Below, in pieces: positions 1-64,000 of a DNA stretch of 64,000 nucleotides. Every line of letters begins with the position of its first letter. Position 1 is the first letter of the stretch. The notes beneath the pieces were generated by a model, which was not told the DNA's origin, ran no database searches, and worked only from the letters and a program-made list of their open reading frames with translations. Location of the stretch: contig CAWDVP010000001.1 of the NCBI GenBank assembly GCA_963805945.1, forward strand, positions 64,001-128,000, written 5' to 3'. The position numbers and the translations under genes are program-made. The stretch is from Vulcanimicrobiota bacterium (GTDB lineage: Bacteria; Vulcanimicrobiota; Vulcanimicrobiia; Eremiobacterales; Eremiobacteraceae).

Positions 1-1
1 G

Positions 2-1105
2 GAGGCGGCCCTGCCCGCGGCGGTCGCCAGCCTCAAAGACCTGCAGGCGTTCCTCGCCGGGCCGATCCGGGCGCAGGCGAACGGCAATCCCCGAGTCGGC
101 GCGCAGGTCTTCGACGCCGAACTGCGCCTCGTCGACGGCACGGATACGCCTCGCGCCGTCATCGTCGCGCGCGCGAAAGCGGATTTCGCCGCGACACGCA
201 AGCGCATGCTCGCGCTCGCGCTGCCGCTCGATCGCAAGTTCTTCCCGCAGCGCGCGCACGCGGAAACCGGCGGCGCGCTCATCAACGCCGTCGTGGGCGA
301 GGTCCTCGATAAGCTAGCGGACTCGCACCCCCAGGCGGACCAGGTCTTCGCCGCTGCCAGCTCCGATCTCACGGGCATCGAGGCGTTCTTGACTGCCGAT
401 CGTGTGGTCGTGCTGCCGAGGCCGAGCACGCTGCATGTCATGCCCACACCCGAGTACCAGGCCGGCATCGCCGGCGCCGGCCTGGAGTCGCCCGGACCCT
501 TCTCGCCGCTTGAGAACTCGTACTATTTCATCGACAGCATCCCGGCATCGTGGTCCGCCGAACGCGTGCGCTCCTATCTGCGCGAGCATAACGACTACGA
601 GATGCGCATCCTGTCGATCCATGAGGCCATACCCGGCCACTACGTGCAGTTCCGCTACAACGCGCTGACGCCGTCGATCGTGCGGCGCGTATGGGGCAAC
701 GGCTCGTTCATCGAAGGCTGGGCGGTGTACGGCGAAGGCATGATGCTCGACGCCGGCTACGGCGGCGGCGATCCGGCGCTGCGCCTCTTCCAGCTCAAGT
801 GGCGACTGCGCGAGTACGCCAACGCGATCATCGACGCCGAATTCCATACGGGCAGCCTGACCGAGCAGCAGCTCTTCGATCTCTTAGAGCACGGTGCGTT
901 CCAAGAGCACGCCGAGGCGCTCACGAAGTGGAACCGCCTGCAGCTCTCGCATGACCAATTGTCGAGCTACTTCGTCGGACTTGACGCCATCCTCGAGGCG
1001 CAGCGCGGCGCTTCCCTCTCGGTGAGCGCGTTCAACCGCAAGCTGCTCGAGATGGGTTCGGTCGAACCGCGCTTCATCGCACCGCTCCTCACGACCGCGC
1101 CCTAG
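2..1105 (+). CDS. DUF885 family protein (zincin-like), 5'-truncated by window edge
   Basis: Frame is open from position 2. HEAIPGHYVQ and FIEGWAVY motifs are typical of DUF885. Confidence 0.85.
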   Translation, partial: EAALPAAVASLKDLQAFLAGPIRAQANGNPRVGAQVFDAELRLVDGTDTPRAVIVARAKADFAATRKRMLALALPLDRKFFPQRAHAETGGALINAVVGEVLDKLADSHPQADQVFAAASSDLTGIEAFLTADRVVVLPRPSTLHVMPTPEYQAGIAGAGLESPGPFSPLENSYYFIDSIPASWSAERVRSYLREHNDYEMRILSIHEAIPGHYVQFRYNALTPSIVRRVWGNGSFIEGWAVYGEGMMLDAGYGGGDPALRLFQLKWRLREYANAIIDAEFHTGSLTEQQLFDLLEHGAFQEHAEALTKWNRLQLSHDQLSSYFVGLDAILEAQRGASLSVSAFNRKLLEMGSVEPRFIAPLLTTAP

Positions 1106-1123
1106 GCAATCTCGGAGGTTCCC

Positions 1124-1840
1124 ATGATCGCAATTCTATTGAGCGTTCTCGTGCTTGCGGCGACCGCAGCGTCGCCCACTCCGGTCGGCGCGGTGCAGAC
1201 GGCGGTGCCTGCGCCGCCGGCGATCCTTCGCCAAGTCACCTACAAGGTCTCGACCGCCATCAAGAACTATAGCGCCGGCGAGCACTACGAGGGCTTCAGC
1301 TCGCAGTCGACGCTGTCGAACGACCAGGGCACGGTCACGGTGGCGATAACCGGCGTCCAGAACAACGCGCTCGGCATGGACGTGACCGAATTGATGAACA
1401 AGACGGGCCATCCCAGCACGTTCACCGGCTACGTGACGCCGGACGGCGGGGTCGGCTTCGGCAACGACACGATCACCGACACGACGCGCACGATGCTCCA
1501 GTTCTTCGGCACGAAGTTCATCCCGCCGGACAAAGTCGACGTCGGTGCCACGTGGAGCGTCACCTACAACCAGAACGGCGTCGAGATGCAAAGCGACTAC
1601 AAGGTGACCAAGGTGGACGGGACGCTGGTGACCATCTCGGTCAAGCAGACCCTCAAGATGTCGGCGCAGGCCTCGACGATCACCACCGAGGGTAGCGTCA
1701 CGCTCAAGCCGTCGCTGCTCGTGCCGATGAGCGGCGATATCCACAAGATCGTGCGGCGCGTGTCGGTGTCGGGCGACAACAGGGTCGACATCACCGAGCA
1801 TTTCGAGCGCGTCTCCGACTCGCGCGACACGTCGCCCTGA
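1124..1840 (+). CDS. Secreted hypothetical protein (paralog family member 1)
   Basis: GGAGG RBS and signal peptide. Shares motifs (GTVTV, GAxW, LLVPxxGD, FExxxDS) with 3738-4514 and 4528-5304. Confidence 0.8.
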   Translation: MIAILLSVLVLAATAASPTPVGAVQTAVPAPPAILRQVTYKVSTAIKNYSAGEHYEGFSSQSTLSNDQGTVTVAITGVQNNALGMDVTELMNKTGHPSTFTGYVTPDGGVGFGNDTITDTTRTMLQFFGTKFIPPDKVDVGATWSVTYNQNGVEMQSDYKVTKVDGTLVTISVKQTLKMSAQASTITTEGSVTLKPSLLVPMSGDIHKIVRRVSVSGDNRVDITEHFERVSDSRDTSP

Positions 1841-2751
1841 AGGCCCTCTCACCGCGCGTCCTCGCCAACGTCGACTTCATCGCGCTGTGCTGGATCTGGG
1901 GCAGCACGTGGCTTGCGATCAAGATCGGCGCGGCTCTCGTGCCGCCTGCGACCGGCGTGGCGATCCGCTTCCTCATCGCGGGCACGCTGCTGCTCGGCAT
2001 CGCCGTCGCGACGCGCCGCGTGTGGCCTTCGGACACCGCGTTCCGAGTGCTGGTCGTCGTCCAAGGCGTCAGCCTCGCCACGAACTACTACCTCATCTAC
2101 TGGGCAGAACAGACCGTGTCGAGCGGGCTCACCGCGGTGCTGTTCGCCAGCTTTCCCATCTTCACCGGCGCGGTCGCGGCGCTCGTCTATCGCATGGAGC
2201 GCTTCAGCGTTTTCACGCTGGCGGCGTTGGCGCTCGGTATGGCCGGGCTGTGCGTCATCTTCTGGTCGGAGGTGGTGCTTGCGAGCCGCACGCCGTGGCA
2301 AGGGATGGCCGCGGTCGTGTTCTCCGCCTTCATCGCCTCGCTCGGCACGACGTCCCTCAAGCGCTTCGGCTCTCATGTGCCGGCCCTGCTCATGGCAGCG
2401 CCGAGCCAGCTGCTGTGCGGGGTCTTGCTGACGGCGGTCGCGCTGCTCTTCGAACGCGGCCGGCCGGTGAGCTTCACGCCGACCGCCGTCGCGTCCATCG
2501 CGTATCTCACCATCTTCGGCACGGCGATCGCGTTCGTGGCGTATTACCAGTTGCTGCGGCTCATCCCCGCGACGCGCGCAGCGCTCTTCAACTACGTCAC
2601 GCCCGTCGTGGCGGTGTGTCTCGGTGCGATCTTCCTCCACGAGGCGCTTGGCGCACGAACGCTGCTGGGGGCGGCGATGGTCTTCGCGAGCATCTGGCTC
2701 ATGCACGTCAAGGTCCCGGGCGCCCCGCTCGAAGAAGCAGCGCTGTCATGA
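1837..2751 (+). CDS. EamA/DMT family transporter
   Basis: About 10 TM segments. The family motif IWGSTWLAIKIG is in frame upstream of the called GTG at 1939, implying a CTG start at 1837 overlapping the upstream TGA. Confidence 0.85.
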   Translation: MKALSPRVLANVDFIALCWIWGSTWLAIKIGAALVPPATGVAIRFLIAGTLLLGIAVATRRVWPSDTAFRVLVVVQGVSLATNYYLIYWAEQTVSSGLTAVLFASFPIFTGAVAALVYRMERFSVFTLAALALGMAGLCVIFWSEVVLASRTPWQGMAAVVFSAFIASLGTTSLKRFGSHVPALLMAAPSQLLCGVLLTAVALLFERGRPVSFTPTAVASIAYLTIFGTAIAFVAYYQLLRLIPATRAALFNYVTPVVAVCLGAIFLHEALGARTLLGAAMVFASIWLMHVKVPGAPLEEAALS

Positions 2752-3746
2752 CGACCGGCGGACGCATCGAGATCCTGCACCACGATTCGAAGGTCTTACG
2801 CGGCAACGCGCTCGGCGACCGGGCGCAGCGTGAGGTGTATTGCTACCTCCCTGCGGGCTACGACGGCGACGCCGCGACGTACCCGGTCATCTATTTCCTC
2901 TCCGGTTTCACCGGCACGGGTCGCATGCTGCTCAACTTCGATCCGTTCAGCGCGCCGCTCGACGCGCGGCTGGACCGTCTCATCGCTTCGGGCGCGATGC
3001 CGCCGGTCATCTGCGTCCTCCCCGACTGCTTCACGCGCCTGGGCGGCAGCCAGTACTGCAACTCCGGCGCGACCGGCCGCTACGAGGACTATCTGATCGA
3101 CGAGATCGTGCCGTTCGTCGACGCGACGCTGCGCACCAAGGCGAGCCGCGATCATCGCGGGGTCATCGGTAAATCGAGCGGCGGTTATGGGGCGTTGCGC
3201 CTGGGGATGCGCCACGCCGACGTGTTCGGCGCGCTCGGCTCCCACGCAGGCGACGCCTATTTCGCCTTCTGCTATCTGCCCGATTTCCCGAAACTGGTGA
3301 TGGGCTTGGAGAGGCATGGCGGCCTCGAGGGCTTCACGCGCTGGTTCGAGGCATTGCCGAAGAAGACGCACGAGGCGCTCGAAGTGCTCAATATGATCGC
3401 CATGGCCGCCTGCTACTCGCCCAATCCGAAAGCGCCGATGGGCATCGACTTGCCGGTCTTTCTGCCGGGCGGGGAGATACGCACCGACGTCTGGGATCGC
3501 TGGGTCGAGAACGATCCGGTGCACATGGCGAGCCGGCACGCGGAGGCGCTGAAGTCGCTGCGCTGCATCTTCATCGACGCGGGCGTGCGTGACGAGTTCA
3601 ACCTGCAGCTCGGCGCGCGCATCCTCTGCTCGCGCTTTGACGCGCTCGGCGTGAAGTACGTCCACGAGGAGTTCGAGGACGGCCACATGGGCATCGTCTA
3701 TCGCTACGAGCGCTCGTTCGCGCTGCTGGCGGCGGCGCTAGCCTAG
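2748..3746 (+). CDS. Putative esterase (alpha/beta hydrolase, enterochelin-esterase/PF00756-like)
   Basis: ATGA overlap with EamA stop. GKSSGG nucleophile elbow, YLPAGY, C-terminal DGH. Confidence 0.85.
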   Translation: MTTGGRIEILHHDSKVLRGNALGDRAQREVYCYLPAGYDGDAATYPVIYFLSGFTGTGRMLLNFDPFSAPLDARLDRLIASGAMPPVICVLPDCFTRLGGSQYCNSGATGRYEDYLIDEIVPFVDATLRTKASRDHRGVIGKSSGGYGALRLGMRHADVFGALGSHAGDAYFAFCYLPDFPKLVMGLERHGGLEGFTRWFEALPKKTHEALEVLNMIAMAACYSPNPKAPMGIDLPVFLPGGEIRTDVWDRWVENDPVHMASRHAEALKSLRCIFIDAGVRDEFNLQLGARILCSRFDALGVKYVHEEFEDGHMGIVYRYERSFALLAAALA

Positions 3747-4514
3747 CGGCCGGGGCGTCGCGGTCGCGGACGGCGCCTGGTCGAATGAGTCGAAGATCTT
3801 CTCGAAGTGCACGGCGGTGACGATGGCATCTTCGGTGTCCATGGTCTTACGCATGCTGGATTCGTCGAAGTCGCCCTTCAGCGGCACCAGGAGCTCGCGG
3901 TCGTAGAGGAGGTGGCCTTTCATCGTGATGTCCGTGCCTTGTGCCGCATTGATCTTCACCTCTTGCAGCTCGTTGAGCCAGAACGCTGCGCCTTCAGGCT
4001 TGCCGACCGTGTAGCTCGTCGTGATCGTCACTTGCGGAGTCTTGAGGACGTCGTTCCACACGGCGCCCGGTGCGAACGTCGTATTGGCCCCGAAGCGACG
4101 CGCGAAGAAGGGAAGCAGATAGCGAGGGATCGGGCTGTGACCCTGGTTCGAGAGCGCTATGAGACCTGCTGGATCGACAGTCGCTTTCGCGACGTAGGCC
4201 GCGCCGCCGAAGTTCTCCGTTATCTGCATATAGAGCACGTCGTCGCGTTGCCCGAGCACGTCGACAGAGATCGTCCCATGGTCCCAGTTCGTCATGTCGC
4301 TCTCGGAAGGCACCGGCCCGGAGGCGCTCGGTATCCCATTGTCACCAGTCGCCACTTTGCCGCCGTAGGTCTCGGTCGCGAGCTGGCGCCGCCGGATGTA
4401 GGAGACCTTGAACTCGACGTGGCGCATCGGCGTTTGAGCCCCTGCCGGCGTCGCCGATGCCTGCGGCGTCGGCGACGCGCTCAGTGCGAGCACGGCGATC
4501 ATCGTGAGGAGCAC
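3738..4514 (-). CDS. Secreted hypothetical protein (paralog family member 2)
   Basis: Signal peptide; close tandem paralog of 4528-5304. Confidence 0.8.
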   Translation of the reverse strand: MLLTMIAVLALSASPTPQASATPAGAQTPMRHVEFKVSYIRRRQLATETYGGKVATGDNGIPSASGPVPSESDMTNWDHGTISVDVLGQRDDVLYMQITENFGGAAYVAKATVDPAGLIALSNQGHSPIPRYLLPFFARRFGANTTFAPGAVWNDVLKTPQVTITTSYTVGKPEGAAFWLNELQEVKINAAQGTDITMKGHLLYDRELLVPLKGDFDESSMRKTMDTEDAIVTAVHFEKIFDSFDQAPSATATPRPLG

Positions 4515-4527
4515 AGGTGGACCCCAG

Positions 4528-5304
4528 CTATCTCGCTGCGGGCGTCGGGGACGCAGCCGCCGCCGGGTCGAACGAATCCACCGTTCTTTCGAAACGCACC
4601 TTCGTCGTTATCTTGTCCTCGCTGTCCATGGTCTTGCGATCGCCGTCTTCCTCGAAGTCGCCTCGTAGCGGCACGAGAAGATCGTGGTTGTAGAGGATGC
4701 GGCCTTTCGTCGTCAGATCCATGCCCTGTGCGGCGTTGACCTTCACCAGCTGCACCTCGTTGAGCCAGAAGGCCGCGCCGTCGGATTTCTCGACCGTATA
4801 TTTCGTCGTGACGGTCACTTGGGGCGTCTTGAAGTCGTCGTTCCATGCAGCGCCTGGCGCGAACGTGGCGGTGGACCCGAAGCTGCGGGCGAAGAACGGC
4901 AGCAGATAGCGGGTGATGGGGCTATAAAACTGGCTCGAGAACGCGAGCAGGCCTGTTGGATCAACGGTGGCGTTCACCACGAACGGCGCACCGAGTTTGT
5001 GAAGGTTCTCCGTGATCCGCAGGTAGAGCACGCTGTCGCGCAGTCCTAGAACGTCGACCGAAACCGTGCCCTCATCGGAGTCGTTGAAGTCGTTTTGGGA
5101 AGGCGTTCCTCCAGAAGCGTTTCCCCCACGATCCGCGCCGGCTACATTGCCGCCATACGTGCCGATGGCGAGTTGACGTTGCCTTGCGAATGAGGCCTTG
5201 AACTCGACGTGCCGCAGCGGCGCGGGGGTCGCCGGTGGTGCCGTCGCGGACGACGGGGTCGGCGAAGCGCTCAACGCGAGCACGGCTATCATGGTGAACA
5301 GCAT
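4528..5304 (-). CDS. Secreted hypothetical protein (paralog family member 3)
   Basis: AGGAGG RBS and signal peptide; same length (258 aa) as its neighbour and highly similar. Confidence 0.8.
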   Translation of the reverse strand: MLFTMIAVLALSASPTPSSATAPPATPAPLRHVEFKASFARQRQLAIGTYGGNVAGADRGGNASGGTPSQNDFNDSDEGTVSVDVLGLRDSVLYLRITENLHKLGAPFVVNATVDPTGLLAFSSQFYSPITRYLLPFFARSFGSTATFAPGAAWNDDFKTPQVTVTTKYTVEKSDGAAFWLNEVQLVKVNAAQGMDLTTKGRILYNHDLLVPLRGDFEEDGDRKTMDSEDKITTKVRFERTVDSFDPAAAASPTPAAR

Positions 5305-5321
5305 AGGCGGACCTCCTACAG

Positions 5322-5660
5322 TCAGCTCGCCCCTGGTGTCTCGCCGCTGCGCGCCTTCAGGAGCGCGAGCTCCTTGATCGCGTAATCCAGGGCTTCGTCG
5401 ATGGCACGCCGGGCCTCCTCGGACTGCAGATGGTTTTTCGCATGTTCCGCGAGCGTCTGCAGCAGGTCCGGCGACAATTGCTCGAACGTCTCAAGCGCGC
5501 GCTGGGGAAGCGCGCTTTGCGCAGCCGCCTGCCAAACGGCCACCGCGTTCGCGGTTTCGGCGCCGTACTTCTGGGCGAAATCGTCGCCGAGCAATCGCGC
5601 TTCGACCTGGTTCACCACGTAATGGATCGGATCGAACTTGTCGCCGGGTTGCACCAGCAT
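5322..5660 (-). CDS. Hypothetical protein
   Basis: GGAGG RBS; helical 112-aa ORF with genome-like codon usage. Confidence 0.7.
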   Translation of the reverse strand: MLVQPGDKFDPIHYVVNQVEARLLGDDFAQKYGAETANAVAVWQAAAQSALPQRALETFEQLSPDLLQTLAEHAKNHLQSEEARRAIDEALDYAIKELALLKARSGETPGAS

Positions 5661-5685
5661 GTCCCTCCGTGTGCGGCTACGTTCC

Positions 5686-5708
5686 GTAGTGCCCGAACGA
5701 AGTTCGGG
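5686..5708 (+). repeat. REP-like palindrome, subfamily C
   Basis: GTAGTG-CCCGAAC-GAA-GTTCGGG in a divergent intergenic region. Confidence 0.75.
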
Positions 5709-5764
5709 TGACCTGCTTGGGCGCTACAAGGAACGCTGGTGGGACGGCCCGTAATCCGGCCAGC

Positions 5765-6907
5765 ATGATCGATCACCGGCGCATGACCGATTTCGTCCTC
5801 GAACTCCTGCGCATCGACAGCCACTCTAAAGAAGAATCAGCCGTCGCGCAGCGCTTGATCGACGCGCTGCGAGAGATCGGCGCGGACGTGCATGTCGACG
5901 ACGCCGGCAGCCGCGTCGGCGGCGACACGGGCAACGTGGTCGGTCGACTGCCGGGCACAAGACCAGGCGTCGCGCCGCTGCTGCTCAGCTCGCACATGGA
6001 CACCGTGACGCCGGGCAAGGGCGTCAAGCCGGTGCTCGAGGCCGATCGCATCCGCTCTGACGGCACCACCATCCTCGGCGGCGACGACAAGAGCGGGCTC
6101 GCGATCATCGTCGAGGCGCTCCGTGTGCTCACGGCGAGCGGCGCGCCGCGCGGCGATATCGAGATCGCGTTCACCATCTGCGAAGAGGTCGGCCTACTAG
6201 GCGCCAAAGCGCTGGACTATGGCGCGCTGACGTCGCGCGAAGCGCTCGTCCTGGATTCGGATTCGGCGGCGCACATGACGACCAAGGCGCCGTCGTCGCA
6301 GCACTTCGAGTACGTCGTTCACGGGCTGGAGTCGCACGCCGGCGTCGCGCCGGAAGCGGGCATCTCCGCGGTGCGCGTCGCGGCTGAGGCGATCGCCGCG
6401 ATGCCGCTCGGCCGCGTCGACGACGAGACGACGAGCAACCTCGTCATCGTCGAGGGCGGCCTCGCCACCAACGTCGTGCCGAACCGCGTCGTCATCCGCG
6501 GCGAAGCGCGTTCACACGATGATCGCAAGCTCGCCGCCGTCACCGCATCGATCAGCCGCTGCCTGCAGGACGCCGCGTCGCGCGCCGCGGTGACGGTGGA
6601 AGGCGTCACGACGCGCGCGTGGATCGAAGAACGCTCGGTGCTCGAGTACGAGCGCTCGAACGTCGCCGACGACGCGCCGATCGTGGCGCTCCTCAAGCAG
6701 GCCGCCGGCGAACTCGGCCGTCCGATGGCGACCAGGACCGCGGGCGGCGGATCGGACGCCAATGTCTTCAACGCCAAAGGCATCTCCGCGGTGGTGCTCG
6801 GGACCGGCATGCGCGACATCCATACCGTCAAAGAATGGCTCGACCTGGCGGACTTCTACGCGGCCGCCGAGATCGTGCTGCGCGCGCTCACCGTACGAGC
6901 CGCCTGA
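5765..6907 (+). CDS. M20/M25/M40 metallopeptidase (peptidase T-like)
   Basis: SHMDTV, GGDDKSG, EEVG, GGSDAN and IHT motifs. Confidence 0.9.
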   Translation: MIDHRRMTDFVLELLRIDSHSKEESAVAQRLIDALREIGADVHVDDAGSRVGGDTGNVVGRLPGTRPGVAPLLLSSHMDTVTPGKGVKPVLEADRIRSDGTTILGGDDKSGLAIIVEALRVLTASGAPRGDIEIAFTICEEVGLLGAKALDYGALTSREALVLDSDSAAHMTTKAPSSQHFEYVVHGLESHAGVAPEAGISAVRVAAEAIAAMPLGRVDDETTSNLVIVEGGLATNVVPNRVVIRGEARSHDDRKLAAVTASISRCLQDAASRAAVTVEGVTTRAWIEERSVLEYERSNVADDAPIVALLKQAAGELGRPMATRTAGGGSDANVFNAKGISAVVLGTGMRDIHTVKEWLDLADFYAAAEIVLRALTVRAA

Positions 6908-6910
6908 CCG

Positions 6911-7648
6911 GTGAGCAGCCGTCGCTTCAGCTCGTGGGCCGGGTCCGACACGCCGGCGGTCTTCGGGCTGCTCGTCATCATGTCGGTCTTCTTCGTGGTC
7001 GGGTTCTTCGGGTTGTCCGAGGATCTCGTCACGTGGCTGGCATGGCCGATCAGCCCGCAGTGGTTGGCGCATCTCCGATTTTGGCAGATGCTCTCGTATC
7101 CGCTCGTCCACGTGTCGTTCTGGAACCTGATCTTCGACGGCATGCTCATCTTCTTCTTCGGCAGCCCGCTCGAGCGCGCGTGGGGCACGGCGCGCTTTCT
7201 CTCCTTCTTCTTCCTCACCGGGATCGTGGCGGGATTCACGATCCTCGCGCTGACGTTTCTCTTCCCGGGCTTTCCGGGTGCGTACTTCATAGGCTCGAGC
7301 GGCCACTTCGTCGGCCTGGGCATCGCCTTCGGCGCGCTCAATCCATATGCGCGCGTGTACCTGTACATGGTGTTGCCCATCGAAGCGCGCTGGCTCGGGC
7401 TCATCAGCGTCGCGCTCGAACTGTTCCTCAACTCGGGCAGCTACGGCAGCATACCCGGCGCCCTCGTCGCGATCGCGGTGAGCGGGCTGTTCGCATGGTT
7501 CTTCACGACCGGCGTGCACTTCGGTCCGCGCGGCGGCGGAGGGCCGGGCATCAAGGACCGTTTCGAGCGCTGGCGCCAGCGTCAGCGCATGCGCGCCTGG
7601 CAGCGCAAGGTGTCGAAGATCGACAAACCCGAGGATCTGTTCAAGTAG
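6911..7648 (+). CDS. Rhomboid-family intramembrane protein (catalytic His apparently missing)
   Basis: WQxxSYxxVH loop, LERAWG and GSSG present; no AHxxG in TM6. Confidence 0.8.
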   Translation: MSSRRFSSWAGSDTPAVFGLLVIMSVFFVVGFFGLSEDLVTWLAWPISPQWLAHLRFWQMLSYPLVHVSFWNLIFDGMLIFFFGSPLERAWGTARFLSFFFLTGIVAGFTILALTFLFPGFPGAYFIGSSGHFVGLGIAFGALNPYARVYLYMVLPIEARWLGLISVALELFLNSGSYGSIPGALVAIAVSGLFAWFFTTGVHFGPRGGGGPGIKDRFERWRQRQRMRAWQRKVSKIDKPEDLFK

Positions 7649-8636
7649 CGCTCGGGGGTACGTCCTCCGATACCGGCGCCACTCTGCCCGTGCGGACGAT
7701 CTCTTCGAGCACCGCGCGATCAAGCATGAGCACCCGGCCGCGGCGTAGCTGGATGGCGCCCATCTGCTCCAGGTGCGACAGCGCCCGGCTGCCCATGTCG
7801 CGTACCGTGCCGACGCGCGCGGCAAGATCGGATTGCGTGATGCGCTCGACGCCGCCGATGCCTTTGCCCATGCCGCTGTCGGGCGACGCGTAGTCGAGCA
7901 GCACGCGCGCGATGCGCGTCAGGACGCGGCCGAAGGCGAGATTGCCCGCGGCGCCCGCCAGCCGGCGCTGGCGCTGCGCGAAGAAACGCGCGCAGCCGAG
8001 CGAGACATCGGGGCTGCGCTGGATGAGCTGGCGCATGAACGCCGCCGGGATCTCGATGATGTCGACGTCGCCCCGCGCGATCACCGTCACGTCCGCCGCG
8101 CCCTCATCGAAGACCGGCGCCTCGTTGAACATGCTATACGCCGAGACGTCATAGAGGACGATCTCGCGATCCTCGTCCGTCGCCCGGGTGACCTCGACGA
8201 CGCCGCGGCGCACCAAGCCGAGCTCGTTCCAATTCGTGCCCTCGGCGACGATCACCATGCGGTCGTGATACGTGCGCTCCTTGGAGACGCGATCGATCTC
8301 GCGCAGCACGTCGAGGGGCGCCGTGCGGAACATCGTGCAACGGCGGAAGAACGAGACGCGCGGCGCTTCGCTTGTGAGCGCGGGCTCCGGCAGCCGGGTG
8401 ACGCGGATGATCCAGCGCCCATCGCCGGCGTTGCGGACGTCCCACAGCGCGATGCCGTCGCGCTCGGCCTCGAGCGAGGCGCGCAGCGCCTTCGGCTCGT
8501 GGTCGTTGGTGAACTCGACGATCTGGTTCGCCGACAGGAGATCGAAGGCGGCGACCATGCGGTCGTGGCGTTCCCATGTGGGGAATTGACGCAGGTCTAT
8601 GCGTTCGACCGGCTCGGGCTGCATCGCGCTGCTCAT
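7641..8636 (-). CDS. Crp/Fnr family regulator with N-terminal DUF2249-like domain
   Basis: IDLR..ERH...F....NDHEPKAL N-terminal domain, then cNMP-binding domain and HTH ITQSDLAARVGTVRDMGSRAL. Confidence 0.85.
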   Translation of the reverse strand: MSSAMQPEPVERIDLRQFPTWERHDRMVAAFDLLSANQIVEFTNDHEPKALRASLEAERDGIALWDVRNAGDGRWIIRVTRLPEPALTSEAPRVSFFRRCTMFRTAPLDVLREIDRVSKERTYHDRMVIVAEGTNWNELGLVRRGVVEVTRATDEDREIVLYDVSAYSMFNEAPVFDEGAADVTVIARGDVDIIEIPAAFMRQLIQRSPDVSLGCARFFAQRQRRLAGAAGNLAFGRVLTRIARVLLDYASPDSGMGKGIGGVERITQSDLAARVGTVRDMGSRALSHLEQMGAIQLRRGRVLMLDRAVLEEIVRTGRVAPVSEDVPPSAT

Positions 8637-8679
8637 GATTGTCGGGCGACGCTTCGCAGAAAGAGGTCCTGTTTCCCCG

Positions 8680-10560
8680 CTACCAGCGATACGCCGCGAT
8701 CGCCGCCCATTGGCCCGGCGTCGTCCCCTGCCACGCGAAGAACATCTCGCCGATGGCGCCCGCCGACTTGGCCGCGCCCAAGCACCAATCGAGCTCGTCG
8801 GGCGACGGCGCGCCGGTCCGCCCGAGATCGGCGCTCTGGCCGGCGACGTTGACGGGTACGTCGCGGCCGGCGAGCGTCTGTGTGAGCGCGACGACATCCG
8901 CGCAATTGTCGCTCACCGCGCTGCGCGCGTACTCGTGCGCCCTGCGATAGTGGTGCCAGTACTCCATCGGCTGCATCGCGCTCGCGTAGCGCGCGATCCG
9001 CGAATACGGATAGTCGTCGTTGGTGAAGTGCGTGAGCCGCGGCGAGATGACAGTGGCGACCACGAGGTAGTCCGGACCGACCGCGTCGCGCGTCATCGCC
9101 ATGTAGTCGGCCATGCGTTCGCGCGCGACCGCGCCGTAGCCCATATAGTTCGTGCCGGGCTCCAGATCCAACGCGAGGCCCGCGAAGCCGTTCCCCGCGG
9201 CGCTGCGATAGCGCGCCATGCGGATCGACTCGGCGACGTCTTCGGCGCTGTTGCGCCGCGGCACCGACCACGCGACCAGACGGATGTCCGCGTCCGCGGC
9301 CGCATCGACGAGTTGATCGAGCCATGCGCGCGCCTGCGGGCTGGCCGCTTCGAAGAAGGTGCCGCGCGACAGACGCAGTTCGATCTCCGACACGCCCGCT
9401 TTGCGCGCTTGCGCGATGACGGTGTCCGGATCGAATCGCTCGTACGAGTTCGGGTCGCTCGTATCCGGCGAGAAGAACAAGAACATGCCCTTGCCGGCGA
9501 TCGCGTCGAGGCTCGTCTGCGCCATCTCCGCCGGCGTCGTCACCGGCGCGCTCGCGGCGCTCAGCGATGCGCTCGGCAGTTCGGCGACGATCGAGTAGCG
9601 GTAGGCGACGCCGGGCTCGACATGCGCGTCGCGCCACGCGCTGCCCGCCGGCGACACGCTGGCGACGAACTCACCGGGCGAGGAAGCGCCCGCGCTGCGG
9701 TAGACCTTGTATTGCCGCACGCCCGCCGATGCGCGCAGCGGCGTCCAACCGACAGCCACGAGGTGCGGGCCGACCGCCTGCGCGACGCTCGCGAACGAAC
9801 CCGGCGAACTTGGCGGCGCGGCTAGCGTGAGCTGCGCGTCGCGCGCGGGGCCGATCGCGTCGGCGACGACGGTGATGGGCGCGCCGCCGCGCGTCGTGAT
9901 CGTGATCGCCGGCGCTTGGTTCACCCACGGCTCGATCTCGAGCGAATCCGCGTCGCTGACGGAGAACCGCACGTCCGCGTGCGGGTCGTGCTGTTGCACA
10001 CCGGCGCTGTCGGCGGTCGACGCAACGACGTCGGTCTGCCACGTGCCGTCAGCGGTGAGCCGCCACGGCTGCGCCGTTATCGTGAAGCCCTGATGGTCCA
10101 TGGAGCGGTCGAATTTATTCGACCGTTGCGGTGCCCGAGCGAGGCCCGGGTGCTTCGGCGCCTGCGGTGCCCGAGCGACTCTTCGCGGTGGGGCGACTGC
10201 CTGAACGGTGCGCTGTAGTGCCCGAGCGGAGTTCGGGGTCTTCTCGTGCAGTGCCCGAGCGAAGCTCGGGCTGATCCGGCTCCCGCTCACGCGCGGCGAC
10301 CCGCTGATGCGCGCCGCGAGCTCCGGCTGCGGCGGATTCGGACCGGCCATCAACAAGATGACGGCGAACAAGAGCGAGCCTGCGGTTCCCGCCATGACCG
10401 CGCCGGCCCCGACCCGTGCCAACGCACCGGCTGCGCGCGGCGCCGGAGCAGCCGCGATCTCGCCGAGATACTCGCGCCGCCGGCGTTCGACCGTTGGGAA
10501 TTCCGTGCGACGACCGCGGACCGGTGTGACGCGATAGCGTCGCTTCGATGCTGCGCTCAC
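8680..10560 (-). CDS. Membrane-anchored protein with Fn3 domain and C-terminal glycoside-hydrolase-like TIM barrel
   Basis: TM helix; Fn3 pattern (W..YKVYRS..W.D..V.PG..YRY); GKGMF...LALDLE...QPMEYW domain. Start uncertain. Confidence 0.65.
   Translation of the reverse strand: MSAASKRRYRVTPVRGRRTEFPTVERRRREYLGEIAAAPAPRAAGALARVGAGAVMAGTAGSLLFAVILLMAGPNPPQPELAARISGSPRVSGSRISPSFARALHEKTPNSARALQRTVQAVAPPRRVARAPQAPKHPGLARAPQRSNKFDRSMDHQGFTITAQPWRLTADGTWQTDVVASTADSAGVQQHDPHADVRFSVSDADSLEIEPWVNQAPAITITTRGGAPITVVADAIGPARDAQLTLAAPPSSPGSFASVAQAVGPHLVAVGWTPLRASAGVRQYKVYRSAGASSPGEFVASVSPAGSAWRDAHVEPGVAYRYSIVAELPSASLSAASAPVTTPAEMAQTSLDAIAGKGMFLFFSPDTSDPNSYERFDPDTVIAQARKAGVSEIELRLSRGTFFEAASPQARAWLDQLVDAAADADIRLVAWSVPRRNSAEDVAESIRMARYRSAAGNGFAGLALDLEPGTNYMGYGAVARERMADYMAMTRDAVGPDYLVVATVISPRLTHFTNDDYPYSRIARYASAMQPMEYWHHYRRAHEYARSAVSDNCADVVALTQTLAGRDVPVNVAGQSADLGRTGAPSPDELDWCLGAAKSAGAIGEMFFAWQGTTPGQWAAIAAYRW
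10100..10270 (+). repeat. Intragenic cluster of REP-like palindromes: one A copy and four C copies
   Basis: ATGGAGCGGTCGAATTTATTCGACCG at 10100-10125. TGYRGTGCCCGAGCG... at 10127, 10163, 10214 and 10247. Confidence 0.8.
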
Positions 10561-10626
10561 GGGTGGAGCGAGTTGGCCAGCCGCCGGGCGGCTCCTGGTC
10601 GGTCCGCGCCACCGTGCGCCCGGACA

Positions 10627-10652
10627 CGGTCGAGTAAACTCGACCGCTCCAT
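10627..10652 (-). repeat. REP-like palindrome, subfamily A
   Basis: CGGTCGAG-TAAA-CTCGACCG-CTCCAT; inverted partner of the 10100 copy. Confidence 0.85.
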
Positions 10653-10704
10653 ACGAGATGAACCCGGGGGTACAAGCGTTCTAGAGATGGAAAATAGGAG
10701 GCCC

Positions 10705-11433
10705 GTGAACGCACGCTCGGTCTGGGCCCGCTTGGCGGCCCCGCTTCTTCTCGCCTCGATAATCACCGCGCTCGGCACCGCCGGCACGCCGTCGGCTGCG
10801 CCTGCCTCGTCACAGGTCGACGCAGCGCCCTCGCCGGCCGGCCTGGCCTCAAGCGTCGAAGGGGTGGTCGATCTCGTCATCAAGCGCAATCCGTCGCTGC
10901 GTTCCTACAGCGCGAGCGCGCACCTCGATTTGCAACAAGTGAACTTCCCATACTTGCACCCGGTGCTCGACGGCCACGAGTATGTCTCGGCGCCTGGCTA
11001 CACGGTCTTCGACTATCCGCACACACCGTTCTACCTCAAAGGCATCACCAAGGTGCAGGGCGCTTTCGGCAACGCAGATCGCTGGCTGCACTGCTACGAC
11101 ATCAGCATGACGCAGGCGCCTGGAGCGTACCGGCTCCATATGGTGCCGAAGATCAACGGCGAGATCAGCGCGGTCGACGTGCTGCTCGGCCGCGATGGCG
11201 CGATCGATCAGGTCAAGTGGTCGTATCACGAGAATCCGAACGACGGACTCACGTTGACCCAGACCTATGCGGTCATCGACGGCTACAGCGTCGTGACCCA
11301 GCAGGCATCAGACGTGAGCCTGCATCACATCCGCGCGAAGGGGACGCAGACATTCAGCGGCTTCGCCTTCAACGTCCCCGTGCCGACGCCGACGCCGACC
11401 CCCTCTGATCCGCTGCACCAGTGCGATAACTAG
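10705..11433 (+). CDS. Secreted hypothetical protein (possibly LolA-like beta fold)
   Basis: AGGAG RBS, GTG start, signal peptide, beta-rich body, PTPTP tail. Confidence 0.75.
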   Translation: MNARSVWARLAAPLLLASIITALGTAGTPSAAPASSQVDAAPSPAGLASSVEGVVDLVIKRNPSLRSYSASAHLDLQQVNFPYLHPVLDGHEYVSAPGYTVFDYPHTPFYLKGITKVQGAFGNADRWLHCYDISMTQAPGAYRLHMVPKINGEISAVDVLLGRDGAIDQVKWSYHENPNDGLTLTQTYAVIDGYSVVTQQASDVSLHHIRAKGTQTFSGFAFNVPVPTPTPTPSDPLHQCDN

Positions 11434-11634
11434 ATGGAAGTGGGCAAGCCGGTCCGCGTGCTCAAAGCCGTCGACCTCGGCGCCGAAGGCAAGGTCGACA
11501 AGGGCGCGGTCGGCATCCTCGAGAGCATGCACAACAGCCCATACATGCCGTACTTGGTCCGGTTCCCGCAAGGGTCGTTCGCGTTCGAGGACGGCGAGAT
11601 CGAGGACGTCGACGAGCCTAGTGGTGCTGCTTGA
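11434..11634 (+). CDS. Small hypothetical protein (SH3-barrel-like)
   Basis: Starts immediately after the upstream stop; G.PVRV...G.VG.....Y.V.F pattern. Confidence 0.6.
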   Translation: MEVGKPVRVLKAVDLGAEGKVDKGAVGILESMHNSPYMPYLVRFPQGSFAFEDGEIEDVDEPSGAA

Positions 11635-12493
11635 ACAGCTTCGGGTCGAAGTACCAATCCGGCACCGAGTCCGGGAACCCATAATCGGAGAACGTGTACT
11701 CGTAGTGCCCGCTGTCCCCCAGCGGACCGATGCGCACCGAGCCATCGCCCACCGCTGACGAGACGAGCCAGTGGTCGCCGACCGGCGCGAACACGACCGT
11801 CGCGTTGCCCTTGCCCGTCGCGATGCCTTTGGTGCCGCTTACTTCCGCGTATGCCTTCCAGACCTCAAAGGTCTTGACGTCGACCCACACGTCTTTCCAC
11901 GGATGCGTGCGCTCGTCGTGCAGCGCGCGCAAGGTGAGATGGTAGACCTGCTTGCCGTCGAGATCTTCGATGCCCGCGAGCTTGACCGAGTAATAGCGAT
12001 CGCCGGCCACCGGCTGCACTGAGAGCAGCGGCGGCGGCGTGGCGCCTGACGGCAGCGGACTGGGCGAGCCGATCGCAGGCGCAGGCGTCTCATCGGGCGG
12101 GGCGGTCGCGTAGAGAAGGATGTTGTTGTCGGGCGATGAGGGGAACGGGTAGCCGAAATGCGTCTCCGCATCGCCCGAGCGCTCCTTGTGGGTGCTCTGC
12201 ATCAGCCCTTTGCCGTCGCTGGTCCGATACCAGACACGGTAGTCGTAGTCGGAGCGGCCGCCGAGGTGCAAGAACACCTCGTGCATCTGATAGGTGATGA
12301 ACGGCGGCCGGGTGAGGTCGTGCTTGCGCGTCGCCTTCTCCGCGTTGATCATGATCTGATCGGCGCTGAGCTCGTCGTACACCGCGGGCGTAGGGGAAGG
12401 CGTCGGTGACGGCGGTGGCGTCTGGCCGAACACCGCGGTCGCCATGGCCAATCCCAACGCGACCGCGCCTGCGGCGGCGGCTTGACGTCTCAT
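11618..12493 (-). CDS. Secreted hypothetical protein
   Basis: Signal peptide MRRQAAAAG..., PSPTP linker, beta-rich body. Confidence 0.75.
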   Translation of the reverse strand: MRRQAAAAGAVALGLAMATAVFGQTPPPSPTPSPTPAVYDELSADQIMINAEKATRKHDLTRPPFITYQMHEVFLHLGGRSDYDYRVWYRTSDGKGLMQSTHKERSGDAETHFGYPFPSSPDNNILLYATAPPDETPAPAIGSPSPLPSGATPPPLLSVQPVAGDRYYSVKLAGIEDLDGKQVYHLTLRALHDERTHPWKDVWVDVKTFEVWKAYAEVSGTKGIATGKGNATVVFAPVGDHWLVSSAVGDGSVRIGPLGDSGHYEYTFSDYGFPDSVPDWYFDPKLFKQHH

Positions 12494-12598
12494 GTCCGGA
12501 GAACGAGCCTCATCGCCGGATTGGTTGCGCTCGGCGTCGCGACATTCCTTATCGGACGAGGGGCTGGCCCGTGGTGGCGGAACTGGGATGAGGAGAAC

Positions 12599-15500
12599 AT
12601 GAAGCGTTTCGAACCCACACCGGAGCAGCTCGCCGTCATCATGCATCGCGGCAGCCACGCGCTGGTCTTCGCCGGTCCCGGCACCGGCAAGACCGAGACG
12701 CTGGCGCGCCGCTTCGCGTCGCTCGTGGTGGACGACGGCGTCGACCCCAGTGCTATCCTCGTGCTCACCTTCTCGCGCCGCGCGGCGGAGCAGATGCTCG
12801 AACGCGTCGTGCAGCGGTTGCGTGAGCGCACCGGCTCAGAGCTCGCTGTCAGCGAGCTGTTCGTGCGCACCTTCCATGGGTTTTGCGCCCGCCTGCTCGA
12901 CGGTGACGGCCCCCGTTCGCGCGAGCGGGATCTTCTCACGCCGATCAAAGAACGGGTGCTCTGGAAACGCATCGTCGCACGCGCGCCTTTGCAGTCCTTC
13001 GACGACGACGTACGCACGAGCCCGGCCTTCGCCGCGGATGCGCTCAACCTCATCGCGCAGCTCAAGGGCCAAGGCATCAGCCCATCCGAGCTGGCGGCGG
13101 CGCGCGCACAGGACGCGCGCCTCGGCGACATCGCCGAGCTCTACCGGCTCCTCGACGCCGATCGCGTGCGGCTCGGGCTCTCCGACTTCCGCGACCTGGT
13201 CAAGGATGCGCTCGCGGCGCTGGAGCAGCCCGACACACCCGCGGCACGCTGGCTGCGTCAACGCGGTGGTTTTGCGCACATCCTAGTCGACGAGTTCCAG
13301 GACAGCGATCGCCTGCAGCTGCGGCTGCTCGAAACGCTGGCCGGCGACGGCCGCGCGCGCCCGAACCCGACGCCCGAGATATGCTTCGTCGGCGATTTCA
13401 ACCAGTCGATCTACCGCTTTCGCGGCGCGACGCCGGAGAACATCGCTGCTGCACGCACCGCATTCGCTTGCAGCGAACTCACGCTGCGCACGAATCGGCG
13501 CTCTGCCCAGGCGGTGCTCGACGTCGCCAACAAGACGCCGAGACTCGATACGCAGTCACTCACCAAGGCGGAGGATCCCACGCGGCCTGGGTCGGTCCGG
13601 CTCGTGCGAGCGCCATCGCCTGAAGACGAGATCGCGTTCGTCGGCGACAGCGTCGCGCGACACATCGCCGCCGGCACCGCGCCGGGCCAGATCGCGGTGC
13701 TGCTGCGCGCCGGCGAGCCGTACACGAGCCGCATAGCCGCCGCCCTCGGCGATCGCGGCATCGCGATCGCAGCGCGGCCCGCCGCCGGTTTTCTGGAAGA
13801 CCCCGCGGTCGGCGCCGTGCTCACCGCCATGCGCCTCTGCGCAGACGATCAGGACGAAGCGCTGTGGACGCGGTTGCTCGTCAACCCGATCGTCGGATTC
13901 CGCGCGCTCTCCGTCCGCATGGCTTTCGACGCCGCGCGGCGCGCCGGCGTGGCCAACCCTTTCGTGGCGCTCACCGACGCGCCGCCGGCGGGCTTGCGCT
14001 CGTTCGACGATTTCTTGCGGTCGTGGCGTCGCATCGGACAAGCTGCGCCGAAGACGGGCGCCGCGGCGCTGATCGCGATCATCGCGTGCGAGCTCGACCT
14101 GCTCGGGCCGGTGCGCGACGGCAGCGCTCCACCCGGTTGGGACGCGACCTCGTCGCCGGCGCGTTTAAGCGTGCTCGTCGAGGCTGCACGGGACCTCGAG
14201 TCGGTATCGCGCGCGCTCGGCGAGCCGCGCGTCGCGCCGACGCGCTTCGTCGACGAGATCGAGGAGATCGCCGGTTTGCTGAGCGACCCGATCGAACCCC
14301 CGCGCGTCGAAGGTGCGGGCGTGCACCTCATGTCGATCCACGCCGCGAAGGGGCTCGAATTCGACGTCGTGATCGTGCCGCGCGCGATCGACGGCGTGAT
14401 TCCGCAACGCGCCCGCGGCCACGCCTTGCTGCCGCCCGCATCGCTGACGTCGCTGCGCCGGCTTTCGCCGACCCTGTTCGCCGGCGATGAAGACGTCTAC
14501 CAAGAGGAGTGCTCGTTGTGGTACGTGGCGCTCACGCGTGCGCGACGCGAGGTCGTGGTGACGCTGGCGAGCGCCGACGAGGACGACATCGAGCTGCCGC
14601 CGTCCCCCTTCACCCAAGCGATCGAGGACCGCAGCGCGACGCCCGATCGCAAGAAGGGCGCGCTCCGTCGGCCTATTACGGTTATCGAAGCCGTCGCGCC
14701 ATCGCCGCGCACCGACTGGCCGTCCGTGCGCCTCGCGGTCGATCACCTCTCCCCGAAGTCGGTCGAGACGTTTCTCACGTGTCCGCGCCGCTTCTTCTAT
14801 GGCGACGTGCTGCGGCTACAGGGCGAGCGCGACGAGGAGACGACGCTGCTCGGCCTCATCCTGCACGCGACGCTCGCCGCGTTTCACGAGACGGAGCGCG
14901 ATTTCACCTCGGCTCACGACCTCGCGGCGCGCCGCGAGCGCTGGCGCGCCGCGCTGCTCTCCCGACTGGATATCGCGTCGGCCGAAGCGGCCCGCCGCCA
15001 TGGCCTCGCCCTTGATTCCGGCTTCATGCGCTACGAGCTCGCCCTGGCGCGGAACTATGTGGACGAATACGTCGAACTGCTTGCGCGCGAGACGCTCGCG
15101 GCTCCCTTCGAAGTGCTCGCGAGCGAGCTGACGATCGACGCCGAGATCGACGGTGTGCGCTTCACCGGACGGGCCGACCGCGTCGACCGTCTTGCCGCAG
15201 GCGGCTTGGCGATACGCGACTACAAGAGCGGTAAGACCAGGGGCAAGACGGTGAAAGGGGTTCGGGAAGCGCTCGAACGCCTCGACGAGCGCGCGACGCT
15301 CGCCGGAGACGCGCCGTCCGGGCTCCATCTGCAGACGCTGCTCTACGCGCCCGGCGTGGAGGCGAAATTCGACGAGCGCGTCGTTCTCGCTCAATACATT
15401 TATTTCCGCGGCAAAGGCAAGGGAGAAGGCCTCGAGGTCGACTCGATAGCGATCGTCGAGGATGAGTCGGCGGCGAGCGACACGGCGCTGACGAGGTCGG

Positions 15501-15649
15501 AGGTCGAGCGCGCGCAGCGCGACATCGCCGCGGCGATCGCGCATTCGCTCGACGGCGGAATATCCGCGTTCTCGACCGCCTTTGCCGAACAGACCTGCCG
15601 CTTCTGTGACTACGTGCAGGCGTGCCCCGGCGCTATGACGGTCTCATGA
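12599..15649 (+). CDS. UvrD-like SF1 helicase with C-terminal PD-(D/E)xK nuclease (AdnA/AddA-like)
   Basis: AGGAG RBS; AGPGTGKT, VDEFQD, SIYRFRGA, HAAKGLEF, YVALTRA; GRADR..DYKSG; 4 Cys (CPRR, CRFC, C). Confidence 0.9.
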   Translation: MKRFEPTPEQLAVIMHRGSHALVFAGPGTGKTETLARRFASLVVDDGVDPSAILVLTFSRRAAEQMLERVVQRLRERTGSELAVSELFVRTFHGFCARLLDGDGPRSRERDLLTPIKERVLWKRIVARAPLQSFDDDVRTSPAFAADALNLIAQLKGQGISPSELAAARAQDARLGDIAELYRLLDADRVRLGLSDFRDLVKDALAALEQPDTPAARWLRQRGGFAHILVDEFQDSDRLQLRLLETLAGDGRARPNPTPEICFVGDFNQSIYRFRGATPENIAAARTAFACSELTLRTNRRSAQAVLDVANKTPRLDTQSLTKAEDPTRPGSVRLVRAPSPEDEIAFVGDSVARHIAAGTAPGQIAVLLRAGEPYTSRIAAALGDRGIAIAARPAAGFLEDPAVGAVLTAMRLCADDQDEALWTRLLVNPIVGFRALSVRMAFDAARRAGVANPFVALTDAPPAGLRSFDDFLRSWRRIGQAAPKTGAAALIAIIACELDLLGPVRDGSAPPGWDATSSPARLSVLVEAARDLESVSRALGEPRVAPTRFVDEIEEIAGLLSDPIEPPRVEGAGVHLMSIHAAKGLEFDVVIVPRAIDGVIPQRARGHALLPPASLTSLRRLSPTLFAGDEDVYQEECSLWYVALTRARREVVVTLASADEDDIELPPSPFTQAIEDRSATPDRKKGALRRPITVIEAVAPSPRTDWPSVRLAVDHLSPKSVETFLTCPRRFFYGDVLRLQGERDEETTLLGLILHATLAAFHETERDFTSAHDLAARRERWRAALLSRLDIASAEAARRHGLALDSGFMRYELALARNYVDEYVELLARETLAAPFEVLASELTIDAEIDGVRFTGRADRVDRLAAGGLAIRDYKSGKTRGKTVKGVREALERLDERATLAGDAPSGLHLQTLLYAPGVEAKFDERVVLAQYIYFRGKGKGEGLEVDSIAIVEDESAASDTALTRSEVERAQRDIAAAIAHSLDGGISAFSTAFAEQTCRFCDYVQACPGAMTVS

Positions 15650-18600
15650 ACGACGGTCCGATGATGGAGTTTCCCGAGCTTCGATCGGGCACTACAGCAC
15701 TAGAGTCGACGAGCGAACTCACGACCGAGCAGCAGGCGGCAGCGGAGCACGTCCTCAACCGGCCGGCGATCGTCGATGCAGGCGCCGGCACCGGGAAGAC
15801 GCACACGATCATCAATCGCGTCGCGTATCTCGCGCGCAGCGGCATCTGCGCCGCAGACAAGATCTTGTTGCTCACCTTCGCGCGGAAGGCCGCCGCGGAA
15901 CTGCGTCGGCGCGTGCTGGAGCGCCTCGGCCCGGACGTCGAGCCGCCGCACTGCTCGACGTTCCACGCGTTCGCGGCCAACGTGCTCGCCGACCACGCGT
16001 ACGAATTGCAGGTGTCGCCCGATGCGACCGTCATCGAGGACATCGATGCGCGCCTTGAATTCCGCTCGGCGTTCGACGAGGTCATCCACAGCGACCATGA
16101 GGACGCGGACGCCCTGCCGCTGCGCCCGGCGCAGCGCGATCAGCTTCGCGACGGTCTGTTCGCGATCGCGCAAAGGCTCAAGGAGCAGGCGATCAAGGTC
16201 GACGACTTCGAGCGTCGAGCGCTCGCCGCCGCTGACGCCATCGAGCGCATCCCGTTCCGGGAGATCCGGCCGGAAGGCAAGACGAAGAAGCCGCGCAACC
16301 CAGTGGCGCAGACCACTGACGCTCGCTTGCGCGTGGAAGCGGAGGATGCGCGAGCACGCGCCCGGGCCGCCGCCAAGATCTTCCGTCGCTACGAAGAACG
16401 GCTTCACAGGCGTCACGCGCTGACGTACGCCGACCTTCTGCTCCTCGCCCGCGACGGCATCGAGCGCAATCCCAGCCTCGCCAGCCGACTGCGCGGGCGC
16501 TATCGGCATTGCATCGTCGACGAGTTCCAGGACACCGATGAGGCGCAGTGGCGCTTCTTGGCCACGCTGTTCGGCGCAGAGCTCGAGAACGTGACCGCGG
16601 TAGGCGATCCACGCCAGAGCATCTACGGCTTCCGCGGCGCCACGCCGGGGAACGTGACGAAGTTCGCGGGCCTGCCGAACGCCGTGCGGTACGCTCTGTC
16701 GGAGAATCGCCGCTCGCGTCAGGAGATCCTCGACTTCGCGCACGCCGTCATCGGCGAGGTGTCGGAGGATGACGCGCCGCTGCGCGCGCAGCGCGGCGCG
16801 GCCGGCGCGCAGATCGTCCACGTCTCGAGCGCGTGGACGTTCGAGGACGGCGCCAAGCGCAACGCCGATGCCAACCGCGTGGCGCAGGCGGATGCGGTGG
16901 CGCGGCTCATCCGAGCGCGCCTTGCGCGGGGCGGTATCGCACCGCGCGACGTCGCGATCCTCTCGCGCAACAAGACGCAACTGCAGCCCTTCACTGCAGC
17001 GCTGAACGCCGCGGGCATCCCCTATCGGCTCTTGGGAGGTGCCGGGTTCTACGAGACCAGCGAGATCCGCGACGCCCTCGCATGGCTGCGCCTGCTCGCC
17101 GATCCGCTCGACGGCCAGGCCGCAGCGCGCGTGTGCGCGTCTGCCGCTTGCGGACTCACCGATGCGGCGACGGCGGAGCTGGCCGCCGGCCTGCCGAGAG
17201 ACGAGACGGGCTTCGCCCGCCGTCTCTTCGTCGAGCCGATCCCGGAGACGCTCGACGCCGACAGCCGAGCCCGCATCGAGCGCGTTCGATCAACTATCGA
17301 TGCGTTGGAGCCGTACGCGGCGGCGCCGCTTTCAGCTTCCATGCCCGTCGTCATCGGCGTCACCGGCCTCGCGCACGAGCGCGCCGGCGGCGAGCAGGCG
17401 AGCGCGAACCTGCGCAAACTTCTCCGTCTGGCGACCGATTTCGTCACCCGCAACCGCGAGGCGCAAGCGATCGATTTCGTGCATTACGTCGATGAGCTTG
17501 CGCGGATCGAATTCGACGATCGCGAAGCGGATGCTCCGGCCGACGATGCGGTCACGATCATGACGGCCCACGCGGCGAAGGGATTGGAATGGCCGGTCGT
17601 TTTCATCATCGACGTATGGCCTACGAATTTTCCGACGTCGTTGGTCACATTGGATGAAGCGACCGGCGCGCTGCTATGCCGCGAGGGCCGCGACGATACG
17701 CCGCTCTTCCATATCGAGGTGGCGCGGCGTCATCCCGATGCGCGCGGCATGATCCCGCACGAGGACGATAAGGAGTCAGGGCCGAGCGACGAGGAACGCC
17801 GTCTCTTCTACGTCGCGCTCACGCGCGCCAAAGACGAGCTGTACATACTCGGCGGCCGCTCGTACCGCGGCAAGAATCCGAGCGGTCGCACGCATGTCTT
17901 CGTGGAGGAAGCGGAACGATGGCTTGCGACGCAGGGGTGGGAGGTCGACGAGCCGATAGATGACGCCACTCCGGCAATACCGCGATCAGCCGATCTCGCG
18001 CTCGAAACGCCGCAAACGCCCACGCCGAGCGCCGATGCACGGTCGAGTGAACTCGACCGCTCCATAGCCGACCCGCGACAGACGCAGGTCGGTGCGCTGC
18101 AACTCTCGTTTTCGTCACTGCACGCCTTCGAGCGGTGTCCCCGCAGTCTCACGTACGCGATGGTCATGCGGCTGCCTGATCTACGCGTGGGCAGAAAGGC
18201 CGACTCGGACGAGACCGGCGACGGCGAAGCGCGAAGAGACGCATCCGCTCCCGGTGCGCTCATGGCCGATGACTACGGTCGCATCGTGCACCGCGCACTC
18301 GAGCGCTGGTCGGGTGCACGCATGCACGGCGACGGCGTGCAGACGCCCGAGACGTATGTCGCCCAAGCGATATCCGACCTTCGGCTGCGCCTCAAGGCCG
18401 CCGAAGTCAAACGCGCCTCGGCGGACGTGCAGGCGGCGATGACCGCCCTTGCGGCGTGGCGCGTCGAGCACGCGGAAGCGCCGTTTTCGATGCAGTATGA
18501 CGACGTGGTCGTCAAGGGCTATATCGACCTCATCGCCCGCGATCCGCACGGCAGCGCCGTCGTGCTCGACTACAAGACCGGCACGACCGCGGCGCGGGAA

Positions 18601-18876
18601 TACGCGCTCCAGCTCGGCATCTACCGAGAAGCGGCACGACGCGTGTACGACGTCGCGGATGCGGCATGCATCATCGGTAGATTCGCCGACGGCGGCTTTT
18701 CGCTCGAGACGGTCGACGTGCCGGACGTGGCGCTGGTGCGCGGGAGGATCGCCGCCGTCGCGACGGGCCTACGCGACCGCGATCTCACACCGCGCCCCGG
18801 CGACTGGTGCTACACCTGCCAGTATCGGGCGGCGCCCTGCGACGCTTATCCGGCGGCGAAGGATCGCGGCAGCTAG
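15646..18876 (+). CDS. UvrD-like SF1 helicase with C-terminal PD-(D/E)xK nuclease (AdnB/AddA-like)
   Basis: ATGA overlap with upstream gene; AGAGTGKT, VDEFQDT, HAAKGLEW; GYIDL..DYKTG; CPR..CYTC..C. Confidence 0.9.
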   Translation: MNDGPMMEFPELRSGTTALESTSELTTEQQAAAEHVLNRPAIVDAGAGTGKTHTIINRVAYLARSGICAADKILLLTFARKAAAELRRRVLERLGPDVEPPHCSTFHAFAANVLADHAYELQVSPDATVIEDIDARLEFRSAFDEVIHSDHEDADALPLRPAQRDQLRDGLFAIAQRLKEQAIKVDDFERRALAAADAIERIPFREIRPEGKTKKPRNPVAQTTDARLRVEAEDARARARAAAKIFRRYEERLHRRHALTYADLLLLARDGIERNPSLASRLRGRYRHCIVDEFQDTDEAQWRFLATLFGAELENVTAVGDPRQSIYGFRGATPGNVTKFAGLPNAVRYALSENRRSRQEILDFAHAVIGEVSEDDAPLRAQRGAAGAQIVHVSSAWTFEDGAKRNADANRVAQADAVARLIRARLARGGIAPRDVAILSRNKTQLQPFTAALNAAGIPYRLLGGAGFYETSEIRDALAWLRLLADPLDGQAAARVCASAACGLTDAATAELAAGLPRDETGFARRLFVEPIPETLDADSRARIERVRSTIDALEPYAAAPLSASMPVVIGVTGLAHERAGGEQASANLRKLLRLATDFVTRNREAQAIDFVHYVDELARIEFDDREADAPADDAVTIMTAHAAKGLEWPVVFIIDVWPTNFPTSLVTLDEATGALLCREGRDDTPLFHIEVARRHPDARGMIPHEDDKESGPSDEERRLFYVALTRAKDELYILGGRSYRGKNPSGRTHVFVEEAERWLATQGWEVDEPIDDATPAIPRSADLALETPQTPTPSADARSSELDRSIADPRQTQVGALQLSFSSLHAFERCPRSLTYAMVMRLPDLRVGRKADSDETGDGEARRDASAPGALMADDYGRIVHRALERWSGARMHGDGVQTPETYVAQAISDLRLRLKAAEVKRASADVQAAMTALAAWRVEHAEAPFSMQYDDVVVKGYIDLIARDPHGSAVVLDYKTGTTAAREYALQLGIYREAARRVYDVADAACIIGRFADGGFSLETVDVPDVALVRGRIAAVATGLRDRDLTPRPGDWCYTCQYRAAPCDAYPAAKDRGS
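15673..15696 (-). repeat. REP-like palindrome, subfamily C, intragenic
   Basis: CCCGAGC-TTC-GATCGGG-CACTACA, read as PELRSGTT. Confidence 0.7.
18040..18065 (-). repeat. REP-like palindrome, subfamily A, intragenic
   Basis: CGGTCGAG-TGAA-CTCGACCG-CTCCAT in the helicase-nuclease linker, read as RSSELDRSI. Confidence 0.85.
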
Positions 18877-19676
18877 TTCTGGCTCGCTCCGATGCCCCAC
18901 TTGCGCTGCCACGTGGCGAGCATGTCCGACTTGTCCATCTCGGTGATCTGGTCGGACACCCACTTGGCCAAAGCGCCGTCGCCTTTCTTCGTGGCGACGC
19001 CGTACGGCTCGACGCTGTAGCGCTCCGGCAAGATGACGGTCCGTTGGTCTTGCTGGGCGTAATATCGTAGGATCGAGCTGTCCGTCGACATCGCCTGGAC
19101 CTTGCCGCCTTGCAAGGCGTTCAACACCAACGCGTAGGTGTCGAACGCGGCGAACGTGAGGAGCGTGTCCGTGCCGGCTTTCGCCATGAGGGCGCTCGCG
19201 GTGTCGGTGTCCTTGGCGATGCCTATCGGCTTGCCGCTCAGGTCGGCCAGCCCCTTGATGTTGGATCGTTTCTGGACCAGCAGCGCGATGCCATCGGTGA
19301 AATAGGGTGGGCTGAAATCGAAGACGATCTTGCGTTCGGGCGTCACGCTGAAGGTCGCGATCAACATGTCCACCTCGCCCGCGTCGAGCAAGGTGCCGCG
19401 CGTCTGCGGCGTCACCGCCATGAAGCTGACCTTCCCGGCGTCACCGAGCAGCCGTTTGGCGAGCTCGTGTGCGATGTCGATCTCGTAGCCTTCGTACTGC
19501 TCCGTCTTCGGATTCAGATATGAGAACCCCAACACATCAGCCTTGACGCCGACGTTGAGCGTCCCCCGCGTGCGGATGACGGATAGCGAATCGGCGCTCG
19601 CCGGTCGCGCGAACATCAGTCCGATCGCGAACGCGAGCGTGATGAGCGCGTAAGCGCTTGCGCGGAATTGCCTCAT
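18873..19676 (-). CDS. Polar amino-acid ABC transporter substrate-binding protein (family 3)
   Basis: Signal peptide; GYEIDIA, TFSVTPER, FSPPYF, EPYGVA. Confidence 0.9.
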   Translation of the reverse strand: MRQFRASAYALITLAFAIGLMFARPASADSLSVIRTRGTLNVGVKADVLGFSYLNPKTEQYEGYEIDIAHELAKRLLGDAGKVSFMAVTPQTRGTLLDAGEVDMLIATFSVTPERKIVFDFSPPYFTDGIALLVQKRSNIKGLADLSGKPIGIAKDTDTASALMAKAGTDTLLTFAAFDTYALVLNALQGGKVQAMSTDSSILRYYAQQDQRTVILPERYSVEPYGVATKKGDGALAKWVSDQITEMDKSDMLATWQRKWGIGASQN

Positions 19677-19814
19677 GTGTCCCTCCCGGCGTCTCTCATA
19701 GGTGCGCACGGCTGTTCTTCGAAGTCACCATTCCGCGCCTGCGGGGCCTCACGACAGGATTCCTTTCGCACGTCGGAAACCCATCGGCGAGCCTCCCTCC
19801 ATGTGAATCGAGCA

Positions 19815-22043
19815 ATGCCGCAAGAACAGCCGTCGGGTACCAACAAGCTGCTGGCCAGCGTCGTGCCGGGGCTGGCGCTCGCCGCGGTCTTCTTCCATCT
19901 CGGCTATGCTGCGGCGAGCGCGCAACCCGCGCTGCACACCGCCCTGCTGCCGCTCGGGCTCGGTTCCTATCTGCTCGGGTTCCTCGCGCTCATCGGGTCG
20001 CTGTCGGCGCGGAGCATCTGGGCGGCGCGCATCCTCCCGGGCCTGTGCGTCGTCGCGTTCATCATCTCGATCGCGATCAATCACCTGGTCAATCCCGCCG
20101 TCGTAAACCCGTCGTATGAGAAATACCAGAGCGATTCGCTCGCCTTCAGCGCCTATTCCGCCCAACTCGTGCTCGAGGGAAGAGACCCGTACACCGAGAG
20201 CATGGCACCGGCGTTCGAACGCTTCCACCTGTCGCCGACGGTCTACACGCCGACGATCGAGGGCGGCACGATCCTCAGCGAACCCTACCCGGCGCTCAGC
20301 TTCTTGATCTACGTCCCTTTCATGGCGATGCACGTGCCGAGCATGATCTGGGTGGATATCGGGTTCCAGATCATCAGCATGCTGCTCATCCTCGTGCTCG
20401 TCCCTGCCCAGACGCGCATCTACTTCGGCCTCTTCTTCTTGCTCATCCCTGAATATCTGAGCTTCGCGGTGAGCTCGGCGACCGACGTGCTGTGGCTGCC
20501 GTTCATGATCGGCGTCGCCGCGACGTGGGACCGGCGCCCGCAGCTGTGCGCCATCCTGCTGGGCCTGGCGTGCGCGATGAAACAGGAGCCGTGGTTCATC
20601 GTGCCGTTCGCGCTCATCTACTGGTGGAAGACGAGCGCTCCGGACGCGGCGCTGGGCACGACGCTGCGACGGCTCGGCTATCTGAGCGCGGCGTTCCTCG
20701 TGCCGAACCTGCCGTTTTTGCTCTGGCATCCGTCGGCGTGGCTCGAGGGCGTCCTTAGCCCGTTGCTGTCTCACGCCGTGCCGCTGGGCAGCGGGCTCAT
20801 CCAGCTCCAGACGAGCGGGCTCATCACGCTGCCGCTGGGCGTCTACACCGCGCTCTGGGTCGCCGCATTCGTCATCTGCGTCGCGGCGTACGCGCGCTGG
20901 ACCGATACGCTGCGCTGGCTGCCCTTCGCGGCGCCGGCGATCGTGTTGTTCTTCAGTCCGCGCTCGCTGCAGAACTACTTCATCTACTGGCCGCTGGTGC
21001 TCGGCGTCTATGCCGCCGTCGCAGCAAGCGAGGCGCCGCCGAAGCTGTACGCGATCCCGTCACCGAGATTGGCCGGCCGCGTCGCGGTGCTGGCGCTCGC
21101 GGGCCTCGCCTCGCTCGTCTTGCTCATCGGCGCCACCGCGGCGGCGGGTGAGCGCATCTCACTCGACGTCAAGCATGTCGGCGTCGACGCCGATACCGGC
21201 CTCGTGAACAGCGTCGTGGTCGACGTCGAAAATCCGACGTCGAACGCCGAGACGCTGCATTTCGCGATCGCCAGTCCGCTCAACTCGCTCGTGTTCTGGC
21301 AGCCCGACCGCTACGAGGTGCCCGCGCACGGATCTGCGACGCTGCGGCTCACGCCGGGCGATCTCGCCGGCGAGGTGCCGCACTCGAAAGACATGGGCTT
21401 CCAAGTGGTCGCCTACGCGCCCCAGGACCGCGTCGCGTCGTATTCGCGCTCGCTGTCGTGGGAAGCGCCGGAGATGCGAGGCGTGCGCAATGGCCGTCTC
21501 GTCTCTGCGGTGAGCAAGTTCCAGACGCTGCCCACACGCGCGCCGTTGGCGTGGAGCGCTGAACCGCAGCCGTTCCTCGACGGGCGCCTGCGCGTCGTGA
21601 GCGAGGGGCCGTTCGGCAACGCGCTCCGCTTCCGCGTTGCGGCGCCGACAGCTTCGGAGTGGGCGATCGTGCAGTGCAGCCAGCCCTTTGTGATGACCGG
21701 TTCGCGCTTCACCTTCTGGCTCAGGCCGCGCCAAGGCGACGCGGGAGCGGCGAGCCCGCCGCAGACCTTCGGCGTCTCGTTCCGCGATGCGCGCGGCCGC
21801 AGAAGCTATTTCGTGGTCGATCCGCGGGTGCGCAGCGTCGCGCGGGTCGCGCGCGGCCGCGACGAGGTCTATCTGCTGCCGGGCCGCGTCGGCTCGTGGA
21901 ACCGCTACACGATCGATCTCGCGCGGCTGCCGGTATTCGCCGAGACGCGCGACAGCCCGCTCTCCGTCACCATCATCGCCGCGGCGCGGCGCGGGGCGCG
22001 CGGCTTTGCGGGCGGCGATTTCGGCGGCATCCTCGAGAACTAG
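19815..22043 (+). CDS. Multi-pass GT-C (GT87-like) glycosyltransferase with extracytoplasmic C-terminal domains
   Basis: GRDPY, YPALSFL, TD, GLACAMKQ.PW, NLPF; about 12 TMs followed by ~290 aa of soluble beta region. Confidence 0.65.
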   Translation: MPQEQPSGTNKLLASVVPGLALAAVFFHLGYAAASAQPALHTALLPLGLGSYLLGFLALIGSLSARSIWAARILPGLCVVAFIISIAINHLVNPAVVNPSYEKYQSDSLAFSAYSAQLVLEGRDPYTESMAPAFERFHLSPTVYTPTIEGGTILSEPYPALSFLIYVPFMAMHVPSMIWVDIGFQIISMLLILVLVPAQTRIYFGLFFLLIPEYLSFAVSSATDVLWLPFMIGVAATWDRRPQLCAILLGLACAMKQEPWFIVPFALIYWWKTSAPDAALGTTLRRLGYLSAAFLVPNLPFLLWHPSAWLEGVLSPLLSHAVPLGSGLIQLQTSGLITLPLGVYTALWVAAFVICVAAYARWTDTLRWLPFAAPAIVLFFSPRSLQNYFIYWPLVLGVYAAVAASEAPPKLYAIPSPRLAGRVAVLALAGLASLVLLIGATAAAGERISLDVKHVGVDADTGLVNSVVVDVENPTSNAETLHFAIASPLNSLVFWQPDRYEVPAHGSATLRLTPGDLAGEVPHSKDMGFQVVAYAPQDRVASYSRSLSWEAPEMRGVRNGRLVSAVSKFQTLPTRAPLAWSAEPQPFLDGRLRVVSEGPFGNALRFRVAAPTASEWAIVQCSQPFVMTGSRFTFWLRPRQGDAGAASPPQTFGVSFRDARGRRSYFVVDPRVRSVARVARGRDEVYLLPGRVGSWNRYTIDLARLPVFAETRDSPLSVTIIAAARRGARGFAGGDFGGILEN

Positions 22044-23053
22044 GCGTTGGCGAGGCGGACGCCGGCGCCGAGCGATTGCAGCTTCGCGTAGGCGATCTCC
22101 CGGCGCATCGGCGCCATGCCGCAGTTGGTCGACGCGATGATCCGCTCGTCCGGCAGATGGCTCCGCGCCACCTCGATCACCGCACGTACGTCGTCGGCCG
22201 ATTCGACGACATCGCTCGCGACGTCGACCACGCCCACCGCGACGTCCTTGCCGCCGGCGAGCGCGAGCACCTCAGGCGGCACGCGCGAACCCGCCAACTC
22301 GATCGAGATCTCGTCGATCGCGCTGGCCGCGAGCAGCGGCATCAGCCGGCCGTACTGGTCCCACGTCGCGCCGAGCGAGCGCTTCCAGTCGACGTTCGCC
22401 TGGATGCCGTAGCCGTAGCACACATGCACCGCGGTGCGGCAGCGCGCGCCCTGCACGCACGCGTCAAGCGCCTCGATGCCCCATTGCGCCGCTTCCTCGA
22501 GATACGCGTTGAAGGCGGGTTCGTCGAGCTGCACGACGTCGACGCCGACCGAGACGAGGCTGGCGATCTCTTCTCGTTGATGAGCCCGGCGAATGCCATC
22601 GCGAGCGACTTGCGATCGCCGTAGTGCGCGTCGTGCACCGTATCCACGATGGTCATCGGACCGGGCAACGTGACCTTCAAGGCGCGCCGCGTGTGGCTGC
22701 GCGCGAAGGCGGCTTCGTCGAGGTGCACCGAGCCATGACGGCGGACTACGCCGGCGATGGTGGGCACGTCGGCCTGATAGCGATCGGCGCGGATCCCGCG
22801 CCGCACCATCTTGGTGAAGTCGACGCCCTCGATATGCTTCGAGAAAGCCGTGGACGAAATGCCTGCGCGATTGCTCGCCGTCGGTGACACAATCGATGCC
22901 GGCGCGTTCCTGCTCGAAGAGCGCCAGCCGCACGGCGTCGCGCTTCGCGTCGGCGAGTTCGGCGCCGTCGAGCCGCCACGCCGGCCAGAGCGTCTCGCTC
23001 TGCGCAAGCCAATGCGGTTTGGGAAGACTGCCGGCGATGGTGGAGCGTATCAC
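22040..23053 (-). CDS. Cobalamin-independent 'core' methionine synthase, MesD-like (two compensating frameshifts near 22838 and 22572)
   Basis: GSLPKP.WLA, DGEQ, LPGPMT, QLDEPAFN, HVCYGYG..AN.DWK, TNCGMAP; Zn ligands H-x-C, E and C. Confidence 0.85.
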   Translation of the reverse strand: MIRSTIAGSLPKPHWLAQSETLWPAWRLDGAELADAKRDAVRLALFEQERAGIDCVTDGEQSRRHFVHGFLEAYRGRRLHQDGAARDPRRSLSGRRAHHRRRSPPSWLGAPRRSRLRAQPHAARLEGHVARSDDHRGYGARRALRRSQVARDGIRRAHQREEIASLVSVGVDVVQLDEPAFNAYLEEAAQWGIEALDACVQGARCRTAVHVCYGYGIQANVDWKRSLGATWDQYGRLMPLLAASAIDEISIELAGSRVPPEVLALAGGKDVAVGVVDVASDVVESADDVRAVIEVARSHLPDERIIASTNCGMAPMRREIAYAKLQSLGAGVRLANA

Positions 23054-23063
23054 CGCGGCGCTG

Positions 23064-23519
23064 CTAGCGGCGTGCCTTGCCTGCGGTCGCCGGATTGCTC
23101 TCCAGCCGCGCCACGTCTTCGTCGTCCGCCGGCTGCGGCCGATCGCGCTGCGCGTCGACGATGCACAGGAAGCCGAACGGCGCATCGCTGTCGTTCACGA
23201 ATTGGTGGAGCGTCATCGGCGAGACGTAGACGTGGTCGAGATTCCGCAGCGCGTGCACGGTGTCGCCGACGATCGCGTAACCCTGGCCGCGGATCACCGT
23301 CACCGAGTGGACGTGCTCGTGCCGTTCCAACCGCGTGTAGCCGTGCGGCTCGACTTCGAAGTAGCGGACCTGGAAGAGCGCCGGCTCGCCGTCGCCGCCC
23401 GAGATGATGTGGCGCGTCACGCCGCGATAGCCGCCGCCCTCGGATTCGCCCTGCGCCTTGTAGCCCGCGGCCTCGACGCCTTCCCACGCGAAGTCAGCCG
23501 CGCGAAATGAATGCTTCAT
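23064..23519 (-). CDS. Cupin resembling 1-methylthio-xylulose-5-phosphate methylsulfurylase
   Basis: W.GV...YK, VTR, RYFEV.P.G...LERH.H.H, HQF, GFLC.V...RD.PQ. ATGA overlap with upstream dehydrogenase. Confidence 0.75.
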   Translation of the reverse strand: MKHSFRAADFAWEGVEAAGYKAQGESEGGGYRGVTRHIISGGDGEPALFQVRYFEVEPHGYTRLERHEHVHSVTVIRGQGYAIVGDTVHALRNLDHVYVSPMTLHQFVNDSDAPFGFLCIVDAQRDRPQPADDEDVARLESNPATAGKARR

Positions 23520-24574
23520 GATCTCCCCGGATAGACGATGACCTTGAGCGCGTCGCCGGCGTCGGCGACCAAGCGATACGCCTCCGCGATCGAGTCGAGG
23601 CCGAAGCGGTGCGTGACCAGGCCCGCGAGCGGCAGGCCGTCGGCGAGCAGGGTGAGCGCCTCGCGCGTGTCGTTCGGACCCGCGGAATAGCTCGTGACGA
23701 CGCTGACGTCTTTGAAGTAGAAATCGTGGACCGGCAGCGGCCAGTATTCGGTGGCCTGCGTCGGCGTGAAGAGCACGATCGTGCCGCCGGGCGCGACGCA
23801 TTGCGCCGCCGCGCGCATCGCCTCTACCGAACCCGGACCCACGATGACGACGTCCGCGCCCTCGCCGTCGGTCGCGGCGAGCACCTGCTCGTGGAGCGGC
23901 GCGGCATCGACGTCGAACGCGAGATGCGCGCCGTGCTCGCGCGACCGTTCGAGGCGGCCGCGCACGCGGTCCGCGCTCATGATCAGTTCGGCGCCGCGGA
24001 AGCGCGCGAGCGCCACATGGAGCATGCCCATGATGCCGAGGCCGATGACGAGCACGCGATCGCCCGCACGCAGGTGAGCACGGCGCGCCGATTTCACCAC
24101 GGTCGCGAGCGGCTCGACGAGCGTCGCCCGATCGTCGTCGAGCGAGTCGGGGATGCGCAGCACGTCGGCGCGCACGTTCTCAGCGGAGACGATGGCGTAT
24201 TGCGCCATGCCGCCCGGCCGCAGCCTGGTCTTGCGCCACGTCTCGCACTGCACGTAGTCCTTGCGCTTGCAGCGCCGGCAGGTCATGCACGGCGCATGGT
24301 GATGGACGAAGACACGCTCGCCGGGCGCGAAAGGCTGGCCGCCGGTCGGCGCGGCGCCCTCGCCGCACGCCTCGACGATAGCGACGGGCTCGTGGCCGAG
24401 CACGAACGGCGCCTTGCGGTCGTTGTACCAGCCCATGACCTCGCCCGGGCAGATGCCGCACGCGGTGATGCGCACGAGCAACTCGCCGGGTTGCAGCGCG
24501 GGCAGCTCGACGTCGCGCACGGCGATGCCGCCTCCGCGTTCGTAGACTGCGGCCCGAGTCGTCGTTGGTTGCAT
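23516..24574 (-). CDS. Zn-dependent MDR dehydrogenase (sorbitol/threonine DH-like)
   Basis: GIC, LGHE, CxxCxxC..C, EPLA, GLGIMG. Confidence 0.9.
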   Translation of the reverse strand: MQPTTTRAAVYERGGGIAVRDVELPALQPGELLVRITACGICPGEVMGWYNDRKAPFVLGHEPVAIVEACGEGAAPTGGQPFAPGERVFVHHHAPCMTCRRCKRKDYVQCETWRKTRLRPGGMAQYAIVSAENVRADVLRIPDSLDDDRATLVEPLATVVKSARRAHLRAGDRVLVIGLGIMGMLHVALARFRGAELIMSADRVRGRLERSREHGAHLAFDVDAAPLHEQVLAATDGEGADVVIVGPGSVEAMRAAAQCVAPGGTIVLFTPTQATEYWPLPVHDFYFKDVSVVTSYSAGPNDTREALTLLADGLPLAGLVTHRFGLDSIAEAYRLVADAGDALKVIVYPGRS

Positions 24575-24639
24575 TGGAAGTCCCGAGGTTCGCGCTCGAC
24601 GTTCGCTATCCCACCTTGGCTATGAGACTTTTGCAGCCC

Positions 24640-26028
24640 TCACCCGTTCAGGACCTCCAACGGTGCGGTATAGAAATCGCTCTTGTAGGCACGGCGGTAT
24701 ATGACGAGCGGGATGATGCCGAGGACGAGCAAGCCCACCGTGACCGCATCGGCGCGCCATCCGGCGGTGATGAGCTGCGCCACCACCACGATCCAGAGAA
24801 AGACGGCGGCGCCGACCGGCCATATCCCCTTGAGCACGAGCGCCCGGCGATCGGTGGCGAAAGAGCGCCGATAGTAGCGTGCGCACGCGATCGCCGACAG
24901 CCCGTAATAGAACGCGATGTAGATGCCGATGGCGTTGACGGATTCGTTGAGGACCTGTGAGATGCTCGCGCTTGCGGCTGCGGCCGCGAACAGCGCCAGC
25001 GAGATCACTCCCATCACGATGCTGCCGAACCACGGCGTCTGATAGCGCGGATTGAGCTCGGCGAAGCGCTCGCTGATCACGCGGTCGCGGCTCATCGACA
25101 TCAGCGTGCGGCTCACCACGAGCAGCGACGCCTCGAGCGTGCCGATCGTGCTCACGATGACGACGATCACGGCGATATCGCCCCAGGGTCTCGGCAAGAT
25201 CGCATTCGCGAAGACGTCGAGCAGGTTGGAGCCAGCATCTTGGATGGCGTGCACCGGCAGGACCATCTGGACGCTCACTTGCACGCCGATGAACAGCGCC
25301 AGCAGGATGAACATGCCCTGCAGGCCTGCGATGCCCGGCGCCCGGCTATGGTCGACGGTCTCTTCGGCCAGATTGGCGGTGACATCCCAGCCCCAGAAGT
25401 AGAACAATGCGACGAGCGCGCCCGCCATGACGGCGGCGAAGCCGCCCGCGGGATATGGCGAGAACCACGCAAGGGTGAAGGCGTTCGCGTGCCCTGCGGT
25501 GGCGGAGTGGACGATGCCGATGACAGCCAGCGCCGCGAGGCCGGCGATCTCGATGCCGGTCACGATCCGCTGGAAGTATGCGGTCGTGCGGATGCCGACT
25601 AGCACGACGACGTTGACGAGCACGAACCACACCGCGCCGACAGCGGTCACGGCCGCGATGTCGTTCGACAGGCGCGGCGCGAAGAGATCGAGCGTCGCCG
25701 ACGCCGCTGGCAGCGAGCCGGCGACCATGAAGATCGTATTGGCGACGAGGATCGACCAGCCGGCCAGAAATCCGAGATCTGGACTGAGCGCGCGGCCCAC
25801 CCACGCGTAGCCCGCACCGGCATCGGTTCGCCACGCGTTGAGATAGAAGTAGGCGATGGCGAGTCCGAACATCGCGACCGCGCCGAGCAGCAGCGCTCCC
25901 GGGCCGTACAGCCCGACGGCTGCGATGAGCGCGCCGGTGCTCACGGCGACGGAATTCGCCGGCGCTGTGCCGGCCACGGCGATCAAGACCGAGTCCAGCC
26001 GCGAGAGCGCGTTACGACGGAGCTCCAT
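24640..26028 (-). CDS. APC family amino acid/polyamine permease
   Basis: 12 TMs; GTAPA, GWD..ANLAEET, QTPW. Confidence 0.9.
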   Translation of the reverse strand: MELRRNALSRLDSVLIAVAGTAPANSVAVSTGALIAAVGLYGPGALLLGAVAMFGLAIAYFYLNAWRTDAGAGYAWVGRALSPDLGFLAGWSILVANTIFMVAGSLPAASATLDLFAPRLSNDIAAVTAVGAVWFVLVNVVVLVGIRTTAYFQRIVTGIEIAGLAALAVIGIVHSATAGHANAFTLAWFSPYPAGGFAAVMAGALVALFYFWGWDVTANLAEETVDHSRAPGIAGLQGMFILLALFIGVQVSVQMVLPVHAIQDAGSNLLDVFANAILPRPWGDIAVIVVIVSTIGTLEASLLVVSRTLMSMSRDRVISERFAELNPRYQTPWFGSIVMGVISLALFAAAAASASISQVLNESVNAIGIYIAFYYGLSAIACARYYRRSFATDRRALVLKGIWPVGAAVFLWIVVVAQLITAGWRADAVTVGLLVLGIIPLVIYRRAYKSDFYTAPLEVLNG

Positions 26029-26029
26029 G

Positions 26030-27340
26030 CTAGCTCATCGCATCCAAGAAGCGGTACCATGCGCCGGCTGCGGGCACGAGCCACGAAGAGCTCATGCGCA
26101 GCCCCGCGGGCGACACCGGAAGCGGACGCATCAGCGGATCTGCAGCTGCGCCTGCACGACCGGCGCCGTCACCGCCCGAGATCGATGCGGCAAGCCGCGC
26201 GCCCAGGTGGGTCGCCAGCGCAACCCCGTGGCCTGCGTACCCGACGGCATAGTGGATCCCGTCAAGCACGCCGGCGTGCGGCAGCATGTCCAAAGTGAAA
26301 TCGATCGTGCCGCCCCATGCGTATTCCACCGCGGCGTCGCGCAGTTGCGGGAACACGGCGACCATGTCTTTGCGCAAGATGTCGACGCTTTCCGACAACG
26401 CGCGTTCGGATTCGGGGACGAACGACGCGCGCCCGCCGAAGAGCACGCGATCGTCAGGCGTAAGCCGGAAATAGTGGAGGAAGCGCTTGGAGTCGTACAT
26501 CATCCTGTTCCGCGGCGAGAGCTCGCGCGCGCGCGTCGTACCCAGCGGCTCCGTTGCGATGACATACGAGCCGATAGGCACGATGCGCCGCGTCAGCCAC
26601 GGCGATTCGGCGCCGGTGTAGGCGCCGGTCGCGACGATGACCTCGTTAGCCGCGAGGTCGCCGCGTCCGGTCGCCACGGTGAATCCGGCGGCGCCCGTGT
26701 TGCGCCGGGCGATGCGCGTCACTGGCGTGTTCTCGAGGACTGCGGCGCCCGAGCGACGGGCCGCTTGCGCTAGACCGTACACGAGTTTCGCTGGGTTGAC
26801 GCTTGCGCTTGCGTCGTCGACCATGCCGCCGTGATAGGCGCTCGATCCGACCTCATCATGCAGGTCCGCAGGTGGCACGAGCCGGACGTGCCGTCCGAAT
26901 GCCTGCGCCAGGAGCGCCGCTTCTCGCTCGAACTGCGCGAAGTGAGACCGCTTTGACGCGAGCGCGAGATGGCCGCAGCGGGCGAAATCGCACGCGATCC
27001 GTTCCTCGCCCACGAGCCGCTCGACGAAGTCGATCGCTTCGATCGACGACGCGTCAAGGCGACGCGCGGCGTCGAGCCCGTAGCGCGCGATGAGCTCGTG
27101 CGGTGAGAGCTTGAGCCCGCTCAACACCATGCCGCCGTTGCGCGAGCTCGCTCCCCAACCGACTTCGTGCGTCTCCAGCACGGTCACGCGAGCGCCGAGC
27201 TTGGTAAGCGTCAGCGCGGCGGAGAGCCCGGTCAGGCCGGCGCCCACGATCGCGACGTCCGCCGCCGCCGGCAGGTCGACGGGGCCGCGCGTGTCTCGCC
27301 CGGCCTCGACCGTCTCTCGCCAGTAGGCGAGCCGCTTCAA
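26030..27340 (-). CDS. FAD-dependent oxidoreductase (DAO family, PuuB-like)
   Basis: GAGLTG, GASSRNGG, YAWGG, GYAGHG. Confidence 0.9.
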   Translation of the reverse strand: MKRLAYWRETVEAGRDTRGPVDLPAAADVAIVGAGLTGLSAALTLTKLGARVTVLETHEVGWGASSRNGGMVLSGLKLSPHELIARYGLDAARRLDASSIEAIDFVERLVGEERIACDFARCGHLALASKRSHFAQFEREAALLAQAFGRHVRLVPPADLHDEVGSSAYHGGMVDDASASVNPAKLVYGLAQAARRSGAAVLENTPVTRIARRNTGAAGFTVATGRGDLAANEVIVATGAYTGAESPWLTRRIVPIGSYVIATEPLGTTRARELSPRNRMMYDSKRFLHYFRLTPDDRVLFGGRASFVPESERALSESVDILRKDMVAVFPQLRDAAVEYAWGGTIDFTLDMLPHAGVLDGIHYAVGYAGHGVALATHLGARLAASISGGDGAGRAGAAADPLMRPLPVSPAGLRMSSSWLVPAAGAWYRFLDAMS

Positions 27341-27377
27341 GCCCGGAGCCGCAGCAGCGTGGCGATCACGTGCGGGG

Positions 27378-28007
27378 TCATACGCGGTACAATCCGCGCC
27401 ACCTCGGCGCGAGCACGAAGAACAACTGTGAGAGCACGATCGCCGCGATGCTCCAGTAGGTGTTGAAGACGCAGAGCGACGCGCTCAACGCATAGAGCAC
27501 CTGGCCGGTGATGATACGGCGTTCGATTGCCCGGCCCACGTCGACAGCCGAATCGTCCTTGAGCAGCCCCGCGCGGGTCGCATACCGCCAACTGACCCAG
27601 AGCGTGCCCCCGAGCAAGACGATGTTGAGCCAATAGATGACCACCGCGAGGCGATAGGTGATGAACTCCGCCAGCAGCGCGGTGGAGAACGGCATCAGCG
27701 CGACCACGAGCAGGAAGGCGATCTGCATCCACGTGAGGTCGCGATTGCTGCGGGCGAAGCTGCTGAGCTGCGTCTGCTGGCCGACCCAGAAGATGCCCAG
27801 CGTCATGAAGCTCATGAAATATGCGAGCAGCCGCGGCGACAGCACGAGCAGGGCGCTCAGCAGGTCGCCTTCGCTATGGATCGCCGTGCTCACCGGCACG
27901 CGCAGGTCGAGCACGAGCAATGTCATCGCGATGGCGAAGACGCCGTCGCTCAACGCAGAAAGCCGCTCCAGGCTTTGACCTGCGACCACGTTGTACAGCG
28001 GTTTCAT
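27378..28007 (-). CDS. TMEM175 family K+ channel (DUF1211)
   Basis: RL.ALSDGVFAIAMTLLVLDL signature; 6 TMs. Confidence 0.9.
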   Translation of the reverse strand: MKPLYNVVAGQSLERLSALSDGVFAIAMTLLVLDLRVPVSTAIHSEGDLLSALLVLSPRLLAYFMSFMTLGIFWVGQQTQLSSFARSNRDLTWMQIAFLLVVALMPFSTALLAEFITYRLAVVIYWLNIVLLGGTLWVSWRYATRAGLLKDDSAVDVGRAIERRIITGQVLYALSASLCVFNTYWSIAAIVLSQLFFVLAPRWRGLYRV

Positions 28008-29044
28008 ACCCACTCCGGCGCGCCCGGCTCGGGGATAAGCGCGTACTTGAAGCCGCGACGGTGGTCGAGGTCATCGAAGACGTCCGGCAGATTCGAGAGC
28101 GGCACGATCCCGGACACCAGCGGCCGCAACGCGAGTCGCCCGGTGACGAGCAGGTCACGCGCCTCGCGCACGTCGGCCGGGGTGAAATGAAAGGCACCGA
28201 GACAGGTCAGCTCGTCGTAATGCAGGCGCGTCGCGTCCAGCGGCACCTCGCTGCCTGACGGCAGGCCGCCGAAGAACAGCGTGCGGCCGCCCGGACGGGT
28301 GAGCGCGAGCGCCTGGCGCCAGGCGTCCGGCGACCCCGCGCATTCGATGGCGGCGGCATAGCGCTGCGACAAAGGCACGCCGCCGGCCGCGCGCGCATCG
28401 ATCGTCTCGTCGGCGCCGAGCGCGCGCGCGATCGCGAGACGTTCCTCGCTGCGCGCGATCACGGTCGCGCGCACGCCCGCATGGCGTGCGTAGAGCAGGT
28501 GCAACAGGCCGATCGTGCCGGCGCCGATGATCGCGACGTCGCGCGGCGTCGGACGCTCGGCGTTGGCGCGGCGCAGCGCGCTCCAGCCGTGCACGATGCA
28601 GGACAGCGGCTCCAGGAACGCCGCTTCGATGTAGCTCAGCCCGACCGGCTTCTTGAAGACGTTGCGCCGCACGATCTTCCGCGGCAGCACGATGTGGTCC
28701 GCATACGCCCCGAGCGCGACGTCGTCGAAGATATGCTCGCACAAGTTCTCGTAACCGTCGCGGCAGCGCGCGCACTGCTCGCACGGCGCGGTCTGCACCC
28801 ACATGATCGCGTCGCCCGGCTTGAAGCCGGTCACGTCGGGGCCCACCGCCACGATGTCGCCGGACGCCTCGTGTCCGAACGGACCGTAGGCGAGCTTCGG
28901 GTGGCCGCGGCGATACGTCTTCAGATCCGTGCCGCACGTGAGAGCCGCGCGCACGCGCACGAGGACTTCACCCGCTCCGGGCGCGGGCGTCGGCGCTTCG
29001 TGCCATGCAAGCGTCCTGGGCGCGGTCAGGCGCGCTTGGCGCAT
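28004..29044 (-). CDS. Zn-dependent MDR dehydrogenase
   Basis: TCGTD, GHE, CEQCARC..C, LEPLSC, GAGTIG. Confidence 0.9.
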   Translation of the reverse strand: MRQARLTAPRTLAWHEAPTPAPGAGEVLVRVRAALTCGTDLKTYRRGHPKLAYGPFGHEASGDIVAVGPDVTGFKPGDAIMWVQTAPCEQCARCRDGYENLCEHIFDDVALGAYADHIVLPRKIVRRNVFKKPVGLSYIEAAFLEPLSCIVHGWSALRRANAERPTPRDVAIIGAGTIGLLHLLYARHAGVRATVIARSEERLAIARALGADETIDARAAGGVPLSQRYAAAIECAGSPDAWRQALALTRPGGRTLFFGGLPSGSEVPLDATRLHYDELTCLGAFHFTPADVREARDLLVTGRLALRPLVSGIVPLSNLPDVFDDLDHRRGFKYALIPEPGAPEWV

Positions 29045-29048
29045 CCGC

Positions 29049-29940
29049 TCACTTGATGACCTGCACGCCGGCGGCGCGTTCGTACAGCTCCGAGACGACG
29101 CTGTAGTCGAGTTTGCCGCCGCCTTCGGCCGAGGCTTGCAGGTAGAGCTGGCCCGCAAGCGCCGCCTCGATCATCGGCACGTGCATCTGCTTGGCCGCGT
29201 CGAGCGCGGCGTTGAGGTCCTTGCGCAGCAGGTCGAGCGCGAAGCCGCCCTCGTGGCTACCTTTGAACCACGTGTTCGGCAACCACTTGTCGAGGATGTA
29301 GTTCGAGCCGGTGGCGGTGCCGATCACCTTGCGCAGCAGGTCGATGTCGGCACCCGACTTCTTGGCGAAGGTGAGCGCCTCCACATCGGCGATCATCACG
29401 ATGGCGATGATGATCTGATTCACGAGTTTGAAGGTCTCACCCATGCCCGCGGGGCCGACGAGAGTCGGCGTGCCCATCGCGCGGAACACCTGCTCGCATG
29501 CGGCGAACGTCGCCGCGTCGCCGCCCGCCATGATCGTGAGCTCGCCCGTTGCGGCGCGCGCGGGCCCACCGGAGACCGGGGCGTCGAGCATCTGGATGCC
29601 GCCGCTGCGCAGGCGTTCGTGGAACCCGCGCGAGGCGACCGGCGAGATCGTCGACATGTCGATGACGTAGCCGCCGCTGCGCATACCTGCGGCGACGCCC
29701 CGCTCGCCGAAGAGCGCTTCCTCTACCTGCGGGCTGTCGGGCACCATGGTGACGACTGCATCGCTGGCGGCGGCGACCGCGGCCGGATCCGCCGCTTCGA
29801 CCGCGCCGGCTTTTGATGAGACGCTCGACGCCCGCGCGCGAGCGGTGCGCGCACACGCGCAAGGCGAAACCCGCCCGCAACAGCGACGCGCCCATGGGTT
29901 CGCCCATCGCGCCGATACCGATGAGGCCGATGTTCTTCAT
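29049..29940 (-). CDS. Beta-hydroxyacid dehydrogenase (GarR/GlxR/3-hydroxyisobutyrate DH family), frameshift near 29811
   Basis: GLIGIGAMG, DMSTI, DAPVSGG, KLVNQ, KDL; extra base in a 4-nt homopolymer. Confidence 0.9.
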
Positions 29941-29976
29941 CCGGATAGAATGGGCCGCGAACGGGCTGAGCTCCTG

Positions 29977-30003
29977 GCGGTCGAGTGAACTCGACCGCTC
30001 CAT
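29977..30003 (-). repeat. REP-like palindrome, subfamily A
   Basis: GCGGTCGAG-TGAA-CTCGACCGC-TCCAT; core identical to the 18040 copy. Confidence 0.85.
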
Positions 30004-30009
30004 GGGCCG

Positions 30010-32311
30010 TCAGTAGCGCTGCGTCACCGTCAAGCGCAGCGCGGCGCCCTGCAGCGAGTACGCATCGGTCGGCATGGTGCCGCCGGGAACTGGATACGGC
30101 ACGCCGGCGCCCGCCAGCGTGAACCTATCGTTGAATTGATTTGTGAGATTCGTGCCGGCCAGGCTGAGTTCGGTGTGGCCGAACGTCATGCCCGCGCTCG
30201 CATCGAGGACCACGTAGGCCGGGCGGTTGAGCTCATTGTTCGCGCTCTCGTAGGTGCCTGCGATCGCGTAGCCGAGGCCGTGCGCCGGTTGCCGGTCCAG
30301 CGCCAGCCGCGCTTTATGCAGCGGAATGCCCTGGAACTGCTCGCCCGGGATCATCGGCGGCGCAGCGGGGTTGATGAGCGCCGGATCGCCCGTCGGGAAC
30401 GCGGAGTTGATGCCGTAGCTCGCGTGCAGCGCGACGCCGTCCGCCAGAGGTTGATCCGCGCGCAACTCGACGCCCTGGTAATACGATTGGCCGACGTTGC
30501 CGAGGAACGTGAGCGATCCGTCGGCTGCGACGGTCTGCACACCAGCGTCATCGATGAGCGTGCGATAGAGATTGAGCGTGCTGATCGTCGCCAGCCGCCC
30601 GCTGCCGAAGCGGTGCTCGCGCCAAGATCGTATTCGACCGAGCGCTCTGTCTGCAGCGACGGGTTGAAAGCGAGTTCGGTGAGCAGCGGCGCCCGAAAAC
30701 CCGTGCCGAACGAGGCGCGCACCACGGTGTTCGGCGGCGTCCACACGACGGCGAACCGGGGATCGACGCTGGTGCCGAACGTGCTGAACGAGCTGTAATA
30801 CGCCGCCAGCGTGTAATGCAGGTACTGGCTGGCGCTCCACGTGTAGCGCCCGACGATCCAGCGCTCGATCGAGTATTGCGTCGGCGGGCCCGGCGCGAAC
30901 GCGTCGGGCGCGGTGAGCCGTTCTCTGCGCAGATCGAGCGAGACGGCGATCGTCGCGTCCGTCGGACCCGGCAGCGCGCGCTCGTATTGCGCGATGTCGT
31001 CGTCGACGCGATCGGCGTCGTTGAGCAGATACGGGTTGAGCGTCGGACTGATGTTCTCGGTCGACTGGTTGCTGATATTGGTGAGATGGCTGATGGTGAG
31101 CGTCGCGGGCGCCAGGCCGTTCGCCCCGTGCCGGCCGAGCGGCAGCTGCAGGTCGAGACCATACGCCGGCGCGGCGGTCAGCACGGCGGCGCCCGCGTGC
31201 GTTCACCGCGGTGAAGGGCGCGCCCGGCGCGGTGTTGCTCGGATCATCGGGTGCGCTGAGCGGCGCTGAGAGGTTGCGATAGGCGGCGGTGTCGCGAAAG
31301 GTCGCTTCGATGAATCCGGTATTGCCTTCAAGCGAGTAGCGGACTTTTGCGAGCGTCGCGGTGCCATCGATGTTGGAGCCGACAAGAGCCGTCTGCGCCG
31401 GCGCGCCCGGACCGGGCGTGGCGATCGTGATGGGATAGTCGTAGACCTCGCCTTGCGTCGTATAGCGGCGGTACAGCAGCGCATAGCCGAAGCGCTGATC
31501 GGTGCCGGTCGCGGCGATGGTCTCGCCCGCCGAGTCGAAGCTGCCGAAGGACGCGCGGACGAGACCATGGTCTTGGGCGGTGGGTTCGATGGTGCGGAAG
31601 TTGATCGCGCCGCCTTCGGAATCGGCGCCCACCAGCGACGATGGTCCGACGCCGTACACGATCTGCACGCCGGCGAACTCCGACGGGTCGAGCAGTTCGA
31701 GGTCGAAGTCGCCGGTGTTCTCGTTGTTCACCTGGTGACCGTCGATGTCGACGATGGTCTCGGACGGATCCGGACCGCGCAGCGCCGCGGTCTGCGGCAG
31801 ACCCGGTCGCACCGCCCGCTTGGCGCACCATGGTCACCGCGAGCTGCTGCCCGAGGACGTCGCTCAGCTGCGCGCCCCCTTGCGACGCGAGCGCCTGGGG
31901 ATTGATATCTGTCGTGGGCGCCGATGCCCTCGAGAGCGCGCTCGAGCCGTTCACCGTGACGGCGCCCAGCATGGCGACGCCGTTGGCGGCGGCGCGCGCG
32001 AGGCTCACCTCGACTCGCGTGACCGCGCCGGCCGCTACCGCTACCTGCCGGTTTGAGATCGGCGCAAAACCGGCTGCGCGCGCCTGCAGCCCGTAGACTC
32101 CCTCTTCGATTTCGCCGAAGGTGAAAGCGCCGCGCGCGTCCGACGACGTCTCGAAACGATGCGCCGGCGAGCGCAAGGTCACCGTGGCGCCGACGATGGC
32201 GACGCCACTCGTATCTTTGACGCTGCCTTCGATCGAACCGGGGGCCGCGGCTGCCGGGGCCGCGCACAGCACGAGCAGCCCTATTGTCATCAGCGCGGCG
32301 CGTGGCCACAT
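30010..32311 (-). CDS. TonB-dependent receptor with N-terminal carboxypeptidase-regulatory-like domain (frameshifts near 31810, 31200, 30620)
   Basis: Signal peptide; plug motifs (LRG...IDG, GGAINF); GTGFRAP, NLTN; C-terminal aromatic residue. Confidence 0.85.
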
Positions 32312-32357
32312 GTTGAAAGGACTTGTCAGCGGCCGGGGTAAGCGCCTTCTTCGTACC

Positions 32358-33249
32358 ATGAAAGATCGCTTAGAAGGCATTCTGCTGGGCTCGCTGGGCG
32401 TGCTCGCGTTCAGCATCACGCTTCCCGCCACGCGCTTCGTCGTGCCGCAGCTCGGCGCGGCGTTCATCGGCTTCGGCCGTGGCGCGGTGGCCGGCGCACT
32501 CGCGCTGTTGGTCGTGCTCATCATGCGCGAGCCGCTGCCGCCGAGGCAATACTGGAGCGGCCTGGCGATCGTCGTCGCTGGGCGTCACCATCGGCTTCCC
32601 GTTGTTCTCCGCGATCGCGCTGCGCACGCTGCCGAGCGCGCATAGCGCGGTGGTCGTCGGCCTGCTGCCGGCGGCGACCGCGATCATGGCGGTGCTGCTC
32701 GTCCACGAACGGCCTCAACCCGCCTTCTGGTTCGCCAGCGCCGCCGGCGTCATCGCGGTGCTGCTCTTCGCCGCGGTCGAAGGCGCGGGCCGCCCGCAGC
32801 TGCCCGATCTGCTCTTGCTGCTCGCGGTTTTCGGCGGGGCGATCGGCTATGCCGAGGGCGGCCGCATCGCCAAGCACATCGGTGGCTTCCGGGTCATCTT
32901 GTGGGCGCTCGTCATCTGCGTGCCGTTCCTCGTGCCGCCGACGCTGTGGCTCGCCCTCCATGGCGGCCTGCACGCCGAGCCTGCCGGCTGGCTCGCTTTC
33001 GGCTACGTCGCGCTGATCAGCCAGTTCCTGGCGTTCTTGCCGTGGTACCGGGGGCTCGTGCTGGCGGGCGTGGCGTACACCAGCCAGCTCCAGCTGGCGC
33101 AGCCGGTCCTCACGATCGCCTGGTCCGCTTGGCTGCTGCACGAGCACGTGGGTGGCGTGACCATCGCCGCGTCGCTGCTGGTCATCGGCTGCGCGGCGGC
33201 GACACAATGGACCCGGCCGCCGCTCGCGGAAGAATTACCGGTCGAATAA
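32358..33249 (+). CDS. DMT/EamA transporter (frameshift near 32580)
   Basis: FSITLPATR, GYAEGG, WYRGL, QLQLAQP. Confidence 0.85.
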
Positions 33250-33264
33250 ATTCGACCGCTCCAT
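33239..33264 (-). repeat. REP-like palindrome, subfamily A, overlapping DMT stop codon
   Basis: CGGTCGAA-TAAA-TTCGACCG-CTCCAT; the loop TAA is the stop codon. Confidence 0.85.
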
Positions 33265-33276
33265 ACGAATCGAGAT

Positions 33277-35557
33277 ATGAGAAAACGGATCGTCCTCGGC
33301 TGCGTCGCGCTGCTCGCCTGCTGCGCTCTCGCGCGGCTCCTGCCGTATGCCGCGCCTATCCGTGCGACGGACATCGCACAGGATAGCCAGGCGATCGAAT
33401 TCACCGACCGCAACGGCCTGCCGCTCGGCACGCTGCTCGCGCGCGATCAAGAGCACACCGCCGCCGTGCCGCTCGAGCGCGTCTCACCGCTCTTCCTGCA
33501 CGCCATCGTCGCGGCGGAAGACGCGCGCTTCTTCCAGGATGGCCCGGTGGACTACCGCGCGCTGGCGCGTTCCGCCGCGCAGGCGCTGCGCGCGCGGCGC
33601 GTGGTGAGCGGCGGTTCCACGATCACGATGCAGCTCGCGCGCATGGTGAGCGGCGCGCCGAGCACGCCGCTCGGCAAGGCGCAGCAGATCTGGGTCGCAT
33701 GGCGTATCGCCGCGGGCATGGACCGGGATCAGATCCTCGAGGCGTACGTCAACCGGCTGCCGATGGGCGGCAATGTCTATGGCGTCGAGGCGGCGTCACG
33801 GACCTACTTCGGCACGGCCGCCCGCGATCTCGATCTCGCGCAAGCCGCGGCGCTCGCCGCGATCCCCAACGACCCGGTCGGTCTCGACCCGTATCATCAC
33901 GCACCAGACCTCAGGCGGCGCGAGGCCTACGTGCTCGATCGCATGGTCGCGCGCGGCGACATCACGTCCGCGCGCGCGCAGCGGGCGCTCGCCGAGCACA
34001 TCTCGTTGCAGCCGCGCAGCCGCGGCATTATCGCGGCGCCGCACTTCCTGTTCTGGCTCGCCGGGCAGCTGCCGGCGCGCACGGCGCGCGTGCGCACGAC
34101 CATCGACCGGCCGCTGCAGCAGTTCGTCGAGACGCAGCTCCAGCAGGTCATCGGCGCGCTCTCGTCGCGCAATGTGCGCAACGCCGCGGCGCTGGTCGTC
34201 GACAACCACACAGGCGAGGTGCTCGCATACGTCGGCTCGCCCGATTATTTCTCCGAGGCGGATCAGGGCCGCAACGACGGCGTGCAGGCGCTGCGCCAGC
34301 CCGGATCGACGCTTAAGCCTTTCCTCTACGAGTTCGCGCTCGAGACGCGGACGATCCATCCGAACACGATCCTGGCCGACGTGCCCGCCCACTACGCCAT
34401 CCCCGGCGCGAAGCTGTACAGCCCGACCGACTATAGCGAGACTTTCCAGGGACCGGTGCGCGTCCGCATCGCGCTGGCGGATTCGCTCAACGTGCCCGCG
34501 GTGCGCGTGCTGGAGAAGGTCGGCGTGTCGCCGTTTCTCGAGCGTCTGCACGCGCTCGGCTTCGCGCACCTCGATCGCAGCGCCGACTACTACGGGCTCG
34601 GCTTGACGCTCGGCGGCGGCGAGGTGCGCCTGTGGGAGCTCGCGCACGGCTACGTCGTCGCCGCGCGGCGCGGCGCACCCGTTGATTTGACCACGTGGTT
34701 TCCCGAGACGAGTGGGAATGGAGCGGTCGAATCTCATTCGACCGCCCGCGGGCGCCGCTATCGGCACTCCGGCCGCTGGGAGCTCGTCACCGATATGCTC
34801 AGCGACGCGCACGCACGCGCCCGATCGTTCGGCTTCGTCTCCGCGCTCGACGTGCCGTTCCCCGCGGCGGTGAAGACCGGCACGTCGTCGGACTTCCGCG
34901 ACACGTGGACCGTCGGCTTCACGACGCGATTACACGGTGGCGGTGTGGGTCGGCAACTTCAACGGCGAGCCGATGCGGCGGGTGTCGGGCGTCGCCGGCG
35001 CGGCGCCGCTGTGGAATCGCATCATGCTGCATCTGCACGAGGCCCGCGAGCCTGCGCCGTTCCTGGCGCCGCAAGGCATGCTGGCACGTCAGATCTGCGC
35101 GCAGACGGGCTACAAGCCGACGCCCGATTGCGATTCCGTCGTGTCGGAATATCTGTGGCCGGAGGACCTGCAGACGTACGAGCGTCCGCAAGAGGCCGCC
35201 GGCTTGCCGCGCGAGTACGATGAGTGGCTCGCACTGCAGCACCGCGCGCCAGCATCGGGCAGCGGCTTCCGCATCGTGGCGCCGCGTGAAGGCGACTACT
35301 ATCTCGTCACGCCGAGCGCCGCCGGGCGAGAACGCTTGAAGTTCCAAGCGGCCGCGCTGCCGGGACGTCCGGTGGATTGGCTGCTCAACGGCCGGCACGT
35401 CGCCAGCGGACCCGCCTATTTCTTCTGGCCGATGAAGGCCGGCCATTTCACCGTCGAGGCCGCCAGCGCCGGCCATGTCGATCGCGTCGCCTTCGACGTC
35501 GCTGCGGGCACGATCGCGCGCGAGCCGCGCCGCGGGTTCTCATTCATCTCGCGTTGA
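33277..35557 (+). CDS. pbpC: Penicillin-binding protein 1C (frameshift near 34930)
   Basis: EDARF and GGSTITMQLAR (transglycosylase); GSTLKPF, SLN and KTG (transpeptidase); C-terminal Ig-like domain; alpha-2-macroglobulin nearby. Confidence 0.9.
34718..34745 (+). repeat. REP-like palindrome, subfamily A, inside pbpC
   Basis: ATGGA-GCGGTCGAAT-CTC-ATTCGACCGC, read as GAVESHSTA. Confidence 0.8.
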
Positions 35558-35567
35558 ATGTGTCACG

Positions 35568-35999
35568 ATGAGACCGATGGATAGCGACGATCAGAACTTC
35601 CTCGGCGCACTTGAGGCGGCGAGCATTCCCAATGCAGCCTTCCGGCATGCCGATCACCTGCGTGCCGTGTTCCTCTACCTCACGCGCGACGGCTATCCCG
35701 GCGGCGCTGATGCGGTCGCGGCGGCCATCAAACGCTTCGCGGCAGCGCATGGCGCGAGCGGTAAGTATCATGAGACCCTCACCCGCACGTGGGCGCGGCT
35801 CGTCGCCGCGCACATGCGGTCGAGATCGCCCGGTGTCGCCGCGTTCGGACCCTTCATCGAGGCGAACCCGGAGCTCTTGGACAAAGCGCTGCCGGCGCAT
35901 TTCTACTCCCAAGAGCGGCTCTTCAGCCCGGCCGCGCGAGAGCGCTTGCAAGAACCGGATCTTCACGCGTTGCCTGCGGTATCTCCCTGGCCGTCATAG
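35568..35999 (+). CDS. Conserved hypothetical protein
   Basis: FRHADHLR and KYHETLT motifs. Confidence 0.75.
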   Translation: MRPMDSDDQNFLGALEAASIPNAAFRHADHLRAVFLYLTRDGYPGGADAVAAAIKRFAAAHGASGKYHETLTRTWARLVAAHMRSRSPGVAAFGPFIEANPELLDKALPAHFYSQERLFSPAARERLQEPDLHALPAVSPWPS

Positions 36000-36009
36000 C
36001 GCCCGGAAC

Positions 36010-36037
36010 ATGTAGGGGCCGATCTTTAGATCGGCCC
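36010..36037 (+). repeat. REP-like palindrome, subfamily B
   Basis: ATGTAG-GGGCCGATC-TTTA-GATCGGCCC. Confidence 0.9.
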
Positions 36038-36044
36038 CTTTTTT
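36015..36044 (+). terminator. Intrinsic terminator formed by the REP hairpin
   Basis: 10-bp stem GGGGCCGATC/GATCGGCCCC followed by T6, between convergent genes. Confidence 0.7.
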
Positions 36045-36069
36045 GTGGTCCGCGGCGAGGACGGGATGA

Positions 36070-36459
36070 TTACGGCGTCCAGGTGGTCCCGTTCACGAAT
36101 ACCACTTTGACCGCTTTGCATGTGGTATGCGCGCCCGCATAGTACTTGACGTCGCTGAAGATGTCGTAGGTGTGCTCTATCAACTGGTTCGGGGCGAAAC
36201 CTTGCTGGCCGATGTCTGTCGCGCGCCGCGTGTAGGTCTGCCAGCTGACCGCGAAGATGACTTCTTTGGCCACGCGCGACGAGACGTTTGTCCACGAGAT
36301 ATGGACCGGGCCGGCGTTCTTGCTCAAGAGGGCCGGCTTGCCGACGACGCATTGGCTGACCGAGATCGGGTTCGGCGCCGCAGATGCCGTGCCGGCGATC
36401 GAGCCGACGGCCGCGAGCGCGATGGCCGCGACGAGAAGAATGCGCTGGAAGTTCTTCAT
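36070..36459 (-). CDS. Secreted hypothetical protein
   Basis: AAGGA RBS, signal peptide, two Cys, C-terminal F.NGTTW. Confidence 0.75.
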   Translation of the reverse strand: MKNFQRILLVAAIALAAVGSIAGTASAAPNPISVSQCVVGKPALLSKNAGPVHISWTNVSSRVAKEVIFAVSWQTYTRRATDIGQQGFAPNQLIEHTYDIFSDVKYYAGAHTTCKAVKVVFVNGTTWTP

Positions 36460-36629
36460 GAGAGTCCTTTCAAGGAGCGAAAAAAAGCACGCAAAAACTG
36501 TTCTGCCCATGGTTCGGGAGGCCGGGGAACCGCCCCTACGCGGGTGTCGGTCTTGGTCGCACCTGTTAAGCCCCGCCTAACATGCGCATGCTATGCTGGT
36601 CCTCCCCTGACTTCGGAGCACGAGACACC

Positions 36630-37043
36630 ATGACACACCAACTCAACGTCGTCCTCATCGCGCACGATGCGCGCAAAGAGGAGATGGCGCAATGGGCCGC
36701 CTTCAACGCCGGCTCGCTCGCCGGCTGCAACATCTTCGCGACCGCGACGACCGGTCACTTGGTCGCCGAGCGAGTCGGCTTGCCGCTGACGACGCTGCTT
36801 TCCGGGCCGCTCGGCGGCGACGCGCAAGTCGGCGCGATGATCGCCGAACGCCGCGTCGACGTCATCTTCTTCTTCTGGGATCCGCTCACGCCGCAGCCGC
36901 ACGACGTCGACGTGAAGGCGCTGCTGCGCCTCGCGGTCCTCTACGACGTGCCGATGGCGTGCAACCGGCGTTCGGCCGACCTGCTCATCTCGTCACCGCT
37001 GTTCGCGGACGTGGCGTATCACCGGGCGGAGCGTTCGGCGTGA
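36630..37043 (+). CDS. mgsA: Methylglyoxal synthase
   Basis: IAHD..K, SGPLGGDAQ, FFWDPL..QPHDVDVKALLR. Confidence 0.95.
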   Translation: MTHQLNVVLIAHDARKEEMAQWAAFNAGSLAGCNIFATATTGHLVAERVGLPLTTLLSGPLGGDAQVGAMIAERRVDVIFFFWDPLTPQPHDVDVKALLRLAVLYDVPMACNRRSADLLISSPLFADVAYHRAERSA

Positions 37044-37047
37044 TCGA

Positions 37048-37075
37048 GGGCCGATCTAAAGATCGGCCCCTACAT
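37048..37075 (-). repeat. REP-like palindrome, subfamily B
   Basis: Exact 28-bp reverse complement of 36010-36037. Confidence 0.9.
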
Positions 37076-37080
37076 CCACT

Positions 37081-40000
37081 TCACGGTGAGACGATGAGCG
37101 TCGAGGACGCGCTGCGCCCGAACTCCTCCGGCGCGTACTGCAGATGCGCTTCCGCGCCGGGCCACTGATACGTGCCCGGCGTCACCGAACGCGCCAGATA
37201 ATGGAAGCTGTAGACGCCTGCGTCGAGGTGGTTCGCGTACGCGACGACGCGGTCCGCATAGATCACCTGATAGTCGATATCCCATGAATCGCCGCGCGCT
37301 TGGAAATACTGCGTCGACGTTTGGAAGCTCGCGTCGACGGCCTCCAGGCCTGCGGGCAGCGGATCGCTGATGACGACGTGGTCTACCGGATGATCGGTGA
37401 TGACTTCCAGTTCGATGTCGAACACCTGCGCCGAGCCGAGCGTCAGCGCGTCGGACGGCACCGCGAGGCCGAACGAGCGCACGACCGCGTCTTGGTTCGC
37501 GGCGCGCACGAGGCGCGTGATCCGCAACCCGTTGAGCGCGCCGGGCTGGTCGCCGAGCAGACGATAGCGGTACGCGAGGACGTAGTGCAGCATGCCGACG
37601 CCCGATTTCGCGAGGACGACGTCGCTGGCGCCCTTGGGCAGCTGCGCCATCGGCACGTGCGCCTCGCGCAGCGGATTGCGATAGCCTTCGAAATGCTCGC
37701 TCGCGCGCTGCGTGCCGCCCACGCCGAGCGTCGCCGTGAAATTCGCATTCGCCGGCTGGGCTCGGCTATAGTCCACCAGCGCCGTCAAGGCCGCCGCGTT
37801 GTCGTAATATTCTGGCCATGACCCGCGCGCGCGCTGCGCGATCACCGTCCGGGCAAGTTTGTCGAGCAGTTCCGCCGGCGCGTGACGCTCGACGAACAGC
37901 CGCAGCGCTTCGGACTGGCCGATCGTCGGCGAGCTCAGCCAACCCCACTCGTCGGGCAGATTGAGCGACGCGTTGCGGCCGGTCTCGTAGATGGACTCCT
38001 GGATCTTCTCCGCCATCGCATCGGCCTGCGTCTTCCAACCCGGGAACCGCGAGAGATAGCGCGCCAGCTTGATGGTGTCTACCTCGTCGAGCGCGTCACG
38101 CCGATCGTAGATATCGCTGAGGAAGTCGTTGCGCTGCTCGCCGAGATCCGCCAGCGCGAGCAGCGAACGCAGGCGCAGTTCGTCGACGCACGTGACGGCA
38201 TAGCACCACTTGAAGCGCGTCGGGTCGGCGATGACCTTCTTGAGATACGCGCGTAGCCGCGCCAGCATCGCCGGGTCGACCGCGAGGCCGGCGCTTTGGG
38301 CACGCGCCAACGCTTCGCCCGCGTACGCGGAGACCCACGGATCGGAGATCTTGTCCCCGGGCCAGGTGGCGAAACCGCCATCGGCCACTTGCAGCTTGAG
38401 CAGGCGTTCGACGTCATGCGCCGCCGCGGCGACGGGATGGAAGTCGGGATAGATCTGGCCGTAGCGCGTCGCGAGGATCTGCATGTCGGCGGTGATGAGC
38501 AGCTGGCTGGAGATCGGCTCGAGGAAGGGCAGGTCTTCATCCTCATCGAGGTCGGCTTTCGCGCGCGCGGTGAATTCCGGCAGCAAGATGCTCGCGAGCT
38601 CGACATCGAGCCCGCCGAGGCTCGCATCCACCTTAGGATCGACGACGATCGGGATCTTGACGGTATCCGCGGTTGCGCCGACCTCGACGGCCTGCTCGCT
38701 GATCGGCAGCGTGCGCAGTTCGAGCGGCACTTCGAAGCCGTCGCTGAGGGCGCCGAGCCTAGTCGTGAAGCGCACGCGCGTCGCGCCCAACCCAGTGGCG
38801 ATCATCGGAATACGATACGCGCGCGTGCCGGCTTCGATCGCAGGCGTGAGCGTCGTCGACTGCGTCTGCTGGCCATTGCTGTCGAACTGCAGCGGGCCGC
38901 TCAGCGCTCCCGCGATCGAGAGCTGACCGGTCTGGTTGTCGGTGTTGGTGACCTCAAGTCCGGCCTCGAAGCGATCGCCCGGCCGCGCGAATTGCGGCAG
39001 CACGGGATTGGTGAGCAGCGGCTTGCTCGCGACGAAGGTCGCGTCACTGCCGCCGAACCGCCATTGCGCGCTGTCCGCGCCGCGGCCGCTGCTCGCGACG
39101 ACGAGCACGCGCCAGGTCGTCAGATCATCCGGCAGCGTGAAGGTCGCGCTGCCCGCGCCGGCCGCGTCGGTCAGAAGCGCACCCTTATAATAGGCGAGCG
39201 GCTGGAAGTTGGTGCGGATGCGCGTGCCCGCTGCCGCGGCGGACACGCCGCCGCCATAGCCCCAGCCTTTCTGCAGCGGCGTGTCGAACGGCCGCAGCAC
39301 CACGTTCGGGCGGTTGTCGGAAAAGCGCGTCGGGATAGGCTGGTTGGCGAAGACCGTCGCGAGCAGGTCGGGTGGGCGATAGCCGGAGAGCTGCAGGATC
39401 GCCTCGTTGACCACCATGACGGTGAACTCGCCTTGCACCGGATGGCCTTGCGCGTCGCGCATCGCCAGGCGCACCGTTTGCTGCTGTCCGGGTTCGAGCT
39501 TCGCTTTGGCCGGCGTGACGGCGACCGAGAGCTTCCTGTCGTCGAGGCTTGCGGTGAGCGGCGCGAAGCCGGCGCGCGACAGGCTGTCGAGACCCTGCGG
39601 CACCGATTTCGAGAGCGGCACGCCCTGCCGGACGAGCACCGCTTCGACCGCGGCGTTCGGTAGCATATCCGGCGTGACCGTGAAGCTGACGCGCGGCGCG
39701 CCGCCGGTGACGTGCGCCACGGTGTGATAGAGCGTGCCGTAGCGCACGACGGCGAGGTAGAGCTCGCCCGCCGGGTACGGAGATTCGATGAGCGCGGTGG
39801 CCGTGTCGCCGGGTTTATACGTCTTCTTATCGAGCTTGATGGTGAGCTGGTCGGGATTCTCATTGCCCCAATCGACGATGTCGTTGCCCGCGGCCCAGAT
39901 CTGGAGGTCGCTTGCGGTGACGTCGTCTCTCGCGCCGGCGAAATTCGCGCGCACCCGATAGATGCCCGAGGACGGCGGGGTGAGATGCGCCGCCTGCGGC

Positions 40001-42770
40001 GTCGTGCCGGAGCGCACGTCGGCCTCTGCGACCTTCTTGTAGTCCACTTGCCAGCGGTCGGAGCTGCTGCCCTCGATGAGCTGGGTGACGCTGCTGTATT
40101 TCACCGCGTCCAGCTCCAGATGCACGCGTTCGCCCTCAAGCGGCGCCCCGTGCGGATCGGTCACGATGACGTTGACGGAGACCGGCGCGCCGGTGCGTGC
40201 GACGAAGTCGCTCTGCAGTCCGATCAGCTTGTCGCTGGGGAGCGCGGTGAAGGTCTTCGAGTCGGCCACGGAGAGATTCGAAACGTCGGTCGTCTCCATG
40301 TCGACGCGATACGCCATCGGGATAGGGCAGATCGCCGCCCACCGACACGCTCAGGTTGCTCGCGCCGTCCGCGCCGATCGCCCCTGCGTCCTGCGCCACA
40401 TCGCTGCCGAGCGACGGCGCTTCCTCGGGCCAGAACCATTGCCGTCCGAACCAGAACTCGTCCCAGCCCTTCGGCGTGAACGCCGTCTGCTGGCGCGTCA
40501 CGTAGAACTTGTAGCGCCCGCCCTGCACAGGCGAGCCGAAGAGATACGTGCTCTTCGCGGTGGCGGCGACCGCTTCGCCGGCGCGGGCGAATTCTTTGTC
40601 GAGCTTCAACTCGACCTTGAAATTCGGCGGCTTGAACTCGGCGACGCGGAACGTGCCGCTGATGATGTCGCCGCTCGGACCTTTCGCGCTGATGGTGTAG
40701 TAGCCGAGCGCCTGGTTCGGCTTGAAATGGAGCTGCAGCGAGAAGGTGCCGAACGCGTTGGTCGGCGCAGAGCCGAGATCGCTCACCGCACCGTTGGGAT
40801 CTTCGAGCGAGACCTTGTAGCTCGTGTCGGCGTCGCGCCGCAGCGCGCCGCGATAGAGGTAGTACGCCTCGCCCGTGAACCAGCCGCTCTCACCCGGTTG
40901 GTACAGCTGCCGATCGGAGAAGATGGCGCCGCGCGATTGCGGGTCCTTGCTCCATTCCGCATCCATGTCGTATTGATAGGCGCCGCTGTACTCGAGCGTT
41001 CGGGTGAACGCCCAGTCGTCGCCTTCGCGCGCCACGGTGAGCAGCGCAGGCGCTTCTGCGAAGAGCGCATTCCCGTCCATGCATCGGCGCAGCGATGCGG
41101 CGTCGAAGAGCGCCGTGCCGCTCGCGTCGGCGACCGAGGTCGCGCACGCGGAAACGGAGCGCACGGTTGGTCTGCATGATCGCGACTGCCATACCTCGAT
41201 CCGCGCGCCCGCTGCCGGCGAGCCATCGGAGAGGTGGTGGACGCGCACCAAGCCCGATTCGGGGAACCACTGCGCGAAGATGCCGAGGTTCGTAGTTGCA
41301 CCGCGCCGAAGACCTCTTTTTTCGGTTCCGGCGCCGCCGACATCGGCCGCCACGCTGTACGCGAGCAGCCCGGTCGGCCCGTGCAATTGCGCTCGCAGCG
41401 GCACGCCGCTGTGTTGCGCGGCATTGACCGCGCCGCTCGGCGGGCACGGTGGTCGGCCGATGCCGCGCTCAGCATCTCGCTGTCGCCGGGGTCCGCGAAG
41501 ACCAGATCGGCCGGCGTGACCGCTGGCGATGTTTCTGTGTATGCGTGCGCGGGCAGGTTTATCGCCCAGAAGTCCAGTTGCAGATCGTCGCCCGCAGGGA
41601 AGATGAAGAACCCGCTCGGCGCCCAGACGTTGGGCGTCAGATCTCCGGTGGCATACGTGACCGACTTCGCCGCGCCGAGCGTCTGTCCGAAGGTGTCTTT
41701 GAGGCCCGGCGCGATCGTCACCGTGTAGGTGGTGGCCGGGTCGAACGCATCCTCGTTGAAGTCCACGTAGCGGCTGTCGTCCTCGGGGTTGAACGGCTTC
41801 GCGCCGCCCTTGAGCGCGGGGGTCACGGTGATGTTCGCCTGGACGGAGTCAGCGGCGACCGGGTTGTTGAACTGCAGACGTCGTCGGCACCGCGCTGAAA
41901 CGGCCGAGGCGTTTCGGTGTCGTAGACGCTTGCCGATCTTCTCGAATGCGAGCGGGCCGTAGACATCGAAGGCGCCGGTCATCTCGGCGGCGCTTGCAGA
42001 TTGCCGTGCGCCGGCTGGATGCCGGGGCCGAACACAAGGCTGTACTGACGTGCCCTTGTCGAGCGGATTGCGGGGCGAGACGTCGTAGACCCAGCCCTTG
42101 GCGGACGGGTCGAACGTGTCGTGGGCCTGGCTATACGGATACGGGGTCGGCTGCTTCTCGAGTTTGACCGCACGGGCACGCGCGCGCCGCCCGCGCGACA
42201 CCATGGCGCCGACGCGTTCGAGCGACCCCGTGTCGAGCTCGCGTGTTGGCGCCGATCTGGAACGTCGGCTCGGGTCCGAACGGCACGGAGTCTTCCTTGA
42301 TGACCGGCAGGTTGTCCAACTGGATCTGCGGCGTGCGTGAACGTCCACGCGACGTCGTGGTCGAGCGTGTGGTTTTCGAGATCGGTCAACCCGGCGCGCA
42401 CGACGACCTGAATACGCGTCGCGATGGGCAGCGCCCGGTCGGCTTGGAACCCGACCATGCGCGGAGTGAGGAAACGGAAGTGGCCTGCGAGCGCAGGAGT
42501 GACGGAGAAATAGGCGAGTTTGCCCTGCTGATCGGGGGTTTCGATGGCTTCGACGGGTATGAGCGGCTGCTTGAAGCGGACGCGGATCTGCGCGTAATTG
42601 TCCGCTTGGCCGGTCGGGCTGATCTGCTCCACCCACACCGGCACTTTCGGCGGGGGCAGCGGCGCGACGGCCGGCAAGCGTGCCGCCTGCCTGCCGCAGG
42701 CGGTGAGCAACAGCAAAGCGGCGGCGACGAATACGAAATGCCGTCGAGCGGCCCCGCCGATGCCACGCAT
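37081..42770 (-). CDS. Bacterial alpha-2-macroglobulin lipoprotein (many frameshifts in 40.3-42.4 kb)
   Basis: Lipobox LLTAC; DRQLYQPGE, EFKPP, LPDDLTTWR, PQFARPGD, DPLPAGLE, YAPEEFGRS. Confidence 0.9.
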
Positions 42771-42869
42771 GTCCGGGCTCCTACATCCGTGGAAAAGCGC
42801 GCTCACACAGGCGCGCTGTTACCATATATACTGCGTCGGCGCCCGTTCGTCAATACGGATTTTGAATCG

Positions 42870-42898
42870 ATGTAGGGGCCGACCTTTAGGTCGGCCCT
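42870..42898 (+). repeat. REP-like palindrome, subfamily B
   Basis: ATGTAG-GGGCCGACC-TTTA-GGTCGGCCC; compensatory change relative to the 36010 copy. Confidence 0.9.
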
Positions 42899-42907
42899 TG
42901 CGACGCG

Positions 42908-44339
42908 CTAGCCGCCGCCGGCGCCGACTCGATCCGCGCTCGGCTCGACCATGAGCGCCGGGTCGAGGATCTTTGCGAGCTCCTCTTCCGAGAGCTTCGT
43001 CTTCTCGCGCGCGACCTCGCGGATGGACTTGCCGGTCTTGGCCGCCTCTTTGGCGATCGCCGCCGCGGCGTCATAGCCGATGATCGGCGCGAGGCTGGTG
43101 CAGATGGCAAGACCTCGCTCCACCATCTCCGGGCCGCGCTCCGTGGCTTTGAGCCCGTCGACGAGTTGGCTGGCGAAGTTGCGCGAGCCGCTGCTCAGCA
43201 GCTCGATGGACTGCAGCAGGTCGTAGGCCACCAGCGGCATGGTCAGGTTGATCTCGAAGTTGCCGCTCTGGCCGCCGACCGTGATGGCGGCGTCGTTGCC
43301 GATCACCTGTATGCAGACCATGAGCATCGATTCGGCGATGACCGGGTTGACTTTGCCGGGCATGATCGACGACCCGGGCTGCACCGCGGGCAGCTCGAGC
43401 TCGCCGATGCCGGCACGCGGACCGGAGCCGAGCCAGCGCAAATCGTTCGCGATCTTCGTGAGCGACACGGCGATCGTCTTGAGCGCCCCGCTCGCGGCGA
43501 CCGCGTTGTCGAGCGACGCCTGCGCCTGGAAATGGTTGCTCGTCTCATGCACGTCGAGGCCCGTCATGCGCGACAGCCGAGCGGTCGCCCGCTTGGCGAA
43601 CTCCGGATGAGTGTTGATGCCGGTGCCGACCGCCGTGCCGCCCAGCGCCACTTCGCTCAGCTCGCGCAGCGCGGCCTCGGCGCGCACGATGCCGCGTTCG
43701 ACCTGGCCGGCGTAGCCGAGGAATTCTTGCCCCAGGCGGATGGGTGTCGCGTCTTGGAGGTGCGTGCGCCCGGTCTTGACGATGCCCCAGAACTCCTTGG
43801 ACTTCTTCTCGAGCGACGTGTGGAGCACGCGCAGCGCCGGCAGCAGGTCTTCTTTGATCGCGCTGGCGGCGGCGATGTGCGTCGCGGTCGGGATGACGTC
43901 GTTGCTGGACTGGCCGAAATTGACGTGGTCGTTCGGATGGATCTTCTTGGCGCCGGCGGCGGCGCGGCGGTTGGCGAGGTGGGCGATGACCTCGTTGGCG
44001 TTCATGTTCGTCGAGGTGCCGCGAACCCGTCTGGAAGATGTCGACAACGAAATGCGAATCGTGCTTGCCGTCGACGACCTCTTCGGCCGCCGCGACGATC
44101 GCGTCTGCGGCGTGCTTGTCGATCAGGCCTAGTTCCGCGTTGGTCTGCGCTGCGGCGAGCTTGACCTGTCCGAGCGCTCTGATGAAGCGCCGCGGATAGC
44201 GCAGCGAGCTGATGGGGAAATTGGACGCGGCGCGCTGCGTGCTGGCGCCATAGAGCGCGGATGCGGGCACCTGCATCTCGCCCATGGAGTCTTTTTCGGT
44301 GCGGGTCGCCGCGGCTTGGTCGTTCGTCTTCGTATCCAT
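42908..44339 (-). CDS. fumC: Class II fumarate hydratase (frameshift near 44026)
   Basis: EKDSMG, QTGS, NMNANEV, GRTHLQDA, GSSIMPGKVNP. Confidence 0.9.
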
Positions 44340-44404
44340 AGGGACCAGGTTCGGCGCGCGGCGACCTGCTACTGCTTAGAGGCTACGACCTAGGTCGCTC
44401 CCGG

Positions 44405-44950
44405 CTAGAATTTCTGGTTCACCATGAGGTGCGCGTACGGCGTTCCGGCCCACATGATCCACGTCCCCGTGTTCGAAGGCGCGGTCGAGAGCCCGCTCGT
44501 CTTCGCGCTGAACGGCCACATGATCATGTAGTGCGGACCCCACGTCAGTGGATGCGCGGACTTGGTCGCCCATGGGTCGGTCGCGCTGAAGTCCTTGCCG
44601 CCGGCGAACATGTAGGACACGCCCGGCGTCGTGTTCGTCGGCTTCGGCTTGTGCGCCGTCCAGTCGTTCGCCCACTGCATGGACGGAGCGTCCATGCATA
44701 TCGGATCGTCGCCGATGACGCCGATGTGCCCGGGGAAACATGTGAAGCCGTTCGTGCCCTTGCGCAGCACGGTCATCTTGCCTTTCGCGTCGACGTCGGC
44801 GATCGTGGCATTCGTTGCGATGGCCGCCGGCGCTGCTGACATCGCGCGGGCGATCTTCACCTGTGCTGATTCATCGGCGCGGACCTGGCTCGCCGCGCAC
44901 ACGAGCAGTGCCGGCACCGCGAGGGAAATGACACGTCCCAAGAGCTTCAT
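44405..44950 (-). CDS. Secreted hypothetical protein
   Basis: GGAGG RBS, signal peptide; GTNGFTC, PGVSYM, PHYM and YAHLM conserved-looking motifs. Confidence 0.8.
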   Translation of the reverse strand: MKLLGRVISLAVPALLVCAASQVRADESAQVKIARAMSAAPAAIATNATIADVDAKGKMTVLRKGTNGFTCFPGHIGVIGDDPICMDAPSMQWANDWTAHKPKPTNTTPGVSYMFAGGKDFSATDPWATKSAHPLTWGPHYMIMWPFSAKTSGLSTAPSNTGTWIMWAGTPYAHLMVNQKF

Positions 44951-45000
44951 CAGTTGACCCTCCTGTCAGTGGGGCTGATTCTTCGCTGTCGCCGCCGACC

Positions 45001-45573
45001 CTACTGGGGCTGCGCGCGGCCCGGACGAAGGAACGTCGCGATCTCGGTCCCGATGGGCAGCCGAGGACGGATCGCGCCGACGATTCCGATAGAGCCTGCG
45101 AGCGACGGTGCCGTCTCGTCGGCGGCCGCGGCGACCTCTTCGTAGTAGACGCCGAAGTTGGGCAGGCCATGTTGCGCCACGAACTCGCGCGCACTGACGT
45201 CGAAGTCCTCGTCGTCGGCGCCGCCTGCCTCAAGCGGGTGCCCCTCCCAGTAACGCGTGTACGACCAGTGGCCGTCCTCATCGCTGTACACGAAGGCGAA
45301 CGACTCCGTCTGCAAGATGTCCGACAGGCCTTCCGCCACCCCACCGTCGTCGAGCGGATGGCCGTCCTCGATCACCGTCGTCCAGCCATCCTCTTGCGGC
45401 AGCAGCGCGAAGCTGCGCACCGTCTTGCTCGCGGTGAGCTCGTCCGGCGTCGGCTCGAGCCCGCGCTCTTTGGTGGGCGCCCGGCCGGCGTCGCGCATCA
45501 GCTCTTCGAGCGCACGGCGGATATCAGGCAACTGCGCATCGCGCACGTAGACCGTGCCGAAGTGGAAGCTCAT
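45001..45573 (-). CDS. Hypothetical protein
   Basis: ATGA overlap with proline dehydrogenase stop; acidic 190 aa. Confidence 0.7.
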   Translation of the reverse strand: MSFHFGTVYVRDAQLPDIRRALEELMRDAGRAPTKERGLEPTPDELTASKTVRSFALLPQEDGWTTVIEDGHPLDDGGVAEGLSDILQTESFAFVYSDEDGHWSYTRYWEGHPLEAGGADDEDFDVSAREFVAQHGLPNFGVYYEEVAAAADETAPSLAGSIGIVGAIRPRLPIGTEIATFLRPGRAQPQ

Positions 45574-46460
45574 CGTTCGAAGATGCTGCGCACGACGAAG
45601 AACACGTTCTCCCGGCGCTCCGCGAGACGGCGATAGAAATAGCCGGCCCAATGCGTGCCGAAGGGCACGTACACGCGCACGCGATACCCCGCGCGCGCCA
45701 GCTCTCTTTGCCGCTCCTGGCGGATGCCGTAGAGCATCTGGAACTCGAAGCTGTCACGCGCGATGCCCTTGCGCTCCACCAGCTCGCGCACGCCGGCGAT
45801 GAGCCGCCCGTCATGGGTCGCGATGCCGGGATACACGCCGCCGGTGAGCAGCCTTTCGGCGAGCCTCATATAGTTGGCGCGGATATCGCTCATCGGTTGG
45901 AGCGCGGCGCTCTGCGGTTCTTTGTACGCTCCCTTGCACAGCCGCACGCGCGCGCGCTGCTGGATGCAGCGCTCGACATCGGCTTGCGCCCGATGCAGGT
46001 AGGCCTGGACGACAGGACCGACATCGGGATAACCGGCATGGGCACGTTCGAAGATGCGATAGGTGGAATCGACGGTGGCGGAGCCTTCCATGTCGAGGCG
46101 CACGAACATCTGGTGCGGGCGCGCCCGCTCGATGATCCGCTCGAGGTTCGCGAACGCGACGTCGTCGGCGATCGCCTGGCCTATCGCGCTGAGTTTGACC
46201 GACACGTTGCAGTCCGCACCGGCGGCCGCGATGCGGTCGATCATCTCGCAATAGGTGTCGGCCGTGTGGCCCGCCTCGGCTTGCGAGAAGACATCCTCGC
46301 CGAGGAAGTCGAGCGAGGCGGAGAGCCCGTCGGCGTTTAGCAGTTTGACCGCGGCGAGCGCGCTGTCGATCGTCTCGCCGGCCACGAAACGACGGGCGAG
46401 GAAGAACAGCCGGCGCTGAAGCCCAGGCCGCTTGTTGAGCACGTCGGCTATGGTGGGCAT
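45570..46460 (-). CDS. Monofunctional proline dehydrogenase
   Basis: RFVAGET, SVKLS, RLDME, QAYL.R, RLCKGAY, ATHD, RRLAER. Confidence 0.92.
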   Translation of the reverse strand: MPTIADVLNKRPGLQRRLFFLARRFVAGETIDSALAAVKLLNADGLSASLDFLGEDVFSQAEAGHTADTYCEMIDRIAAAGADCNVSVKLSAIGQAIADDVAFANLERIIERARPHQMFVRLDMEGSATVDSTYRIFERAHAGYPDVGPVVQAYLHRAQADVERCIQQRARVRLCKGAYKEPQSAALQPMSDIRANYMRLAERLLTGGVYPGIATHDGRLIAGVRELVERKGIARDSFEFQMLYGIRQERQRELARAGYRVRVYVPFGTHWAGYFYRRLAERRENVFFVVRSIFER

Positions 46461-46521
46461 GTCGGCCAAGGCTACCACACGCAGGCTCGGCCCGCCTTCG
46501 GACCGAGCCCGCGCGCTGCCG

Positions 46522-46899
46522 CTAGCGCGGCTTCAATTGATGGAGGATGAACTCGTTGCCCTCGCTGTCGTTGGCAAAAGCCAAGAAGCAGCCGGGCGTC
46601 TCGTACACCTTCGCGTCGTCCTCGAACGAGATCCCGCTCGCTTTGCATGCCGCGACCGCAGCGTTGATGTCCTCGACGCCGAAGTGGACGCCGCCGAGCT
46701 TCTCCCACGGCGCGTTCGGCGGCTTGACGATGCCGAACGTCTCGCCGGTCGGAAACGTCCACTCCGCCCCGATGCCGAAACTCAAGGTCGGGGCCATGCC
46801 CAGAAGGTCTGTGTAGAACTTCGTCGCCCGGTCCAGGTCCTTGACCATGTACATGGTCGTATCGATCCCTCGGATCCCGATCTTGCTTGCAATCGCCAT
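46522..46899 (-). CDS. VOC/glyoxalase family protein
   Basis: AGGAG RBS; VKDLDRA..FY..LLG; DSEGN. Confidence 0.88.
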   Translation of the reverse strand: MAIASKIGIRGIDTTMYMVKDLDRATKFYTDLLGMAPTLSFGIGAEWTFPTGETFGIVKPPNAPWEKLGGVHFGVEDINAAVAACKASGISFEDDAKVYETPGCFLAFANDSEGNEFILHQLKPR

Positions 46900-46966
46900 G
46901 ACTACTCCTTTGACTCTATTGTGGGGCCAACCCCGTACCGTCCGACGCGAGCATTTTCCTTCGCAC

Positions 46967-46994
46967 GGGTCGATCTAAAGATCGACCCCTACAT
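46967..46994 (-). repeat. REP-like palindrome, subfamily B
   Basis: GGGTCGATC-TAAA-GATCGACCC-CTACAT; compensatory change. Confidence 0.88.
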
Positions 46995-47047
46995 AGCGCG
47001 GACGTCCCGGCAGGAGTCGGAAGCGCCGCGCCCGCACCGTGAGCAGC

Positions 47048-48958
47048 ATGCCTGATAGCGCTCTGACGCCAGCTGAGCTCACCACGCTCGCGCTCGTGCA
47101 GATGACGTTCTCACCGCCGGAGTGCGACTGCGGCGCGGCCACCGCGCAGGTCGCAAACGCCCTCGGCCTGCTCGCGAAGCACAAACGCGACAAGCTGCGC
47201 GAACTGCTGCGCTTGCTCGAATCGCCGTTCTTCATGCTGTTCCGCGGCGGCCTATTCCGGCCGTTCTCCGCGTTGGATCAGGAGCAGCGCACCCGGGTGC
47301 TCGTGGCCATGGGCGACAGCGCCTTCCCGTTGCTGCGCACCGGCTTCCAGGCATTCAAGCGGCTCTGCACCTCGGCCGCGTATTCGGCGGTCGACGCGAA
47401 CGGCCGCAACCCGCTGTGGGCGGTCTGCGGTTATCCCGGCCCCAGATCGGATCGCCCGGCGCCGGCGCCGGGGCTGCCGATATACGAACCCACGTCCGCA
47501 GACCTTGCCGCGGATGCGGTCGTGGTCGGCTCCGGCGCGGGTGGCGGCGTGGCCGCCGCTCTGCTCGCCGCCGCCGGCAAGCGCGTCGTCGTGTTGGAAG
47601 CCGGCCCACGCGTCGAGCCCGCCGAGTTCACCCAACTCGAAGCCGCATCGATGGCGCGCTACTATCTCGAGCACGGACTCGCGGCGACCGAAGACCTGGG
47701 CATCGTGCTGCTCGCGGGCGCGTGCGTCGGCGGCGGCACCTCGATCAACTGGTGCACGTCGCTGCGCATCTCCGACAAGGTCGCCGCGCAATGGAGCGAC
47801 GCGAGCGGCGGCATCGATTTCACGGGTGGCCTGGCGCCGCATTACGACGCAGTGGGCAAGCGCATCGAGATCGCGTCGTCGGACGATCATAACCCGAACA
47901 ACGCCGCGCTCCTGCGCGGCTGCAGCGCGCTCGGCTGGCGCGCCGCCTGCAATCCGAAGAACAGCGTCGGCTGCCCGGAGGGCTGCGGCTATTGCGGCTT
48001 CGGCTGCTCGTACGGCTGCAAGCGCTCGGGTCCCGTCACCTACCTCGCGGACGCGGTCGCCGCCGGCGCGTCGGTCATCGCCGATGCGCCCGTCGAGCGG
48101 GTGCTCGTCGAGCACGGCGCGGCCAGCGGGGTGGTCGGCGCATATAAAGGAAGCGCGATGCGTGTGCGCGCCCCGATCGTCATCCTCGCCGCGGGCAGTC
48201 TGCGCACACCCGGCATCCTCGCGCGCAGCGGGGTCACAGGCCCGCATCTCGGCCGCCACCTGAAGCTGCATCCGACGACGGCGCTGTTCGCGCGCTTCGC
48301 CGAGCCGATTGAGACGTTCAAGGGACCGATGCAAACCGTCTATTCGGATCAGTTCGGCGATCTCGACGACGGCTATGGCGCGAAGATGGAAGTGGCGCCC
48401 GCGCACCCGGGGCTCTCTGCGTTCGCGCTGCCGTGGCGTTCAAGGGAGCAGCATGCCGAGGCCATGCGCGAGTCGCGCTTCGCGGCTGCGCTCATCTCGC
48501 TGACGCGCGATCGCGGCGAAGGCAGCGTCGCCACCGACAAACGTGGCGAGGTACGCTATCGCGTCTCCGAATACGATGCCTCGCACATGTTGACCGGATT
48601 GAACGGCTGCGTCGAGGTGGCGTTCGCCGCCGGCGCCCAAGAGGTACGGACGCTGCACCAATCCGCGCTGTCGCTCAAGCGCGCCGACGCCGGCTCGCAG
48701 ATCCGCCGCGATTTCGCCCACGCGATCCTTTCGAGCGACACCGCGACGAACCGGATCGCGGTCTTCTCCGCACATCAGATGGGCACGTGCCGGATGAGCA
48801 AGGACCCGCGCGGCGGTGTGGTCGACGAGCACGGCGCCGTGCATGGCTGCACGGGTTTGGTGGTGGCCGATGGTTCGGTGTTTCCGCTCTCGTCAGGCGT
48901 CAACCCGATGCTGACGATCATGGCGCTCGCGCACCGGTCGGTCTCGGCGATCAAATAG
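47048..48958 (+). CDS. GMC oxidoreductase (long-chain alcohol oxidase-like)
   Basis: GSGAGG, VGGGTSIN, CxxCxxGC, SAHQMGTC, GVNPMLT. Confidence 0.9.
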   Translation: MPDSALTPAELTTLALVQMTFSPPECDCGAATAQVANALGLLAKHKRDKLRELLRLLESPFFMLFRGGLFRPFSALDQEQRTRVLVAMGDSAFPLLRTGFQAFKRLCTSAAYSAVDANGRNPLWAVCGYPGPRSDRPAPAPGLPIYEPTSADLAADAVVVGSGAGGGVAAALLAAAGKRVVVLEAGPRVEPAEFTQLEAASMARYYLEHGLAATEDLGIVLLAGACVGGGTSINWCTSLRISDKVAAQWSDASGGIDFTGGLAPHYDAVGKRIEIASSDDHNPNNAALLRGCSALGWRAACNPKNSVGCPEGCGYCGFGCSYGCKRSGPVTYLADAVAAGASVIADAPVERVLVEHGAASGVVGAYKGSAMRVRAPIVILAAGSLRTPGILARSGVTGPHLGRHLKLHPTTALFARFAEPIETFKGPMQTVYSDQFGDLDDGYGAKMEVAPAHPGLSAFALPWRSREQHAEAMRESRFAAALISLTRDRGEGSVATDKRGEVRYRVSEYDASHMLTGLNGCVEVAFAAGAQEVRTLHQSALSLKRADAGSQIRRDFAHAILSSDTATNRIAVFSAHQMGTCRMSKDPRGGVVDEHGAVHGCTGLVVADGSVFPLSSGVNPMLTIMALAHRSVSAIK

Positions 48959-48961
48959 AAA

Positions 48962-48988
48962 CGGTCGAACTAAAGTCGACCGCTCCAT
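48962..48988 (-). repeat. REP-like palindrome, subfamily A
   Basis: CGGTCGAAC-TAAA-GTCGACCG-CTCCAT between convergent genes. Confidence 0.8.
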
Positions 48989-49002
48989 CTGCGTCGGGCG
49001 AG

Positions 49003-50401
49003 TTACTTCAGCGGCGCGGGCGTCGCCAAGTAGTCGTCCGGACATGCGCCGATCACGTACTTGTGCGACGGATCGGTCGTCACGCCCACGCACACCCGGA
49101 AGCCCTCGATGTTCACCGCGCGCAGGATGACGTAGAGCGTGCCGTCCTCTTTGCGGTATTTCGTGCCGTGCTCCAGGATGTAGTTGGTCTCTTTGGTCTG
49201 CGTGCGTTCATCGTGCACCAGCATCGCGGTCAGCTCCGCCACCGCGTGATAGAAGGCGTCGTTGTCGGTGCGATAGTGGAAGCCGATGACCGGTCCCTGA
49301 TCCAGCCCCAGATTGATCTGCTGGTTGAGCTTGTCGATGCGCGAGTTGCTCGTCGGCTTCGGGCTCGGCTTCGGGGTGGGCGATGGGGTCGGCGTCGGCT
49401 TGGGCGTCGGCTCGGGCGTCGGCGGCGCCGTGCGCAGCACGATCGGAAGCGGGATGCCGTGCGAGCCGCCGGGCGGACCTGCATTCGGGCCCGTGCCGGG
49501 CTGCTGCCCCGGTGGGCCTGTGTGACCAGCGACGGGGCCCGGCTGACCGGTCGGACGCGCGCTCGCGGACGCGTTTGTCTGCGCGGCCGCCGCTTGCGTC
49601 GGCGCTGATGTCGCCGCTGAGGTGGGCGCTGCCGTCGGAGCGGCAGTCGCTTTGGCCGGCGCCGAGGTCGGGGCCTCGGTCGGTCGCGCAGTAGGTTCGC
49701 TCGTCGGCGCTGTCGTCGGTTTCGCGGTGGGCGCGGCGGTCGGCGCGATCGTCGGCGCGAGCGTGGGCTTCGCGGTCGGCGGCACGGTGGGCACGATCGT
49801 CGGCGGCACCGTCGGCTGCGGCGTCGGTTTCGGTGTCGGCGGCAGCGTCGGCTGCGGCGTCGGCTTTCGGGGTCTGCGTCGGTTGCGGGGTCGGCTTGGG
49901 CGTCGGCGGCAGCGTCGGCTGCGGCGTCACGACGGCCACCTTTGTGGGCGACGGCTGCGGTGACGGCGAGACGCTTGCGCTCGGCTGCGGCGAGGGCGAG
50001 GGGTTCGGTTTCGGCTTCGGTCGCGGCGTCGGCTGGGGCGTCGCACCGTGCTTCGCGGCGAGCTCGACGGGGATCGGGCGGGTGACGGCGACGTGGCGGG
50101 GGACAGGTCGCGGCGTCGGCTGCGGCTTGCGCGGCTGCGGCTTGGGCTGCGGGGTCGGCTGGGGCGCGCGGATGAGGGTCTGCACGATGACCGACTGGCT
50201 GCTCTGCGATCGTTGGGAGGGCGGGCCCGACTCGAGATACATCGTCACCAGGATCAGGAACAGCAGGGCGAAGATGATGTGGATGAAAATCGACGAGCCG
50301 AAACCCAGCGGAAGGTCACGGCGACCCTCTCTGCGGACACGCTCGACCGCGGACGATACTCGGCTCGATGGCGGCAACATGCGGTCCCCCGAAGACGACA
50401 T
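49003..50401 (-). CDS. TonB/TolA-like membrane-anchored Pro/Thr-rich protein (frameshift near 49865)
   Basis: TM anchor with SxxxH (SIFIH); long PT/PK/PQ repeats; globular C-terminus with 2 Cys. Confidence 0.7.
49690..50170 (-). repeat. Low-complexity coding repeats (PTxxPT..., PTLPPTPKPTPQ twice)
   Basis: Recurrent GTCGGC units with 12-nt periodicity. Confidence 0.75.
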
Positions 50402-50457
50402 GCCGTATGCGGTGGTGAAACCTGCCTAGAACCCGGAGGGCTGGTTTCCCTCTTCCG

Positions 50458-50920
50458 TTACGGCTTGAGGTACGTCTTGCCCGTGCTGTCGACGAGCTCT
50501 CCAGCGGTCGTCCAGACCTCACTGCCTCGCAGGTCTCCGTCCTGCACCATCACCCTGACCTGGACATCTTCGCGCCCCGCATACTGGAAGGTCGTCACTG
50601 CCTCCGACAACACCGCGCGTGCCGTTGGGGATCACAAGCGCGTGCGACCCGATCACGCCGAGCGCGGCCTGGCTCTTCGAGTACACCTGCGGATTGCGCG
50701 CCGCCTCGATGGTGAAGCGGAGGTACGTCTGCAGCCAATAATCGCTATAGAAAGCCCACGCGAACTTCTCTTCACCGACCGAGCCATCGAGCCGCACTGC
50801 ATCGCCTGCGGCCGGCAGGCGGGGATACGGGCCCGCGCTCGCAGCCGCAGCGTGCTGCGCGCTCACCGCGATCGCCGCGAATATCGCGACCATAAGACAG
50901 ACGGTTCGTGCTGTTCTCAC
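50458..50920 (-). CDS. Secreted hypothetical protein (frameshift near 50615)
   Basis: Signal peptide; reading continues in a second frame to ...DSTGKTYLKP*. Confidence 0.6.
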
Positions 50921-51515
50921 CGGCCGCTATTCCCCGGCAGGTACGTCGGGGCGGGGCTCGCCGCCTCCGGTGTCGGCGGCGCGGTCGGCACATCCGGCGG
51001 AGTGGTCGGAGTCGCTGCGGGCGGCGCGGGTGCCGGCGATGGAACATGCACCTCCATGCCGCATATCGTCGTCAACGCTTGTCGCGCTTCCGGCAGCGAA
51101 GGCTGGGTGTTGAGCTTCGCATAGATCGCGAACCACGCGTAGCCGTTGAGGACAGTGGTCATGTGCTGATAGATGATCCGCTGGCCGTCCTTATTGGTGC
51201 TCGCATACGAGATGTAATGCGCCGGATGGCCGCACGTCGTCGTATATTGATCCGCGCCGAGCATGAAGGCGGGCAGCGCTGCGCGCAGCTGCTTGATGGT
51301 CTGCGTGTCGAAGGCCGAAGCGGTGAGCTGCGTCCGTTCGCGGCCCACCACGATGTTCTGCCGGAAGCCGACATCGCCCGAGTGCACCCATACCCCCAAG
51401 AGACCTGCGGGACGGCGTACCCCGTCCAACCCTCGGGGGGAGTGAACGGCAGCTGATCGGCGTACGCCGGTGCAAGCGCGAAAGCGCAGAACACGAGCGC
51501 AAAGAGGCGGGGCAT
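50917..51515 (-). CDS. Secreted protein, PsbP/DcrB-like (frameshift near 51400)
   Basis: Signal peptide; FTPPEGW, QNIVV, CGHPAH; Pro-rich tail. Confidence 0.6.
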
Positions 51516-51576
51516 CAGAGCGTGAATCACATCCGAACGCATGCTTGATATATCGGTTTTTCCGGGGTCGAACGTT

Positions 51577-53661
51577 ATGGCGCGGGCGGCCCGCGCCGCG
51601 GCGCTTTGCGTCGCCCTTTGGCTGGCCTGCGGTGGAGCGGCACAGGCCGCCCAGCCGCGGCCGGACGTATCGCTGGCATTGCGCGACGGGCGCTTCTTGC
51701 ACCTGGTACCATTGCCGTTCGGCACCCTCGCCGCGGCGGTCGTCGGGCCCGCGCTCTTCGACAAGACCGGCACCCGCGTCGCGCTGCTGGCTGAATTCCC
51801 CGGAGCCGGGATCCGCGGCGACTGGCGATCGGCGGATCCGGTGCAGGCGTTCTTCCTCGACGCGGCGCGCCTCACGCTGACCCAGCTCACCACCGACGGA
51901 CGCGCGACCGCCGTGCGCTGGAACGGCGACGCGACGCTCGCCCTGAGCGAGGAGCATCAGGCAGGCACTGCGGTGCCCGTCGCGCCAGCCGCGCGCGGCG
52001 CGGGACCACCCGGCCGCATGCTCGCCGGCGATGGGGTGCCCAGCGGCAGCAGCCGCGTGTCGCAAGAATCGAGCGATCGTCTTGCGGTCTACAAGACGCC
52101 CGATGGCCGTTACGCGGTCGTCCAGATCGGCGCGAAGCGCTTTCACATCGCCGGCACTGCGCACGGCGGTTCGTATGCAATCATCGGCGCGTATCTCGCG
52201 TGGATCGACGGCCGGCGCCACATCGACCGGCAGATCGCGCGCACGGGACCGGACAACGCCGAGCCGCTCTCGTTCGCGGGCTCGCCTTACGGCGATGCGC
52301 TCGCGCCGATCGTGCCGATCGGCAGCCCCGTCTATCAGAGCGCGTATCGCAACGGCGTCGTCTACCTCACCTTCTCGCACGGCGTCGAGCGCATCGTCGC
52401 CGCGAGCGACGACTTGGTCAACTATTGGTTCCCCGCGCTGCCGCACGCTCCGGTCTTCACGGTCGGCGATGGTTTCGGAGCCAGCCCTGACGGCGCGTTC
52501 TACTTCATCAGACCCGAGGAAGAGACGATGCTGTTCACGCGCGCGGGCACGTACGTGCGCACGACGATGACCGGGCTCGACGCCGGTCGCGACGAGGGCG
52601 CGATGGTCGCGGCGATGCGGCGCCTTGCCGGTATCGCGAAAGGCGCCGCGATGAGGCCGTCGGCCGACGCGCTCGACGCCGCGATGTTCCAATGGCGCTT
52701 CTATCCTGTCGGTGACGCGAGCGGCGAGCGTTGGATCGGGTCGCGTTTCGGTCGCGTGCTCATCGGCGATCCGCACGGGCGCTTCGCACCCGGCCGCCAA
52801 CCAGCGTTTCCCTTCGTCGTGTTGGGCCGCAGCGACGATGGCCGTATCTGGGGCGCCACGCCGACGGCGCGATCGCTGCAGCGCGATGACATCGCCGCCG
52901 CGAGCAGCTCCGTCTGGTCGACCCGGGACGGATCGACGTGGCGCTTCGAGGTGTCGCTTGCGGGCGACGTCGGCGCGATCGGCACGCACGGCACCGAGGT
53001 CTGGGCGGCGCTGACCCGCCCGTGGCTGCGGCTGCCGATGATCTGGCTGTCGCGCATCGATGTTGCCGCACCGCAGCTGTGGCCGACCGGCGGCACCTAC
53101 GCAGGCGAGCAGTTGGCGTTCGCCGGCCTGTCCAACGGTTTCTACCTCTTATGGGGCGCGACGCCCGGCCGGCGGCTTGGCGGAGACGGCGGACCCTTGT
53201 GCGGCTATCGCATCGACGCGGCTGCGCTCGCCGCCCGTGACGCCGCCGGCGACGACGTCTTCATCGCCCAGCGCTTGAAGCCCGACGACGACCCTTCGCT
53301 GCCCAGACCCGGGGAGCTGTCAAGCGGCGCGGCGGCGCTGCTCGAACCCACTCTTGCGGTGGCCCGCTCACTGCCGAGCGGCGGCCGGCTCACGCTGGCC
53401 TCGAATGTCGCGTTCGACGGCAGCGTTCCCGACGGCGTGATCGCCATGGGGCTCGAGCAAGAGCGCGCCTTCGAATTGAAATATGCCGGCAGACCATATC
53501 CTTTGGCGATCGTCGCCGCCGACATCCATGACGATCGCGCGACCGTGACTCGGTCCTTCCAATACGGACCGCTGCACGCATCTGGTGAGGTCGAACGTTG
53601 GAACAGAGATGCCGGCGGCGCATGGCATCTCGTCAGCAGCGAATCGCGGTATTCGTTCTAG
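51577..53661 (+). CDS. Large secreted hypothetical protein (beta-propeller-like)
   Basis: Signal peptide; Asp-box-like STRDGSTW; repeated PDG turns. Confidence 0.7.
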   Translation: MARAARAAALCVALWLACGGAAQAAQPRPDVSLALRDGRFLHLVPLPFGTLAAAVVGPALFDKTGTRVALLAEFPGAGIRGDWRSADPVQAFFLDAARLTLTQLTTDGRATAVRWNGDATLALSEEHQAGTAVPVAPAARGAGPPGRMLAGDGVPSGSSRVSQESSDRLAVYKTPDGRYAVVQIGAKRFHIAGTAHGGSYAIIGAYLAWIDGRRHIDRQIARTGPDNAEPLSFAGSPYGDALAPIVPIGSPVYQSAYRNGVVYLTFSHGVERIVAASDDLVNYWFPALPHAPVFTVGDGFGASPDGAFYFIRPEEETMLFTRAGTYVRTTMTGLDAGRDEGAMVAAMRRLAGIAKGAAMRPSADALDAAMFQWRFYPVGDASGERWIGSRFGRVLIGDPHGRFAPGRQPAFPFVVLGRSDDGRIWGATPTARSLQRDDIAAASSSVWSTRDGSTWRFEVSLAGDVGAIGTHGTEVWAALTRPWLRLPMIWLSRIDVAAPQLWPTGGTYAGEQLAFAGLSNGFYLLWGATPGRRLGGDGGPLCGYRIDAAALAARDAAGDDVFIAQRLKPDDDPSLPRPGELSSGAAALLEPTLAVARSLPSGGRLTLASNVAFDGSVPDGVIAMGLEQERAFELKYAGRPYPLAIVAADIHDDRATVTRSFQYGPLHASGEVERWNRDAGGAWHLVSSESRYSF

Positions 53662-53662
53662 A

Positions 53663-54148
53663 TCAGTAGCCCGATGACGACGTCGGAGGCGCTTGACCCG
53701 GCAGCGGCGCGGTTTGGATCGGCGACGGCGCGGGTTGGCTTGTCGCGGGCGAACCGCCGCTCGCCGGCGCACCCTCGTCCGTCACGGTGACGGTGCCCGT
53801 CATGTACGGATGGTAGCTGCACGTATACGCGTAGACGCCCGGCTTGGTGAAGGTGAACGAGTAGACCATGCCTGGCCCGAGATTGCCGGATGCGAAGGCA
53901 CCTTTGTTGGCGACGACCGTGTGCGCCACGCCGTTGACCTCGTCGTTGCGCCACGTGATGGTCGTGCCCGGCTTGACCGTGAGCGCTGCCGGGTAGAACA
54001 GATAGTTGCGCATTGAGACGACGATCGGCGAGCCGCTCGGTGCCGGCGTCGCCGGCGTGGCGGCCGATGCCGCGTCGAAGCCCGCGGCGAAGACGGCGCA
54101 CAGCGCGACCGCGAGCAGCAAGTGAGCGGGAAGACGTGCGATCATCAT
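53663..54148 (-). CDS. Type-1 copper cupredoxin (amicyanin/plastocyanin-like)
   Basis: AGGAG RBS, signal peptide; HTV...CSYHPYM ligand set. Confidence 0.9.
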   Translation of the reverse strand: MMIARLPAHLLLAVALCAVFAAGFDAASAATPATPAPSGSPIVVSMRNYLFYPAALTVKPGTTITWRNDEVNGVAHTVVANKGAFASGNLGPGMVYSFTFTKPGVYAYTCSYHPYMTGTVTVTDEGAPASGGSPATSQPAPSPIQTAPLPGQAPPTSSSGY

Positions 54149-54159
54149 GTTCTCCTGGA

Positions 54160-54187
54160 CCGGGCCGAACTGAAGTTCGGCCCCTAC
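54160..54187 (-). repeat. REP-like palindrome, subfamily B
   Basis: CC-GGGCCGAAC-TGAA-GTTCGGCCC-CTAC. Confidence 0.9.
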
Positions 54188-54198
54188 GGGCGTTGCGT

Positions 54199-55410
54199 TC
54201 AGCGATTCGAGTCGTCGGTGCCTGGACCCCGCCAGGCAAGCGGAGCGAGCAGGCCGATGCCCACGGCGCACACCGCAGCCGCGCCGCCGAACGCGACCGC
54301 CGGGCCGAACATCTGCCACAGCAGCCCCACCCCGGCGCTCGAGACGAAGTCGCCGACGCCGTTGACCGCAGCCAGAGCGCCGAAGCCGGTGCCGCGTCGG
54401 TCCGCTGGGAGCAGCCGCGTCGCGAACGTGGCTTCCATCGGTTCGACGATCGCGATTGCCGCGGCGGCCAATACGAAGGCGACGATCACCACCGGAATCG
54501 AGGCCGACGCAAGCGCGATCAGCACGCCGACGACGCAATAGAGCGCAAAGGCCGCGAGCAGCAGCCTGCCGCTGCCGATCTTCTCGCTGAGCACGCTCGC
54601 CGGGTACGAGAGCGAGGCGTTCACGATGTTATGGACGAGGTACAGCGCGGTGCCGTACGCGATCGCATGCTGCATACCGACGTACGGTTCAAATGCCCGG
54701 ATCGCGACGAGCACGAGCATCGTCGCCGAGAAGTTGCCGAGCCCGAACACGCCGGCGCCGAGCAGGTAGCGCTTGAAGGACGCCGGCAGATTGGCGAGCG
54801 CGAGGCGCAGCCGTTCGCGCGGCGGCACGCTCCGCGGCCGCTCGCGGACGAAGACGTACATCGCGCCGGCGAGCAGGCCGGGGATGAACCCGAAGAGGAT
54901 CGCCTGGCGGATGGGGACGTGCGCCGCGATGAGCGCGATGGCGGCCGCCGGCCCGATCACCGCGCCGACGGTGTCGAGCGCGCGCTGGAACCCGAACGCG
55001 CGGTTGACGTACGCGGGATCGGTATCGTCGACCAGCAGCGTGTCGCGGATGGGGCTGCGGAAACCGCGGCAGATCCACGCCAACGAACGCAGCGCGAGCA
55101 CCGCGGAGATCGACATGGCGAACGCGAGCGCCGGCATGAAGATGCCGACACCGACGTAGCCTGCCGCGGTCCAGGCACGACGGTGCTTGCTGTAGTCCGC
55201 GAGTTGGCCGGACCACAGCTTGAACGCCGCGGCAAGAGCATCTGCAAGGCCCTCGATCAGCCCGAGCGCCGCAGATCCGCCGCCCAGCGAGGTGATGAGT
55301 CCGGGCAGCAGCGGGATGATGAGCTCGTAGCATGCGTCGGAAAAAAGACTCGCCAGGCCAATCGCCAAGACGCTTGTCGTCAGCCAGGTCCGCGCGGGCA
55401 CGGTCTTCAC
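54199..55410 (-). CDS. MFS transporter
   Basis: 12 TMs; GLIEG, G.LAD, GFRSP.RD, AFGFQRALD. Confidence 0.9.
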   Translation of the reverse strand: MKTVPARTWLTTSVLAIGLASLFSDACYELIIPLLPGLITSLGGGSAALGLIEGLADALAAAFKLWSGQLADYSKHRRAWTAAGYVGVGIFMPALAFAMSISAVLALRSLAWICRGFRSPIRDTLLVDDTDPAYVNRAFGFQRALDTVGAVIGPAAAIALIAAHVPIRQAILFGFIPGLLAGAMYVFVRERPRSVPPRERLRLALANLPASFKRYLLGAGVFGLGNFSATMLVLVAIRAFEPYVGMQHAIAYGTALYLVHNIVNASLSYPASVLSEKIGSGRLLLAAFALYCVVGVLIALASASIPVVIVAFVLAAAAIAIVEPMEATFATRLLPADRRGTGFGALAAVNGVGDFVSSAGVGLLWQMFGPAVAFGGAAAVCAVGIGLLAPLAWRGPGTDDSNR

Positions 55411-55479
55411 CGGCTGCGCCTATGGCGCGCGGCCGGCGTTCTCCTTGCGACGTGAGGCGGTACCGCGATCGTCATAAGT

Positions 55480-55521
55480 CCGGGCCGAACTGAAGTTCGG
55501 CCCCTACAGCTCGGGCACTAC
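55480..55521 (-). repeat. Subfamily B REP plus half of a subfamily C REP
   Basis: 55480-55507 is identical to 54160-54187. GCTCGGGCACTAC (55509-55521) abuts the downstream ATG. Confidence 0.88.
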
Positions 55522-57102
55522 ATGCTTGTGGGAGCGCTGCTATCGCTGCTCGGGTGTCACAAGGCCGGTGAGCTCCCCGCCAGCCCGTCGGCGCAGACGA
55601 TCGTCTTCAACGCATCGGAAGATCCACACTCGCTCAATCCGATCCTCGCGCGCAGCGACGACGAACGTCAGTTGGCGCACTTGAGCTTCGACATGCTGCT
55701 CGACACCGACGAGCGGGGCCGCCCGGTGCCGGCACTGGCGACGCAGGTCCCGACCGTCGACAACGGCGGCATCAGCGCAGATGGGCTGACGATCACCTAT
55801 CATCTGCGCCATGGCGTCGCGTGGCACGATGGCGTGGGATTCAGCTCTCGCGATGTCCGCTTCACGTGGCGCGCGATCGTCGCCGCGGGCGGCGGCGCCG
55901 CGAGCACCTACGGATACGACGCGATCCGCACGATCGAGACCCCCGATCCGTTCACCGCAGTCGTGCGGCTGAAACGGCGCTGGGCGCCCGCCGTGCAGAC
56001 GCTCTTCACCTATGGCGCGCATCCGATGCCGCTGCTGCCGGCGCATCTGCTCGAGGGCGCGGACATCGAAGCGTACCGGCGTTTTGACACCCATCCTGTC
56101 GGCACGGGACCATTCGCGCTGCAGTCATGGGAGCGCGCTTCCCGGCTCGTCTACCGCGCCAACCCGGCATATTATCGCGGGGCGCCGCGCGCGAAAGAGA
56201 TCGTCGTTCAGATCGTGCCGGATTTCAACACCGACCTCACGCTGCTGCGCTCCGGTGAGCTCGATTGGTCGCTGCTCTCACCGGCGCAGCGGCTGTCGCT
56301 CGGCGGCGCGCCGGGCGTGCGCATCGTCTACGCCCCGTTCGCCGGATTCGGCGCGCTCGTCCTCAACACGCGCCGCGCCCCCTTCGACGACACGCGCATG
56401 CGACGGGCGATCGCGAGCAGCATCGACCGCGCGCGCCTGAGCCAGGCGATCACGCAGGGCCAGTACGCCGTCACGGACAGCGACCAGCCGCCCTTCTCGT
56501 GGGCGTACGATCCGGGCGCGCGCCTGCCGCCCTACGACGCGGCCGCGGCGGACCGGGCCCTTGACGATCTCGGTTGGACGCGCGGGCCGGACGGAATGCG
56601 GCGCAAGCAGGGACGGCCATTGGCGATCATCCTGGCGGTGTTCCCCGAAGGCGATACGGCGGTACGCACGGCCGAGTACGTCGAGCGCATGCTCGCCCAG
56701 CGCGGCGTGGCGGTGACGATCAAGAAGGTGACGCTCGCCCACTTCTATCTGCCCAAGTCGGCGGGCGGGCTGCTCATGAGCGGCGCCTACGACCTCGCCT
56801 ACATGGCGTACCGGTCAGGCGAAGACCCGGATGATGCCGACCTTGTGACCTGCGCGGGCGCGTCCAATTATGCCGGCTATTGCAATGCTGAGGTCGACGC
56901 CCTCGAGACGGCGGCGCTGGCGACGGCGCGTGCGCCGGAGCGCGCCGCGCTCTACGCGCGCGTCCAGAGGGCGCTGGCCCGCGACGTGCCATACGTGTTT
57001 CTGTACGCGCCGACATACGGGTACGCGGTTGCCGGCGCGATGCGCGGGTTCGCGCCGACGCCGTTCTCGCCGACCGCGAACGCTTGGCGCTGGGAGAAGT
57101 AG
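55522..57102 (+). CDS. Peptide/nickel ABC transporter substrate-binding lipoprotein (family 5)
   Basis: Lipobox LLGC; LNP, ISADGLTITYHLR, WHDG, PVGTGPF. Confidence 0.9.
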   Translation: MLVGALLSLLGCHKAGELPASPSAQTIVFNASEDPHSLNPILARSDDERQLAHLSFDMLLDTDERGRPVPALATQVPTVDNGGISADGLTITYHLRHGVAWHDGVGFSSRDVRFTWRAIVAAGGGAASTYGYDAIRTIETPDPFTAVVRLKRRWAPAVQTLFTYGAHPMPLLPAHLLEGADIEAYRRFDTHPVGTGPFALQSWERASRLVYRANPAYYRGAPRAKEIVVQIVPDFNTDLTLLRSGELDWSLLSPAQRLSLGGAPGVRIVYAPFAGFGALVLNTRRAPFDDTRMRRAIASSIDRARLSQAITQGQYAVTDSDQPPFSWAYDPGARLPPYDAAAADRALDDLGWTRGPDGMRRKQGRPLAIILAVFPEGDTAVRTAEYVERMLAQRGVAVTIKKVTLAHFYLPKSAGGLLMSGAYDLAYMAYRSGEDPDDADLVTCAGASNYAGYCNAEVDALETAALATARAPERAALYARVQRALARDVPYVFLYAPTYGYAVAGAMRGFAPTPFSPTANAWRWEK

Positions 57103-57121
57103 TGCCCGAGCGCAGCTCGGG
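57099..57121 (+). repeat. REP-like palindrome, subfamily C, overlapping stop codon
   Basis: GTAGTG-CCCGAGC-GCA-GCTCGGG; its TAG is the SBP stop. Confidence 0.8.
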
Positions 57122-57133
57122 TCCGACGCTGCG

Positions 57134-57406
57134 CTAGACCGCGCGCCACGCCTCCGCCGGCTCGTCGAACGCGAGCAGCCCCGCTTCGGTGAGCGCATCG
57201 AGCAGCTGTCGCGTGCGCTTGCGGTCGTGTTTGTTGGGCATGCCCTGCCAGAGCATGGCGATCTGCGCCACGCTGATGGGAGCCGCCCCGGCGAGCACGT
57301 TGGTGAGGATGAATTCGCGCGTGAAACCGAGTGTGTCGATCAGGGCGATGATCTCATCGCCGCGACCGGTCGCGCCGAGGCGCTCGATGAATTCTTGTTC
57401 GGTCAT
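57134..57406 (-). CDS. Hypothetical protein (winged-helix-like C-terminus)
   Basis: 90-aa ORF ending LLDALTEAGLL..D....W. Confidence 0.65.
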   Translation of the reverse strand: MTEQEFIERLGATGRGDEIIALIDTLGFTREFILTNVLAGAAPISVAQIAMLWQGMPNKHDRKRTRQLLDALTEAGLLAFDEPAEAWRAV

Positions 57407-57443
57407 CCGAGCGCCCCGCCGCCTTTGCCGCTGCTGCGGCTGC

Positions 57444-57893
57444 TTACATGGAAGTCCCCATCGTGAGATTCGCGCACGCCTTGTACACGTTGATCTCCGC
57501 GAGCGACTTGTGCGTGTTGATCGACGTGCCGGCCACGACGACCTGGCTGTACGGCTTGTCGATGATCGTCGTGGAATGTCCAGCGACGATATCCGTCAGC
57601 GGGATCTTGACGCCGCCCGGATGCGCGCAGTCACCGACATGGATGTGCGTGGGCTGATGCGCACCGGCTGGTTCGCCGGTGAGGTCGATGACGACTTTCG
57701 TCGTGGCGCCCTGCGCGGTGATGGTGACGGTGCCGCTCTGGCCCGACTGGCCCGTCGGATTCAACTTGAAGACCTGGCTCTGCGTCGGCTTGCCACCGGT
57801 ATCACCGGCAGGCGGCGCGTTGACGGCGAGCGCGATGCCCACGGTCGCCACGGTCATAGCGACGAACGCAAGCCCGTATGAGAACTTATGCAT
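57444..57893 (-). CDS. Secreted CHRD/Cu-Zn SOD-like protein
   Basis: AGGAG RBS, signal peptide; QPTHIHVGDC, INTH, ACA. Confidence 0.7.
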   Translation of the reverse strand: MHKFSYGLAFVAMTVATVGIALAVNAPPAGDTGGKPTQSQVFKLNPTGQSGQSGTVTITAQGATTKVVIDLTGEPAGAHQPTHIHVGDCAHPGGVKIPLTDIVAGHSTTIIDKPYSQVVVAGTSINTHKSLAEINVYKACANLTMGTSM

Positions 57894-58072
57894 GAAAAAA
57901 TCTCCTCTTCGAATGGCGAGATGTCCGGCGGGGGTTCGCGGACCACCGCCGGGCCGCCTGGTTGAAGCATGTCCCAAAAAAAGGGCCTGCAACAAAAAGG
58001 CCGCTTGGCTGGTATAGCTCATCAAGAGAACGTACGCAGACGGCCGGAGAGTTCCGGCGGAGGAGAGCAAAC

Positions 58073-58174
58073 ATGACGACGGTGCTTCAGACCATCGGCC
58101 TCGACTACCCCACGATCCTCACCCCGCCGTCCGAGCTCGGCGGCTTCCCGGGCTGGGGCGTCCGCATCGGCTAG
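58073..58174 (+). CDS. Putative 33-aa small protein
   Basis: GGAGGAG RBS 7 nt upstream of ATG; GC3-rich codons; MTTVLQTIGLDYPTILTPPSELGGFPGWGVRIG. Confidence 0.6.
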   Translation: MTTVLQTIGLDYPTILTPPSELGGFPGWGVRIG

Positions 58175-59548
58175 ACGCCCACACCCATCTCGAGCAGGGC
58201 CGGGGCGACCTCGCCCCTATGCCGGAAGACCCGCGCGAGGTCGGCGCGCACCATCGGCAGCGCCACGTCCGACAGTGGTGCGAGCGGCAGCCCATAGGTC
58301 ACGCGATCTTCCACCAGAGTCCCTTCGCCGTCTCGCGTAAAGCGATGTTCGTGCCGCCACACCTCATACGGGCCTCGCAGCTGATGATCCACAAAGCGAG
58401 CGCCCGGCTGCCAGTCGCTGATCAACGTCTTCCACCGAACCGGCACGCCGCGCACGCGCAGCGCGTACTCGATGATGGCGCCGCGTCGCATCGCGATCGG
58501 CTGCGGCGTGCGCATCCGGAAGTCGAGGTCCTGCGGCGTCATACGCGCGAGATTGCGCGCATCCGCGAAGAATCCGAAGACGGTCTCGATCGGTGCGTCA
58601 AAGCGCATGGACGATCCTAGCGTCTGCAGCGCGGGCGTTCGTCCGGTTCCCGGCGCGAGGATGTCGAGCAGCGCTTGCTCGAGCAGCTCGTGCTTGAACG
58701 CGAACCCGGCCGCAAGCGCGGCGTCGGGCAGCACGAGCTGGCTCGACCAACAGCGATGAGGCGAATTCTCCCAGCACGAGATACAGCGCCGGCGCCGGCG
58801 CGAACGCGAGCGACGGCCGTCCGAGCGCATGCCCGAGCGCTCGTGCGAAGCGCGCGCTCGTCGCCACGTCCGGCGAGACGGCGTTGATCGGCCCCTTCAA
58901 CCCGTTGTCCAAGGCGAACAGGAAGAGCGCGACGTCGTCATCGAGATGGATCCACGGCGCCCATTGGGTGCCATTGCCGAACGGTCCGCCCACGAACGCA
59001 CGGAAGGGCGCCAGCATCGGTGCAAGCGCGCCGCCGCCCGGACCGTAGACGAGACCCTGGCGAAGCACCGCGACCCGGATGCCGAGCCGCTCGGCGGCGA
59101 ACGATTCGGTCTCCCATGCGGCGCACACATCCGCGAGAAAGCCTTGACCCGGCAGACTTGATTCCACAAGCGGTGCGTCGCCGCGTTCGCCGTAATACCC
59201 CACCGCACTCGCGGCGATGAGCGCGCGCGGCCTGTTCGCGCACGCCGCGAGCGACGCCACGACGGCGCGCGTGCCGTGCTCCCGCGACTCGAGAATGGCT
59301 CGCTTCTTCTCCGGCGTCCAACGTCCGGCCACCGATTCACCGGCGAGATGGATGACTGCGTCCGCGCCTTCGTACGGTGACGGGTCCGGTGGTGCGCCGG
59401 CGTCGAACCGCAGCACGCGCACGGCGGCCGGGAAGTCCGCCCCGGCGGGAGTCCGCACGAGCGCCGTCACGACGTCGCCGCGCGCCGTGAGCGCGGCGAC
59501 GATCGCTGTGCCGATGAAGCCCGTGGCGCCGGTGACGACCACTTTCAT
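58171..59548 (-). CDS. TIGR01777 (YfcH-like) epimerase fused to C-terminal SRPBCC domain (frameshift near 58745)
   Basis: TGATGFIG, HLAGE, SAVGYYG, PWIHLDD; then FFADARNL..MTP, GPY..WRHEH. Confidence 0.8.
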
Positions 59549-59659
59549 GCTTGGGACCGCATGCGCTTCGCCTTCGCCATAGAGCACTTCCCGCTTGCCT
59601 GCTTTCGCATAGGAAAGGGCGATCGGATGAGACGAAGCCGACACGCGGAGGTCGACGCC

Positions 59660-60160
59660 ATGCTCCTCGCCATCATACTCAGCCTGGTGCTCACGAGCTC
59701 GACGTTCACCGCAGGCGGCACGATCCCGGTGCGCGCGGTGTACAACGGATATGGATGCGCCGGCCAGAACATTCTGCCGAACCTCGCGTGGTCCGGTGCG
59801 CCTGCGGGCACGCGCAGCTTCGCGCTCACCGCGTTCGATCCGGATGCGCCTGCGCCCGGGGGCTGGTGGCATTGGGTGGCTTTCGACATTCCGGCTCACA
59901 CGGCCGGGCTCGGTGCGGCCTCTGAGGACGAAGCAAAGGCGGCCGGCACGACCTACGGCGTCAACAGTTTCGGCAAGCGAGCCTACGATGGACCATGTCC
60001 GCCGCCCGGCCGCCCGCATCACTACGTCTTCACGCTCTATGCCCTCGACGTCAGCTCCGTGTCCGGCGCAGGGCCGCGCACGACCGGCCCCGAGCTGAGC
60101 ACGTTGATCGAGCGCCACGTGCTCGGCACGACGACGTTGACAGGACTCTACGGCCGGTAG
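59660..60160 (+). CDS. YbhB/YbcL (PEBP) family protein
   Basis: GGAGG RBS; DPDAP, WWHWV, GPCPP, HHYVF. Confidence 0.92.
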   Translation: MLLAIILSLVLTSSTFTAGGTIPVRAVYNGYGCAGQNILPNLAWSGAPAGTRSFALTAFDPDAPAPGGWWHWVAFDIPAHTAGLGAASEDEAKAAGTTYGVNSFGKRAYDGPCPPPGRPHHYVFTLYALDVSSVSGAGPRTTGPELSTLIERHVLGTTTLTGLYGR

Positions 60161-60204
60161 AGGTCGCATCGCCACACGGGCTCGAAAGGCGGCGCGTGGC
60201 CAAG

Positions 60205-60798
60205 ATGACGAGGATCTACACGCGCGCCGGCGACGCCGGGGAGACCGGTCTCGTCGGCGGTCAGCGTATCCCGAAAGACGCCTTGCGGATCGAGTGTTTC
60301 GGCGACATCGACGAGTGCTCGAGCCTCATCGGCCTCGCGCGCACGGCGCTCGCGGCGGATCTCGCGCAGGGTGCGGCGTTGGGGACGTTCGACGCGTGGC
60401 TCGGGTGGACGCAGGATGCGCTCTTCAATCTCGGCAGCGATCTTGCCACGCTCCCCAAAGATCGTCGCGACACGATGCCGCGCATCGGGCCGGCCGACGT
60501 GAAGGCGCTCGAATCAGCGATCGATGCAGCGCAGGCGGGATTGCCGCCGCTCGACTCGTTCATCCACCCAGGCGGCTCGTCGCCCGGCGCGTTTCTGCAT
60601 CTGGCACGAGCGGTTTGCCGGAGGGCGGAGCGTCACATCGTCAGGCTCTCGCACAGCGAACCGGTGGAACCGGTCGTGCTCGAGTACGTCAACCGGCTTT
60701 CGGACGCGCTTTTCGTGTGGGCGCGCTATGTCAACTATGCACGAGATGCTGCTGAGCGCCGCTGGAACCCGGACTCCCGGCCACCCGATTCTTTCTGA
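60205..60798 (+). CDS. pduO: PduO-type ATP:cob(I)alamin adenosyltransferase
   Basis: IYTRAGDAGET, GDIDE, CRRAER, NRLSDALF. Confidence 0.92.
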   Translation: MTRIYTRAGDAGETGLVGGQRIPKDALRIECFGDIDECSSLIGLARTALAADLAQGAALGTFDAWLGWTQDALFNLGSDLATLPKDRRDTMPRIGPADVKALESAIDAAQAGLPPLDSFIHPGGSSPGAFLHLARAVCRRAERHIVRLSHSEPVEPVVLEYVNRLSDALFVWARYVNYARDAAERRWNPDSRPPDSF

Positions 60799-61912
60799 GG
60801 TTGAGCACCCGCTCGAACACGCCGATCGTCTGCGACGCGGTGACTTCCCATGTCATGAGCGCGGCGCGGCGCCGTCCGAGTTCGCGCAGGTTGTCGGCGA
60901 GCTCGTCTTCCGATAGGACCAGCATGAGCGCATTGGCGAGCGCGTCGGCGTCGCCGCTCGGGAAATACAGCGCGGCATCACCGCCGGCCTCGGGTATGCC
61001 GGCCGCGTCCGACGCGATCACCGGCGCGCCGTACGCCATCGCCTCGAGCACGGGCAGGCCGAAACCTTCATAGCGGGATGGATACACGACGGCACGCGCA
61101 TGCGCGTAGAGCGACGCGAGCACGCTGTCGGAGACGTGGCCGAGATAACGGATGGGTGCGCCCGTCGAATGCATGGTGCGGCTGCTCGACGGTCGACTGA
61201 AGTCGAACGCTCCATCATCGCCGCGCACCTGCCGATTGAAGTCGACCGCTGCGGGCACAGCCGAATCGCCGACGCGCCGCCCGGCGACGACGAGCGTCGG
61301 CGGATCGGTCATCTTCGCGAGCGCGGCCTCCAAGATATCGAGCCCTTTGCGCGGCTCGGTCTCGCCCACCAAGAGGATGAAGGGATCGGCGATCGGCGGC
61401 GGCCCCGGAGCGACCCGGATGGGATCGACGCCGAGGTGGACGACGTCGATGCGCCCGGGTTCGATGTTGAGATGGCGCACCAGCTCGCCTTTGGAGAAGT
61501 GCGAGTCCGTGATGATGTGGTTCGCGGTGGCCGCGGCGACGCGGAAGGGCCGTTGTTCGCGCTCTTTGACCTCCGGATTCTCCGGCGGCATGGCGAAGAG
61601 CGACGCGTCGTGCAGCGTCGCGACGCTGATGCCCGGCGCGATCCAGCTGATGCCGTTCCACGGGAACCAGACGAGGTCGAATGATTTCGCCGAGACGGCG
61701 CCGCGATGCACCGCCGGCAGGGCGAGCCCGCCGATCTCCTGTCGATAGCGCGCCGCGTGCAGCAGCGGCGGCCACTCGGGGATGATGAGCGTGATGGCGA
61801 CGTTGTCGCGGCTATAGCCGGACCAGCAGCGCAGCATGGCCCGCGTGTAGCGGCCGATGCCGCGATGATCGCCCGGGAGATTCCAAGCGTCGACGCCGAT
61901 GTGCAATGGCAA
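60731..61912 (-). CDS. Glycosyltransferase family 4 (GT-B)
   Basis: GIGRY, TLHD, PRKG, PSRYEGFGLPVLEAM. Confidence 0.92.
   Translation of the reverse strand: MPLHIGVDAWNLPGDHRGIGRYTRAMLRCWSGYSRDNVAITLIIPEWPPLLHAARYRQEIGGLALPAVHRGAVSAKSFDLVWFPWNGISWIAPGISVATLHDASLFAMPPENPEVKEREQRPFRVAAATANHIITDSHFSKGELVRHLNIEPGRIDVVHLGVDPIRVAPGPPPIADPFILLVGETEPRKGLDILEAALAKMTDPPTLVVAGRRVGDSAVPAAVDFNRQVRGDDGAFDFSRPSSSRTMHSTGAPIRYLGHVSDSVLASLYAHARAVVYPSRYEGFGLPVLEAMAYGAPVIASDAAGIPEAGGDAALYFPSGDADALANALMLVLSEDELADNLRELGRRRAALMTWEVTASQTIGVFERVLNLRKNRVAGSPGSSGAQQHLVHS
61190..61252 (-). repeat. Two subfamily A REP-like copies inside the GT4 gene (second degenerate)
   Basis: CGGTCGAC-TGAA-GTCGAACG-CTCCAT (61190-61215) and CCGAT-TGAA-GTCGACCGCTGC (61232-61252). 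Confidence 0.7.
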
Positions 61913-61965
61913 GCGATTTCACCTCGTGCGGAGGGTGATGAGGTTTTGACGCACAATTCGACCGG

Positions 61966-62868
61966 GTGCCGAGTACTCCCCGTGTCGTCGCTCACATGAT
62001 AGTCGGTCGCAAGATCGAGCCGTATCTGGGCGATGCGCTGGTCTCGCTCGCCGGTGTCTGCGATCACGCTGTGATCAACGACAACTCCAGCCTCGAAGAA
62101 CCGCCCAATGAGGCGGCGATCCTCGCCAGTCCCTTCGCCAAAAGCGGACGCCTGACACACCTGCACACCCGCTTCGTCGATTTCGCCGGTGCGCGCAACG
62201 CCTGCATCGATGCGACGCCGGTCACGTTTAGCGGTCAGTGGGCCCTATTCGCCGATGCGGACGAGGTGCATGGCGACGAACTGGCGGCGATGGCGGCAGT
62301 CCTGCCGCGTCTGCCGCCCGACGTCGACACGCTCGACGGCTACTCCCGGAACTTCATCGGCTCTTTTTGCTATTGGAACACGCTCCATCGACGTTTACGC
62401 TTCTTCCGGCTGACAGCGCAACGCCGCTGGGAAGGCAGCGTGCACGAGCGCCTCAGCGACCTGCGGCGGCGTGAAGCGGTCCCCGCCATCGGCGCGCACT
62501 ACGGCCATGTGTGCACGCCGGAAAGCGAAGTCGAGCGCGAGCGGCTTTACAAGACGCTCGGTCAGCCGCGGACGCTCTTGGACCGCGCGTCGGTCGAGCA
62601 CGTCAGCCCAGCGCTCGTGTGGGGCGATTGGCTGCGCGATGCGCTTCCGTTCACGGGCCGGCATCCGCCCGCGGTGCTCGAGACGATCGCGCTGCTCAGC
62701 CCGCAGTGGGCGGACACCTTCGCCGAGGTGGATCGTATCGTCGCATCGCAGAGCCCGGTCGATCGCGTGCGCAATCAGTTCCGCAAGGCGGACTATAGCC
62801 GGCTGCTGTTGTTCCGCACGGCGCAAGCAAGGCTGCGCTGGGGATACCACGAAACGCACTCTCGATGA
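61966..62868 (+). CDS. Glycosyltransferase family 2 (KdtX/WaaE-like)
   Basis: DFAGARN, DADE, WEGSVHE, HYG. Confidence 0.8.
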   Translation: MPSTPRVVAHMIVGRKIEPYLGDALVSLAGVCDHAVINDNSSLEEPPNEAAILASPFAKSGRLTHLHTRFVDFAGARNACIDATPVTFSGQWALFADADEVHGDELAAMAAVLPRLPPDVDTLDGYSRNFIGSFCYWNTLHRRLRFFRLTAQRRWEGSVHERLSDLRRREAVPAIGAHYGHVCTPESEVERERLYKTLGQPRTLLDRASVEHVSPALVWGDWLRDALPFTGRHPPAVLETIALLSPQWADTFAEVDRIVASQSPVDRVRNQFRKADYSRLLLFRTAQARLRWGYHETHSR

Positions 62869-63431
62869 AGTCGACTCTACGCATGCACCGAACTTCTCTC
62901 TTCGCCCTGACCGCCTGTGCCGTTCTGATGCTCGCCGTGACGGCGAGCGCGGCGACGTCGCCGCCCGGCCCCGGCAAGGCGCCTGACCTCTTGTCCGGCA
63001 AGGAACTCGTCATCGGCGGCGCGGTCGGCGGCGGCCCGTTGCCGAGCGGCGCGAGCGGGCACCACGTGGCGTGGAACGCCAGCGTGGAGCTCACCGAGCA
63101 CGACGCATTTCTCGTGTCGAACGGCGCGTGCGCGTTCAACATCTCATACGAGCTGTTCAACGTGGGCCCGGTCGACGCCACCGGTCCGTTCAAGAACGTC
63201 ATCCGCAGCGACGCGAGCACGGTGAGCACGCAGTCGGCGTTGTCGCAGGCGGCGAACACGCACCGCACGATCAGCACGCAGGCCTACCTTTCGCCGGGTT
63301 CGCACTTGCTCAGCATCGCGCTCGACGACGGCCACGTGGTCCCGGAGTCGAATGAGATGAACAACTACTACGCTATCAGGTACACGCTGGGCGGGAAGTG
63401 CGGCAAAGCGCCGGTGACGCCGGCGCACTGA
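62865..63431 (+). CDS. Secreted CARDB/Ig-like domain protein
   Basis: Signal peptide; N.G...A; D....V.ESNE.NN motif. Alternative start at 62883. Confidence 0.75.
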   Translation: MKSTLRMHRTSLFALTACAVLMLAVTASAATSPPGPGKAPDLLSGKELVIGGAVGGGPLPSGASGHHVAWNASVELTEHDAFLVSNGACAFNISYELFNVGPVDATGPFKNVIRSDASTVSTQSALSQAANTHRTISTQAYLSPGSHLLSIALDDGHVVPESNEMNNYYAIRYTLGGKCGKAPVTPAH

Positions 63432-63494
63432 CGCGCTCTCGCCGCATCGCGCGCGCACGCAGGAAACCGCAGGCGAGCGCGCAAGCATCCGGCC

Positions 63495-63911
63495 ATGGAA
63501 CCACTCGACCTCACCAAAGCGCCACCGCGCAGCCCGAAAGAGCGGCTCGACGGCCTGCTCATGATGCCGCGTACGATCGATAAGATGCGTGCCACGCTGC
63601 CCGGCGGGAACATCGGCGGCTACAAGATCCCTGGTTATAGCGCTCGCATGATGGAGATGCTCGGCGTCCGGGAGGCTGATCTGCTCGCGGAGGTGCGGCG
63701 CGCCTCCAGTGAAGCGGAGATCGCGGCCTGGGTGCGCTCACACGCGGACCCCGCCAAGTATGACGAGATCAACCGTTATTTCGAAGGGCTCACGTTCGAC
63801 GGCGTGAAGGACAAAGACGCCTTCGATCTGCGCTACCCGGCCCGCAAGAGGCTCGGCCTTACCAGTCTGCTCGACGTGCTCGACGCCGATGACCTCGAGT
63901 CGTTCGCCTAG
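63495..63911 (+). CDS. DUF5069 family protein
   Basis: DLT..PPRSP...L.GL...PR.IDK.RA. Confidence 0.85.
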   Translation: MEPLDLTKAPPRSPKERLDGLLMMPRTIDKMRATLPGGNIGGYKIPGYSARMMEMLGVREADLLAEVRRASSEAEIAAWVRSHADPAKYDEINRYFEGLTFDGVKDKDAFDLRYPARKRLGLTSLLDVLDADDLESFA

Positions 63912-64000
63912 GTCTTCTGCAGCCGCGCTAGCCGCGTTTTGATGTCGCCGGCCGAGCAGCCGGCGACGCGGAAGAGCTTGTCTTTCGATCTCGCCCCGCG
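63908..64000 (-). CDS. 3' end of a CDS, possibly DUF167/YggU
   Basis: Open frame RGARSKDKLFRVAG...KT* running in from the window edge. Confidence 0.45.
   Translation of the reverse strand, partial: RGARSKDKLFRVAGCSAGDIKTRLARLQKT

Follow-up and report, generated by a model that had tools for sequence, protein, structure and literature searches.

Genes of the locus

The window, i.e., the whole stretch of 64,000 nucleotides analyzed here, carries on its minus strand genes for a cupin (23064..23519) and two medium-chain zinc dehydrogenases, ZnDH1 (23516..24574) and ZnDH2 (28004..29044), together with the ORF of a core, folate-domain-less methionine synthase (22040..23053), all identified by Pfam search. 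The tight coupling noted in the preliminary description is confirmed: ZnDH1 ends and the cupin begins within a shared ATGA, with GGGGAG just before it, and after the cupin stop there are 10 bases before the GTG that opens the methionine synthase ORF.

The cupin (Pfam Cupin_2) matches three PDB entries in a sequence search, 3ibm (1.7e-36), 3jzv, which is Rru_A2000 of Rhodospirillum rubrum (3e-29), and 3kgz, of the R. palustris type (4e-26). The motifs RYFEV, LERHEHVH, HQF, GFLC and RDRPQ are all present, as listed previously; the remaining listed motif was trivially miscounted and reads W-x-G-V-x4-Y-K rather than W.GV..YK. Residues H67, H69, H71, H105, C119, R125 and D126 are invariant in 19 homologues, and neither the cysteine of GFLC nor the His motif varies among the aligned homologues. 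JGI gives a 60%-identical homologue the name "S-methyl-1-thioxylulose 5-phosphate methylthiotransferase". Judged by its sequence, the cupin is a true homologue of the R. rubrum MTXu-5P methylsulfurylase, and its earlier assignment to that family stands.

Both dehydrogenases consist of ADH_N and ADH_zinc_N domains. In ZnDH1, C42/H61/E62, four structural cysteines and Asp202 are conserved among 50 aligned sequences; this Asp, at the end of β2, is invariant. In ZnDH2, the catalytic C37/H58/E59 and the four structural-zinc cysteines are at least 95% conserved (26 aligned sequences), and the end of β2 has Ala or Gly followed by Arg, with no acidic residue. Thus, ZnDH2 looks like an NADP-type enzyme and ZnDH1 like an NAD-type one. 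For each, identity to solved structures of medium-chain dehydrogenases (MDRs) reaches only about 30%, and database names are generic.

The methionine synthase ORF (Pfam Meth_synt_2) is of the PRK09121 type. It scores 325.7 bits over two stretches against this NCBIfam model, the cut-off being 392, while an intact orthologue (L007:10461-11474) scores 454.8 bits. The ORF shifts frame twice, near 22838 and near 22576 (frames -1/-2/-1), and remains open because the shifts cancel out, its central ~90 residues being translated out of frame; at these sites a related strain's contigs are shorter by one base (22838) and by two bases (22576). The gene was earlier taken as a pathway member, but it adjoins the cupin in no more than 4 of the 80 cupin loci. 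It is a lineage-specific neighbour, found with the cupin in the closest relatives only, and lies outside the conserved module.

Directly upstream of ZnDH2 lies the gene of a HIBADH-type (β-hydroxyacid) dehydrogenase (29049..29946, minus strand; Pfam NAD_binding_2, matched from profile position 62, and NAD_binding_11). Its reading frame shifts somewhere between about 29750 and 29815: in a tblastn search with the intact orthologue from L032, residues 70-300 fall in one frame and residues 5-48 in another. The gene is a conserved neighbour only inside the window's own phylum, where the cluster occurs in 13 loci. Between ZnDH2 and ZnDH1 stand three more minus-strand genes assigned by Pfam (24640..28013), encoding an APC amino-acid permease (24640-26028), a DAO-family FAD oxidoreductase (26030-27340) and a TMEM175-like channel (27378-28013). 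These three are outside the conserved module; in most relatives (e.g., L008, L009 and L014) ZnDH2 and ZnDH1 directly adjoin each other.

Conservation of the cupin/dehydrogenase linkage

A neighbourhood survey of 80 cupin-bearing genomes from several phyla bears out the proposed linkage. ZnDH1 adjoins the cupin in 53 of the 80 loci and both dehydrogenases do so in 27, while a ZnDH2 orthologue is present in 69 of the genomes. Linked loci occur in Eremiobacterota, Bacillota/Limnochordales, Binatota, Acidobacteriota and Nitrospirota, and the ZnDH2-ZnDH1 pair remains adjacent in genomes where the cupin lies elsewhere (G033, G040). Given this conservation, the arrangement is far beyond chance.

The wider settings vary. 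The ZnDH1-cupin pair of Binatia comes after the hopanoid gene hpnH (383 bits) and is followed by a transaldolase-PGI fusion and rpiA. In family f2 of the window's phylum, the dehydrogenase pair is part of a tightly packed riboflavin operon, where ribE and ribBA flank it and mtnA comes immediately after ribH; this setting could point to ribulose-5-phosphate chemistry. Unlinked ZnDH2 copies were seen among housekeeping genes, once at murG-murC and once in the recA region. In the survey of cupin loci, no gene for a kinase, transporter or regulator was found to accompany the module from phylum to phylum.

Pathway genes and the absence of Dxs

The window belongs to a 2.3-Mb metagenome-assembled genome (MAG) that is 82% complete. 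This genome encodes MtnP (300 bits, above the cut-off), MtnA (in three frameshifted pieces), Dxr (385 bits), a spermidine-synthase-like protein and the E1 alpha and beta subunits of a pyruvate/2-oxoacid dehydrogenase. The window had been said to lack a RuBisCO-like protein (RLP), and a search for the RuBisCO family (PF00016) gave no match anywhere in the genome, window included. A class II aldolase of the mtnB/Ald2 family was found neither here nor in nine other genomes of its family. HMG-CoA reductase was likewise not found in the genome, nor was Dxs, whose best match, at 76.6 bits, turned out to be a 2-oxoacid dehydrogenase E1. Dxr, the cupin and ZnDH2 are all present in each of four congeneric genomes (completeness 96-98%), in which neither Dxs nor the class II aldolase was found.

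This pattern extends through the phylum. Of 151 genomes sampled from it, 147 have Dxr and 102 have Dxs; ZnDH2 occurs in 44 of the 49 genomes without Dxs versus 47 of the 102 with it. ZnDH2 without the cupin is found in 16 Dxs-less genomes and in no Dxs-positive one, and Dxs is present in 46 of the 51 genomes where ZnDH2 and the cupin are both missing. In nine cupin-bearing genomes of the phylum, ZnDH2 was not detected at E<=1e-40. The presence of mtnA in 144 of the 151 genomes, with or without the module, makes its co-occurrence with the module say little.

Across phyla, only 24 of the 80 cupin genomes have Dxs. In the remaining 56, ZnDH1 lies beside the cupin in 43, ZnDH2 is present in 50, and no RLP-like gene was found. 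Dxr is present in all five Dxs-less genomes tested from other phyla, and both dehydrogenases in all five genomes tested that lack both the cupin and Dxs. G060, a Chloracidobacterium MAG, carries the cupin, both dehydrogenases and Dxr, with Dxs not found, and cultured C. validum has the cupin. According to excerpts of published surveys, dxs is absent from six cultured Acidobacteria, one of them Chloracidobacterium thermophilum (PMC5462960), and Dxs alone is missing in 181 of 4,400 representative species, 172 of them without explanation (PMC10663253).

It should be noted that many of the surveyed genomes are incomplete MAGs, and that related genomes are non-independent, only about 4-10 events of Dxs loss being needed on the cupin tree; the Dxs pattern shows up repeatedly, in no fewer than five phylum-level clades of that tree. 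Two anti-correlations anticipated earlier hold in part. An RLP-like gene was found in none of the 56 Dxs-less cupin genomes, but Nitrospirota genomes carry the pair together with Dxs and also an RLP-like gene. Analogously, within family f2 a class II aldolase is present in 18 of 18 cupin-less versus 13 of 53 cupin-bearing genomes, but the module and such aldolases coexist in Binatia and Acidobacteriota. Since the pair occurs alongside Dxs in 47 genomes of the phylum and alongside an RLP-like gene in Nitrospirota, it is no simple replacement for either.

Proposed route to DXP

MtnP and MtnA, encoded elsewhere in the genome, would convert 5'-methylthioadenosine (MTA) to 5-methylthio-D-ribulose-1-phosphate (MTRu-1P) and, through their reported promiscuity, 5'-deoxyadenosine to 5-deoxy-D-ribulose-1-phosphate. 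ZnDH2 is proposed to reduce the C2 keto group of either sugar with NADPH, giving a D-arabinitol-type polyol phosphate, and ZnDH1 to oxidize with NAD+ the C4 hydroxyl, next to the methylthio or methyl carbon. The apparent cofactor types fit reduction followed by oxidation. The carbonyl would thereby be shifted with C3 untouched, so that MTRu-1P would yield MTXu-5P (1-methylthio-D-xylulose-5-phosphate), the 2-ketose for the cupin, and the 5-deoxy sugar would yield DXP directly. The cupin and a thiol would then remove the methylthio group, releasing DXP and, for the resynthesis of methionine, either a methyl disulfide or methanethiol. The stereochemistry of such a redox isomerization, put forward in the preliminary description, was rederived and is sound. 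The stoichiometry is one S-adenosylmethionine (SAM) per DXP, and a main route would need a large flux of MTA or 5'-deoxyadenosine.

On the strength of homology and gene context, we lean toward the view that the dehydrogenase pair and the cupin turn the SAM-derived leftover sugar into DXP in this way; the substrates, step order, cofactor use and link to Dxs loss are our inferences. The presence of Dxr together with the absence of Dxs would suggest a main source of DXP in this genome rather than a side salvage, an extension that we regard as possible but somewhat doubtful. If the route is real, bacteria without the usual first isoprenoid enzyme would obtain DXP from a SAM by-product.

Alternative interpretations

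The same chemistry, from MTA to DXP and methanethiol, might serve salvage or detoxification only, Dxs being replaced otherwise, for example by a side activity of the pyruvate/2-oxoacid dehydrogenase E1. The module does occur alongside Dxs (in 47 of 102 Dxs-positive genomes of the phylum and 24 of the 80 cupin genomes), much as the R. rubrum shunt runs beside Dxs in excerpts of PMC5893883/PMC4334135; one SAM per DXP is costly for a main route; and E1 genes are at hand in this genome, aceE mutations being cited as able to bypass dxs in E. coli (excerpts of PMC5462960 and PMC10663253). Nevertheless, this explanation, in our opinion unlikely, accounts neither for ZnDH2 retention in 44 of 49 Dxs-less genomes nor for the restriction of cupin-less ZnDH2 to such genomes (16 versus 0), a pattern for which near-universal E1 genes cannot be responsible.

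The f2 operon, with the pair between ribE and ribBA, counts against the proposed route and raises another option, namely that the dehydrogenases, with or without the cupin, make DXP from central pentose phosphates, e.g., by reducing 1-deoxy-2,3-diketopentose-5-phosphate formed by RibB-like or elimination chemistry on ribulose-5-phosphate or ribulose-1,5-bisphosphate. The flux problem would then vanish. The transaldolase-PGI fusion and rpiA of the Binatia loci, the retention of both dehydrogenases in cupin-less genomes (5/5 tested), and mutated RibB and YajO among known dxs bypasses (excerpts of PMC10663253) agree with such an origin. We consider it improbable: the cupin is closely homologous to a 1-methylthio-ketose-specific enzyme, two dehydrogenases of opposite cofactor signature suit redox isomerization better than a single reduction, and the f2 operon also holds mtnA right after ribH. 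An ordinary polyol or sugar-acid catabolic cluster, in which the cupin is a sugar isomerase, the dehydrogenases act on an unrelated polyol and the Dxs association reflects shared ancestry, appears very unlikely. The nearest characterized relative of the cupin is the methylsulfurylase, no conserved kinase, transporter or regulator accompanies the module across phyla, unlinked ZnDH2 copies sit in housekeeping settings (murG-murC, recA region), and the Dxs pattern is repeated in at least five phylum-level clades. Consistent with a catabolic cluster are the best models of the dehydrogenases (threonine, inosose, galactitol-1-phosphate and sorbitol dehydrogenases, all far below cut-off), the HIBADH-type third dehydrogenase upstream, joined in some relatives by a solute-binding protein, and the non-independence of relatives.

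Comparison with known systems

The closest parallel is the MTA-isoprenoid shunt of R. rubrum and Rhodopseudomonas palustris, which, as described in excerpts of PMC5893883 and PMC4334135, comprises MtnP, MtnA, the DeepYkr RuBisCO-like protein and the cupin methylsulfurylase, with glutathione as the attacking thiol. The proposed route shares its MtnP and MtnA start, its homologous cupin end (3e-29 to Rru_A2000) and, as far as these excerpts describe them, its end products, DXP and a methylthio group for methionine. The middle step differs: the 1,3-proton transfer by RLP, which according to the same excerpts yields a 3:1 xylulose/ribulose mixture, would be replaced by two unrelated NAD(P)-dependent dehydrogenases acting via a polyol phosphate, with C3 fixed. 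Moreover, no RuBisCO-family gene was found here or in the 56 Dxs-less cupin genomes, and the route would here operate without Dxs, whereas the R. rubrum shunt is described as running beside it.

Redox isomerizations by medium-chain dehydrogenases are represented by D-arabitol-phosphate dehydrogenase of Enterococcus avium and by the fungal xylose reductase/xylitol dehydrogenase pair. Common features are an MDR fold that binds both a catalytic and a structural zinc, conversion of a ketose or aldose to another ketose through a polyol and, in the fungal type of pairing, an NADPH-type reductase with an NAD-type dehydrogenase. The parallel is one of fold and reaction type, and the substrates proposed here differ in bearing a 5-methylthio or 5-deoxy group.

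The DHAP shunt (MtnP/MtnK, MtnA and the class II aldolase Ald2/DrdA) handles MTA and 5'-deoxyadenosine, according to excerpts of PMC6079011 and PMC10986504, and so resembles the proposed route in its first two steps and its dual use. However, its aldolase was not found here or in nine other genomes of the family, and carbon would flow to DXP instead of to DHAP and an aldehyde.

Known bypasses of Dxs in E. coli, in excerpts of PMC10663253 and PMC5462960, are suppressor mutations in aceE and ribB and overexpression of yajO. Previous cases are laboratory suppressors or unexplained absences, whereas the gene set described here is natural and conserved, and its presence tracks the absence of Dxs (Dxs in 24 of 80 cupin genomes; ZnDH2 in 44 of 49 Dxs-less genomes of the window's phylum), which is new.

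Composition and conservation of the module

Comparative evidence supports the central interpretation of this finding, in which two zinc dehydrogenases and a cupin would jointly serve DXP formation. All three are encoded on the minus strand, as are their Pfam-assigned neighbors in the window. In the direction of transcription, a truncated HIBADH-type dehydrogenase (29049–29747) is followed by the second zinc dehydrogenase, ZnDH2 (28004–29044), a TMEM175-like channel protein (27378–28013), a DAO-type FAD oxidoreductase (26030–27340), an APC amino-acid permease (24640–26028), the zinc dehydrogenase ZnDH1 (ADH_N + ADH_zinc_N; 23516–24574), the cupin (Cupin_2; 23064–23519), and a Met synthase (Meth_synt_2; 22040–23053). 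The window is a variant of the module, with three unrelated genes (24640–28013) inserted between ZnDH2 and ZnDH1, whereas these two are adjacent in most relatives. The tight coupling of ZnDH1 and the cupin claimed in the preliminary description is borne out: the ZnDH1 stop overlaps the cupin start as ATGA, with GGGGAG before the overlap, and the gap between the cupin and the Met synthase ORF is indeed 10 bases. The top match of the FAD oxidoreductase (26030–27340) is L-pipecolate oxidase, at a score under the cut-off.

A cupin scan with one genome per species gave 224 relatives, of which the best 80 loci were kept; the neighbors of the cupin were scored by tblastn with the window's proteins. 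Among these best 80 of 224 loci, ZnDH1 adjoins the cupin in 53, ZnDH2 in 28, and both in 27, several of the misses being due to short contigs. Whole-genome search of the 80 cupin genomes finds one ZnDH2 orthologue (42–78% identity) in 69, and of the genomes in which ZnDH1 is not beside the cupin, 5 of 5 tested have it elsewhere. In two of these five, G033 and G040, ZnDH1 directly follows ZnDH2. Further conserved partners, such as a kinase, a transporter, or a regulator, were sought by clustering all ORFs lying up to 7 kb away from the cupin at the 80 loci, and none is common across phyla; therefore, the module is defined as ZnDH2-ZnDH1-cupin. Six loci labeled Binatus, proteobacterium, Enterobacteriaceae, or Thermodesulfobacteriota (L008, L026, L029, L031, L079, and L062) group inside Eremiobacterota or Binatia clades by cupin tree and gene order, and the taxon labels of the underlying MAGs look unreliable.

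The Met synthase, which had been counted as a member of the pathway, is outside the conserved module. It lies beside the cupin in 4 of the best 80 of 224 loci, all of them closest relatives. Moreover, its ORF is open solely through two compensating frameshifts, overlooked in the preliminary description. Residues 71–162 of the intact orthologue from a relative (L007) match frame -2 of the window (22845–22570, 79% identity), while both flanks match frame -1. The indel sites were checked on small-share contigs of soil and freshwater DNA, where a related strain, about 95% identical, has 1 base fewer at 22838 and 2 bases fewer at 22576. The HIBADH-like gene is likewise split over two frames, with the shift within 29750–29815, and mtnA (contig C8 of the window's genome, 41244–42205) is spread over three (171 + 157 + 44 bits). 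Since the related-strain contigs differ by 1 and 2 bases, and since mtnA and the HIBADH-like gene are also shifted, the frameshifts in these three genes look like assembly indels rather than signs of pseudogenes. Because of them, the window's Met synthase matches the NCBIfam core methionine synthase model PRK09121 (cut-off 392 bits) in two stretches with 325.7 bits, whereas the intact L007 orthologue scores 454.8 bits. MesX (DUF1852, PF08908), the partner protein in the MesD/MesX system, has no match in the window's genome, and the control was likewise silent in all 14 genomes.

Cupin and dehydrogenase families

The proposed membership of the cupin in the MTXu-5P methylsulfurylase family stands, with homology along the whole protein, and all of the motifs listed for it previously are found. 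In a phmmer search of the PDB, the cupin matches 3ibm (E 1.7e-36), 3jzv (E 3e-29 over residues 8–146), and 3kgz (E 4e-26), while the next matches, generic cupins, reach only 1e-8. Structure 3jzv is Rru_A2000, the MTXu-5P methylsulfurylase of R. rubrum. Residues H67, H69, H71, H105, C119, R125, and D126 are invariant among 19 homologues, and the His motif and the GFLC and RDxP segments also align with 3jzv. The JGI name for a 60%-identical homologue is S-methyl-1-thioxylulose 5-phosphate methylthiotransferase. According to two papers on the shunt (PMC5893883, PMC4334135), glutathione attacks the methylthio group in the methylsulfurylase reaction, yielding DXP and S-methylthio-glutathione, and the substrate is provided by an RLP. 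The function predicted for the cupin is thiol-dependent release of DXP from 1-methylthio-D-xylulose-5-P. Three short cupin homologues (P0146, P0180, and P0186) are called "ribulose-bisphosphate carboxylase large chain" by JGI, a label that was probably carried over from annotation of the RLP-cupin pathway.

ZnDH1 and ZnDH2 are medium-chain zinc dehydrogenases of the polyol/threonine dehydrogenase type, with ADH_N and ADH_zinc_N domains, a Cys-His-Glu set, a four-Cys site, and a GxGxxG motif. Both the catalytic residues (C42/H61/E62 in ZnDH1; C37/H58/E59 in ZnDH2) and the structural-zinc cysteines (C96/99/102/110 and C88/91/94/102, respectively) are conserved. Neither protein exceeds an NCBIfam equivalog cut-off: the best score of ZnDH1 against Tdh, IolM, GatD, and others is 137.7 bits vs 458 (Tdh), and that of ZnDH2 is 120.8 bits vs 380. 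The search for closer characterized relatives yielded generic MDRs only in the PDB (approximately 1e-31 to 1e-37) and generic names only in the ESM Atlas. Cofactor signatures were read from alignments of 49 of the 53 adjacent ZnDH1 genes and 25 of the 28 adjacent ZnDH2 genes, taken at ≥200 bits and ≥300 aligned residues. The end of strand β2 carries Asp in all 47 distinct ZnDH1 sequences (NAD type). In ZnDH2, this place is occupied by Ala or Gly followed by Arg, with no acidic residue (NADP type); one sequence deviates by a His, and three have the Arg shifted by one position toward the C terminus.

The module and the missing Dxs

The result added by this analysis is the link of the module to missing Dxs. 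The window's genome (G000; 2.3 Mb, 8 contigs, 82% complete) contains the two salvage enzymes expected for the shunt, MtnA and MtnP (C2:236768–237487; 300 bits, cut-off 274.85, with NF005876 also passed), as well as Dxr (C6:17207–18370; 385 bits, cut-off 315.7). The lack of an RLP, first noticed in the window, extends to the whole 2.3 Mb of this 82% complete genome, in which the RuBisCO family (PF00016) has no match; the same is true of 68 of the 80 cupin genomes. Neither a class II aldolase of the mtnB/Ald2 family nor HMG-CoA reductase was found in the window's genome, and the best match there to Dxs (TIGR00204, cut-off 466 bits) scores 76.6 bits. The weak Dxs-like matches proved to be 2-oxoacid dehydrogenase E1 subunits, the 76.6-bit one being an E1 beta beside E1 alpha and E2. 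Thus, with no aldolase, RLP, or Dxs found, the window's genome has an MtnA product without a known consumer and a Dxr without a known supplier. MTA could be supplied through the product of a spermidine-synthase-like gene (C2:615021–615548) or through an Orn/Lys/Arg decarboxylase (C2:243472–244566, or 14472–15566 of locus L096), which is encoded some 6 kb from mtnP.

The phylum of the window was sampled with 151 genomes, the window's own among them; the cupin is present in 84, ZnDH2 in 91, class II aldolase in 67, Dxs in 102, and Dxr in 147 (120 of 120 high-quality genomes). Co-occurrence with mtnA is uninformative as a test of the module, as 144 of the 151 genomes have mtnA with or without it. 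Dxs is missing from 49 genomes, 44 of which have ZnDH2 and 28 the cupin; the five exceptions for ZnDH2 include two genomes at 64–67% completeness. Sixteen Dxs-less genomes vs 0 Dxs-positive ones have ZnDH2 but no cupin, and an unlinked ZnDH1 orthologue, 40–45% identical, was found in 5 of 5 cupin-less Dxs-less genomes tested. Neither ZnDH2 nor the cupin is found in 51 genomes, 46 of which have Dxs. The window's genus is represented by four further genomes (96–98% complete); each lacks Dxs and carries Dxr, the cupin, and ZnDH2. In another family of the phylum (f2), class II aldolase is present in 18 of 18 cupin-less vs 13 of 53 cupin-bearing genomes.

Across phyla, Dxs was found in 24 of the 80 cupin genomes (best 80 of 224). 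The 56 Dxs-less ones take in all Binatia, including several closed chromosomes, Armatimonadota, Blastocatellia/Chloracidobacterium, and most Limnochordales and Eremiobacterota. Of these 56, 43 have ZnDH1 as a neighbor of the cupin, 50 have ZnDH2, 5 of 5 tested have Dxr, and none has an RLP-like gene. Dxs is found in every one of the seven genomes that do carry an RLP-like gene. A strict anti-correlation between RLP and the dehydrogenase pair was rejected, as a ZnDH2 orthologue is present in 6 of these 7 genomes; in the one tested (G033), ZnDH1 adjoins ZnDH2. On the cupin tree, the Dxs-less state requires 10 changes, 4 of them forced by well-supported branches; therefore, the pattern is not one inherited event, although the independent events are still few. 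The counts take in unpublished genomes (G005, G011, and G028 of the 80; G208 of the phylum sample), and no claim is based on these alone. A Chloracidobacterium MAG without Dxs encodes Dxr, the cupin, and the two dehydrogenases, and the cultured C. validum has the cupin. Six cultured Acidobacteria without dxs, among them Chloracidobacterium thermophilum, are named in an earlier study (PMC5462960), and another counts 181 of 4,400 species lacking Dxs only, 172 of them unexplained (PMC10663253).

A putative route to DXP

The carbonyl of MTRu-1P, at C2, would have to move to the former C4, beside the methylthio carbon, to give the substrate of the cupin. Reduction at C2 and oxidation at C4 would accomplish this shift through a D-arabinitol-type phosphate while leaving C3 alone, and after renumbering of the chain the C3 hydroxyl of D-ribulose would become that of D-xylulose. 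Our own derivation from Fischer projections agrees with the stereochemistry proposed in the preliminary description. An NADPH-dependent reductase (ZnDH2) acting before an NAD+-dependent dehydrogenase (ZnDH1) would give the isomerization its direction; the ATGA coupling fits ZnDH1 as the maker of the cupin's substrate. The fungal xylose reductase/xylitol dehydrogenase pair likewise combines an NADPH reductase with a subsequent NAD+ dehydrogenase, and D-arabitol-phosphate dehydrogenase offers a chemical parallel to the reactions proposed for the ZnDH pair. The same two steps would convert 5-deoxyribulose-1-P into DXP itself, making the cupin unnecessary, which fits the Dxs-less genomes that have both dehydrogenases and no cupin. 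On sequence evidence, we consider it somewhat probable that the module turns MtnA products into DXP in this manner. A role as principal supplier of DXP in bacteria without Dxs is more doubtful. Equally tentative is the broadest reading, in which ZnDH2 and ZnDH1, joined by the cupin on the sulfur branch, might form the natural Dxs-independent entry into the MEP pathway across five or more phyla (Eremiobacterota, Binatota, Armatimonadota, Acidobacteriota, and Limnochordia-type Bacillota), with all DXP coming from SAM ribose. Isoprenoids would then trace to that ribose, as might thiamin and pyridoxal phosphate, through a C5 deoxygenation cycle, ATP → SAM → MTA or 5'-deoxyadenosine → ribulose-1-P derivative → DXP, in which adenine and methionine would be recycled carriers.

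Gene context bears on these readings in different ways. In Binatia, ZnDH1-cupin is directly preceded by hpnH, a hopanoid gene for adenosyl-hopene transferase (383 bits; L083 7941–8939 and 15 other loci), and is followed by a transaldolase-PGI fusion gene and rpiA. Unlinked ZnDH2 genes are found among housekeeping genes. In f2, overlapping genes are ordered ribD-ribE-ZnDH2-ZnDH1-ribBA-ribH-mtnA-holA-purB (L087, G181:C7:183000–195000; L089; L090), and the window's genome keeps ribBA-ribH ... mtnA-purB (L095), with the dehydrogenase pair now at the cupin instead. A riboflavin operon running into mtnA supports a link of the pair to mtnA but equally allows one to ribulose-5-P chemistry. The f2 cupin adjoins, convergently, genes for a two-domain rhodanese and a glutaredoxin, also beside an EVE-domain gene (L092 4799–6489; L093 6371–8042), this glutaredoxin being a possible reductant of the methyl-thiol mixed disulfide formed by the methylsulfurylase.

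Several observations weigh against the DXP route. The dehydrogenases have no close characterized relative, the function of the pair being predicted from sequence comparison. Many genomes with the module also have Dxs, and in Nitrospirota both Dxs and an RLP-like gene accompany it. In nine cupin genomes of the phylum, the search for ZnDH2 at the chosen threshold gave no match. If nothing else supplied DXP, each molecule made by this route would consume one SAM, and a large flux to MTA or 5'-deoxyadenosine would be required, for which there is no candidate source. A moonlighting 2-oxoacid dehydrogenase E1 could instead be the true Dxs replacement, as one paper proposes for Acidobacteria (PMC5462960).

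Significance and relation to known systems

Why some bacteria have the MEP enzymes complete but for Dxs is an open question, which the link to Dxs makes directly testable, and the module is a concrete three-gene candidate for DXP supply in such organisms. A full-text literature search, with most subscription journals outside it, returned no description of the dehydrogenase-based step or of the ZnDH2-ZnDH1-cupin set. If true, the proposed route would provide a non-homologous alternative to the RuBisCO-like isomerase step, tie the salvage of SAM by-products to essential biosynthesis, alter the annotation of isoprenoid capacity in widespread soil phyla, and offer a Dxs-free DXP route usable in engineering. 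Should the salvage reading alone hold, the module would still be a new variant of methionine/MTA salvage in many uncultured lineages.

The known system for comparison is the MTA-isoprenoid shunt. It differs in its isomerase, a DeepYkr RLP acting as MTRu-1P 1,3-isomerase, which was not found in the window's genome; the likeness lies in MtnP, MtnA, a homologous cupin, and Dxr, the MEP entry for DXP, all of which this genome encodes.
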